From Ascoidea asiatica JCM 7603 (taxonomy: Eukaryota; Fungi; Ascomycota), in NCBI GenBank assembly GCA_001600695.1, contig BCKQ01000014.1, forward strand, positions 255,872 to 319,871: 64,000 bases of DNA, written 5' to 3'. A model generated the notes under the pieces. The model ran no database searches and was not told the origin of the DNA. It worked only from the letters and a program-made list of their open reading frames with translations. Positions 1 through 64,000 of this stretch are shown here, in pieces (position 1 is the first letter of the stretch; every line of letters starts with the position of its first letter). Made by a program: the position numbers and the translations under genes.

Positions 1-1171
1 GACAATCTTAACTCGGTTAATTTCACAATATCATAATTATTCTTCTTTTTTTTAATCCAATTAATTGATAACTTTATCTAAGAAATTTTTGATTTACAAT
101 TTAAAAGCTTTATTACTTAAGAAACAAGGAATAATTTCTTCTTTTATTATTAAAGTTACCTAAATAATCGAAAATTAAAATTAAAAAAGTAAAAGTATAC
201 TCGCATTAACACATGGTTTCTTTTTTTTTTTTTTTTTTAACTCTGTTATTTAATATGATCTACAATTAATGTAATAAAAGCATTTACTGTTTGTATTCCA
301 TGTTTAATTTTTATGTAATTCAATTACGATCTCTTAAAGACAAACTATTACTATTAAGACTAACGTTACAGTTATCATTAATGTACAATAGTACACTTAA
401 TTAATTTTTCAAATTTGTAATATATTTTTTTTAAATTAATATACAGTATATTAGGGAATGTCAAAAGTAATATAATTATACAATAATTTAAATATAATTT
501 TAATAATAGTTAAAATACAACATGAGAATATTAAAAAAAAAAAAAAAATTCTGGATTGCAGGATTAAATTGAAATTAATCCATGAAATTCAGAGTATAAA
601 TTCTCTTAAACTGATTTTTAATAAAAGGAAACCGAAGACAAAAACCCAAAATGAAATTATAATAATTCTCTTGTACTCGGATAAATATCATTATTTATAT
701 ATTTATTCATCTATTTACCTTAATATTATAAATTAATGGCATATGTATTGATTGATATTGATAATAAACTTTTTTTCGTATTGAATAATATAACTAGTTG
801 TTAATAAACTGTATTAAAAGATAATATTAATGAAAATATTATCACCTTTTAAAGCATTTTTTTAAGAATATTTAAGATAAATTAAAAACATAAATGGATA
901 AAAGAAATTGATTCATTTAATAGTATCAGAATTACTACTAATAATAATTAATAGTAATTAAAATAATTAAAAAAAGCGAATACTAAGTTGTATGTATAAA
1001 TAAATTTTAATGGAGATGATATAATATAATTGGATAATTAATAAAATTATGAAATAAACCGAGTAAGAATTATTTTAATGGAAGTTTAAAAACAAGGGAT
1101 AATATTGAATTTTATGTTATGTTATTAGTTATCAGAGTTAAAAAAGTAATTATAACCACAATGGCCATATT

Positions 1172-1296
1172 GTTGAGATATCATTGAGATATATTGAAAT
1201 ATTATTGAGATATATTGAAATTTTATTGAAACGAATTAGATGATTTGAATGATATGAATGATATGAATGATATGAATGATATGAATGATATAAAAA
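1172..1296 (+). promoter_or_regulatory. Repeat-built promoter of the secreted-peptide gene: ~6 (A)TTGA(G/A)A units at 10-11 bp period, (TGAATGATA)x5, then TATAAAAA
   Basis: Repeats read directly at 1172-1230 and 1246-1290; TATAAAAA at 1289-1296, 114 nt upstream of the ATG at 1403. Confidence 0.55.
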
Positions 1297-1402
1297 GTGG
1301 ATAGTTTCCTAAGTTTTTAAATTGAATTATTTCTTTTAATAATTATATCATTATATATTATTCATTATTAAATATCATTATATACTTATCATAATACTCA
1401 AA

Positions 1403-1582
1403 ATGCGTTTCAATTATTTAATTTTAGGATTATTTGCAGCTTCAACAGTATTTTCAGCACCAACACCAATTTCAAAACCTGAAGCAGATGCAGTTGCAGA
1501 TGCAGAAGCAGTTCCTCAACCAAAACCAACTGAAAATTGTAGTTTTTATGCTAGATTAACAAGACGTTTTTGTGTTGCTTAA
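1403..1582 (+). CDS. Small secreted prepropeptide, 59 aa: signal peptide, X-Ala/X-Pro dipeptide prosegment, Cys-x10-Cys mature peptide
   Basis: Manual translation (below ORF-track cutoff): MRFNYLILGLFAASTVFS-APTPISKPEADAVADAEAVPQPKP-TENCSFYARLTRRFCVA*. AAAATG start context, host-like A/T-ending codons, GC richer than flanks. Confidence 0.8.
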   Translation: MRFNYLILGLFAASTVFSAPTPISKPEADAVADAEAVPQPKPTENCSFYARLTRRFCVA

Positions 1583-2114
1583 TTGAATTTAAAAAATGGA
1601 TTAAAAAAATGGAAATTAAAATGGAAATTAAAATGAAAATGAAAATGAAAATGAAAATTAAAATAAAAATAATAATTCAATAGGAATCTTAATTAATTTA
1701 TTTTAATTTTGATTTAAATTTTTGAAATTTAAAAATGTTTAATTCAAATAACTAGTTTAAATCATTTCAATTTATATTTTCAATTAATTCTTCACTTCAA
1801 TTCTTTTACTTCTCTTACTCTTTCTTAACTTCTTTTTAACTTCTTTCAAATTGCTTTATATATATGAAATAAATATAATGAATAACTATATTAAAAACTC
1901 AACCAAACAATCTGTAAAACAATGACAATGTAATAGAAATTGGGATATTTTCTTAGTTTATTATTTGATACTAATCTACTAAAAATTGTAAATTATAAAT
2001 GCAATTGAGATAGTAATCATCAAATATCATCAATAAATATGAAGTAAAACAACTTTCAATACTCTTCTTGTAATCTTCTTTAATATATTATATTCATTTA
2101 ATTTCAGAATGCTG

Positions 2115-2267
2115 ACGCGTTGATTACGTAATTGTTTTTTTTTAATAACGCGTCATTTGAAAATTATTAAAATTTATTTATTTTTTCGTGTTGTTTTGTT
2201 TTTTTTTTCTTTTTTGGTTTGTTTCGCGTTTTCTGAAACTTGACGCGTCTGAGCCTGACACACGAAA
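2115..2267. promoter_or_regulatory. MCB/SCB cluster (MBF/SBF G1/S elements) upstream of CDC6
   Basis: ACGCGT at 2115, 2148 and 2243; TTTCGCGT at 2222; CACGAAA at 2261 and on the minus strand at 2184-2190, in otherwise CpG-poor DNA. Confidence 0.85.
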
Positions 2268-2836
2268 TCAAAAAAAGGTTTATTTTCACTGTTGTTTACC
2301 ATTGTTTAAAGCTTTTATTTCTTCAATCTCGTTTGATTCGACTTTTTATTTATATTATATTATTATTATTACTATTATTGTTATCAATAATAATATTATT
2401 GTTTATATTTACTTATTTACTTATTTATTTATTTATCTTTTTCTATTTAGAACAAATATTAAATATGCTTCAAATTAAATAAAGAATGTATATTATCCTT
2501 TATTATACTTAATTATATCAATCATTTTATTTGAAACTTTTATTTCATCATTTCTTATATCATATCATATACCATTTCAATTATCTTTATATTCTAATTT
2601 CATTATTCTAAATTCAATCTATCATAATCAAACTATCTAAAATATCTAAATCATTAAAGCATTCTAAATATCATTCATTCTAAATATCATTTTCTGTATA
2701 CTTATATTACTTTTCTATTTATATCCTATTTCATATCCTAATATTATATTTAATTTAATATTTAACTATACAATATTTTCAAATTATTATCTTATATTCT
2801 ATAATTATTTAATCATATAAATAATTCAATTTAAAA

Positions 2837-4217
2837 ATGGAAAATTCTTCAAATTTAGTTAAAAAAAGAACTTCTTCTCAAGCTTTATTATCTTCTCAAA
2901 ATGAAAATCCAAAAAAATTTATTAGAGTTTTAAATAATTTAAATATAAATAAAAATAATATAAATATTTCTAATAATATTTCAATAAATAAAAGAATTAC
3001 AAGAAATTCAAAAAAAAATTATTTATTAAATAATAAAAGATCTTTAAGATCAAATTCAAATTCAAATTCAAGATCAAGATCAAGATCAAATTCAAATTCA
3101 AATTCAAATTCAAATATTGAAAATTTTTTAAATTCTTCTTTAATTTCTCCATTATCTTCTCCATTATCTCCTTCAAATAAAAAAAATCAATCATTTAATA
3201 TTAATAAAGATAATGAACCAATAACAAATTTACAATTTAAAGATAATTTAATTTTATTAACTCCTCCAAAATCTTCAAAATCAAAAAGAAATATTTTATC
3301 TCCTTCTAAAAAAGTTAATTTTTCAAATAATATTATCAATAGTAATAATAATAATAATAATAATCATTCTAAACAATCTGAGATTATAGATATTGATGAT
3401 GACGATGATGATAATCAAGAAAACATACCTTTAATAAATATTAAAAAACCAATAATATCCCCAAAGAAAAAAAGAATAACAAAAATAAATCAACTTTTAA
3501 ATACTCCAGAGAAAATAATTGAAAAAAAACAAGAGAAAAAAATAATTCAAATAAATCATGAGCAGAAACTACAAATTCAAAATCAAATTCAAAATCAAAA
3601 TTTAAATCAAAATTTAAATCTTAAAGATAAATTAATTAGAAATGAATCTGTTTATACAAAAGCTAAAAGAATTTTTCAAAAAAATAATAATATTACTGAA
3701 AATACTGATAATAATATTAAAGATTCAAATTCATATACTTTAACTGGTAGAGAAAATCAATTTAATAAATTAAATAATTTTATTAATGATAATATCTCAA
3801 ATTTAATTTCAAATTTTTTATATATTTATGGTCCTCCAGGTACTGGTAAAACTATTCAAACATTAAATTATTTAAAATATTTCATCAATACTCATTCAAA
3901 TAATAATTCAACTACTAACAATAATAATATATTTAATATAAAAATAAATAATAAATCTTTTAAAATTTCTATAACTAAAATAAATTGTATGGGTTTAATA
4001 AGTACAAATTCATCTTCAAATAATTTTAAAAATTTATATTTATCAATATTAAAAAATTTTAATATTGAATTCTCAAATTCATCAACTTATCCAAAATTTA
4101 TCAATTCAAATAATGATTTATCACCAAAAGAATTAGTTATAAAATTATTTTCAAATAGAAAATTCTCAAATCATAATATTTTATTATTAGATGAATTAGA
4201 TTCAATAATTTTACCAA

Positions 4218-4253
<36 letters not shown>

Positions 4254-5338
4254 GTAATAGTAATAGTAATAATCTTATAAATCAAGAATTATTTGAATTA
4301 TTTTCAATGACTTTAAATAATAATTCAAATTTAAATAAATTAATAATTATTGGAATTTCAAATACTTTAGATTTAAATGATAAAATTTTACCAAGATTAC
4401 GAATAAATGGTTTAAAATTAAATTTAATTTCATTTAAATCATATAATTCAATTGAAATTTCAAATATTATAAAATTTAAATTAAATCAAATTAATTCTTT
4501 AAATATTTTTAATCCTTCAAGTATAATGTTAATTTCAAAAAAATGTTGTAATTTTGGAGATTTAAGAAAAGTTTTTGAAATTTGTTATAAAAGTATAGAA
4601 TTAGTTGAAAATCAAGTTAAAGAATTATATTTAAGAAATGAAAATAATTTAAAAAATTTTTTTGAATTAAATTTTAATAATTGTCCAAAAATTAATTTAA
4701 TTCATATTTCAAAAATTTTTTCAAATTTAAGTAATGATACATATAGTAAATTTCAAAAATTAAATTTACAAACTCAAATTGTTTTATGTTGTCTTTTAAA
4801 TTATGAAGATAAAGTTAATAAAATTATTGAAGAATTTAATAATAATAATAATAATAAAAAAATTAATGGAAATAATGAAATTGAGAATGAAAAATATAAA
4901 TTAAAAGAAGAAAATATTGAATTAATGAGACATAAATTTAAAAATGAATTAATACCTTCAGAAATGACTAATAATAATAATAATAAAGAAAATAAAGATA
5001 AAGAAAATTCAATGATGAAATATTTAATTAATATTAATGAATTTTATCATTATTATAAAAAATTATTAAAACCAGATAGAGTTATATCATCATTATCAAA
5101 ATTTGAATTTATTGAAATTATTACAAATTTAGATTCTTTAAGTTTAATAAATTTATCAAATAATAATAAAAATAATAATGGTAAACTTGGAAATAAAAAT
5201 ATAAGTAATTTTTGTTCAAGAAATATTGGATCTGCAATAAATAAAAAACAAATAATGAAAATTGCAGAAGATATTGTATTTCTACGAAAAATTTTAAATA
5301 ATAAAGAAGATCTTAATAAATTATTAGGAAAAAAATAA
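2837..5338 (+). CDS. CDC6: AAA+ ATPase replication initiator Cdc6
   Basis: LTGRE motif, Walker A GPPGTGKT, INC, Walker B LLLDELD, IGISNTLDL, GDLRK; N-terminal S/TP CDK sites; MCB promoter. Confidence 0.93.
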
Positions 5339-5871
5339 ATAATTTTTTATAAAGTATATAGAATTTGTATAGTATTAAAATTTTGATAAATTAAGTAATA
5401 TATTTCATGATCAAATAATTAGTTTTTTTTTCTATTGTAGTTTTACAAAGACTTTTTATTTAATTGAGAAATCTCTTTTAGTCTCTGAAATTGAAAAAAA
5501 TAATCTATATTTATTTTATAAAAACTTTTCATCTTTTAGATTCAATTGAAAAGCATTTTATCCTTTAAAGTATTCTAACAAACTTGATAAAAATTGTTTC
5601 CTTTACATTTCTGTCCAAGTACTCCACTATTTCAGTATATTCTAGAATTCAAATAATACTCACTTTTTCATTTTAATTAGATAATCGAATAAATGCTGAA
5701 TGAATCAAGTTAAATAACCACTGCCTCAATGGAACTGATTAACAGAAGAATATCATTTCACTTCAATTATATCGTACAACAGTAGTTCAATTCAAATATC
5801 AATATCAGTGAGTTTGAATAAAAATGGCCCAATTCGGAAATATTCTGAGGTTATACACTTTTTGTGGGTTA

Positions 5872-5999
5872 AAACCACCAACATGGGTGGAATGCACAAA
5901 CACATTCAAGTGCCGAGGAGTGCGTCACGTTTCAAACCACCTACATGGGTCTAATAACACAAAGCCAGTTCTGTGGATGCTCTTCCTTCAAATCACATG
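5872..5999. promoter_or_regulatory. HSF1 upstream region with a ~30-bp direct repeat, a CCAGTTCTGTGGAT motif and a Cbf1-type site ATCACATG
   Basis: AAACCACC(A/T)ACATGGGT..AAT..CACAAA at 5872-5900 and 5934-5963; ATCACATG at 5992-5999. Confidence 0.55.
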
Positions 6000-6344
6000 A
6001 CTCCTTTTTTTTTCGTCTTTGTTAGAAAAACGGGTGAATACGCCGCTAACATCAACGCTAACATTATTGTTAATGTTACTAAATTTTATGCTTTTCTTTC
6101 ATTATCTCAATAATAATAATAATAATAATAAAGTAAAGTAAAGTAAAGTAAAATAAAATAAAATAAATAGGTCAGTGAAGAAAAGAACCAGATTGGGATT
6201 TGAAATTAAATTTAATCAACTTCAATACTATTCCTTTCTTTTCTTTTCTTTTTTGATCATTTTTTTTTTTAGATATAAATAAATCATAAGTTCATCACAT
6301 TCAAAATCCTTTTTTTTTTAATTCTTTTCAGATAAAGTTCAATA

Positions 6345-6480
6345 ATGGCGTCAAATACTCTGAATAGTTTCAATAATAATAATAATAATAATAACAATCA
6401 TATCAATTATAATATTGATAATATAAATACCACTAATGAAAATGAAAATATAAATGAAAATGAAAATGAAAATGAAAATG

Positions 6481-6514
<34 letters not shown>

Positions 6515-9028
6515 ATTACAATTACAAAGTCCATCTGATTTAAATATTGATATTAATTCAATAATTAATTCTATATATAATGATTCAAATCAAAATCATA
6601 TTCAAAATAATGATAATCAAAATCAAATTGATAATATTATTGCAAATATATCTTCAAATTCTCTCATTGATGCTAATATATCTTCTAATTTAAATAATAA
6701 TATAAATAATAATATAAATCCAAATATAGATCCTCAGAATGATAATATTAATATTGATAATATAATAAATAATAATGAAAATAATAATTCTAATAATAAT
6801 AATAATAACATCAATAATAATTCATTAATTTTATCTCCATATAAACAACATAGATCTTTAGTTGACTTTTCTCCAAAACCAATTCTTTCAAATGTATCTA
6901 ATGATTATATAAATCAAAAAGATATTGATGAAATTATTAATGGTAATTTCTTATCAAATTCAAATTCTAATCCAATTTCAAATACCATTTCAAATACCAT
7001 TTCAAATACCATTTCAAATACAAATACAAATACAACTTCAAATTCAATTTCAAATAATAATACAAATTCAAATATAAATACAAATTTAAGTAATAATAAA
7101 GATTTAACAACTGTAAATAATCAAAATTCATTTCCATATATAAATTTACCACAAAATATTTATGATAATTTAAATAATAATTTAAAATTATCAAAAAATT
7201 CTTCTTCTTTATCAACAATTCCAAATTTAAATTTAAATCATATATCAAATTTAAATTTAAATAATCTTAATAATTTAAATAACTTAAATAACTTAAATAA
7301 CTTAAATAACTTAAATAATCTAAATAGAAAATTATCTCTTAAAAAACAAATAAATTCAAAAAAAAAAATTAATAATTCAAATTCAAAAAATAGACCTGCT
7401 TTTGTAATGAAACTTTGGTCAATGGTTAATGATAAATTTAATTCAAATTATATTCAATGGATGCCAAATGGTAAATCTTTTAAAGTTATTAATAGAGAAT
7501 CTTTTATGAAAAATATTTTACCAAAATATTTTAAACATAATAATTTTGCAAGTTTTGTAAGACAATTAAATATGTATGGTTGGCATAAAGTTCAAGATAT
7601 TTCAAATAATTCAAATAATTTAATAACTTCAAATTCAAATACTTCCAGTAATTCAAATACTTCCAATAATACAAATAATCCTGGTAATCCAAATGAAGTT
7701 TGGCAATTTGAATCTCCATATTTTCAAAGAGATAGAGAAGATTTATTAGATAATATTGTTAGAAATAAATCAAGTAAAAATGATGAAATTGAAGAAGAAA
7801 TTGATTTAAATATAATTTTAAATGAAATTGAAAGAATTAAAATGTCTCATAATTTAATTACAAATGATTTAAAAAGATTATCAAATGATAATACTATGCT
7901 TTGGAAAGAAGTTTATAATAATAGAGAAAGAGTTAAAAAACAAACTGAAACTTTAAAATTAATGATGGGTTATTTAGCAGGAATTTTTAGTAATACTCAA
8001 TATAAAAATAAATTTGAATCATTATCATTTATGAATAATTTAAATAATTCAATTAATAATAAAAATATTAATAAAAATAATAATATTAATAATAATAATA
8101 ATATAAATAATATAAATAATATTAATAATTCAATTTCAAAAACTATTACTGATAATTCTAATTCTAATATTATAAGTGATGAATTAATTAATTATAATCC
8201 AAATAAAAATTATTCAAATTATAATGATTTGAATGATTTGAATGATTTAAATGATTTGAATGATTTAAATGGAATAAATAATAATAATAATAATAGCAAC
8301 ATAAATAATATTAATAATGAAACAAATATGGATAATAATAGTAATAATTTTGTAATTCAAACTTCTCTGTATAATACAAAACAAAGATTAATGTTAACAA
8401 ATTTTGCAAATAATAGTAATAATAATACACCAGAATCTATAAATTCTTTTAATAATTTAAATAATAATAAATTAGAAAATTTTAATCCAGAAAAAATTAC
8501 ATTTTATAATAATTTAGTATCAGAAAATAATTCTAAAATTTCTAATATTGATAATCCACAATCAATTTCTCCATTTTTAGATTCAAATTCAAATTTAAAC
8601 TCAAATTCTAATTCTAATTTAAATATAAATATAAATGCAAGTATAACTGATCCAAATGTAATACCTGTTTTAAATTCTTCTAAAAAAGATATTTCAAATC
8701 TTGTAAATAATGGAAATCAAAATTTAAATATTAATCCAATTATAAATGATATTCATTCATTTAGTAATAATATTGATTTAAATCCAAGTATAAATACAAT
8801 ACCAAGTGTTAATATAACTCCAAGTATTAATTTAAATTCAAATAATAATAGTATTTCTAATAGTATTCCTATTAATGGATCTAATATACCAAATAAATTA
8901 CAAAATGGAAATTCATTATTAACAAATAAAAAACAAAATTTAGGATCTGAATTTTTAAGTTCACCAGGTGATATATCAGAATATGAATCTCCAAATTTTA
9001 TTAATGCATTAGGATCACCTTTAAATGA

Positions 9029-9102
<74 letters not shown>

Positions 9103-9494
9103 TAAATAATAATGGAGAAGAATTTGAACAAATTACAAATAATCTTAAAAAACAAGAAGAATCAATAAAAAATTTAGAAGATATTATGGAAAAATATAAT
9201 TATACAAATAATTTAAATAATTTAAATAATTTAAATAATCATAATGATATAGATAATTTTGATATTGTAACAAATGGAACAGAATTTATTGATACAAATC
9301 ATTTTATTAATGATGATTTTATTTTAAGTCCATCAAGTCCAAATAATTTAAATAATTTAAATAATAATGAACAAATTTCAACAGAATTTAATAATATTAA
9401 TTCAATAAAAAGACCAGCTATTGATTTTTCTATACCTAATGGATCTATAGAAGAATTACCTTCAAAAAAAAGAAAAAGTGATAAATTTTCATAA
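6345..9494 (+). CDS. HSF1: Heat shock transcription factor, extremely Asn-rich
   Basis: HSF DNA-binding domain RPAFVMKLWSMV...YFKHNNFASFVRQLNMYGWHKV...WQF, trimerisation heptad region, CE2-like RLMLTN. Confidence 0.95.
9030..9100 (+). repeat. (AAT)n microsatellite encoding poly-Asn in Hsf1
   Basis: More than 20 consecutive AAT triplets. Confidence 0.9.
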
Positions 9495-9520
9495 GTGATT
9501 ATTTGAATTTTATTTATTTA

Positions 9521-9558
9521 TATGATATGATATGATATGATATGATATGATATGATAT
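9521..9558 (+). repeat. (TATGA)n pentanucleotide microsatellite in the HSF1 3' region
   Basis: About 7 tandem TATGA units. Confidence 0.85.
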
Positions 9559-10288
9559 GTATTTTGTAATTTTAATAGCTATTTTTAGTCTAAATTATGT
9601 AGTTTTAGAAATAGATTAAAAATTTGGTTTGGATTGGTTTAACTATATGGTAGTATTGTTTAAAATAGAGTAATTAAACTTTTATTATCTTGGTTATTGA
9701 TATAGACTTTATTTTGAATATTGGTTTATTAAGAAGAAATAATTACTGCATATGAAATTAGATAGAATTTCTCAATCATCAAATATTTAAAGATATTTTT
9801 GATATTGAGTATCAATATTCTCATTTCTAAAATTGAATTGGAATTTGATTTATAATTTGTAGAATTCTGAAAGATTAAAACTATTCTTATTATCAAAAAA
9901 GAAAGAAAGTATCTTAAATAACAAGTGCAATTGGCATTGAATAAAACAATGAAATAAAATAAAAAACAGTTAAACAATTTTAGATTAAAAAGATAACGAG
10001 ATTATAGAACAAACCAAAAGAGGGAATCCGCCCGAGGGTATAAACTCAAAAAGTCAGGTGATTAAACCCGAATAAAGCCGAAATTCAATCTGGATTGGCC
10101 ACGGATCCGGATTATCCGCGGATTGTTTTCAATCTCGGCAGAAGAAACAAGAAAAGAAGAAACAAAAGAAGCAGAAGAAGCTGCAGAAGCAGAAGCAGAA
10201 GAAATATCGCCACCAGATTCAAAAGAAGGTAGAATATCTGAAGAAGAGAAGAAGAAGAAGATAGTTACATCTATTATAGCTCATTTCA

Positions 10289-13200
10289 ATGGAAGAAATA
10301 AAGAAAGTAGTAACATTTAAAAAAATCTCAAAACTTCTTTCAAAAGAATTAGAATTAAATGAAAATGATGAAAATTTAAAAACTTTATCACAATTTATAA
10401 TTGAATTAAATTTAAATTCAAAAAATTTAAAAGAATTTAAAATTTCTTTAATTAATAATGATGCTGAATTTAATGATGATTTAATTAATCAAATTTATAA
10501 TATTATTCATAATTCTCATCCAAAATTTTCAAATTTAAATAAAATTAATGATGAAGTGAAAAAAAGTATTCCTATAAAACTTCAAAAACAAAGTAATGGA
10601 AATGATATTCATTATATAGATCATGATGATAATATTAATGATAATAATCATAATAAGATAAAAAGACAGAAACAAAATGAAAATGAAAATCAAAATCAAA
10701 ATAAAAACAAAAAAGAAAATTTATATGAAGATGAATATCCAATTTTAAATAAAATTTATTATGCAAAAGTTAAAAATATAACTAAATTTGGTTGTTTTTT
10801 AAAAATTAATCAAATTAAAAATTCTCCAGATGCTTTATTACATATATCTCAAATTTCAAATGAAAAAATTGAAAATTTAAATGATATTATTTCAATTAAT
10901 GATAATCTTTTTGTTAAATTAATAAAATTTGATAAAATTAATAATAAATTAAATTTATCAATGAAAAATATTGATCAAAATTTAGGTATAGAAATTATTC
11001 AAGATAATAATAATATTAGTAATAATATTTCAAGAAAAAGAAATAATAACTCCTATAAAGGAACTGGTAGTAATGCAATTGATCTTTCAAGAGGTAGACC
11101 TGAAGAAAAAATTGCAATTCATGATAATTCTTCTAAAAAAAGATTAAGTTCTCAAGAAAGATTTGAATTACAACAATTAAAAGCTTCTGGTTTCTATTCC
11201 AATGATGATTCTAATAATAATAATTCCATTATTTCAAATAATAATAATAATATTAATAATAATAAATTTAAAATAAATTTAGAAAATGATTTTCATGAAG
11301 ATTTTGAAGATGAAATTGAAAATGAATTTGATAATGAAGAAGATATTCAAATTGAAATTAATAATGATATACCTCCATTTTTAGGAAATGGTAATAATAA
11401 TAAATTTTTAAAAAAATTTCAAATTGATGATAATTTTTCAAATAAAATTATTAAAAATCCAGAAGGTAGTTTAAATAAAAGTATTTCAATTGGTTCAAAA
11501 CTTTTATTAGAATTTAAAGAAAAAAAATTACAACAATTAAAACAATTAAGATTCAATTCAATTGAAAAAAAAAAATTATCAAGAATAAATGATCCAATGT
11601 TTAATAATAATAATAATAATAATAATAATATTAGTACTAATAACAATGAAGATGATAACATAATTAATGAAATTGATGAAAATTTTAATTGGAAATCAAA
11701 TAAAAGAAATAAAGATATTTCATTTGGTAAAAAATCAAAATTATCAATTAAAGAACAAAAAGAATCTTTACCAATTTTTAAAATGAGAAATCAATTAATT
11801 TCTTTATTAAATAATAATCAATGTATTGTAATAATTGGTGAAACTGGTTCTGGTAAAACAACTCAAATTCCTCAATTTTTAGAAGAAGAAGGTTTTTCAA
11901 ATCCTGGTAATGGTATGATTGGTATTACTCAACCAAGAAGAGTTGCTGCAGAATCTGTTGCAAAAAGAGTTGCTGAAGAAAAAAATGTTTATTTAGGTGA
12001 TGAAGTTGGTTATACAATTCGTTTTGATGATAGAACTTCTCAATATACTTCAATAAAATATATGACTGATGGTATGCTTCAAAGAGAAGCTTTAATTGAT
12101 CCAGATATGACTAATTATAATGTTATAATGTTAGATGAAGCTCATGAAAGAACAATTGCAACTGATATTCTTTTTGCTTTATTAAAACAAGCTGCAAAAA
12201 GAAGACCAGATTTAAAATTAATTATAACTTCTGCAACTTTAGATGCTGAAAAATTTTCAAAATATTTTGATAATTGTCCAATTTTAAATGTACCCGGAAG
12301 AACATTTCCAGTTGAAATAATTTATTCAAAAGAGCCTGAATATGATTATTTTTCTGCAACTTTAGATTCAATTGTTAAAATTCATATTTCTGAACCAAAA
12401 GGTGATATTTTAGTTTTTTTAACAGGTCAAGAAGAAATTGATACATGTTGTGAAATTTTGAATCAAAGAATGAAAACTTTAGGTAAATCAATTCCTGAAT
12501 TAATAATTTTACCTGTTTATTCTGCTTTACCAGGTGAAATGCAAAGTAAAATTTTTGAACCATCTCCAAATGGTTCAAGAAAATGTGTTATTGCAACAAA
12601 TATTGCTGAAACTTCAATTACTATTGATGGAATTTATTATGTTATTGATCCTGGTTTTGTAAAAATGAATGCTTATGATCCAAAATTAGGAATGGATTCT
12701 TTAATAATATCTCCAATTTCTCAAGCTCAAGCAAAACAAAGAGCTGGTAGAGCTGGTAGAACAGGACCTGGAAAATGTTATAGATTATATACTTCAAAGG
12801 CTTATGAAACTGAAATGCAACCAAATTCAATACCTGAAATTCAAAGACAAAATTTATCAAATACAATTTTAATGTTAAAAGCTATGGGTATCAATGATTT
12901 ATTAAATTTTGAATTTATGGATCCACCTCCTGAACCAATTTTAACTACAGCTTTAGAAGAATTATATAATTTATCTGCTTTAGATGAAGAAGGACTTCTT
13001 ACAAGATTAGGTAGAAAAATGGCAGAATTTCCAATGGATCCTTCATTAGCAAAATCTTTAATTACTTCTGTAGATATGAAATGTTCAATAGAAATGTTAA
13101 CTATAGTTTCAATGCTATCAGTACAAAATATATTTTATAGACCAAAAGATAAAAAAGAAATTGCTGATAGAAAAAAAGCAAAATTTAATAATCGTTATGG

Positions 13201-13738
13201 GGATCATATTACTCTTTTAAATGTTTATAATTCTTGGCAATTAAATAATTGTCTGAAAGGATGGTGTGATGATAATTTTATCCAAGAAAGAAGTTTAAGA
13301 AGAGCAAGAGATATTAGAAATCAGTTATTAAAAATTATGCAAAGATATAAACATCCTTTGATAAGTTGTGGGAAAAAACTAGATTTGATAAGAAAAACTT
13401 TATGTTCTGGATTTTTTAAGAATTGCGCCAAAAGAGATCCTCAAGAAAGAGGTGTATATAAGACATTGATTGGTAGAACAGAAGTTTTTATGCATCCATC
13501 TTCAGCATTATTTGGGAAAAGTGGTGTAGATTATGTTATTTATCATACATTATTATCGACAACAAAAGAATATATGACTTTTGTAACATCAATTGATCCA
13601 AAATGGTTAATTGAAGTTGCATCTACATTTTTCAAACTTTCAGATGGAACTAATAGAAAAAATATGGATAAATTCTCTTTGAGATCTTTAACAGCAAGTA
13701 GAGGTCCAAGGAAAAAGTCAATTATGCCAAAGTTTTAA
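10289..13738 (+). CDS. PRP22: DEAH-box pre-mRNA splicing helicase Prp22
   Basis: S1 domain (ITKFGCFL...LLHISQI), GETGSGKTTQ, TQPRRVAA, LDEAHER, SAT, QRAGRAGR, HA2/OB fold. Confidence 0.96.
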   Translation: MEEIKKVVTFKKISKLLSKELELNENDENLKTLSQFIIELNLNSKNLKEFKISLINNDAEFNDDLINQIYNIIHNSHPKFSNLNKINDEVKKSIPIKLQKQSNGNDIHYIDHDDNINDNNHNKIKRQKQNENENQNQNKNKKENLYEDEYPILNKIYYAKVKNITKFGCFLKINQIKNSPDALLHISQISNEKIENLNDIISINDNLFVKLIKFDKINNKLNLSMKNIDQNLGIEIIQDNNNISNNISRKRNNNSYKGTGSNAIDLSRGRPEEKIAIHDNSSKKRLSSQERFELQQLKASGFYSNDDSNNNNSIISNNNNNINNNKFKINLENDFHEDFEDEIENEFDNEEDIQIEINNDIPPFLGNGNNNKFLKKFQIDDNFSNKIIKNPEGSLNKSISIGSKLLLEFKEKKLQQLKQLRFNSIEKKKLSRINDPMFNNNNNNNNNISTNNNEDDNIINEIDENFNWKSNKRNKDISFGKKSKLSIKEQKESLPIFKMRNQLISLLNNNQCIVIIGETGSGKTTQIPQFLEEEGFSNPGNGMIGITQPRRVAAESVAKRVAEEKNVYLGDEVGYTIRFDDRTSQYTSIKYMTDGMLQREALIDPDMTNYNVIMLDEAHERTIATDILFALLKQAAKRRPDLKLIITSATLDAEKFSKYFDNCPILNVPGRTFPVEIIYSKEPEYDYFSATLDSIVKIHISEPKGDILVFLTGQEEIDTCCEILNQRMKTLGKSIPELIILPVYSALPGEMQSKIFEPSPNGSRKCVIATNIAETSITIDGIYYVIDPGFVKMNAYDPKLGMDSLIISPISQAQAKQRAGRAGRTGPGKCYRLYTSKAYETEMQPNSIPEIQRQNLSNTILMLKAMGINDLLNFEFMDPPPEPILTTALEELYNLSALDEEGLLTRLGRKMAEFPMDPSLAKSLITSVDMKCSIEMLTIVSMLSVQNIFYRPKDKKEIADRKKAKFNNRYGDHITLLNVYNSWQLNNCLKGWCDDNFIQERSLRRARDIRNQLLKIMQRYKHPLISCGKKLDLIRKTLCSGFFKNCAKRDPQERGVYKTLIGRTEVFMHPSSALFGKSGVDYVIYHTLLSTTKEYMTFVTSIDPKWLIEVASTFFKLSDGTNRKNMDKFSLRSLTASRGPRKKSIMPKF

Positions 13739-14296
13739 ACTACATTTCCTAGAAATTGAATAAAATTTCAAATGATCTAATTTTATTAAGAAAACTTGAA
13801 GCTGATCTGTTTATAAAAGATGTATAATCTCACAATCTATCTATTTCTATAAAAAGGAATGTTTAATAATCAAAACGATTGCTTATTTGAACTACAATAT
13901 AACAGCTTTTATTTGAATTTGTGGATCAAATATATATACCGGAGCAGCCAGAATAAATTTCTTTGCAAATTAGAGATTCTTGCTTTGTGATTGTAGATAT
14001 TCAAATTGAGATGCCTAATGGACCTTTGTTTAAAGAATAGTTGCCAAAGAAATTATTTTTTATGAGTGAGTGAACACTTATTCAGCTAAATCATTAATTC
14101 TTATTAGCATTAGTAAATAATATACACTTCTGCAAATTCAGAAAAAACAATTATTATTATAATGCCTTTCTAATTTCTGTGCAAATGGGTTTCAATTTTT
14201 CAAATATTCCTAACAATTGAAATAAGCTACTCAATTAGAAGTAAAAACTCTATAGACTTTTTCATTTTTTTTTTTTGTTTATTTAACAAGATTGAA

Positions 14297-15439
14297 TTAT
14301 GATTTCAAATTTAACTTTTCTTTATATTGATCTAATAAATTAATTGTTGTTTTCCAATTTTGTTTTAAATTCCTTAGTTCATCATTAACTAAAGTCAATT
14401 GATTTTCTCTTTCACTTAATAGTTTTTTATATTGATTAATTTTTTCATTTGTAAATTTATCAATATCAATATTTGAGAAACTTGACTGTGATAAAATCTT
14501 AATAAAATTTAATTTAAAATGTGTAAAATTTAAATCATTATATTCATGTATTAAATTTAAATTATTATTATCAAAATACTTGATAATATCTTTTTCTTTA
14601 TCTTTTTCTAAATTTAGTTGATCATTAGAAAGATAGTTATATAAATTAATTAAAAATGATGATAGTTGATTATTTTGATCTTTCATTGAATTCAATGAAG
14701 TTAATAAATTCTGTCTAGAAATATTTTCATTTTTTTCCTTTATTTTATCTGTTTCATTTTCAACATTTATTGTTTCATTTGTATTAAAATTTAAATTTGT
14801 GGTTAGGTTTATTGGTTGTATAGAATTTGATTTCAGTTTAAGAATAACATTTTGATCATTTTCTTTAAAACTTTTATTTTTAATGTTTATCAAAGTTAAT
14901 ATCTTATTACTTAAATTTTCGATCACTTGGTTATTTTTATTTTTAGTTATTCTTGAATCTGTAAGTAAATCCTTATAATTATTATTTAGAGAAGTAAATT
15001 CATTAGAAAGATTTGATAATTTAAAACTAGTTTCTTTTACACTTTTTTGTAATTTAGAATTTTCATTCAATAACTTGAAATTCTGAGTTCTTAAATCTTT
15101 ATTCGTTAACCTTATCTTTAAATAATTTTTAGCTAGTCTTTGATATAATAAATTGTTATTATTAGTGTTGGATATTGAGGTTATTGAACTATCCGCTTTT
15201 AATTTTGATTTTGATTTAGCTCTATCCAATTTATTCAATAAAGAACTTATTATATTTATTATATTCTTATCATTGGAGATCATTACACTTTGATTATCTT
15301 TTAAAGCTCCAGAATCAACAGATTGAAATAATAGTTTACCAGTTTGAGATGAAAGATCAATGAAACCTTTTGTTGATAGTCTGGAATTGATAACATTAGA
15401 GGCAGCTTTAATTGACTCTAGTTCCTTTTCGATATTCAT
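14297..15439 (-). CDS. ADIP-family (afadin/alpha-actinin-binding; Atg25/Msd1-like) coiled-coil protein, 380 aa
   Basis: First ATG at 15439 (track starts at an upstream TTG). N-terminal AASNVINSRLSTKGF...IINIISSLL resembles the ADIP N-terminus; long coiled coils follow. Confidence 0.6.
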   Translation of the reverse strand: MNIEKELESIKAASNVINSRLSTKGFIDLSSQTGKLLFQSVDSGALKDNQSVMISNDKNIINIISSLLNKLDRAKSKSKLKADSSITSISNTNNNNLLYQRLAKNYLKIRLTNKDLRTQNFKLLNENSKLQKSVKETSFKLSNLSNEFTSLNNNYKDLLTDSRITKNKNNQVIENLSNKILTLINIKNKSFKENDQNVILKLKSNSIQPINLTTNLNFNTNETINVENETDKIKEKNENISRQNLLTSLNSMKDQNNQLSSFLINLYNYLSNDQLNLEKDKEKDIIKYFDNNNLNLIHEYNDLNFTHFKLNFIKILSQSSFSNIDIDKFTNEKINQYKKLLSERENQLTLVNDELRNLKQNWKTTINLLDQYKEKLNLKS

Positions 15440-16132
15440 TTCTTGATAATATAAGAACAGCACAAGGACATACAAGATATAAATAATTAAACCAACTGAA
15501 TATAAGGCTTTTCTGATTGATCTACTTAAAAGAATGAGTAAAATAGAATCACTTCTTCAAAATATCAATTCTTTGGCTGTTTTCGAAGTTTCTTGTTTGT
15601 TTACATTTGTCAAGAACTTTAAAACAAATCAAAACGGGCTGAAATTTACTCAGAATCTCTATCTGTGCCACGATATACACACATATTGTTTCCAAAAAGT
15701 GATTTTATTGATCAACTGTTAGCTTTAGTGTTTTGATATTTCTTTAGAAACAGAAATACCGAAAAGACCTTTGAGTAATGTTTATTTTAAGATAACAAGT
15801 ATCCTATTTAAATTATATATATCAACGCTTATAAAAAGAAAGTCTTTAGTTCTAGAAGATTATCCATAAAGAATTTACTAGAAGTGTATTACCACACAAA
15901 ATAACATTTTCCAAATGTTCTCTAACATGAATTGACCAATTAAACACAAAAATTTTAGAAAAATGCTGAATTTTCATTTACAATAATCAGAAATGAGCAT
16001 ATCCTAATCTCTATGCACTGTGTTACTGGATCCATTTAAATTACCTCTGTTTGCCATATACCGTTGGATATGTTTCAGTAAGTTAAAAAAGTTATATTTT
16101 TTTTTTTCTAAATTAAAAAAAAAGAAACAGAA

Positions 16133-17732
16133 TTAGAAAACTGACCTTATTGTTTGTGTTTCCATTATTGGCATGTTTGGTTCTGGCCCATCTGGAATTA
16201 AATCCAATGAAAGCTTTTTATCTAAAATATCACCTATAATTATTGTTGCAGCTGGTTTTGACATAACCAAAAAATTTTCATTACATAAACCTGTTGCTAT
16301 ACATTCAGGACAACCATCTTTACATTTACATTCACTAATTACTTTAAAAGCATTTTCCAATAATAAATAAATATTTTCAAAACTTTTAAAGGATATTCCA
16401 TTTCCAAATTCATTACCTTTATTATCAAAAAATATTAATCTTCCAGGTCTAATTCTTGTTGTTTGTTTTGTTGCAAATTCTTTCTCAGGGGCTTTACATT
16501 CAGATCCAAGTTCTCCACAAACTCCAATTGTGGGTAATAAACCCATTATTAAATGTTGAGCTGCATGAATTCCACCACTTGCGGAAAGTTTTTTTGATTT
16601 AATTACGTCTAAAGTTTCTTTTTTTATATCAATCCAAAATCCTTTACTATCTCTAAAAACAGGAGGATTATCTACGTCAACTGATTCAAGAATTTGTCCC
16701 TTACTATTCATTTTAAAAAATGCAAAAACATAATGAGAAATTTTAATATTACCATAACAAATTTTTGAATCTTTTTCATTTCTTGAAAGAATTTTCAGAG
16801 GATCAACATCAGTAAAATCTCTAGCCTTTGTGATATAATTTGCATTTGTTCTTTGAATTCTTGCAACTAAAGATTCTGTATCAAATTCTCTTATAATATA
16901 AGGAAGTCCTTGATGAATATAAATTCCACCTTCAAAAATTGTAAAATTAACTCTTGACATTTCAATTTCTTCAGTAACAAATTCTTTTCCAGGATGAGTC
17001 ATATCAACTACGGCAACGGATTTTTCAGTATTTCCTCTCAAAGAAACAAGAGCACTTGGATATGGTAAATATTTTTCATTTGGATTATAACCATATTTAT
17101 CTTTTAATAAAGCTCTTTCACATAAATCTTTTAAAATTTTTTTACCACCAAAAAATTCACCATCAGTTTCAATATTTATTGGTAATTCAAAACTTGCACA
17201 TTGTAAATGAGCTTCAAGAATAACTTTATTATTAAAATCAAGAATAATATTATCACCTTTAGTTTTTAATAATTTATTCATATCATCAATATAAAATTGA
17301 CTTACAGGTTCACTACCACCAATTAAAATTGACATTGAATCTTTATTTCTTCTACCAGCTCTACCAGTTTGTTGCCAAAAACTTGTTAAAGACATTGGAA
17401 AACCACAATTTAAAACAACATCTAAAGAACCAATATCAATACCAAGTTCTAAAGCATTTGTAGCAATGATCGCAGATAATTCATTACTAAACATATCTTT
17501 TTCAATTTTTCTTCTTTCATAAACTGAATAACCTCCACGATATGCCATAATTTTATCTAATAATTTTAACAGATTTTGTTCAGATAAAATACTTCTAACT
17601 TCTTTCATAAGTAATTCAACAGTTCTTCTAAAAGTACAAAATGTAATTAATCTAAAACCTTGAGAGACTAAATAAACTAAAATTCTTGCAGTTTCAAGTA
17701 TAAATGAAATTCTTCTACCAGATTTTATTTCT

Positions 17733-17763
<31 letters not shown>

Positions 17764-19291
17764 CTTTATTTTTGATTGTTCTGACATCAATTCTAGTTGG
17801 TGGATTCCAACCAACTAACAATTTATTACCCTTTTCGGAACCATCTTTATCAATTAAAACAATTTCATCAGATGAGGAATTATTTAAATTGAATAAATTT
17901 TGCATAAAATTTATTGGATTATTTATAGTTGCAGAACAACAAATTATTTGAAAATTATTATTACCTAAATAATGACAAATTCTTTTTAATCTTCTTATAA
18001 CCATCATAACATGAGAACCTAAACCACCATTATAATAATGAACTTCATCAACAACTAAATATTTTAAATTAATTAAGAAATTAGTCCACATATTATGATT
18101 TGGTAAAATTGAAGCATGAATTGTATCTGGATTTGTAAAAAGAATTGAAGAATTTTTTCTAATTGAATATCTTTCATTTTTTGGAGTATCACCATCATAA
18201 GTATTTATATTGATATTATTTAAAATTGGAATTAATTTTAAAAAAGATTCTAAAGATCTTTTTTGATCTTGAGCTAAAGCTTTTGTTGGAAAAATTAATA
18301 AAGCAGTTGGAATCTTATCAAAATTAAATTTTTTTGACTTAATTATAGAATTTAAAATTGGTACTTGAAATACAATACTTTTACCACTTGAAGTTGAAGT
18401 TGTGATGATTACATGTTTATTATTTTGAATTGCAATTAAACCTTGAGCTTGATGAGAATAAAATTTATTAATATTTTTTTCTTTTAAAGCATTATACATT
18501 AATGGATCAATATTTAAATCAGATAAAGAATTTTGAATTAATTGAGCTTTTTGACCTTTAATTTCAACACTTGAATTTATTTGATCTAAATAAAAATCTG
18601 ATTGTTTGATTTTAAGAAATTGAGAAATTGAAATATGATTTTTATTCTTATTTTCAGAATCTGAATTCAAATCTGAATCTATATCTGAATCTGAATTGAA
18701 TTCGGAATTTGTATTTGATTCAGAACCTGATTCATTATTAGAATCTTCATCTGATTCTTTATCTGGAATTATTTTCAAAACATTATTTTCAGGTAAATAT
18801 TTTTTTGAGAATTTATTTAATTTTCTCATTGCAATTTTATTATTACTAATATCTTCATTTTCTTTTAAAAATTTTTTAATTGCAAATTCAAAAAAAATAT
18901 TCCTATTTTTAATTAATTCAATTAAATTACCAGATTTATTTACAAAATCAAATATTAATAATGAATTTTTATAATTATTATCTTTAATTTCAAAAATATC
19001 ATTATCCATTTGAATTTTTTCATCATTTTTAAATCTTGCTTTTTCTGGTATTAAATAAATTATTTTACATAAATCAAATAAATTAATTTTTTTATTTTTT
19101 TTGATAAATGAATTCTTTATTGTTTCAAAAGTTGTTGAAATGTTCTTACTTGATAAAAATGAAACAAGAATATTAACTTCATTGAAGATATTTTGAAGTT
19201 CTTTGAAACCTGAATTTCTTTCAATTGCATCACTTAATTTTGGTCTTTTACTATAGGTTTCCTTACTTGATGGCAATGATCTTTTCGACAT
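16133..19291 (-). CDS. HRQ1: RecQ4-like DNA helicase Hrq1
   Basis: YSHQA, TSTSSGKS, FPTKALAQDQ, DEVH, ATNALELGIDIG, QQTGRAGRR, C-terminal DUF1998 Zn site CKCKDGCPEC. Confidence 0.95.
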
Positions 19292-19607
19292 TGCTTTGAA
19301 TTGAATAGTGAGATTGAATTCTACTTAGCTAGACTGACTAGAAACAGAAACAGAAATGGATTGATAAATGATTATTATCAATGATTACATTGTCTGGATG
19401 AACATTTCTTCTTCATTTCATCTTCATTTATAATCTATTTCTTGTTTATATCTCTTTTATTTTCTTTTCATTGCTTGTTTTTGATTTCGTTGTTTTCGAA
19501 TTAAGCGCCGGAAGAAGACCCACGAAACTGGTCTCAGAACCCAGTACCTTTTTAATATTCTATTTATTACTACTATTGGTATATTTATTCATTTATTTTA
19601 ATACTAT

Positions 19608-21221
19608 TTATGGAGTATATAAATCTTTTGGTTTTACTTTACCATCTTTTAAAGCATAAAATAATTGCAGAATAGTTTCTTTAGCTTCTTTAGATTCATT
19701 TAAATAATCTGATCTTATTCCACTTAAAGGATTTGGTCTACCAATTGGAGCAAATTCCATTAATTTATCAATATATTCAAATTTAACATTATTATTATCA
19801 TGTAAAAAAATATTCAGATCTGAATTTTTCAAACACCAATTTTTTTGAAAATTTTTATTTGGTAAATTTTTAAAACCAGACCAAATTCCAGAAATTGCAA
19901 TACCATTTGATTCAATTCTACTAAATGTAAAAGGTCCAAATGAATTTCCAACTAAAGCTAATGATGAATCATTAATTGAAAATGTATATAAATAAAAATC
20001 TAAAAAATTTTTTTTTTCATTAATTAAATTTTTATTAAAAAATGGATAATATGTATGATAACCAGTTGAAAAAATAATTTGATCAAAATTTTCTTCAATT
20101 GAATTATCAATAAATTTAATTTTATTTGAATTTAAAATAAATTCTTTAATTAATGGTTTAATAATTATATATGATTTTAAATTTTCAAAAATTTCATTTG
20201 TCCAATTATTTTTTGATTTTTGAGAAATATAAATTGAATTTAAATTTCTTGGAAATGAATATTGAATTAAATCTAAACAACTTACATTATTACCAATAAA
20301 TAAAATTTTTTTTTTATCAATTAAAATTTCTGGATTATTCAAAGATTTTGAATGTTGAATAGAAATTTTTGGATTAGTTTTAATAAAATTTAAAAAATTT
20401 TTAAATTTTGGTATATATGGAATTGATTTACCATTTGCAATTATTAAGCCATCAAATTTTTCTTCATACCATTTTTCATATATAATATTATTATCAATAA
20501 ATTTTTCTTCTACTTGTTTTATAATTAAAATCCATTTATTTAATTTATTATCTTTATAAACATATTCAACATTTGAATTAAATCTAATAAATTTTAATAA
20601 ATTATTTTTTTCAGAAGATTTTTTTAAATAATTTCCAACTTCTGAAGATAATTGTAAATTTTTTAATAATTTAATTTTTGAATTATTTTGAGGTTTATCA
20701 AATGAAAAGGTCATAAAATTTCTTGTAACATTTGTAAATAAATTCATATAAATTCCAGATCCATTCCATTGATATTTATTAATAATTTTTGTATTTTCAT
20801 TTATTTCTTTTTTTAAAATAAGTGGATTATCATATGAATAAGTTATATTTTTAAGTTTGAATTCTTTTGGAATTTCAGATTTTTCAAATATACTCTCAGG
20901 TTTATCATAATCATAATCATAATCATAATCATAATCATTTTTACAATCATTTTCATTATTTTTGTGATTGAAGTTTGGTAAATTTGGATCAATATCCTTT
21001 TCTGCAATAGAATCACTCCAAATACCACCAACAGTTGAATTTCTTTCAAAAGCAACTATTTCATTAAAAGCAAAATCATCTTCTGAATAATTATTTGAAT
21101 TTATATCTTTACCAAATATTGAAATACCATTTTTTAAAGTATGTGATAAATCATATAAAGTTGATAAACCTGAAGGTCCAGCACCAATTATTGCAATATC
21201 TTTAATATTTAATTCATTCAT
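19608..21221 (-). CDS. Flavin-containing monooxygenase (FMO family)
   Basis: FAD motif IAIIGAGPSGL, FER...VGGIW, LFTN, FDGLIIANG, HSK, second Rossmann IGNNVS, STGY. Confidence 0.9.
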   Translation of the reverse strand: MNELNIKDIAIIGAGPSGLSTLYDLSHTLKNGISIFGKDINSNNYSEDDFAFNEIVAFERNSTVGGIWSDSIAEKDIDPNLPNFNHKNNENDCKNDYDYDYDYDYDKPESIFEKSEIPKEFKLKNITYSYDNPLILKKEINENTKIINKYQWNGSGIYMNLFTNVTRNFMTFSFDKPQNNSKIKLLKNLQLSSEVGNYLKKSSEKNNLLKFIRFNSNVEYVYKDNKLNKWILIIKQVEEKFIDNNIIYEKWYEEKFDGLIIANGKSIPYIPKFKNFLNFIKTNPKISIQHSKSLNNPEILIDKKKILFIGNNVSCLDLIQYSFPRNLNSIYISQKSKNNWTNEIFENLKSYIIIKPLIKEFILNSNKIKFIDNSIEENFDQIIFSTGYHTYYPFFNKNLINEKKNFLDFYLYTFSINDSSLALVGNSFGPFTFSRIESNGIAISGIWSGFKNLPNKNFQKNWCLKNSDLNIFLHDNNNVKFEYIDKLMEFAPIGRPNPLSGIRSDYLNESKEAKETILQLFYALKDGKVKPKDLYTP

Positions 21222-22060
21222 TTTGAATTTATTTAGGAAAATAGGAAAAAAATAAAGTAGTTTGAAGTTAAATTAGAACTAATAATGCCCTTTTATACAT
21301 ATTTTTTACCTCTTTCAATATAAATTAATCTAAAAGATCTATATCTAATAGTTTCAGTATTATGTATTAAGTTACACTAAACATCCCTCAAAATTATCAA
21401 AAAAATGTTTTAGATTCATCTTAAGTACTTACTTAAAGCCTTTTTTTCTAATTTTTTTAAAATACAAAGTCATTAAAATTATTAATGAGCCGTAATTATT
21501 TATAAGAAGAGTCTTGATAACATTGTAATATTATCTTAATAAAAGTTCATTGACTAATAGAAAATGATTCAAAGTAATCCATGCGATTATAATTTAACCG
21601 ATTAGATGAAGTTTAATTGGGTCAGAATGATAAATATACCAAGAAAAAGAAAGACACTTTGAGTAAAGAGAGATCATTTAACCATTTTTGAAGATGAATA
21701 ACCTTCTTTTTTTTTATTTATCTTTAGTTTATTATATTTATTTGAAGGTTATGCACTCGCCACCTAAAGTTAAGGTTGACAAAAACGCAGACAAGGTTGG
21801 CCAATGAGAACGTGCCCCGTTCTTTTTTCCGCCGGAGTCAACTGATCGTTTAGATAGGGACAAAGCAGTGCTGCATTTGGGACATTAAAGCCACCTCTGT
21901 TGATTATCCACAGAACTGGTCTCATTCTGTTTATTCACGTGGTCACTGCAAGTTATCGCCATTCCTTTGGGTCTCTTTTCTGCTTTATTTTCTCGTCTCA
22001 TGCTCTTTTTGTGTTTCGATTCAGCCAAGTTGGAGCTGGTGAACATTCTGTTAAGGCTCT

Positions 22061-22101
22061 AAAAGACTAAAAGACTAAAAGACTAAAAGACTAAAGACTA
22101 A
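22061..22101 (+). repeat. (AAAAGACT)n short tandem repeat
   Basis: About five tandem AAAAGACT/AAAGACT units. Confidence 0.8.
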
Positions 22102-22507
22102 GAAGAAGAGTGTGAAAGGCTGCAAAGAGTTGGTTGTTGGAATAACTGAAAGATAAAGCAGCAGAAGACTGTTTATTGTCATTTATATTCCTTTACAATA
22201 GTGAATTGAAATATTGATTCCTTGCATTTTTCATTGACGATAATCAACAATAAATAATAAATAATAAATAAAATATTTCATAATGCTACGGATTGAGTGA
22301 AGTATTTTGATTGGTTAGATTTCCGATAAAACCGGTAAAATTAAAGAAATAAATAATAATCAATATTTTAGATTTCAAGGGATGAGTAACTATTTAAACA
22401 GACTTGAATGAATAATTGACTTAATTTAATTTAACTTAACTTATTTAATCAAAAAATAAAATTTATCATTATAATAATAAGTTCAATTATTAAATTTAAT
22501 TTTTAAA

Positions 22508-22840
22508 ATGGTTGATATTAATTGTATTGCAGATATTTGTTTAATACCAATTGGCACAAATTCACCTTCAGTTTCAACATATATTGCAAAAATTGAATTA
22601 AAAATTAAAAAAAGTGGTTTAAAACATATTTTACATAGTGCAGGTACAACAATTGAAGGTAATTGGGATGATGTATTTAAATTAATTGGTGAATTACATG
22701 AATATTGTCATAAAGATTTAAAAATTTTAAGAATTCAAAGTGATATTAGAGTTGGTACAAGAATTGATAAATTAAATCAATCCGCTGAAGATAAAGTTAA
22801 TATTGTTAATAAAAAAATGAATGATTTATCAAATGATTAA
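22508..22840 (+). CDS. ECM15: UPF0045/thiamine-binding-fold protein
   Basis: CIADICLIPIGT.SPSVS.Y, LHSAGTTIEG.WDDV, RIQSDIRVGTR match recalled Ecm15/YBL001C. Confidence 0.92.
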   Translation: MVDINCIADICLIPIGTNSPSVSTYIAKIELKIKKSGLKHILHSAGTTIEGNWDDVFKLIGELHEYCHKDLKILRIQSDIRVGTRIDKLNQSAEDKVNIVNKKMNDLSND

Positions 22841-23055
22841 TTATATTAAATTAAACTTATTAAAATAATACTATATAATGACTAACTATTGAAATAAATG
22901 ATATGAAATAGAATGAAATAGAATGAAATAGAATGAAATGAATATAAATAAATTGAAATAAAACTCGTTAAAACTCATGAAAAAGACATAATGTAATGAA
23001 TTGATATAAAAAATTATAATATAAAATAATGAAATAATAACAAAATAAATAGTTA

Positions 23056-23376
23056 TTAATGAGATGAATATGAACGACAATTTGGACAATTGAATTTATT
23101 TCTTTTTTTATAATTATTAGTTAAATTTAAATCTAATAATGAATAAATTTCAAAATTTGATTTACAATTTGAGCAATAATATTTTAATTTAACAATTTTA
23201 TAATTATAATTATAATTATAATTATAATTATTATTAAAATTTGTAAATGATTTAATCTTAAATATTAATGAATCTTGAGAATTATTTGAATTATTTGAAT
23301 TATTTGAATTATTTGAATCTAGTGAATTTCTTCTATTGAATAGAAATTTATTTTTTAATAATGATATATTTGACAT
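23056..23376 (-). CDS. Small hypothetical CxxC-CxxC zinc-ribbon protein, 106 aa
   Basis: ATG in AAAATG context; CSNC and CPNC pairs; RRNS motif; host-like Asn repeats. Confidence 0.6.
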   Translation of the reverse strand: MSNISLLKNKFLFNRRNSLDSNNSNNSNNSNNSQDSLIFKIKSFTNFNNNYNYNYNYNYKIVKLKYYCSNCKSNFEIYSLLDLNLTNNYKKRNKFNCPNCRSYSSH

Positions 23377-24781
23377 TTTATTAATATTATTATTATTGTA
23401 ATTATTATTAATTTACTTAATGGATGAATTAATTAATCAAATGAATGAATAGGATAGTATAGGATATGAATTTGAAATAAATTAAAGGATTTCAATTATA
23501 TTATATACTTTATTTAAAATATAATGTATATTATAATTTTGGAAGTTAATAGAATTTAATATACAATACAATATTAAACGAACTAACGAAGTAAACGATA
23601 ATAAATAAGTAAATAACTTTTTACTTTTTAATTGATAAGAAATTTAATTGAATAGTAATTAAATTAATATACTTTTTAAATTTAACTCTCTTAAGGGTTC
23701 AAAGTTGAAAAAAAAAAAAAATTTAATATACTTTTTAAAAAGTAAACTAAAAATTTTGGTCATTAATGGTATACAACATGATTAACTTTTTTTTCATTTA
23801 CATAAGTAAATTAAATAATTAATTATAGTAATTGATAAAGAAAAGCCACGAATAATTTATAGTTTAAGAAAATCCTTGAATATATCGGAAATATAATTAA
23901 TCATAAATATTAAAACAATATTAAAACAATTTCATTTTCATTGATTATTAAGTTTGTTTTAAAGAATTTTGACTCTATTTTTTTTCTATAAAGTACTTTC
24001 CAGAGTGGCTAATGTATGGCTTTTATGACAGAAAGAGTAACATTTAAATAAAATTTATGAGAGATTTTATTTCATATTCTGCTTGTTAAATCAGAGTAAA
24101 GTAATTTGAACCCTTAAAGAAAGATAAAATTAAATAAAATATGACCTTTATGAAATATTTCAACAATTTCAATTCTGTCAAATAAATTTATTTCTTATCA
24201 TAAAAATTCAAACTCAAACTCAAAGTACTTGACCCTCAAATGTGGTCTCCTTAAGTAACCCATACCACTGGCACTACCACTTAAAAGGATTTAATGCATT
24301 TATACATCTAAGTACAGACAATTACTGATAAATGCATAATAAAATTTACCAAACCTGTGGATCTTACCAGTGCCATGGGTAGCACCCCTTTCAGTGGTAC
24401 ATGCATCTTCAAACCTTCACCCCACATATCACTCTGGCAACCGAGCAACCAGAAACGGCTCCTACCCGCCACATGCCCAAGCCACTTTCCTTTCCCTTTA
24501 TTTACAAATTTCACCTGTCGCAGCTCTGCTTCTTTTTTTCCCTTCTTTCACCTGAAAGGCTTTAAACACCCAATTTCATGTCACCAAAATATATTCAATT
24601 CCTTTATTTATTATTTATTCATCAATTCATTTTACATTGCTTAAATTATTTTTTATTTCATTTATTTATTTCAATTCAATTAACTTATATCATTCATTAA
24701 GACTTTATTCATTATTCAATTCATTTCAATTCAATTAATCTATAATATATTCGGAATTGTTTCATATAAAGAAAATTGAAA

Positions 24782-27700
24782 ATGAGTACAGTTACTGAAA
24801 TGGCTGGTAACAGTACTTTTGTACCTGAAAAAGATAATAAAGAATCAATTAAAGATTCAAAAGATGATTTAAAAGAAGAATCAAAACCAGAAAAACCAGA
24901 AAGAAAAAGAGTTGCAAAAACTGCAAATGCAAGAGGTTGGAAAGAAGCTGGAGGTTGGACTGAATCTGATATTTTAACTCCAGAAGATGAATTAGATGAT
25001 TTATTAAATACTCCAACTTTTTTAGATAATATTTTACCTGATATTGCTTATGGTGATTGGTATCATAATGTTATAATTATAATAATTTCAAGTTTAACAT
25101 GTTTTATAATTGGTAAATTTAAATTTAATATTGGTGTAATTTTTCCATTTATTTTAATATTTTCTTTATATTATAGAACTCAAATTAGAAAATATAGAAG
25201 TAATTTAAGAGATTTAGCTCAAAGAGAATTTTCTATAAAAAAAATTGAAAATGATTTTGAATCAATGGATTGGTTAAATACTTTTTTAGATAAATTTTGG
25301 ATTTTTTTAGAACCAAGTATTTGTAAAATTACTTGTGATCAAGTTAATCCAATTTTTACAACTTTAGATTTTTTACCAAATTTTATAACTTCAATTTGGA
25401 TTGATACTTTTACTTTAGGTACAAAACCTCCAAGAATTGAACATGTTAAAACTTTTCCAAGAACTTCTGATGATGTTGTTGTAATGGATTGGTGTTGCTC
25501 AATGATACCAAATGAAATTTCTGATATGAATATAAAACAATTAAAAAATCATATTAATCAAAAAGTTATAATAAAAATTAAATTATTTAAATTTTTAACT
25601 TTTCCAATTGTTATTGAAGATGTATCTTTCAAAGTTACTGTAAGAGTTAGAATTAGAATGATGCCAAATTTTCCAAATATTGATACAATTAATATTTCAT
25701 TACCTGAATTTCCAGAATTTGATTTTGTTTCCAAAATTTTTGGTCAAGGTATTTGGAATTGGGAAATTTTATCAATTCCAGGTTTATTATTATTAATTAA
25801 TGATATGATTAAAAAATTTATTGGTCCAATTTTATTTAATCCTTTTAGTTTTCAATTAAATATTGAAGAATTATTAAAAGGTAATTTAAATGGTTCAATT
25901 GGTGTTTTAACTTTAAATATAAAAAATGCAAAAGATATAAAATTATTTGATACAACTACTGGTAATACAATTGATCCATATTTAAATTTTACTTTTGATT
26001 CAAATAAAATTTTATCAAAAACAAAAATTATTGAAGATACAACAAATCCAATTTGGAATGAAAAAATTTATTTATTAATAAATTCATTATCATTTCCTTT
26101 ACAAATAATTTGTTATGATTATAATGATGATAGAAAAGATGTTAAAATGGGTACTATAAATTATGATATTCAATCAATTAAATCAATTACTAATAAATTA
26201 AATATTAATTCTTCATTTTTAAGAAATAATAAACCTGTTGGAAATCTAAATTTTGATTATAATTTTAATCCAGTTTTAGAAGGTAAAAAAATAATTGATG
26301 GTTCAATGGAACCACCACCTGAATTAAATACTGGTATTATAAGAATTGAAATTAATGAATGTAAAATTGAAGAACCTGAAAATCCAAATACCTTTATTGA
26401 AATGTATATAGATAAAAAAAAAATTTCAACAACTTCAATAATTAAATCAAATAATAATCCAAATTTCAATTTAATTGAAGAAAAATTAATTTTTAATAAA
26501 AATAAAACAAAAATTTTATTTGTTTTAAGAAATGATAAGAAAAAAATTTTAGATTTTTTGAATACAAATTTAAATGATATTATTGATAGAACTGAAGTTG
26601 ATAAAAAATGGATACCATTTAAAAATGGTAATGGAGAAATTAAAATTACTGCAAATTGGAAACCTGTTGAATTAGAAACAGATTCATCATCAAATGATTA
26701 TGCAGATCCAATTGGTGTTGTTAGAGTTTTAATAACAAAAGCAACAGGTTTACGTAATTTAGAAAATGTTGGTACAATTGATCCATATGCTAGAATTTTA
26801 ATTAATGGATTTCAAAGAGGTAGAACAGTTCCAGATGATTCAACAGTTAATCCAGTTTGGAATGAAGTTTTATATACAACAGTTACTGGACCAAATCAAA
26901 AATTAACAATCGAATGTATGGATGTTGAAAAAATTGGTGGAGATCGTACATTAGGATCTTTTGATATAAAATTGAATGAAATTATTCAAAAAAATGATAA
27001 TAATAATGATTTTAATATTTTTATTGATAAAGATAATAGAAATAATAAATTAATTTCAAAAAAAGGTCCAAAAGGTACTGTTGAATATCATTTAAGTTTT
27101 TATCCTTCTATTCAAATAATGAATTTAGATGAAATTAAAGAGCTTAAAGAAGAAGAATTATTAAAAGAAAAGAAATTAATTGAATCAAATAACAATAAGG
27201 AAATTAAAGATAAAGAAAAAGTTGAAAAAACAGAAGATGAAAAATTAGAAGAAGAAATTTCAAAATTAGATATTAATCATAAAAAAAATTTATCATTAAA
27301 CCAATTAATTGAATATAATTCAGGAATTTTTGTATTTCAAATTTTTGATGGAAATTTTCAATCTAACGGAACTTATTTACAAATTTTTTTCGATGCCGAT
27401 AATTATCCAAAATTTGAATCAATGAAAATTAAAAATAAAAAATCAAATATTAATTTAACTGGAGATACAATTATTAAAGAAATTGGATGGTCAACAATTA
27501 CATTTAGATTATCAAAAGAAAATGGATCAAGTAGAGTTGATGAATTCATTGAAGAAGCAAATATTCCAACAAGAGTTTTATTACAAAATTCTTTTTATAA
27601 ACCATATAAAATTCAATTTAATGGTGGATCAATAATCAATTTACAAACAAGATATATACCATTAATAATGGAACAAATTCCATTAATGGATACAATTTTA

Positions 27701-28273
27701 AATTCAGGTTTTATGACAGTAACAGTTATTAATGGTAGAAATTTAATTTCTGCAGATTCTAATGGTAAATCAGATCCATTTGTTGAATTAAAATTAAATG
27801 GTAAAAAACTTTTAAAAACAAATAAAGTTAAAAAAACTTTAAATCCAGATTTTGATATAAATAAAGAAAAAATTTCAATTGATGTTTCAAATAGATATAT
27901 GAGTCAATTAGAAGTTTATTGTAATGATTGGGATTTTGGTGAAGGACAAGATGATCCATTAGGTTCTGGAATTTTATATCTTAAAGATATAAATGTTAAT
28001 GAAATAAATGAAATTAAAGTACCATTAGAATTAGAAAATAAAGAAGCTGGATATATAACATTAAAAGTTGAATTTAAACCTGAATATGTTTCAAGTATTA
28101 AAAAACATGAAACATCAATTTTAGATGCTGGTACAAAAGTATTTGGAGCAGGTAAAACATTTATTGGAGCCGGTGGAAAAGTTGTTGGAGGAGCAGCAGG
28201 AGTTGTTGGTAAAGGAGGTTCATTTGTTAAAAATAATATTTTTGGACGTAAGAAGAAAGCAGCAGCCAATTGA
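24782..28273 (+). CDS. Tricalbin (Tcb1/Tcb2-like ER-plasma membrane tether)
   Basis: TM hairpin, SMP domain (ESMDWLNTFLDKFW, FTLGTKPPRI), several C2 domains (DPY, ADSNGKSDPF). ATG taken at 24782 rather than TTG at 24776. Confidence 0.93.
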   Translation: MSTVTEMAGNSTFVPEKDNKESIKDSKDDLKEESKPEKPERKRVAKTANARGWKEAGGWTESDILTPEDELDDLLNTPTFLDNILPDIAYGDWYHNVIIIIISSLTCFIIGKFKFNIGVIFPFILIFSLYYRTQIRKYRSNLRDLAQREFSIKKIENDFESMDWLNTFLDKFWIFLEPSICKITCDQVNPIFTTLDFLPNFITSIWIDTFTLGTKPPRIEHVKTFPRTSDDVVVMDWCCSMIPNEISDMNIKQLKNHINQKVIIKIKLFKFLTFPIVIEDVSFKVTVRVRIRMMPNFPNIDTINISLPEFPEFDFVSKIFGQGIWNWEILSIPGLLLLINDMIKKFIGPILFNPFSFQLNIEELLKGNLNGSIGVLTLNIKNAKDIKLFDTTTGNTIDPYLNFTFDSNKILSKTKIIEDTTNPIWNEKIYLLINSLSFPLQIICYDYNDDRKDVKMGTINYDIQSIKSITNKLNINSSFLRNNKPVGNLNFDYNFNPVLEGKKIIDGSMEPPPELNTGIIRIEINECKIEEPENPNTFIEMYIDKKKISTTSIIKSNNNPNFNLIEEKLIFNKNKTKILFVLRNDKKKILDFLNTNLNDIIDRTEVDKKWIPFKNGNGEIKITANWKPVELETDSSSNDYADPIGVVRVLITKATGLRNLENVGTIDPYARILINGFQRGRTVPDDSTVNPVWNEVLYTTVTGPNQKLTIECMDVEKIGGDRTLGSFDIKLNEIIQKNDNNNDFNIFIDKDNRNNKLISKKGPKGTVEYHLSFYPSIQIMNLDEIKELKEEELLKEKKLIESNNNKEIKDKEKVEKTEDEKLEEEISKLDINHKKNLSLNQLIEYNSGIFVFQIFDGNFQSNGTYLQIFFDADNYPKFESMKIKNKKSNINLTGDTIIKEIGWSTITFRLSKENGSSRVDEFIEEANIPTRVLLQNSFYKPYKIQFNGGSIINLQTRYIPLIMEQIPLMDTILNSGFMTVTVINGRNLISADSNGKSDPFVELKLNGKKLLKTNKVKKTLNPDFDINKEKISIDVSNRYMSQLEVYCNDWDFGEGQDDPLGSGILYLKDINVNEINEIKVPLELENKEAGYITLKVEFKPEYVSSIKKHETSILDAGTKVFGAGKTFIGAGGKVVGGAAGVVGKGGSFVKNNIFGRKKKAAAN

Positions 28274-28290
28274 ATTAGTTAATTAATCGA

Positions 28291-29586
28291 TTAATTATAT
28301 AAATCAATAAATATATTTATGAATAAGATTAAAATTTGAAAAAAAAATAAAATTATTAAAACTAAAAATAAATTAATTTGATTTAAATTTTTTAAATTTT
28401 TTTTAAACATTATTAATAAATTATTAATTTTTTTTAATTTTTTATTTAATAAATTAACTCTATTATTAATTTTTAAATATGATTTTACGGAAATATAAAT
28501 TGGATTTAAAATTGGATTTGACCAAAATAAATCTGGAGAATCAAGAATATTAAAATATAAATTAATTTTAATTCTTAAAATAAATAAATTTCCAATTTTT
28601 TTTAAAATTTTTTCTCTATTTAAATTAAAACCTTTATTTATAAGATAATTTGGTAAATTAATATTATTTTTTATGATTACATTTAATAAATTTTCTAAAT
28701 ATGTGATTTTTATAGATTGTGAAATTGGTAAAGATATTGATAATAATATTAAATTTATATTTTTAATATTATTTTTATTTAAATAAGTTGAAGATATTAT
28801 TATGAAATCATTATATAATTTTATATTTTTACAATCATTATTACAATTATTTTTAGAATTATTAATTGTATTTGATATGAAATAGTTAAAAGATTTAAAT
28901 TGAATTAAGTCTTTTGATAATTTTTCAATTAAAAATTGTGTTATTATATTTTTAATTATAAAATGTTGTTGAAATTTATTAAAACCCCACATTACTATAA
29001 CACCATAATTGAAAACAAAAAGAGTTTTAAAATTATATATATTTGAATTGTCATTGTCACTGTCATTGTCATTGTCATTTTCATTGTCATTGTCATTATC
29101 CTTGTTATTGTCATTATCATTATCATTATTATCTTGATTGTCATCTTGATTAACATTATCAATCTCAATAAAATTATCTATATCATTAACATTTTGTTTA
29201 TTATAATTTTCATTTGAAGAAATTGGTAAATTTAAATTTGTTAATAAATATTTACTAAATAATTTTGGATTTGAATTATAAATTTTTTTGAAATTTATTG
29301 AATTTAAGTAATTAAATAAACTAATCAAATTAATTGAATCTGATAAACAATAAGTTGATATTATTGGTAATAAATTTCTTTGATTTTTATTTAAAATTTC
29401 TATTTTCTTAAATTTATTGAATTTTATTTTTAATTTTGAATTATTTTCTAAGTTATTGTAATCATTATTTGCATTATTAAAATAATAGTTATCATTAATC
29501 TTGAATGAGTTTAAATTTGACAATAGTGGAGAATTTTCATTTAAATCCTTAATATTATTGATATTATTGTGATCATTATTGAACAT
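28291..29586 (-). CDS. RMD1: Rmd1/DUF155 sporulation protein, highly diverged
   Basis: PKLF, FVFNYGVIVMWGF, YNDFI, LSIS..ISQSIKI, IGNLFILRI.INL, LDSPDLFWS, YLKIN.RV.LLN, C-terminal TM helix. Confidence 0.85.
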   Translation of the reverse strand: MFNNDHNNINNIKDLNENSPLLSNLNSFKINDNYYFNNANNDYNNLENNSKLKIKFNKFKKIEILNKNQRNLLPIISTYCLSDSINLISLFNYLNSINFKKIYNSNPKLFSKYLLTNLNLPISSNENYNKQNVNDIDNFIEIDNVNQDDNQDNNDNDNDNNKDNDNDNENDNDNDSDNDNSNIYNFKTLFVFNYGVIVMWGFNKFQQHFIIKNIITQFLIEKLSKDLIQFKSFNYFISNTINNSKNNCNNDCKNIKLYNDFIIISSTYLNKNNIKNINLILLSISLPISQSIKITYLENLLNVIIKNNINLPNYLINKGFNLNREKILKKIGNLFILRIKINLYFNILDSPDLFWSNPILNPIYISVKSYLKINNRVNLLNKKLKKINNLLIMFKKNLKNLNQINLFLVLIILFFFQILILFINIFIDLYN

Positions 29587-31431
29587 TTTTTGTTTCTATT
29601 CTTCCAATATCTTATTATCTTATTATCTTACTATCGTATTATTTTATTATCTTATTGATATTTATTGACGTTTATTTCATTCATCTTTCGAATTCTGTTA
29701 ATCTTTCTGAGGTATTCAAAACCAACTTCAAAATTAAATTCAACGGAAAATGAGACAAAAAGACAAAGATTAAAACCAGGGGCTAAAATAAAACGTAATT
29801 CGTGGGTCTGACATAATGCCAGGTGACTACATTGAAAGAATCCTCTCCTCAATCGAGTTCCGTATGTAAACCATTGATTGTACTTCCATCGAAATATCAG
29901 ATTGTTACTAAAAAGATATCTAATTCAAATTACAAACATTTGTTAACTAAAATATAAAATATATAAAAATTGTAAAAAAAAACCGGGAGTTAACTGTCCT
30001 ATTTATATTGGGTAACAATAAGTGCGGGTCATCCATCTCAAAAAAAAATTTGAAAAATTGGTAAGAAAAAGTTCACTTCCCATCATTAACAAATAAACTA
30101 AAATAACGACTTACTTCCAAAATGTTTCGACCATTCTGCGAAAAAACAAAAAAATTTTTAGACCTTTGCGATTCACACTAAACCTCGATGACAATGTTTG
30201 TAATCAACAAGATGGTCTTTTTATTTGTCATATGCGTTTGTAATTTTTAATCGAAAAATAGCCAGTAATAGTAGTACTAACAGAAATTCAAACCGGTTAT
30301 AAATAATCAACTTAAAGCGTCACAGGGCACACAGACAATAAACCCATTATTAACTACTAAATAGATTGCCTATAGAAACGCTCTTAGAAGCAACAGAAAA
30401 ATTTTGTACAACTCTCACAGGCACCTGTGACGAGCACCCAAATCAAACGCAGCTCTTACGACTGCAATAACTAGCAGTAGTAGTCGGCAGCGTGATATAG
30501 CGTGCTTCGGCGCGTCGAAACCAAAAAACCAGAAACCTTCCAGAAACTCAGGAACTTAAGACCAACAGCCAAACTTTAATTAACCCCTGCCACATATTTA
30601 GCGACGTGCACATCTAGTTAAGGTTTTAATCACCTCTCTTGATTACTAATTTTTTCATGAATTATTTTGGTCTAATGGTTTGGTGTTGCCTCTTTTTTGA
30701 CTTGAGTGATTCTTGAGTTTTTGCTGTGATAATGAAGAACAACATGGGAAAAAGTGTTTCAAGTTTTGGCTTTGCATTTAGACTAATCATTATTAATGCA
30801 AAATAAACGAAAATACAGTTCAATTTCAAAAACAAATTGAAGTACTGTACATGGCAGTTATATTATACATTAAGGAAAGTGCTGGTTTCCTTAAATGACA
30901 ATTTTATCAAAATGGCATGTTGACTATCTTGATTCAAAATGTAATTGTTTACTTTTTGGTTTAATTATTTAATATAAAAATAGGGAAATGTTGGAATTTG
31001 GTTTCAGTGGTGGTTTGTTTAAATTGGTTGATTGATGGAACATCATGTGCTTAAATTTACCTTTTTGTTTATATAGTTTAAATGGCAATTTGATTTTGAA
31101 TCGAATTGCAGTTTTGAGGTTTTGTTGATTCAAACGTAATGTTCGGTTAGTCGAGTTTTAGTGTTTTTGATATCAATTGCTTTGTTTTTTTGTTTACCAA
31201 ATTAATATGATGTTTTTTGACAAATCGTTTTCTGTTAAAATTAGTATATATATGTGGAGATGTGTTTATTTATAATAGGTCGATTAATTATATGTTTATT
31301 TCGAATTAGCGTGACTAATTATATTTATTATTAATCATGCTATCTACATTCATTAATATTATTTTTATTATTAAAGATTATTCTATTTAATAGTAGGGAA
31401 AAATTGTTTTTTACACAGAATTTACATTTCA

Positions 31432-32632
31432 GGTTTTATGAAATACGTGGTATAGGTCTTCACTAGAGATCATAGCTTATTCTGTGTCCCCAATTCCCTT
31501 GATGGTAGCGCTGCTAATGATATAATTAATGAAGTTGAAGTTGCTGAATGGAATAATAGTTTTAGCAACATCACAGATGATGAAAAATAATATAACTATT
31601 CCACTTAATGAACTCAATCATTTTGCAAACAAGTAGCACTACATTCAAAATGAAATAATGGTGGTACTTTAAGATGTAATTATTGTTGGCATTATGCTAA
31701 AGTTATTCATCTGTTAACATCTGAGCACAAATAAAATTTATGGGATGGTACGTTTGGCAGAGTTGTGGATATGTTTGGAATCAAAACTTTAATACAGAGA
31801 GGCATTACGTTCCCTGAATTAGTTAATTATATTTCAGATATGTTAAATCATATTCTTACTCTTTGTATTGTTGATAGTGCGGCAGGATTTTTAGACCCTT
31901 TATCTAACCGTGAAATAAATGTGAGAAAGTTGGTTGACAAGTTGGGAAACCGTAGGATCGCATTTGAAATTCTAGCACATTTAGATAAGGATTCCCTATT
32001 TGGAAATGATGTAAATGAGTTTACTATGAAAGTCAATTTAATTAGGATGAAAGTGAGAGGTGTTGATTCTGCCTTTTCAGATGCAACTATTGCTAACTAT
32101 ATTCTAAAAGGTATAGGTGGTGGTATGGTTCTATAACGAAAAATCATTAGAGCTTAAGTTTCTATGATATAGTTGGACGTGTCTAATACATTGATCAAAA
32201 TGAATGAGGATATTGATGCAAACGGCGGAACTAAAGAGGCTTCAAGTTTGAGGATCAGCAATGTTAATAACCATAGTGAACAGGAAACAAAATAGAAAAA
32301 TTCTAAGAAGAAAAAAATTCCCGGAAAAAGTTTCCATTCTAGAGTGGTTGGTGATACAAAGGCTTGAAGTTTTAAGTTAAAACATGAAAATGCCTATGGG
32401 AATATTGACTATAGGGCAAGGTTGGAAGCAAATTTCAGAGAGCTTCCAAGATATGATGGTAATTCTGATGCTTCAAAACATTGTACTAAATTAACTAATA
32501 ATATCATTATAGAGTCAGCTGTTGGTTCATCTATTACATTTAAAAGACCATTATTACAAGATATTAATGATGCTGAGGATTCATAAATTTCGAAGGTCCT
32601 ACTGGTAAAATCTTTACAACAAAAGAAGTTTG
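31432..32632 (+). mobile_element. Decayed Ty1/copia element, 5' part (PBS-like site, gag, protease)
   Basis: CA-GGTTTTATGA at 31430-31441 resembles the Ty5-type PBS; UBN2-type gag segment DVNEFTMKVNLI...FSDATIANYILKGI; degenerate protease IIIESAVGSSI at ~32505; many stops. Confidence 0.7.
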
Positions 32633-33477
32633 CGTTAGAAATAATCGAGATCTATAAATGCTAGGGCATATATTCGTACTAACACCTTAGGTAGTGAAGG
32701 TCTAAAAGACACGTACGTATAGTAGACCTAACAGAGTTTGGTATCATACAATAATGTGTGTAGACTATGAACATAGATACATAATCAGGCATAAATATAC
32801 ATATTGTTGAATAAAGTTGCATTAAGTTGAATGAAGAATACATCAATTCAAATGACCTTGAATGAGTCTGTGTACAAGTACACACAAAGTCGGTTATCAT
32901 GTGATATTCTACTCAGAGGGCATAACTCATGTGTGCTTACGTCAGGTATAGCTTACAAAGTAGAGAAGACCTTGAGATTCGTACGAGCGATAGTGGTAGA
33001 ACCTTTAAGAGCATATTAAAACTAAGCCGCTCGGTACTAGGAGGCAAAAAGAGGAGCTAGAATTTAGCTACAATCCGGATAGATGTTAAATCCGAAAGGC
33101 CAATCGGAGCCAGGCAGGGACGCCATCTGGATGGCTGGATTGGCTAAGCTTAGTTTCATGTGAGATAAGGTATAATTCTCACTGCGTATACCGAATTGTC
33201 TCGGAGTAAACAGGAGACTAGTGGAGATAGTCCCGTAAGGGATCTATTCCGAGTACGGCTTCGGGATTAAAAATTATTCCGAGCAATTAGTGCGATTGTC
33301 TACCCCACTGGAAAGAGGGCTGATTGTTTTCCTATGGTAAAATTGAAATGTGAATTTCAATTAATTTCTAATCAAGTTTTCAACCCTTTTTACAAGGTAA
33401 ACTTGATTCCCACCCTCATTGTTCGACGGAATCCTCGGACTTTTGGGAATTCCAGAGAATTCTCGATAGCTCTGTGA
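32633..33477 (+). mobile_element. LTR copy A (truncated at its right end)
   Basis: Reverse complement of ~35787-36510 with an indel; starts CGTTAGAAAT versus TGTTGGACAT; interrupts the copia protease and runs directly into RT. Confidence 0.85.
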
Positions 33478-34678
33478 GTTGAAGAATACATGTCTATCTA
33501 GAACAATAATGTATTCGATTTGATCGGTTCCAGTTCAGTCAAAGATAAACTAATGAGACGACGTTAAAAATTTACTGTTAAGAATGAACATTCTGGTGAA
33601 CGTTTCAAAACAAGAATTCTTGCCACGGATTTAGTCAAACGGAAATACAAAACTTTGTTGATGCGGATTCTCCAGCAATGGGATATCAGACAGTTACTTT
33701 GGCTGTTTCCAGTGCTGCAATCAATCAACGGAAACTAGTTCAGTTAGACGGTAAGAATGCTTTTCCTAACGGTCCAGTTGACCAAGCTGTCTTTTTCAAC
33801 CTCCTTCTGCTGCTGATACTCCTGTCAACAAGATATGGAAATTAAACAAAGGATTGTAGGGTTTACAAAAATTTCTGCATATTTTGTTCAACAGTGTCAA
33901 CAATGTGATTGTGAATCGAGGTTAAAAACAACCAGTTCTTGAATCTTGCTTGTTTCTAAAATCTGACTCCATTCTTACAATCTATGTTCATGACATTCTT
34001 ATTTCTGGTCAAACTGCTGCAGTTATTGATAAAGCTAGAAACTAACTGGAAACAAAATTTATGGTGAACTTCATGGGATATGCATATGTGTTCTTCGGTA
34101 TTACAATTCCAAAAACCGGAAATGATATCAAAATGAGATCCACTGGTTTTATTTCCAGATTAGCTGAATATTATGAAATTTCCAGAGAAAAAGTTATTTC
34201 ATCACCATTGGTTACTGCATTTGATGCTTATGATCATCCAAGTCAACAACTTAATGAAACTGAGCATTCAAAGTATAGGTCCATTGTTAGTTGCTTCTCA
34301 CTAATTGCAAATACAGTCAGATTGGATATTGCTTGTGCAACTTCATTGCTTTCCAGGTTTCTACCTACTCCTAGAACAATTCATTTGCACGCTGTTTTGA
34401 AAGTTCATCAGTACTTAGCTCAAACCAATGACTTTCCTATTCATTATTCAAAAGCACAATACTGGTACTTTACTACCAGTATTGTATTTTCCGGAGTCAA
34501 CGTTCAATGAAGCGGCTGCAATGTTCGTATCATTGATTACAATTCGGTAATTTAAGAAAAAAAAATAAAACTATTAACAGTTTTATTTTCTTCTACTGTC
34601 ATTGAAATTTGATTCTCTATTTTTAGACTTCAATATCGAACGGCAACGTCTATGTCAGGGGCAGTATGAGCTACATTA
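33478..34678 (+). pseudogene. Ty1/copia reverse transcriptase and start of RNase H, degraded
   Basis: RFKTRILA, QLDGKNAFPNG, WKLNKGL*GL, IYVHDILI (YVDD site), YRSIVS...RLDIACATSLLSR; frameshifts and stops. Confidence 0.88.
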
Positions 34679-35495
34679 TGTTGGAAATTCTGAAATGTTT
34701 GAATAATTACTTTCCGTCCCATGTGAGTGATCGGTTCTGAGGTTTATCTCAAAAACCATCGAGGTGTTGCTGGCGAACTTTTCTTTTATTATTGGTTGTG
34801 CACCTTGTAGTTCGCTGTAATTTGAACAATTTTTTTGGATAATTGTACCTTCCTCAACGGAGAAGCTGCTTAGTTTTTGGCATACCGGTTATAGCTGTAC
34901 TTTGCGTTGCCCAGACACAGCTTTACTGCTAATGAATATCTAATTTTGGATTAGGTATACGAGTGCTTCCACCCAGATAAAACTGTTTGAAAAATTTTGA
35001 AATTGAGGTCTTCACAACCCTGAGATTTCTGAGATACCGTTACAATTATCTCCTTGATCAAGGTGGAAATTCAAGCGGGAATACAGGCACGTGGAGCTTA
35101 CGAAATGCCATTTCGTCCCGCGACTTATTGTTCCGGAAAAGATCTTGGTAATTTTTACAAGGCGATAAAACAATTTCATTTTTCGACCGGAACTTTGTCG
35201 CAGTACCCTGTTAGCCGAGCCTTTATCCGCTGCTATCGGATTGTTAGTCAATTTATTGTTATGTTAGAGTAAAAGTACAATATTCTAAGCTATTCTTAGA
35301 TTTCCTGGAAATGCCTAGTTTAGTCTACGTCTACATTATATTGCTTTCTCGGAACTTCGGTGAAGGTCTCGAATGTACCAGAAAGTTCTCGGTCTCCATT
35401 TTTCATTCTTCGCTTGTAGGTCCGTGTGAGTCTGGAATGCACTCGAATTTCGGTCTTTGTTAACAGAATGTCATTAACTCTTCCGGAATGCAACA
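34679..35495. mobile_element. Possible solo LTR of a second family
   Basis: TGTTGGAAAT starts where copia RNase H homology stops; CAACA at 35491-35495; no second copy in the window and no clean TSD. Confidence 0.3.
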
Positions 35496-35601
35496 CTATT
35501 ATTTTTGTTATCTCAAGTATGGTAAGTTAACTTGAACAACCACATTCTACACAGGTATTGCGAAGATAGGTTTCCCCCTCCTACTTAGTCTGTCATAAAA
35601 C

Positions 35602-36510
35602 TGTTGTAAATTCTCATTCATTTCACAAATTTACAATTTCGAATTATATAATCAACTCTTTTACTTACTTTGTATTAACCAATTAACTCGTGCTAATCGA
35701 TGATCTAAAAAAAAAACTAAATAAATCATATAAAAAATCAGAGGAAATTGATTCCATTTATCTTAATTCAGGAGTCCTACGGGGTCCCGCAGAACTATCC
35801 AGAATTCTCGGGAAATCCCAAAAGTCCGAGGATTCCGTCGTACAATCGGGGTGGAAATCAAGTTTACCTTGTAAAAAGGGTTGAAAACTTGATTAGAAAT
35901 TAAATGAAATTCACATTTCAATTTCACCATAGTAAAACAATCAGCCCACTTTCCAGTGGGGTAGACAATCGCACTAATTGCCGGGAATAATTTTTAATCC
36001 CGAAGCCGTACTCGGAATAGATCCCTTACGGGACTATCTCCACTAGTCTCCTGTTTACTCCGAGACAATTCGGTATACGCAGTGAGAATTATACCTTATC
36101 TCACATGAAACTAAGCTTAGCCAATCCAGCCATCCAGATGGCGTCCCTGCCTGGATCCGATTGGCCTTTCGGTTTTAACATCTATCCGGATTGTCGCTAA
36201 ATCCTAACTCCTGTTTAATTCTCCTCGTACCGAGTGGCTTAGCTTTAATATGCTCTTAAGGGTTGTACGACTATGGCTCGTACAAATCTCAAGGTCTTCT
36301 CTACTTTGTACGCTATACCTGACGTAAGCACCCATGAGTTATGCCCAATTATGGCTCTCTATGCATAATTATACATAGTGTACACACATTATTGTATAAT
36401 ACATAACTCTTTTACGTTTACTATAGATTCGTGTCTTTTAGACCTTCACCACCTATGGTGTTAGTACCAATATATGACCTAGCATATATAGATCTCTATT
36501 ATGTCCAACA
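35602..36510 (-). mobile_element. LTR copy B, complete, 909 bp
   Basis: TGTTG...CAACA termini; homologous to copies A and C; PBS-like GTTTTATGA follows on the minus strand (35601-35593). Confidence 0.88.
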
Positions 36511-37199
36511 ATAAGGAGGGGTCTTACATCCCATATTTTCTATATAATCTTTATATATTTTAACTTCACTTAATTATTTTTTATAAGTTGAATTAGATAA
36601 GTTCTTAGTAATAATTAAATATTCCTTTCGAACGACAATCAAATTTATTAATATATTTGGAATATCAATTGCTTATTAAAGATAAGTATCCCTTTATTCT
36701 TTCATTGTTTTCTATCTGGCAAGGTAAGTCAGAGTACGACTTTAACTCTCTGATTATTATACTTACAAGAGAGTGATCGCGAAAACTGATTAATCCTGTG
36801 GCATCTCATTTCCTTCCGCATTATTTAAGGTACTTGTCGCCATTATAGAACGTAGTTCCTCTCTGTCTGGTTATTAAGCTTACTTAGTTTATCGTAATGC
36901 TTTAACCAAAATTGAGTGACCTGATAATTTGAAGTGCTTTTCTTCTACTCATTGCAAATTCAAAATTAATGCAAATTTAGTATTGTATGGAATGTTCAAA
37001 ACAATAAAAGAATTTACTAATATAATTTGTTTAATATTACTCTGTATTTCAAATAAATTAGTTTACTAATATTTCCGCTTACAGTTTTTATTCAATGTTT
37101 TCTGTTATATTTATGAATTCAAAATCCAATTTAAAATAAACTTAAATATCAAAGAACATAACCAAACAGTAAAAAAAAAACTGAAAAAAAACAATACCA

Positions 37200-40100
37200 A
37201 AATCTTATAGTTTTACAAATTTTATAGCTTCAGTTGATCAATAACATATTATTACATATTTTAACTCAATATTATATAATGATAACTGAAACTATTAACT
37301 CTTTCGCAACACAATTCAATCATAACATCGCTCTAAATGAATTCACGTTCAATAAAATTGATAAAGAAATTACATGAATTGCTCAACCAATCAACGACTT
37401 TAGATCTTTAGATAAAAGATTTAAAAATCAAGATTCCAATGTTGTTCAATACAGTGAGTACTTTGATGAACTAAAATCTACCATTGCTACACAAAAAATC
37501 TTATATAGATATTGTTCAAGATATGCTGACATAATAACATCGTTTTTATCTAAAAAAAAAACTGTTAATGACTGTCCTGTTCAAAATAAAACAGAAGTAC
37601 AAGTTTCTTCTGCCTCGAAAACAATGAACCCCGGTACGTCTGAAAATATTACTGGCCATTTGAATTGTAATACTACTGAAGCTGATAAGGCTAGGTTTTT
37701 CGAACCTCAAGAGAATATCAAAGAACAAATTGTAACTGCCCTATTTACCATCTGCTGTTCCCAAAATTGAAAAGCATTCACACGGTTTTTAGATCCCCAA
37801 AGTAAATAACCAAAACTTATTCAATGACCAGAATGAGGTTAAAAACTGGAGAGATGATCTTAATTAAATTCAATCTTTTGAAAGCAAGGTTGACTCTGAC
37901 GCATCTGAAATCCAAAGGCTGAAAGTGCCTTACTTCTACCTGGTATGGCTATAAACTGAGATACTTCTGCTACTCGTATGGCAGGTACTTCAATCCCTCC
38001 AAAATTAAAAGCAAACATAATAATTAAAGATAGACATATTATAGAAAACTAATTCTAAAATTACAATATATTGAGACGTACATTAAAATCGATAGGTTAA
38101 TATATGATTTCCCGGGTATGGATCTTTATATCTATATTCTGGAAACTACAAATTTAGAATGGATTAACATCGTGAAAACCATTGCAAGAAATAGTTCAAG
38201 AAATTCTTCGTGCCCTGCTGCATATGCCTTCATTCTGGGAGGCATTGACATAGATTAAAATTATAGGGCTTTAGTTCAATAATTCAAACAAATCAAACAT
38301 TCTGAAAATGAAAAACTTGTTAATCATCTTACGAGATTTATAACTTCCTATGAAAGTCTTCCTTTAAATAGTCTTTCTAGTCGTTTCCTCTGATGAACAA
38401 CCATTTCTCAAATTAAAAATAAATTTCCTCATCAAATTCAATGAGAAACAAAATTTCCCCCAACTATTGAATTATTTAATAGAGAACTCAATTGGTTCAC
38501 TGCAGGAGATGTTTTTATAGCCGTTTTTATAGCTGTTTTAAATGAAGCTCTTATTCTCAGTGATATTTATATGTTCAACAATCTTGAATATGTTATTGAT
38601 TCGAATTCCAAAATAAACTTCAATAAAATTCGTTTGACCGGCCAAACGTCTTACTTCGGTAATCTGCCAATACATTTCCGAAATTCTTGTTTCTGGTATC
38701 GAAAACACAAAACAATTTGCAAACAGGGAACCTGCGAATAGAAAATCGAATGGTAATTCCAATTCTAGATACAAAAATCAACATGACAAGAAATCTAGCT
38801 ACACGGTCCCTGAAGAAGCAGTGCAGGATGACCAACTTCAGAAAACAGAGCGTTAGCTGTCCTGGGAATCCTTGTCTGAAGATGAACACTTTAGATCAAT
38901 TAACACCAATAACAAAACGTTTCGTAATAAATACTCGAATTCTACTGTTAATGATAAAAAGATGAAAATTCCTTTTGCCACTGGTGGCGAATCCAACTAT
39001 TTTTTTGATTATTCTTTAAAACGATTTGAAATAAAAATGCTTAAAGCCTAAGTATTCAACAGTTCATGGCTTTGTAGGCGCACTGATGGTCAAGAATGAT
39101 GTCATTTTACGGCTATTCATTGAAAACGTTGGTTTTGTTGACCTTAAATGTGCGGTTTTACCATAAAGTTTAAGAACATCTCTCGATATCACTATTTGAA
39201 GTCGATTTTTTATGCCACCATATGTTTTCTGCAAATGATAATGATAAATTTTGAATTATGGTTTTTGATGATTTTGAAAAGTTTCCTTTCAAACCAGGGA
39301 GTATGCATGAACTACAAAAAGTTTACGTCTACACATGAAAACCGAATCAGAAACAGGAGTTTGATGTTAAGAAATACCCTTAGTTAAATGATCCAACTCG
39401 AAGCTGGTTATTATCAGTTTTCATTCATTTTACAAAATCGAATATTTAAAGTTTAGTTACTTACAAACTAGGTATTCATCAATTAACTCGTGCTAATTGT
39501 TGATCTAAAAAGACAACCAAATAAATTAGATAAAAGAAAACAGGGAATCGATTCCTTTTACATTATTTCTGGATTCCTACGGGGTCGCGGAGCACAATCG
39601 AGAATTGTTAGGTATTCACAAAAGCCCCGGGATTCTGGGGTAGAATCAGCGTAAGAATCAAAGTTACCTTGTAAAAAGGGTTGAAATCTTGATTTGAAAT
39701 CAATTAAGCTTCAAATTTCAATTTTATCATACTAACACCTATCAGCTCACTTTCCAGTGGGGTAGACAACCAATGTAATTGCTGGTACCCTTTAAGCCCA
39801 ATGCACCCACTAGTAATCGATTATTAAAGGACTACCTCGACTATTGTCCTGTTTATTTCGAGACTATTCGGAATAGGCAGTGGGAATTATCCCTTATCTC
39901 ACATGAAACTAGGTTTACCCATTCAAGAATCCAGGATTTTCTCCTCGGTCCGATTGGCCTTCAACATCCATCCGGATAGATGCTAAATGCTAAGTCCACT
40001 TCTACTCTCCTCGTACCGACCGGCTTATCTTCAATATGCTCTTAGAGATTTTGTATCCTTGGCTGGTACCAATGTCAAGATGTTCTTTACTTTGTCCGCT

Positions 40101-42900
40101 ATACCCGATTTAAGCGCGCATGTCCGATTCCATGTGACTGGAATATTACATGCTATACGATCATCTGTTTACCTGTGAATAGACTTATGAAGTCTAATAT
40201 AAATTGACGCATTCCTCGAGCAACTTAATGCTATTTTTTTATTGATATGAATATGTTTGCGTATTAATTCTTCTCTATGCATCACTGTATACAATGTATA
40301 GAGGTGATTTTGTACTACATGAGTTTGTTCCGGTTAATATAAATTCCTGTGTTTTACACCTTCACCTCTTAAGGTTATAAAAACCATATATGCCCTACCA
40401 TATATAGATCTCTACGATTTCCAACAGTTACCCACCTCCCTCGAAACTCTGTTCAAACATACTACCCAAACAACATCTGAATCACCAATGTATATCGGAA
40501 GCTACAACTATACTCCTCTTCTTAACAAATTCGCTGAAGCACTTCTTGAATCAAACTGAGACACTGGAGTATTTTTGAAACCAAAAGTGGTTGACCCTTT
40601 CGTTTAGTTCTTGTTCGAAAAGTTGATAAAGGTTTTTGAGTGTGTGTTGGTTATACGAAATTAACTGCCATTAGTGTTTGGCATTATATTCCTTTACATT
40701 CTACTGATATTGGTCTAAAAAATCTTAATGGTGCTAAATAGTTCACTTGCCTAATTATGATAAATAGCTTTTACTAAATTCCTTAAGATAATGATAGTAA
40801 AGCTAAAACAGCATTTTCATCCAATTCATGTCATTATGAATTTAATCTATTGGCTTTGGGCGTAGTCCATGGTACCTATACCTCCCAATCATCTATGAAA
40901 AAAATGATAGGTGATTAATTATGTTCTGCTTTTTGCTAATCATATAATTATTTATAGCCATAATAAGTTAGAGGAACATTGTTCAAGTTAATGAGGTCAT
41001 TACTCAACCTGAAAAAGAAAAACATTTTAAATGTCAAGAAGTCTAAATTCTTTTGCATGGATGTTAAATTTTCAGGGCATATTCTTTCCTCTGAAGAACT
41101 AAAAACTGATCGGACAAAGATTAACAAGATCTTAGATTGGCCATTACCAAAGTCAATTATTACTTTAAGAGGTTTTACTAATATATGTTGATATTATCGA
41201 AACTTTAAGTGAAATTTTTCTCAACAGATAATCTATCCTACTGTTTCATTTTTTGGCGCCCCTAAACAAGGAACAAAAATTGAACTAAATCTTTCTCTGA
41301 TTCAAGCACTCACAACAATGTACAAAATCATTAACTACTGCTCCTGTCTAAAAAGTATTTTGTCCTCAGAAAGTTGCAATCCTACAAACTGATGCTTCAG
41401 ATATTGCCTTGGGTTTGGTATTACTCCAACCATATATACAATAGAGCACTAAAAAAATTCGAAGGTATCTTCTTCATTTTGAATCAAGAATATTTTCAAA
41501 ATCGGAACAAAAGTATTCTGGTCAACACCAAGAACTTTTGCCAGTTGTTCATTCATTGATTCATTGTCCATATAATGAACTATGCAAAATTAATTTAACA
41601 CCTGATCATCAATCTGTTCAATATATTACAGCTAAATCCGCTCCCTGAAATAGAGTTATAACATTTATTAAACTCATTTAACATTATTTTTTTGATATTC
41701 AATATAAGAATAGAAAACAAATTGTTTTTTCTAAGTTACTCTCCTTAAAAACTGTTTTGGTTGTTAAATATGAATTGAAAACTTAATGGAAATTGATGAA
41801 CTTAGTGAAAGTGCAACTAAAATAAAAACTCACAAAACCATTAAGGATTTCTGTGAAGTTGGTCTTAGTAAAATTAAAGAATATCTTTAAAATAAACAAC
41901 TTTTCAAAAATCTGTAGTCCAGATTTATCTTTTCTTACTTTATGTTTTAGGAGAATGAACTTCAGATTACACTTGAAGCTCATTCACGTACTGTTTTCAG
42001 TGACGAAATGTTACAGAAGTTTCTTGAAAGTTCCTCCTTCCGATTCTCAAGGTTCCATTGGAAATTTAGCAAACGGAGTGAATGAGAAATTCTTTCACCC
42101 TGCTATTTTATTATCTCGTCAAATTATTACAGATTGTCTTCATTGCCAACCTGTCAAAAAGCCATCTGTTTTCACTAACAAATTCACTGCAATTCCTGTT
42201 ACAAACAGCTTTTACTATATGGGATGGATTAGTTTTTTGCTCTTCAAAATAAATCTTCTGTTAGTAAATATTGTGTTACTGCCATTGATTATGGTACACT
42301 TTATGCTTCTGTGGTTCCACTACCGGATTGTGGTTAATTAAAAGTTTTAAATTTAGTACAACCTAGAGTCCCAAAGCATTGTCAAATGTACCAAACTAGC
42401 ATGGGTAGTACTTCTCGTTTTGTTTCAAACAATATTATTGAACTTGTTCCTCAAGCCCCCAAACAACCCAACACCACAACATATATCCCAGAAATTAATT
42501 GTAAATGTGTAACGTTTGATCCAATCTTCAGCCAAATTCTATTGAAGTTGAATAATTTCCTACAATGGGAACTTCTAAACATGGCTTTATTGATTTAGTA
42601 CAGGTTCCAAAAACAGAAATTTGGATTTGTAGTGTGCTTGCCTGCTTTTGGTTTTAGCGCAGGTTTAAACAGTAGTACGCTAAGATATTCAACATGACCT
42701 AAAATACGGCTCTCCAAAAGATCCCAAAGTAAAACCGAAAAATGGAATGCCAATATACGAAAAGGAAGCTGTCTCAGACATCAACTTTGACAACTCAAAT
42801 ACCGACCCGAAACTTTGCAAAGACCGATAGTGCATTAAAAGATTTTTTGTTGGCGATTCTGTTTTCAGCTATCAGTGGAATAGTATGGTGCTAATGTATG
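37200..42900 (+). mobile_element. Decayed Ty3/gypsy element (gag-PR-RT-RH-IN); boundaries approximate
   Basis: PR remnant FATGGESNY at ~38975; RT LVRKVDKGF*VCVGYTKL...KAKTAF...HYEF at 40610-40850; KILDWPLPKS; RNase H LQTDASDIALGLVLLQ at ~41380; PDHQSV; integrase H...CLHCQ at ~42095-42150. The RT-RH-IN order is gypsy type. Confidence 0.88.
39412..40426 (-). mobile_element. LTR copy C, solo LTR inserted in the gypsy pol gene
   Basis: Colinear with copy B, ends TTCCAACA; flanked by GTTAT (39407-39411) and GTTAC (40427-40431); removing it restores gypsy frame IQLEAGY|PPPSK. Confidence 0.85.
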
Positions 42901-45900
42901 TGTATGCTTACTTACCGCTGAAGTGGTTTCATAAAAATGTTGATACGCGTGCAACATCTCGCTGTTAAATCACAATTAACGTAAATAGTAGTAAGTTCAT
43001 CCTTAGTCTGTAGCCTCACTGTTCATTATCAAAGTCTTTTAAAATTGGGAACTAGTTATAAATAGTAATGCGCAATGGTTGAGTGGAGCACGCAGAGCCC
43101 TTGACCTGCAAAGGTGGCCCGATGGCGATGTGAAGCACTGCCCGTTTTCACAGTAGGTGTTGGAAAACATGTGCGGGTATTTTACTGTTTCAGCAGAAAC
43201 CGTCGGAAACGTCCAACTATCGCGATTGTGCTCAAAATGTTTTGTTGGTCTTACCTTGCTTTAACCACATCAGTGGCTGTCGCATGTTTTTATTTTTCCG
43301 TAAAGTTTGCTGTGCCGCTCATATATACATAGCATTCTTGGTGCTCTGAATATTACAGGATAATTCCCTGCACCAGTTTCGAGTTTTTTTCAAGTATAAA
43401 AATATATTTTTCACAAATGGATTTCGAACTTTTGCTGCATATGGTTACGCCCCTCTGGTTTCCAGTAATGAGAATCGGTTCTTTCAACCTCAATTGTGTT
43501 TATCCAAATGGTACATATTTTAAGTTTTAATTAATAATTGATTTCATTTGATTTCGATTTTTTTCCAGGAATACTAAATTGATTTGTTAGAACTCAAATT
43601 AATTTGGAAATTTAAACATGTTTCCCTTGTTGTAAAAATGCAGATATAACTCTCAGACGTTTTGATAGCCCATTCAGGTTGTACAAACAAAACAGTCTGC
43701 TCCTGGCAGTGAGTACCAAAAAGCACAGTTTGACAAACAGTTCTGTAAGTACAAAATGGAGAATAGAAGTTTTTTAGTCCTTACTCAATCTACGTAACCT
43801 CAATTTAGATCGAAAGGGTCATTCGACAAGTGTAATGTTTTTTTTATCGGAGGTCCTAAAGATCTGTCAGTTAGGCCATCTAAATGAAATTGATATCTTA
43901 AAGAAAAACAACAACAATTGAAATTCTTTTCTACTAAAGCTGTAAATAAGAAACAAATCGTTCGAGATATGTGTATACCAAAATACAGTGGAACACATAA
44001 CGCTTAATAATTAATTAAAATTTATAGGTCGACATGGGGCTCGAGCATTATGCCCCTAGCGCTCCGACTGACATCTAAGGTAAAGCTGTTTTGCACGTCA
44101 TTATGATTGCTGTTACTGAACAGCACAATTAAAAAAAGCTGTTGAAATTTTGACATGTTTCTATTTTTCAATACAAATAAAGCAACCAAAAAACCCTCGA
44201 TTATATTAGTGATTTCAGGGAACGTAATAGTAAGCATAATTTTTGTTTTTATTAGCTAATACAGTCTGCATATAAATGATAAAGATAATTGTCTTAATGT
44301 CAAGTATTTGCCATGGGCCTTTGGATTTTAAAAAAAATGATTGTCGTTTGGAATTCTTAATCCAGCTGTATCCAACAACTAATATTGTACCACTAATCTA
44401 AAGAGTGAAAATTGAGCTTCCCACTACCACACAACCCCAATGGGTGCTAGACAAACTGTATTTTCTGATTATCGGTTCATTACAAAAGTGGGCTTCGCTG
44501 ATCACTCACTAAGTTTTAACCTTTTTAGAATGTTTTAGTATTTTTCAATAGCATTTACAAAAACACAACATCTGGTTCCTAGGAAATCAGAAATTCATAT
44601 TACTTTTAATGGTCCTCGAATAGTTATATTTTTGCTAGCACTCTCCACATTTTCAATACAATAAGGAGAATAATTTGCGGATTTTGTAAAACTGTTCTAA
44701 CTACTACAACTGTCTCAGATCTTATCATTTGTTAAACATTATTTAGTCACAGTTTCCAATCATCTGTCCGATTACCGCTTGCTCTGACAGAAACTAATTA
44801 GTTGCTAACGGATTACAAATTCGAAGCAATGAATCGGCATTTTAATAGCTAATCTAGTTGCCGCTCACAAAGTATAAAATATAAGTGCATTTTGTCTTAA
44901 TGATGCCACGGGTTTTAAAAACATGAAAAGGTTTTATGTTTGGAGATTTTTAATTTAATTAGTTGTCTAGAACATCAACCAAAAATGTGGGTGATTTTGT
45001 GACTCTTTAAAACAGATGTGACATGTTATCCAGCTGACATTGTTAGGTAAACTGGCTTAACGACAGAGTGGCTTTTTTAGACAAATTTAATTTACCGAGT
45101 ATCAGGTTTTTGGTAATGGTTACGAATGCACTTCGGCTCACCACAGTTATGTTAATGCTAACATAATTAAGATCGCTGATAAAAATAACAAGCAAGTTAC
45201 CCTGTAAAAATAATGGATTTTGTCTTGCATAGAACATGCAAAATCAATTGTGATTACTACCCTTTAAATCATAAAATTGTGAAGCAACATTTTTTCAGCT
45301 ATTATGTTTTTTTATAGATTATTACTTCTCGCTTTATTAGACATTTTCGAATTTGTATTTGACTAAAACGTGTGTGATCTAAAAGACCATTTAATTAAAT
45401 CTAACTATTCACAACTATAATTAAATTTATCTCTTATAAATATCAATTAAATTATTCTTATATGTCATATAGATAATATCCTGGGTTTCTGTGTAATCTT
45501 TCGAATATATGTTTGTTAGTAAATTTTGGTTTTTTTTTCATTTTTTTTATAGAAAATTTATTACCATGATAAAATCAAAATTTACAAAAGTAAAATGGAC
45601 AATTCTACATTTTTGTCCATTACCCAAAAACCTTGGCTGTTTCATGTAAGTCTCCCACAACACACGTTCCGCATGTGTGGTGACATATTTGGTCTTATCA
45701 GAAATCTAATAGTATTGTACAAAAATGCGGAATCTGTTTTATATGTGATTATTACAAAAGTGCTGAGTGTAAGTAAACATTATTGAAAACTTTGTAATTG
45801 TTTACTAGAAATGCGGGAGTTTGTTTATATTTAGCAAGCACATTAGAATTAATACAAAGTTGTTAAACAAAGTAACATGTTTCTGTGAACTTTTACAATT

Positions 45901-46707
45901 TTTCAATCATGCGGAGTACAGTGCGGGATTTCATAGGAACTTTGAAATTATTACAAAGTTTTTAAACATTATCATTTTGCACTTAGAACTTTGCCATGGT
46001 AGCAAATAGCCATTAGTATTACCCGTGATGCTATGTTAATCTCAATCCGCAAATTGGTATTGCGGACCAATGAGCCAGACTTGTACTAGCTAATCTAAGT
46101 TCTACCCACGGAGCAGCAGGTTTTTGGTAATTATTACCAAAAAACTTAGGTTTATATTTTAGTACCTAAATCATTGTCCCTTTATGAAAACCGTGAATAA
46201 TCAACATTATTGTGTTAGTAAATAAAGTATGCGTAAGAAAGAGCTCCCTTTTGCATATTAGGATTCTCTTAGATTTCAAATTGCTTGTTCTATTGACGAC
46301 AAAATCCATTTTTGTTTGCAGGGTAACTTCCTTGTTCTTTTCATCAGCGATGTTATCCACTTTATGAGGTGGTTACATAATCAACAAAATTTCTCGACTA
46401 TGGAGGAATTGGAAATCGGGAGAAAAAATAAAACATGATCGCATTGCCGAGAATTATCAGAATGAAATCATTAATATCGAGCGGTCAATAAAATTAGGTT
46501 GCGTGTGACTGGTAAGTGTGGCGCAGTACAGATATTTTCTTTTAGTGTCCAGATGAAATACTAATATAAATATTCTTTCCTCACTCATCTCATTTATCTG
46601 AACTTAACTATTAATTTTTTACATATTTGAGCACCATTTTATCTATCATAGTATATCAATAATTTAAATTAAAACTACTGACGAAAGATTATTATTTACA
46701 TTAACAC

Positions 46708-47280
46708 ATGGCTTCACAAGATAATCCCCCCATTGTTCCTTCTGGTTGGAAGGCAGTCTGGGATAATCAATATAAAACTTTTTTTTATGTCAATTTATCA
46801 ACAAATCAATCTCAATGGGAAGCACCAAAATTAGATACAAAATCAGATATTAGACCACCAGTGGAAGCTCCACCTTCCTATAGTCAAGCTCAACAAGCAC
46901 CTCAAGAAAAAAGTAAATCTTCGTTGAAAAGTAGATTGTTTGGTAGATCAAATCATCAACAACAATATCCTCAGCAATATCAACAACAACCACAAAATCA
47001 ACAATATGGTCAACAGTATCCTCAACAACAATACCAACAAACCGCACAACAACAACAATATCCTCAACAATATCAACAACAGCCACAGTATTATCAACAA
47101 CCTCAAAGGCAAAAGAAAAGTGGATTTGGTATGGGTGGTGCTGCTTTAGGTCTTGGTACTGGTTTATTGGGCGGTGCTTTATTAGCAAATGCATTTGATG
47201 ATGATTTTGATGGTCCACCAGGAGGTGGTGATTATGGTGGTGATGATTTTGGTGGCGATGACTTTGGTGGCGACTGGTAA
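46708..47280 (+). CDS. WWM1: WW-domain protein Wwm1
   Basis: PPIVPSGWKAVWD..Y.TFFYVNLSTNQSQWEAP, PPSY, Q/Y-rich middle, GLGTGLLGGALLANAF. Confidence 0.92.
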   Translation: MASQDNPPIVPSGWKAVWDNQYKTFFYVNLSTNQSQWEAPKLDTKSDIRPPVEAPPSYSQAQQAPQEKSKSSLKSRLFGRSNHQQQYPQQYQQQPQNQQYGQQYPQQQYQQTAQQQQYPQQYQQQPQYYQQPQRQKKSGFGMGGAALGLGTGLLGGALLANAFDDDFDGPPGGGDYGGDDFGGDDFGGDW

Positions 47281-47663
47281 TCAATCCTTCTCTTCCTTAC
47301 TTACATATTTTAGTTAACTTATATTTATGTCTTTTTTGTTTTTTCTATCTGTTTTCTTTATTTTGTCTTATTTTCTATTTTCTATTTTCTATTTTCTATG
47401 TCTCTTAATATTCTTTTTTCTCTAATAAATTATTATTTTTGGTAAAGCTGAATTCTGTTTATGACGTCGTCTTATTGTCTCTCCCTTGATCTGTATTTTG
47501 AACAGAATTTAATCCGAAAACCCACCTTTGTGGATCTTCTTATTGGCCTACGAAATTTAGATTCAAATATAATAATAAATTTGATAAATTGAATAACAGG
47601 AAATTAAAATTATAGAATTTAATTATTTATTTCAACTACTTTAAGTAAATATTCATTTTTAAA

Positions 47664-49388
47664 ATGCCAAAAATTACTAATTATAATGTCAAAAAAATCC
47701 ATAATCATAACAAGAATAACAAAGATGATTCACTAACTTTATTAAAGTGGCTTAATAATGAAGAATATTTTGAGATCAGACAAATTTTATTAAATTCAGT
47801 TTATAAAATTAAAAATAAAAGATTTAATTTTTTAAATTTTTTAAATTTTGTAATTTCAATAATCTTCAAAAAATTTTTAAATTTAAATTCGTTTTTCAAA
47901 ACATTTGAATTGAATTCAATTTTAAGTAATAATAATCATCCAATATTCAATTACAAATTAAATATTTTACTTTTTTTAAATAATTATTTATTGATAAATG
48001 ATGATAATAGTAGTGACTTAATAAAGAATTTAGATGCAATTATAAATTTATTGAATAAAATCATCAATTCAAACCTTAAAAATCAATTTATTTCTAAAAA
48101 TTTCAATCAAATTTTAGATATATATTTAATTTTTAAAAATTATATTAATTTAAATGATATACTTTTCAATAATAATAATGATAAAAACAGTTCTAATAAA
48201 AAAGAAATCTTAGATTTAATCGATAATAAAGATAATTTACAATTAATGAATTTAAGAAATGAAATAAACTTATTGAAAGATAGTGAAACAGATAATGACT
48301 TGCTAATTTACTATAATGATTTGGTAAATAATATTGATTTAAAACTATTAATATTTAAAATTAATAGTTTATCAAATCAATTTATTCATATAAAATCATT
48401 AATTATTAATAGTGAGGATATTGATGATTATGAATATGATGATAGTCTACAGGAAGATTGTAAGGAGCATAAAGAATATATAAAACATAAGAATCAGATA
48501 CAAGATAAAAAAGATGAAGATATTTCGGAAAATAGTAAAATAGAAGACAAAGAAGAGAAACAAACTCATAGAAAAGATTTTAAGGAATATCCTAAAGAAG
48601 ATCTTAAGGAAGATTTTAAAGAAGATTTCAAAGATCTTATCGAACAGAGACACACTAAAAAAGAGAAAGACAATATTCATGTTAATGATGATGATGATGA
48701 AAGAACCAAAAAATATAATCAATTGGAAAATCTTCTAATTATAAATAAAGAAGAAAGAAGAAATCTTTTGATTGATATATCACCAGTTTTAAAAAATAAA
48801 TTAAAGCCAAGATTTTATACTTTAATCTATTTAGACTATGATTGGAATAAATATAATAAAATTCATTATAATTTAATGAATAAAAATCCTCCACCAAAAT
48901 ATGTTAATGGTTATTCATTTAAAATCTATTATCCAAATTTACATCCAATGCAAATTCCAACTTTTTCAATTAAAGATGAATCACAAACGTCAAAAGAATC
49001 AAATTCTATGATTGATCCATATTTAAAGAAATATTCAAGAATTGGTGATAAATATTGTATCATAACTTTTTATCTAATCAAAAATAAAAATAATTTATCT
49101 AACTTCATTGAAACAAGCAGTTCAAATAATAATAATAATTACAGATATAATAACAATCATTTTCAATTCAAAAAAAAGCAAAAACAATATATAAATACTA
49201 ATAATATTAATAATAATAACAATAACAGTAATTTCAGTAATAATAAATATATTGAGAATTATGATGAAATTTCCTTTAAAATTATTAAAAGAGATTGGGA
49301 TAGATCTTCAAATTTTTTTAAAAGTAAGTTTGAAAATAATATACTTGAAGTTAATTTTAAATTCAAGAAATTCTTTTATAGAAAATAG
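47664..49388 (+). CDS. Cactin-family splicing factor (C-terminal CactinC domain)
   Basis: KPRF...YDWNKYNKIHY...NPPPKYVNGYSFKIYYPNL, YDEISFKII.RDWD, F...FENNILEVNFKFKKFFYRK. Confidence 0.85.
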   Translation: MPKITNYNVKKIHNHNKNNKDDSLTLLKWLNNEEYFEIRQILLNSVYKIKNKRFNFLNFLNFVISIIFKKFLNLNSFFKTFELNSILSNNNHPIFNYKLNILLFLNNYLLINDDNSSDLIKNLDAIINLLNKIINSNLKNQFISKNFNQILDIYLIFKNYINLNDILFNNNNDKNSSNKKEILDLIDNKDNLQLMNLRNEINLLKDSETDNDLLIYYNDLVNNIDLKLLIFKINSLSNQFIHIKSLIINSEDIDDYEYDDSLQEDCKEHKEYIKHKNQIQDKKDEDISENSKIEDKEEKQTHRKDFKEYPKEDLKEDFKEDFKDLIEQRHTKKEKDNIHVNDDDDERTKKYNQLENLLIINKEERRNLLIDISPVLKNKLKPRFYTLIYLDYDWNKYNKIHYNLMNKNPPPKYVNGYSFKIYYPNLHPMQIPTFSIKDESQTSKESNSMIDPYLKKYSRIGDKYCIITFYLIKNKNNLSNFIETSSSNNNNNYRYNNNHFQFKKKQKQYINTNNINNNNNNSNFSNNKYIENYDEISFKIIKRDWDRSSNFFKSKFENNILEVNFKFKKFFYRK

Positions 49389-49567
49389 AAGATAATTAAA
49401 TGTTTTTTTCTAAAAAATCTATATAATCTATATAATATTTAAATGTATGATAAAATTGTATTAAAAAATAGTTTAAAAAACTGTAAATGAAACTTTATAA
49501 GAAACTGAATGAATTAAAAATTAAATGAGTTAAGAAAAAATGTTCAAAATAGGAAGTAGTAGCAATT

Positions 49568-51751
49568 TTATTCAACGAATATCGCTGCTAATGTACCAAA
49601 TATTGCTAATATAGAGCTTATAAAAATTGTAAAATAACATAAAATTTTTTCTTTTTTTGTTACTGTTTTCTCACAGATTTTCAAATAAAATAAGCATGGT
49701 AATATTAAGCAAATCAAAAAACATAATGTTGATCCCATAAATGCAACAATTCTATCAAATTCAGGATATAAAATTGCAATAAAAACAAATAAAAAATTAG
49801 TAAAAACTCTATTAAATACTTTCAAAAATTTAATTTTAAATTGATTTGTTGAATTATTATGATTATTACCAGAATTATCATTTAAATCATTATTAACAGA
49901 ATTATTATCAGATGGGTTATTATCATCTGAAATATTATCAAAATTGTCTTGATAATTATTTTGAAAATTATCTTCATAATTATTAGTCTCAGAAACCGTA
50001 CTTATTTCAGAGTTTTTATTATCTAAACCCATAAAATAATCTAAAATTGAGACTATTGGCCTTGCATTTAATGGAGTTTTAGCCAATGGAACCATTGCAA
50101 TTAAAATTAAAATTGAAATATGCATAAATTTTGGATATCCTTTAGTAATTAGAATACTTTTCGTGATTTCTTCCTTAACTTCTTTACCAAACATTAAAAT
50201 ACCAATTAAAGCCATAGTAAAATCTGTTAAAAATGTAATTAAATAAGTTATTGAAAGGCAGTTTTTAAATTTATAAGGATGTCTCATATCAACTTTTAAA
50301 TTTGGAAAAATTGCATGACCTGAGAATGGAGCCATTAAAATTCCAAGCGCTAAAAATAATTGACCAATTGATTCAGGATATAAACTTATTGGCATTATTG
50401 AAATTAATGAACCTGGAGAATTTTGTTTAATTAAACCAGAAATGAAGATTAATATAACAATTAAAATAGTTGAAGTTATACCTAATAAAGAAATTATTGA
50501 TAATATTGGTAATGGTAAAAAAGTTGGTGGAGTTAAAATGCAAAAAGCTAAAAATTTTAATTGAATTGGACTAAATTTTGGGAATAAAGTATTTAAAGAA
50601 TCTGCGAATAAAACAATCAAAGAAACTCCAGCAGCAATTAAATCAATTGAAAATAATAAAGATATTAAGGCTCTACCTTTTTTACCAAAAGTTGCAAAAC
50701 CTAAATCAGCATAAGTCATTAAAGTTTGGTCAGTATCCATACAAGAAGACAATAGATTTGCAGTTATAAAAGTGGAAAAAGATGCAAAAAATAAAATTGG
50801 TAAACCAAATAAAAGACCAGCTTTTTTCAAACCTAAAGGTAAAGCTAATAGACCAATACCAATTAAAACATTAATTGAATTAAAAATAGTTTGAGGAGCA
50901 GTTGATTGACCTTGAATAATTGGAATTGATTTACCTTCGTTATTAATATCAGAATTTTTTATAATTAAAGAATTTGTTTCAGTTATATTATCTAATAAAT
51001 TATTATTAATTGTTGAAATTGTATTTGGTAATGAGAAATTAGAAAGTATTGAATTTCCTCTAAATTTTCTATTTAATGGAAAATTATTTGTATTAGTATG
51101 ATTATCTAAAACAGAATTATCATCAATTGCATCATCTGGATGTAATAAAGAATTATTGGAAGAATCGTTAGATTCTGTTGGAAATAAACTTGACATTGGA
51201 TTTCCAGCCCTTTGTTGTCTCATATTATTGATAAAATTCATATCATTATGCATATTAGCAACAGAGTTTGAAGGATGTAAAGCTAAACCTTGAGATAATT
51301 GTGAGTTTAACTGATTTTGATTTGTTTGATTATTTTGATTCAATACCGTAGATAATCTATTACCTTTAAAACTTGGGACTAATAATTGAGGATCATAAAT
51401 TTCATCTTCACCATTAATGAAATAAGATCTTGAATTCTGAATATTAGCTTCGATGAACTTGAAAGACTGAGCTCTAGTATAAGAAGAAGCAAATCTTCCA
51501 ATGGAATTCACACCTTTAAAAGAGCCAATGTTTGAATTTAAAATTGAGTTTTTTCTAGTTCTTGTTTTCCCAGCAGAAACTGGAACTGACCCAGGAACTG
51601 GAGGTGATAGATATCCAGAAGAAACCCCAGGAGATTGAGAAGAATTTAGAAGAGAATCATTTTCATTGAATATTTGAATTGGATTAGTGATATTATAACT
51701 ATTATTGCTATTGTTGTTATTATTATTATTGAAATCGTGAGCAGAAGACAT
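49568..51751 (-). CDS. AVT1: Vacuolar amino acid transporter Avt1
   Basis: NSIGRFASSYTRAQSF, GQSTAPQTIFNSINVLIGIGLLALP, TYADLG, GHAIFPNLKVDMRHP, multiple TM segments. Confidence 0.93.
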   Translation of the reverse strand: MSSAHDFNNNNNNNSNNSYNITNPIQIFNENDSLLNSSQSPGVSSGYLSPPVPGSVPVSAGKTRTRKNSILNSNIGSFKGVNSIGRFASSYTRAQSFKFIEANIQNSRSYFINGEDEIYDPQLLVPSFKGNRLSTVLNQNNQTNQNQLNSQLSQGLALHPSNSVANMHNDMNFINNMRQQRAGNPMSSLFPTESNDSSNNSLLHPDDAIDDNSVLDNHTNTNNFPLNRKFRGNSILSNFSLPNTISTINNNLLDNITETNSLIIKNSDINNEGKSIPIIQGQSTAPQTIFNSINVLIGIGLLALPLGLKKAGLLFGLPILFFASFSTFITANLLSSCMDTDQTLMTYADLGFATFGKKGRALISLLFSIDLIAAGVSLIVLFADSLNTLFPKFSPIQLKFLAFCILTPPTFLPLPILSIISLLGITSTILIVILIFISGLIKQNSPGSLISIMPISLYPESIGQLFLALGILMAPFSGHAIFPNLKVDMRHPYKFKNCLSITYLITFLTDFTMALIGILMFGKEVKEEITKSILITKGYPKFMHISILILIAMVPLAKTPLNARPIVSILDYFMGLDNKNSEISTVSETNNYEDNFQNNYQDNFDNISDDNNPSDNNSVNNDLNDNSGNNHNNSTNQFKIKFLKVFNRVFTNFLFVFIAILYPEFDRIVAFMGSTLCFLICLILPCLFYLKICEKTVTKKEKILCYFTIFISSILAIFGTLAAIFVE

Positions 51752-52638
51752 TGCCGAGTATTGGGTTTTATATTAAGAGATGTTGAAGCCCGAGGATAAC
51801 TGTGAAGAAGTACACCAAATCAGTTTTGCCTTTAAGTTGAGTCTGTTCACTCCTTATTTCTTCTTTCCTCAAGAATAAAAGAGGTTTATTGAAAAGAATG
51901 AATAAAAAAAAAAAGGCTGAAAAAGAAAATAAAAGCTTCTTTTCTCTTTCATTTATCTGTTTTTTCCAGCTGCCTCAACTTCTCCAATCCTTTGTTTTTG
52001 AGTGTTTTCGGTGGTTTTCAGCAGCGCTCGCCCGCCGCGCATTTTTCATTCCGCAAATCGAAACCACCGAAATTTTTGAATTTTTTTTCCCTTTTTCATT
52101 TTTTTTCAATTTTTTTTTCTTTTACGTTCAAAGTTGGTGATTTTCGAATAAATCAATGACAAAGTGAAAAATTAAATCATTTCACTGACTTTTTCAAAAG
52201 GCTTTTATTAAAATTTATTTCAAACTCATTCATTATCATAATTAAATTACTTATTTAGTAACAAAGCTTGTAATTTTAAAGCTGGTCTAAAGTTTCATCT
52301 AAATTGAAAAAAGAAATATATTTACAAATAAACAAATAATTAGATAAATCAATAAATGAGTAAATAAATAAGATCTTTTTAGAAGTAGTCAGATATTCAC
52401 ATGATTTCACTTGTGCTTTATTCACTTAACCGAGCTTGAAAACTTAAGCAATTAAAAATCGGGTTAATTCAAATTATACTCAAATTCTTTATATCCTTCA
52501 TTACCAGCATTTTCAATTATTATTAAAAATAATTTAATATATTATTCTTCATAAGCCTTTGATTCAAAATCCGAGAACTCTAAATTACTTAATTACTTAA
52601 TCAATTAATCAATGAAAATATTCAATTTTTAAATATTG

Positions 52639-55600
52639 TTAAATCTCAGGATTTGTAATGATTTCAACTTCATCATCTGTGTCTTGTTCATTTTCATAAT
52701 CAACATAAACATTATTAGGATATTTTAATATAGTCATCTTATTATTATAAATATCAATATTAGTACCATTATCAGTTAAATTATTATCATCATAATTATC
52801 CTCATAATCATAATCATAATTCTCATCATAATTGTCAATACAATTGTCATTAATATTATTGTATTTATAACCATTCAAATTTTCGATTCTACTTTCTTTG
52901 TTCTCTTTTCTTTGTTGTTTATGATATTCCCAAAGGGATCTCCTTTGAACTTCTTCTATTTGTAGTTCTAATAAAATATCTTTCAAATCTTTTCTTAAAT
53001 TTTTTCTTTCTTTTTGTGGAAATACTTTATTAATTTGTAATTTACTTAATTTATTCCAAAACCTTAAGCATTTTTCATCATCTTGTAAAAATTTACTAAT
53101 ATTAAAGATTATATGAATTCCACAATCAAAAAAATTGGTTTGTCTAGGTACAATACTTTTAACAAATTTTATTGGTAAAATTTCAAAATTTGGATTATAA
53201 AATTTTTTATTGTTTGCATATTGTAAAAGAAATTCTTGTAATGGAAAATAAATTTTTGTATGATTTACATTAAAACTATCAAATATATAAAATGAACATT
53301 TTTTGATAATTTTATTCTCCTTATAAATTGTTTCAATATTTAATATTGAACAAAACCAATGTGATTGTTGATTTATTGGAAAAATAATATATTTATAATT
53401 GAATAAATCTTTCTTCTCAAACCATCTTCTCATAGTATTAAAGTAGTTTCCATCTACTGTTGATTTTAATTTTGTGAAAAAATATGTGTTAAGTAAACAA
53501 ACTTCTTCCCTTTTAAATTTTTTATTTTCAAAAGATTTTTCAACATAAAATTTGAAAAAAAAATCAATAACTGCATCATTTACCCACTTCCCATCAGATA
53601 ATGATAAATAATCTATATTTGTAATAGTCATGGTAATATTATCATCAAAAGTATGATTTAAAGAAGGATAAAACATTTTAGAAAATTCTCTTAAATTGGA
53701 GTCTTCATTACATGATTCTGAGTTTATACTATCATAAAGATTATTAAATTTTCGTCTAGTTGTAAAATTTGAATATAATTGTAATTCATTAAATTTATTA
53801 GATTTTTCAGGAATTATATTATTTTCAATTTCATTTCTTTCAATCCCTTTGATTTCATTGTCAAATTTCTTTAATTCATCATATTCTTGATAATTATAAA
53901 ATTCTTTTGTATTATCAAGTTTTAGTAATTTATTTTTCTTTTTCTTTTTATAAATTATTTCATTTTGATTCATTTTTCTTTTTTTACAATAATCTCTTTG
54001 AAGATATCGTACAATTCTTGAAGATTGTATTTTTATTATTAAAGATTTTTCATCATTAGTAATTGAAATAATTGGTTTTTTAAAATTTTTAAATTTTGAT
54101 TTAGAAATTTTTTTAATTTTTCTAGATTTTTTAATTTCAGAATAATGATTAAAAAGTTTATCTAATTCATATGTATCTGAAAATACTTTAACTGTAATTT
54201 TATGAGAAAGTGCAGAATCTTTTTTTTTCATAAGTTTTTCAAGATAAATAGAAAATGATCTTAGTTTAGTATCATCAAATGAAATTTTAATTTCTTTATA
54301 AGATTTTTCAGATTTATCTATATTATATAAACCAGAAACTAATTTAATATTTTCATTAATGATGATTTCCTTTTTGAGAACTAGAATTAAATATATGCCA
54401 TCAAGAGAAACTTTAACTTGAATTATATTTTCAGAAAGATCACAATTTAAAAAACTTAAAGAACGTGGAAAAGAGATTTTACTATTTTCAATTGAAATTT
54501 GATTTTTAAAATTTGAAATACTTCTTAATTTTTCTAATTTTTCTAATTTTTCTAATTTCTTTAAATCTTTTACATTTTTTGATTTTTTTAAAAAATTTTT
54601 ATCATCTAATGAAGTATTTTCAGTTTCTAAAAGTTTTGGATAAAATATATTACCAAATTCTAATTGTCTAAAATGACAAGTACAAACATTAGATTCAACA
54701 GAAGTATTAAAAAATGCAGAAAGTTTATTTTTTATTAATTTTGATCTATGCATTGATTTTAATTCAGCAAGTTTTTCTTCTTCAGATTTAAATTTATTTT
54801 CATTTTCAATATCATTTTCACTTTCACTATCAGTATAAGTTTGATTTTGATTATGTAAATTATTTTCAATTTCTTCGATATTATTTTCATTTTCATTTTC
54901 AATTTTCTTTGAATTTTCAATTTCTTTTTGATTTTCTAAATTTTTCATAGTTATTCTAATTTTAGAAATTTTAACTGGTTTATTATTATTATTATTATTA
55001 TTAGTAGTAGTAGTAGTAGTAGTAATTGAAGTTGGATTAATTTTAGAATTTTTTTTTGTATATTTTCTTTTAAGTCTTGCTTTTTCATTTGAATTTAAAA
55101 TTAAATTTATTTTAGGTTTTCTCTTTTTATAAGGTCCTCTTTTTTTATAAACTCTTTTTTTATTATCTTTTGTATTTGTTATTTTTATATTAGAATTATC
55201 TTTAGAATCTTTAGTATCTTTAGATAAGTCATTAGATAAGTCATTAGATAAGTCAGTAGATATTTCATTAGATATGTCATTAGGAAGATTATTATCTTCT
55301 TTTGAAATGGATTCAGAGATATTATTGAAAATATCATTAGATATTGTATCAGACATATCTTTATTATTTATTGAAATGTCATTTAATAAATCTTGTTTAT
55401 CATTATCATTAGATATATAATTGGGTATATAATTGGGTATATCAATAGGTATATCATTAGGAATTTTATTTAAAATATTATTATTAATAGTAAGTTTAAC
55501 ATTAGAAATATCTTTAATTTCATTTTCACATTTAATTTCATTTTTAATTATTTCTTTATGGGAATTATTTGAAATATTATTTGAAATATCATTATCATTT

Positions 55601-55784
55601 AATAAGTCATTACTATTTAAAATTATTTCATTGGAATTGAAATTTTCAGATTTGATATTATTTGAATTATTATTTGGATTAATTTTCAGACTATTTTTAT
55701 TTAAGATTATACCATTTTTAAGTCTTTTTTTCATTAATTCAAAGACTAATTTCTTATCTATTTCTAAATCATCATTCGATATTA

Positions 55785-55815
<31 letters not shown>

Positions 55816-55917
55816 TATATTATTTATATTATTTATATTTTGTTGATTATGTTGATTAGTTGAGATTGGATTAAGTAGTAAATTTAATTCCATTTTATTA
55901 ACATATTTACTTTTCAT
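52639..55917 (-). CDS. ULP2: SUMO protease, peptidase C48 (Ulp2-like)
   Basis: WVNDAVIDFF, NTYFFTKL, PIN...HW, FDS, QTNFFDCG catalytic motifs; long N-terminal extension. Confidence 0.8.
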
Positions 55918-56430
55918 TATCTTCTTAATCCTTTTAATCTTCTTGATTTTCTTGATTTTCTTGATGATCTTTTTTATTATGATTTTATTTGAATTAGAAT
56001 AATCATCAAAAAGAAGAGAAAGAAGAGAAAGAAAGAAGAAATAAGAAGTGAGAAAGAAAGAAAAGAAAAGAAAGCGAGTGAAATATTGTTGAAGAGGACA
56101 TCCGATTGCCTAAAGCAGGCACGAGAGAGACCGGAGCCTTTGTTGTTTTGCTGTGCGCGGGCCGCAAAGAAGCTTTTTCCACGCAGAAAACGAGTTAAAA
56201 TCAAGAACGACACTGCGAAGCATCGAGATAAATTCGAAACTCCCAACACAGATTTTTTTGTTTCTTCTTTTCTTCTTCATTTGTTTTGTTCTTCCTGTTT
56301 ATTATTTATTTCTTCACTGTTTCTTTCTTTCTTTCTTTCCTTCCTTCCCTATTTCTTTCTTTCTTTCTTTCTTTCATAAAATTAAATTAGGCTAAACAAG
56401 CCGCTGTGTGGCTAATGAAGTTTGTCTAAC

Positions 56431-56475
56431 CACGTGATCTTTATAACAAGTGACATCTGCCAGAAGAGTCACATG
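56431..56475. promoter_or_regulatory. Two RTCACRTG (Cbf1/CDEI-type) sites
   Basis: ATCACGTG on the minus strand at 56431-56438 and GTCACATG at 56468-56475. Confidence 0.6.
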
Positions 56476-56760
56476 ATCACCTAAAAAATGCTCGGTTTAA
56501 GTTTTCGGTAACAATTTAAGTTGTCAATCTGCAAAGACAAAACTTAGTCATCTTCTTACCACTTTTATAGTTAATAAGACAAAATATACTTACATTGCTT
56601 ATTGGATATTGAGCCTATTTGCTTAAAAAAATATATAATTTAATATTTTTTGCTTTTAAACATTTTCTGATAATTGATAACAATTTTATTAAAATTCAAC
56701 TACCTTTCTTTGAATAATAATAATAAACTACAAAGTAAATATAATTTAGATAAATTCTGG

Positions 56761-58213
56761 TTTTTGTTTATTTTGTTTATTAATATAAACATTATAGAAC
56801 TTCTATTTTTTCTTAAATTCTTTAAAGTTAAAATTAAAATGCATAAGTTTAAATTCAATTTATATAAATTGAAGTTCTTGTTTATTCTGTTTATCAATTT
56901 AAATATTATAGAACTTTCATGTGTCTCAAAAAGTAATTTTTTTAATGAGCGCTAAAATGATTACAGCTGCATTAGCTACCCATATATACATCTTGATATA
57001 TCATAATTGTTAGTTTATTATTCAGACAGGTCGGAGCAATATTTAATCTAAAATTCAATTTAGAGAAACTAAAGTTCTTGGTTATTTTGTTTACTAATTT
57101 AAATATTTTAAAATTTTTATATTTTTTCCAAAACTAAATTTGGCTGTCAGCGCTTAATTTATTCCAATCTTTCATAAATTAAAAACTGTTAATAGAAGCT
57201 TTAATAATTTAACTGTCTTCAAATAATTAAATCACTAAATTCTGGTCATACTAACTCTTAGCAAAATTCAACTTCTTTTTTCCCTGTTTATCAATTTAAA
57301 TTTTATAGATCTTTTATTTTCCTCAACAAAATTAAATTTTTAATCGGCCCTTAATTTATATTTTCAATAACGTCAATTACTCTTAAATTCTACTTTTAAT
57401 ATCAATATTTTAAAAGTTTTTAATTCTTGTTTTTCTGTTTATCGTTATAAATATTTTAGAATTTTTAATCTTTCCAAAAGATATCTTAAATATTTTCACA
57501 TCCAAGAGTTAAATTCAATAGTGTAAAAACTGAATCTTTATTAAAATTTTAGTTTTACTTTTTCTTATTCTTATTTATTTTGATTATCAATATAAATATT
57601 ATAGAATTTGTATTTAATCTTACAAATTGTTTTTCTTTTAAGCAAAATCATTGATTAAAGAATCATTTGAATTCAAGGAACTTGTTATTTAAAAAAGCCT
57701 CGAAACTTCTTTGTTTCATCCTGATAAATAATACTTATCTTAATATCTGATTCCAATATCTAAAAACTTATTTTAGTATTACTTTATATCATCCAAATTC
57801 AGGTTTCAAAGATTATTACATATCATAATTCTTCCTTACTTACATTTAAAATTATACTATTTTTCCCAAATTAATAATCTTATTTAATAACACAATTCCC
57901 TTTAAATATTTCTCTTGTCAATTTCTACTTTAATAAATTATATTAAATTGAAAATAATTTCTTGTTTATCTTGTTCATCAACGTAAATATCTTAGAAATT
58001 TTTTTGTTCTAATCTTTTATTACTTCGAATCCTGAACTTAAATTTTTCACTTTACTTCAAAAAACTTATATTCAATACTTGATTAAGTAGTAAATGCCTA
58101 TTCAACTATTAGAAACTTAATATTATCTTTCTCCTGTGATTCTCTCAATTATTCTGAACTAATTTCTTATAACTTTCATGTTTAAGTTGTTCATCATATT
58201 ATATATCCTAGAA
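56761..58213 (+). repeat. Interspaced array of eight degenerate 38-39 nt repeats, consensus TTCTTGTTTATTYTGTTTATCAATWTAAATATTWTAGAA
   Basis: Copies start at 56761, 56875, 57075, 57273, 57424, 57568, 57959 and 58175. Confidence 0.8.
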
Positions 58214-58259
58214 TTTTTTAATTTAATTCGGTCTCAGTCTCTATTTGAATGAGACTTAG

Positions 58260-61200
58260 TTCTCCTTTACTTATCTTAACAAAAGGACTGACGTTCCTAT
58301 TGATGGTACCTTTGATAAAACCCTTGTTGGTAAACTTAATGATGATGATGTCGATGAATACATTCAATTTATTTCAAAAGTAGAAAAATTAAATCAATTC
58401 GTTCCTGCTTCTTCAAAAAATCCTCTCTTTAATTCCTTCATTCACTTTCGTATAAACCCTTTTTAGACTTATTACTGGGAAAAAATCAATCAAAATCAAA
58501 TTAATCAAGGTGTCTTCTTACGAGCCAAAATTATCGAGAATTACCAACTCTCTATTCAACCAGAAGAGAAAACTTTCATTGACATTGCAAGAGAAAATAG
58601 AACTGAAAGAATTCAATTCTTAAGAAATAATAACCCTAATAATCTTATTTTCTTTAATTATCCTAATGAATTTTTTACTAAACCTTTTATTAAATCTGCT
58701 ATTACATTAATCACAAATGATATTACTTCAGACAATGAAAATTCCAATAATGAAGATAATCAAATTGCAAAACTTCGTTTTGAAGTCATTAATTCTCCAG
58801 TCAAAAATTCTGATCATCTTGATACCTTGGTAGACAGAGTCTTTTCTCTCCTTGAATCTTTCCAATTCATCACTAAAGATCCTTATGGTGGCTTTCTCTT
58901 ACAAAACGATATTTCACCTCAAAATGAAGCTATCATTAAACAATTCTGGAATAATAATATTCAAGAAAATCTATATTTCTCTACCCAACAACAAGTGTTC
59001 GATGATATTGAGTTTTCAAAACTTAAAGTTCAAGTTTTAATCATGAAACTTCAAGAGAAAAAATTTGCCCTTGAAGACCCTTTAAATCAATTAGGTTGTA
59101 TCACTAACTTCAAATTAAGAAATGAAGTTCTGAAAAGTGCTAATCTACTATGGCAGAAAATTAGAAAATTCTTTATTGAAATCCTTTCATCTGACCACCA
59201 AGAATTAATCAAAGATCAAGATAATTATATCAAATTAACAAAAAAACTTTTCGATAAAAATGTTTGTAAAGTCATTGCTAAATATTTTATAGGAAACTAT
59301 ATTAGAAGCATTAATACAGATAGTTATAACAGATATAAAGATAAATTTGGGTCTTTATCATTAAATGATAATGTCAAGTTTATTGTTGAATCCAATTTAA
59401 TTCCTCCTCAATTATTAAAATCTAGAAATGCTGAAAATGACAAATTAATTATCCAAAAGCTTAATAAGAAAAGAAAATTTTCTACTGAAATTTCAGATGC
59501 TAATAAAACTACTTTAGGTCAAAACTTTAATTCAAAAACTCCTTCACTTAAAAGATTAAAAATTGCTTTTGTTGATGATAATTCTCAAGTTCTTGCTTTA
59601 AATAACAAAAAGAATTCCTCTAATATCTTGTCTTCCTACACTGATACAGATTATCAAGATATTTTACATATCTCAGAAATCGATGCCCCTGAATTTTTTG
59701 CCCTTCCTTTAAAAACTATTCACGATGATGAGTTTTATCAATCTCATTCTGAAGGTCGTAAACTTTGCTCTAATTGTAAAGTCTTCAAACACCATCATTC
59801 GGTTTGTCCTATATGCCCTACAGACTTAACTAAATTTTACCAACTTCTAGTCTACTAAAAAATGGCTCCAGATAATTCATTATTTGTTCAATTTTTTGAC
59901 AAATACTATGCTTCTATTATGAATGTCATTAAAAAAACGAAGTGCTCTAAAAAATTTGAAAATTTTGAGAAAAAAGTTTCTTTAATCAAAATTCCTAACA
60001 TGAATAATCCTTTTAAATTCAATTCTACTATTATTCAACTTGACTCTATATCTATTTTTAGAGATTTTTTTCGAGATCTTCCTATTCTATATAGAATTTC
60101 TTCCATCAAAATTCCAAAAATTTTCGCTTCTGCTAATTATAAAAAATCTTTCAACTCAACTGACATTAAATTAGATTTTCATCGTACATTCAAATATTAA
60201 AATTTCGCTAAATTAAATCTTCAATATAACCTCAATTGTACAAAAATGTTTCTTCATTTTTCATTAACAAAGATATAATATTACCTAAAACCTTATCCTT
60301 TTCTATTAATGAAGATCTTTCTCTGGAAAATCCTTTTCAAGATCTAGGTGTTGCTTTAATTAGATCAAAAGATGTTTCTCCTTTTGATATTCCTGATATT
60401 AATGAATCTATTCCTGCAATTAATACTATTAATAACGATGAGTCCTCCAAAGATAATCATCATCTTGGTGATAATGATGATATTCATCTCCAAGACTCAC
60501 CTCGTCTTAAAGCTACTGACAAATATGATTTAACTGATGATATCCTTACACTCATTGATTTCAATCAAGCTAATTCTTTACTTGCTAAAATGTATAATTC
60601 TGAAAGTTCATTTAAATTGGAATTCACTGCTACTGGCCATAACAGAATTTTTATAACTCCTCTAAACTTAATTATTCCCTTCAAGTTTATAAAGACTTAT
60701 TTACTCTTGAGAAAAATACAAACACCATCAACTTCATTTTTGACCTTGATTTCAGCTTCGATCTCTTATTAATCAAAAATTTTACAAAACAAATAAATTT
60801 TATTTATTCAAACTTTCAAGCTAATCGTGTATCTAATGCGTTTAATGACTTCTATTACTGTGAATTTGCTTGTGATAAATTAGTTGATAATCGAGTTTCT
60901 ATTGACCCTTATGCCAACATTTATACTGCTATCTTATTTGAACATCTAATTTACAAATTAAAGAAACATAATACTTCTATACATATTTTTGAAAATCTAT
61001 CTAAGGAATATAAACTTTCTTACAATCCACCAATTTGGTTTCCAGGTAAAAATGCTTCTGTATTTTCTGAAAAAATGTTTGTTGGATTTAAAAAATTAAA
61101 ATGTTCTCCTCATCATAAAATTCAGTGTTATGTTCCTCAAACTATATTTTACCTGATCTCCTTAATAAATATGGTAATATTTTCAATACTGATGAATCAT

Positions 61201-64000
61201 ATAATAAATATAATACAAATACTTCAATGTTCTCTCAAGTGGTTTTATCTGACAAAACTTTTATTCCAGCTAATGCTAATCTTAAAAATCACTCTTCTAA
61301 TTCTAAACCTGATAATAAAACTAAACCTTCGTCCACTAAAGCTGATAATTCAAATAAAAATAACTCCTCTTCTGATTTTACTTCAAATTCCAACACTTAT
61401 AAAAGTGCTAATAATTTGAATAAAAATAACAAAACTTACTACAGGGCGAGGCGTTACTAAGATCAATACATTCAAATCTATTAATTCTATTAAAAAAGCT
61501 AAACTTAACAATCTTGCTTCAAATTCAAGAAATTGCTTTTCAATACTTTTAGATTCAGGTGCTGATCTTAGTGTAACTGGAAATAATTATATATTACATA
61601 ATTATATATCTTTTAACTCTTCAAATACTAAAACGATTTACAATTATTCTCGTTCTCCTATTCAATTAATTGGATAAGGTGATATCATTGGATACATTGT
61701 AGTTAATAACAAAATTATATAGATGACTTTCTCAAGTGTTTACTATACTCCCGATGGATCTGATACTGTTATAACTCCTCTTCAACATTCTGATATCATT
61801 GGTTTTAAAACTGATAAATTTGGCCTTGAGTGTTGGACCTATGATGATCATAATAACAAATTAATCATTGCGAATTGTCAATTAAATAACACCTCAACTA
61901 GTTTTTCTTTAAATTTCTTCAAATCCTATAATTCTTGCTTAAATAATTTTATTGAAAGTTTACTCTAATTTGAGAATTAATTCTTTAAAAAATAACTTTC
62001 AGATCCATCATAAATTCAATCATCTTCCCCTTACTAGTATAATAAAACTCATTGATACTAATGCAATTAATCCCAAAAATCCTAAGATTTCGAATAAAGA
62101 CTTTACTTGCGAAATCTGACAAAGATATAATACTAATGAGAACATTGCTTCAAAATCAAGATTTGTTGCTACTAAACCTAATCAAATAATTCAAGTTGAT
62201 GCTATTGGTCCCATATCTCCTATTAGTACCTCAGGTTATAAATACATTCTAGTTATTTTTGATAAATTTACAAAGTTTATTTATGCCAAACCTATAACCT
62301 ATAAAGGAGAATCTCCCATCTATTTAACATTTTTTCTTAACCATCTACAAAACATTTTCCAATATAAAGCTACTTTTTTACTCAATGATCAAGGTGCTGA
62401 ATTTGTAAATAATTTAATTAATCAAAAATTGTTCTTGGATGGAAGTCATCAAACATCTACTGTTGGCTACAGAAGTATTCAAAATGGTCTTGCTGGGAGA
62501 GCTAATAGAACCTTGTTCACTATATGTAAAACCTTATTAGATTCTTCAGGTCTTCCTGATGAATTTTGGGAATTTGCTATTTTTGCTTCGATGGATTGGG
62601 ATAACAAATCTCTATATAATAATAACAAAATTACTCCCCTCGAATTGCAATATAACTATAAACTTTCAATTCACCAATTTTATGAATTTGGTTCATTAAT
62701 TTTTACAACTAAGGAGTCTGTTCGACTCCAAAGTTCTAAAACTTCTAAACAAGGTAGAGGCATTTATCTTTGTGAACATAGATCTCAACTTGGTCACCTT
62801 TATCTAAATCTTGATTTTATGAAAATCATGATTACAGTTGGCATAGATCAAGACAAAAAACAGAGACTATTCAAAGATCTCAATATAACATTAGAGTTAA
62901 ACAAAATTCAAATAATTCCTCCTGATTCTAAAAGAAATTCAATCCATTCTGTTTCTGCCTAACATAATGACTTTCAACCTCCAGTTAAAGTTTCTTTCAA
63001 AAAATCTGATTACTATGAAACTAAAGGGTATTTTCCTGATTATAAACTTAGAATTTCAAATAATGGGTCTGATAATTCCTGTAATAAATTTATTGATGTT
63101 AATGGGAACTCTTTACTAAATACCATTACTTCTGACTTGATTAATAGATCTAATACCTCTTACACAAATAATAAAAATGTTTCCCCTTCCTTTTTACCAA
63201 ATAACCCCTCCAAACCTTCTTCTTCAAATCAGGTTACATTCAGTTTTCCTACATCTATACAACTAGTCAATAAAAATAAATTATCTCAAAGAAAAATTCC
63301 TTCTTATCAGTCAATTGAAAATAAAACTAACACCTTCATCTCTGAAATTTTAAAAAACTCAATTGACACAACTCCTAAACCTCCCTCTTTTTTTCCTATC
63401 TCACCTAGCTTAATAAACTCACCGTTTAAACATGATTTAAATGATTCTGATACAAACGTCTCTAATAATTAATCTTTTCCAAAAAACTTGGATAAAAATA
63501 ACTCGATATCTGAATTGAATAAAATTAATTTTAAGCTATCTAATGAAAACTCTTTAACTCCTAACCCAGCTTTTTTATCTAATCAAGTAACATCTTCGGA
63601 TAAAGTTTCTATTTTTCCTATTAATAAAAATCTTAAATCGTCAAATATAGATTTTATAAAACCTTCCTTTCAAAATGAAAACTCTACTACAACTCCCTGT
63701 AAAAACTCTTCTATTAAAATCTCCAATCATAATGGCTCCATATCTTTTAATCCAGTATTCATTTTTAATAAAAATGATTATTCAGATGACCTTAATCCAA
63801 TTCTAAACTATAGCAATAATTTACTATCTCAAATCTCTAAATATAATTCAAATAAATCTACTGTTAATTGTTTATTAAACTCTGAGTTATGTCAAAATGA
63901 CCTTTGTTCTGTATTCAATAAAAACTAAAATAATACTAATAAACGTTATTGTAATTATACAATCCCTAAAGCTATTCCAATCGAGAATGATGGTTCATTC
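58260..64000 (+). mobile_element. Large degraded Ty1/copia retrotransposon, continuing past the window end
   Basis: Gag-like frame 58260-59858 (one internal stop at 58464) with CX2CX4HX4C knuckle at 59766-59807; protease LLDSGADLSVTG at ~61546; pre-integrase HHKFNH...CEI* at 62006-62119; integrase QVDAIGP, NDQGAEF, QNGLAGRANRTL...SGLPDEFW. PR-IN order is copia type; several stops and frameshifts. Confidence 0.9.

Follow-up and report, generated by a model that had tools for sequence, protein, structure and literature searches.

The locus and its small open reading frame

The stretch of DNA analysed here, referred to as the window, comprises 64,000 nucleotides of Ascoidea asiatica JCM 7603. 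Its first part holds an open reading frame (ORF) of 59 codons that is located 2.4 kb beyond a KAR4-like gene and 1.25 kb ahead of CDC6. LYS2 and the KAR4-like gene are the upstream neighbours; CDC6 is followed downstream by HSF1, a gene for a PRP22-type helicase and HRQ1. As judged from its sequence, the ORF is most likely an unannotated small gene for a secreted peptide precursor of 59 residues, and its parts are listed together with the surrounding elements in Table 1. Translation reproduced exactly what a preliminary description of this DNA had reported, namely the frame itself, a run of 12 dipeptides (11 of them X-Ala or X-Pro), a Cys-x10-Cys spacing and three arginines. No further in-frame start was present upstream, and no canonical yeast 5' splice site was visible ahead of the stop on reading the sequence. 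Three public DNA runs, which belong to two studies, gave contigs in which the ORF has the same sequence, with no difference and no polymorphism; it is hence not an assembly error. No RNA run was found to contain the locus. As the number of CTG codons in the frame is 0, the CUG-Ser ambiguity of the clade leaves the translation unaffected.

Table 1. Features of the ORF and its flanks (window coordinates)
Feature	Position	Strand	Basis and remarks
Tandem repeats, units 11 and 21 bp, TTGAGATATA...	1173..1231	+	Tandem Repeats Finder; possible promoter element
9-bp tandem repeat ATGATATGA	1240..1291	+	Tandem Repeats Finder; 5.8 copies, 97% matches, reaching into TATA box
Consensus TATA box TATAAAAA	1289..1296	+	Script, pattern TATAWAWR; 114 nt 5' of ATG; alone weak in AT-rich DNA
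ORF, 59 codons, ATG to TAA	1403-1582	+	Translation; Met1-Ala59
Predicted signal peptide, residues 1-18	1403..1456	+	Kyte-Doolittle, (-3,-1) rule, AlphaFold2; Arg2, hydrophobic core LILGLFAASTVFS, cleavage between VFS and AP
Pro-region, residues 19-42	1457..1528	+	Translation; 12 dipeptides, net charge -2
Internal GCAGAT hexanucleotide tandem repeat	1481..1511	+	Tandem Repeats Finder; encodes EA-DA-VA-DA-EA
Putative mature 17-mer TENCSFYARLTRRFCVA, residues 43-59	1529..1579	+	Translation
TAA stop	1580..1582	+	Sequence
AAAATG hexamer repeat	1606..1670	+	Tandem Repeats Finder; 10.8 copies, non-coding 3' flank

Read in pairs, residues 19-42 are AP TP IS KP EA DA VA DA EA VP QP KP, so that Ala or Pro takes second place in 11 of the 12 dipeptides and Ile23-Ser24 is the exception. 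The 17-mer carries Cys46 and Cys57 with 10 residues between them as well as three Arg, and has a net charge of +2. Neither a KR nor an RR-x site precedes it and it is present once, at the C-terminus; both the missing KR site and the single peptide copy had been pointed out before and are seen in the sequence. The putative mature peptide also contains an N-x-S sequon, Asn45-Cys46-Ser47 (1535-1543), the Cys of which is one of the two cysteines of the proposed disulfide. A single-sequence AlphaFold2 model had an overall pLDDT of 58, which is low confidence, and consisted of a helix over residues 3-18, a disordered pro-region (pLDDT about 50) and a low-confidence helix over residues 44-55.

Three ACGCGT (MCB) motifs lie downstream of the ORF at 2115-2248, within 134 bp and 590-720 bp 5' of the CDC6 start, and the whole window holds 4 such motifs with 0.5 expected. 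Since the ORF ends ahead of this cell-cycle promoter, which belongs to CDC6, it is a separate transcription unit, and it is presumably transcribed. The repeat arrays at 1173-1291 contain many GATA cores; they may have a regulatory role or represent no more than a minisatellite.

Predicted signal peptide and dipeptide pro-region

The first 18 residues have the build of a classical secretion signal according to heuristic rules. A basic n-region (Arg2) is followed by a 13-residue hydrophobic core with a maximum mean Kyte-Doolittle hydropathy of 2.05, and the residues at -3 and -1, ahead of Ala19, are Val and Ser. Cleavage after Ser18, which the preliminary description had proposed, is therefore allowed by the (-3,-1) rule and the signal peptide is plausible on these heuristic grounds. 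The cut after Ser18 is also the only (-3,-1)-allowed site that places a trimmable dipeptide first in the run.

From this cut the dipeptide register is kept until just before Thr43-Glu44. The 12 even slots of the pro-region hold 11 of its 12 Ala/Pro residues (hypergeometric P 5e-5), so that the X-Ala/X-Pro region is in register with the predicted signal peptidase cut. The five X-Ala units in the centre are not independent events because they are encoded by the GCAGAT/GAAGCAGATGCA tandem repeat. This repeated part of the pro-region (1481-1511) grew by replication slippage and should be taken as roughly a single event. In the seven dipeptides that flank the repeat, Ala or Pro is in phase in 6 of 7, for which a hand calculation gave P of about 0.015.

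Enzymes of the DPP-IV/Ste13 type prefer Pro or Ala at P1, and Thr-Glu is not removable by dipeptidyl aminopeptidase. In promelittin-type precursors the X-Pro/X-Ala run continues unbroken up to the product; here 11 of 12 dipeptides conform and Ile23-Ser24 interrupts the run, and this pair would likely slow or stop Ste13-type trimming after two steps. The genome encodes enzymes of the type needed for such trimming. A profile search returned two genes with both a DPPIV_N and a Peptidase_S9 domain (DPPIV_N scores of 337.7 and 305.3 bits), which correspond to the Ste13/Dap2 pair expected in yeasts, and the best solved structural relatives of the first of them were DPP-4. Furthermore, the peptide unit of the alpha-factor gene of this genome (see below) is preceded by a DA-EA-DA spacer, from which it follows that this organism makes use of Ste13-type trimming of Asp-Ala and Glu-Ala. 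The enzymatic basis on which the preliminary description relied is accordingly present. There is precedent for both parts of the arrangement: the prepro leaders of Yarrowia lipolytica XPR2 and LIP2 have an X-Ala/X-Pro stretch directly behind the signal peptide that is removed by a dipeptidyl aminopeptidase (PMC9252082), and promelittin is activated stepwise by DPP-IV (Kreil, 1980, as cited in PMC5778000).

The hexamer repeat in the middle of the pro-region is also what would be expected if the ORF encodes a real secreted small protein in which the Ala/Pro stretch is nothing but a flexible spacer expanded by slippage and the product is a chain of 37-41 residues. A Ste13-type enzyme should indeed stall at Ile-Ser after two steps, and the helix modelled over residues 44-55 would keep Cys46 and Cys57 at a distance that an intrachain bond could not bridge. 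If these residues are helical, the two cysteines would therefore be free for interchain bonds, and may bond a partner such as a wall protein, as in Aga2-Aga1, or a second copy of the same chain. However, a mere spacer does not account for the non-repeat flanks, which hold Ala and Pro in phase (6/7), nor for a run that stops right at the non-trimmable Thr-Glu pair. Moreover, neither AGA2 nor any other Pfam family was matched and no partner was identified. We consider this explanation, the leading alternative, possible, if rather unlikely.

Evidence for a coding gene

Base composition by codon position provided the strongest indication that the frame is a gene. The window has a G+C content of about 16-28% except for one richer block, and the overall value in its first 2 kb is about 0.19. 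G+C at the first, second and third codon positions of the ORF is 0.49, 0.53 and 0.03, respectively, and the corresponding values for the long genes of the window are 0.28, 0.25 and 0.07. Of the 59 third positions only 2 are G or C, whereas codon positions one and two together have 60 such bases in 118 (Fisher p 1e-11). Leaving out the internal repeat did not abolish this difference (Fisher p 1e-7), and it was present in the mature part alone, with 0/17 at third positions versus 15/34 at first and second positions (Fisher p 8e-4). No such phase effect was seen in either flank when read in the phase of the ORF. Under strong AT pressure, GC-rich first and second positions next to an AT-saturated third position are the product of selection on amino acids. 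The maintenance of 50% G+C at the first two positions despite the AT pressure of this genome hence argues for selection on the encoded peptide.

A codon model led to the same conclusion. The log-likelihood ratio was +19.9 in the frame of the ORF and negative in the other five frames. When the 74 small ORFs that do not overlap the window's long genes were scored, the ORF ranked third, behind two that tied for the top, and only three of the 74 gave clearly positive scores. One of the two ahead of it is a 110-residue ORF at 22508-22837 (+), which served as positive control; it matches Pfam Thiamine_BP (PF01910) with an E value of 7e-26 and showed a strong coding signature. Together with the TATA box and a start context of AAAATG, the codon-phase composition sustains the earlier claim that this is a genuine small gene.

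These data also bear on the suggestion that there is no gene at all and that the frame is open by chance in a compositionally odd, repeat-derived intergenic patch. Tandem repeats do lie on the flanks and in part of the ORF, and the sequence is an orphan left uncalled by annotation in the collections searched. Nevertheless, the codon-phase signal holds outside the repeat and within the mature part. A frame newly born from local non-coding DNA is expected to have Asn, Lys and Ile in abundance, whereas the observed product is rich in Ala, Pro, Arg and Cys, and a chance frame would require that a signal peptide, an in-register dipeptide run, a TATA box and a start context coincide. We therefore rate a chance frame as very unlikely.

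Search for relatives

Searches for related sequences were negative throughout. Within the A. asiatica genome (20.3 Mb, 71 contigs) there was no paralogue of the full protein or of residues 19-59, and tblastn against the KAR4 and CDC6 regions of A. rubescens returned no match (E <= 1), nor was a similar small ORF found there; the check for paralogues and relatives recommended in the preliminary description thus yielded neither a paralogue in this genome nor a counterpart beside these two A. rubescens genes. ORFs 186 kb upstream, among them one of 213 residues, were likewise dissimilar to the peptide. The exact protein does not occur among the roughly 15 billion predicted proteins searched, consistent with the view that it is unannotated. 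A word-based search of 5.8 billion proteins produced no candidate, Pfam contained no family at E <= 10, and in the ESM Atlas the best score of 0.80 was within noise and residues 19-59 found nothing. Two candidates were rejected. The single match in a phmmer search of 1.84 billion representatives (E 4e-4) was a 794-residue repeat protein aligned with residues 8-40 only, and was attributed to chance similarity of low complexity. In a metagenome scan two loci were returned that belong to a bacterial regulator of 54% GC and share the word GLFAASTVFS by chance.

A hunt for other precursors of this build in the same genome used a degenerate DNA pattern, which gave 499 matches, mostly microsatellites. 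At the 30 loci fetched from among the first 100 matches listed, no small signal-peptide ORF with such a dipeptide run was present. On sequence evidence the ORF thus appears to be an orphan restricted to its lineage. Small ORFs are often left uncalled, as the absence of this very ORF from 15 billion proteins illustrates, and lack of relatives is for that reason weak evidence.

The ORF is almost certainly not a mating pheromone gene of a known type

The preliminary description had likened the leader to that of alpha-factor and had offered a pheromone as one possible product. A. asiatica has a multi-unit alpha-factor gene of canonical Kex2/Ste13 type elsewhere. On contig C10 (~92.67-92.74 kb; L041:1455-1529, - strand) we found the 3' end of such a gene, which reads ...QPVV-KR-DAEADA-HWITLEPNQPVV-stop. 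The predicted pheromone HWITLEPNQPVV has 12 residues and resembles WAGVAPNQPIF, the alpha-pheromone of Saccharomycopsis fibuligera (PMC5106798). A second match coding for PNQPIV is located about 1.5 kb upstream of this 3' end (C10:94281-94298). A Pfam MF_alpha match on contig C8 (15.5 bits, E 1.08) was rejected as it concerned a featureless frame next to RPS2.

The 59-residue protein itself matched neither MF_alpha_N (PF05436) nor MF_alpha (PF04648) in hmmscan even at E <= 10. The superficial likeness to the alpha-factor leader (MRF..., LFAAS, cleavage before AP) therefore reduces to the generic likeness among signal peptides, and this part of the preliminary description was not upheld. The 17-mer lacks the Trp...Pro-x-Gln-Pro pattern that the peptide from C10 has in common with the S. 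fibuligera pheromone, and no TGAAACA pheromone-response element was found in the 1.4 kb 5' of the ORF. In spite of the Ste13-type dipeptides and the superficially similar leader, a Kex2-bypassing precursor of an alpha-type mating pheromone is thus extremely unlikely, given a canonical gene with KR and DAEADA on C10, a promoter devoid of the response element, no MF_alpha_N match, and a single-copy ORF that has no KR and whose 17-mer has two Cys in place of the pheromone pattern.

Two further classes of fungal peptides were compared. The chain ends with Cys-Val-Ala-stop, the Cys being third from the end, and has no CaaX motif and a signal-like N-terminus; hence it is not an a-factor. Nor is it a Kex2-processed repeat protein (KEP), since no dibasic site lies upstream of the one core. 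Tandem Repeats Finder reported the hexamer spacer repeat as the only tandem repeat within the ORF and no repeated core.

Proposed maturation and function

We put the probability at about one half that the ORF is a single-exon gene of an Ascoideales yeast, restricted to its lineage, and that its product is a prepropeptide which is secreted, is shortened by a Ste13-type enzyme and has its role outside the cell. Signal peptidase would cut after Ser18 in the ER. In the late Golgi a membrane-bound dipeptidyl aminopeptidase of the Ste13 type would then take X-Pro and X-Ala pairs off the new N-terminus, Ala-Pro and Thr-Pro first, followed by Ile-Ser, which would be slow or blocking, and by nine more dipeptides, until trimming would halt at Thr-Glu. 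The basic 17-mer with its two cysteines would thereby be released, with a predicted monoisotopic mass of 2033.96 Da with one disulfide; should Ile-Ser block, a 37-residue intermediate beginning at Ile23 would result instead, for which the corresponding mass is 4047.99 Da. For the untrimmed chain from Ala19 it is 4414.18 Da. The charge of the pro-part (-2) may offset that of the product (+2) until trimming is complete. The product would act extracellularly and not as an alpha mating pheromone, candidate roles being competition or antimicrobial action or another kind of signal. Of the earlier interpretation, then, the small gene, the plausible signal peptide, the dipeptide run, the processing enzymes and the single copy without KR site stood, and the pheromone did not.

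With a net charge of +2 the 17-mer falls outside what is expected of a cationic amphipathic antimicrobial peptide. Its hydrophobic moment was 0.38 when calculated for a helix (100 degrees) and 0.42 for a strand (180 degrees), values reached by 22% and 19% of shuffled sequences, respectively. A charge of +2 and a moment at the level of shuffles lend little intrinsic support to an antimicrobial or a signalling role, both of which we retain as candidates. A more specific version holds that the product is a killer-type or host-defence peptide made by the promelittin route, for which Kex2 would not be needed, which would stay inactive until all 12 dipeptides are gone and in which Ile-Ser would act as a timer and the 17 residues would form a disulfide loop. 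We know of no chromosomally encoded class of yeast peptides of that kind, and we regard this version as speculative and improbable.

Comparison with known precursors

The closest architectural parallels are promelittin and other hymenopteran venom or antimicrobial precursors activated by DPP-IV. As in these, about 11-12 X-Pro/X-Ala dipeptides come immediately behind the signal peptide, a short basic peptide is preceded by an acidic pro-part, there is no dibasic site, each precursor contains one peptide, and trimming ends (in the ORF, is predicted to end) at the first pair other than X-Pro or X-Ala. In contrast to these, the ORF comes from a yeast and has no sequence homology to them, Ile-Ser breaks the rule, and the predicted product has a weak positive charge (+2), no significant amphipathicity, two Cys and no C-terminal Gly for amidation. 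The leaders of XPR2 and LIP2 share with it the X-Ala/X-Pro run immediately behind a yeast signal peptide. Their run is short, however, and is followed by a further pro-region that ends with KR and by a large enzyme, whereas the run in the ORF has 12 units and no KR and the cargo is a 17-mer. MF-alpha and the KEPs (PMC9769878) are likewise secretory precursors of short peptides and contain EA/DA spacer dipeptides for Ste13. Unlike these, the ORF has no Kex2 KR site, no repeated core and no glycosylated MF_alpha_N pro-region. Peptides of the bactenecin/thanatin type are host-defence peptides with a cationic loop or hairpin closed by a single disulfide. The 17-mer may be analogous in that it is short and Arg-rich with two Cys able to close a loop, yet its loop would have 10 residues, its charge is only +2, it has no significant alpha or beta amphipathicity and it shows no homology to them.

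If the ORF is expressed, it would represent a stand-alone yeast peptide matured by signal peptidase and dipeptidyl aminopeptidase only. In yeasts this route is, to our knowledge, known only as an accessory step (alpha-factor spacers, XPR2 and LIP2 leaders), and the same route is known in insect venom and antimicrobial precursors. The architecture itself is thus known from DPP-IV-trimmed precursors and the novelty would be a stand-alone, Kex2-free peptide gene in a yeast. If this holds true, a Kex2-independent class would join the KEPs among the secreted peptides of fungi. Expression of the ORF would also mean that codon-phase composition is a simple finder of short genes missed by annotation in extremely AT-rich genomes, and a leader composed of a signal and a self-removing spacer could help to secrete small peptides without a Kex2 site. 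All of these implications follow from one orphan locus.

Genomic neighbourhood and synteny

The closest named proteins for the flanking genes came from Ascoidea rubescens, with 40% identity for Cdc6 and 71% for Kar4. In A. rubescens a WW-domain gene lies 355 bp beyond KAR4 (L008:10001-11888) and a Voldacs-domain gene 355 bp ahead of CDC6. Neither spacer is roomy enough for the ORF, and the KAR4 and CDC6 neighbourhoods there are not collinear with the window. The WW-domain gene of the present genome was found at 46708-47277 (+), about 45 kb from KAR4, and as a consequence of this displacement the ORF adjoins a synteny breakpoint with respect to A. rubescens. Rfam (E <= 0.1) and tRNA scans of the 2.4-kb spacer between KAR4 and the ORF returned nothing. 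Within this spacer, a patch from -455 to -98 relative to the window (L003:5417-5774) has a higher G+C content and overlapping short frames on both strands.

The richer block of the window extends over about 17 kb (30000-46700), has a G+C content of 0.31-0.36 next to neighbours of about 0.2 and is nearly devoid of long ORFs. One frame of 66 residues within it (40991-41188) looks like a fragment of a retrotransposon reverse transcriptase. Decay of a cluster of retroelements is a possible origin of the block, which may alternatively be a region resembling a centromere.
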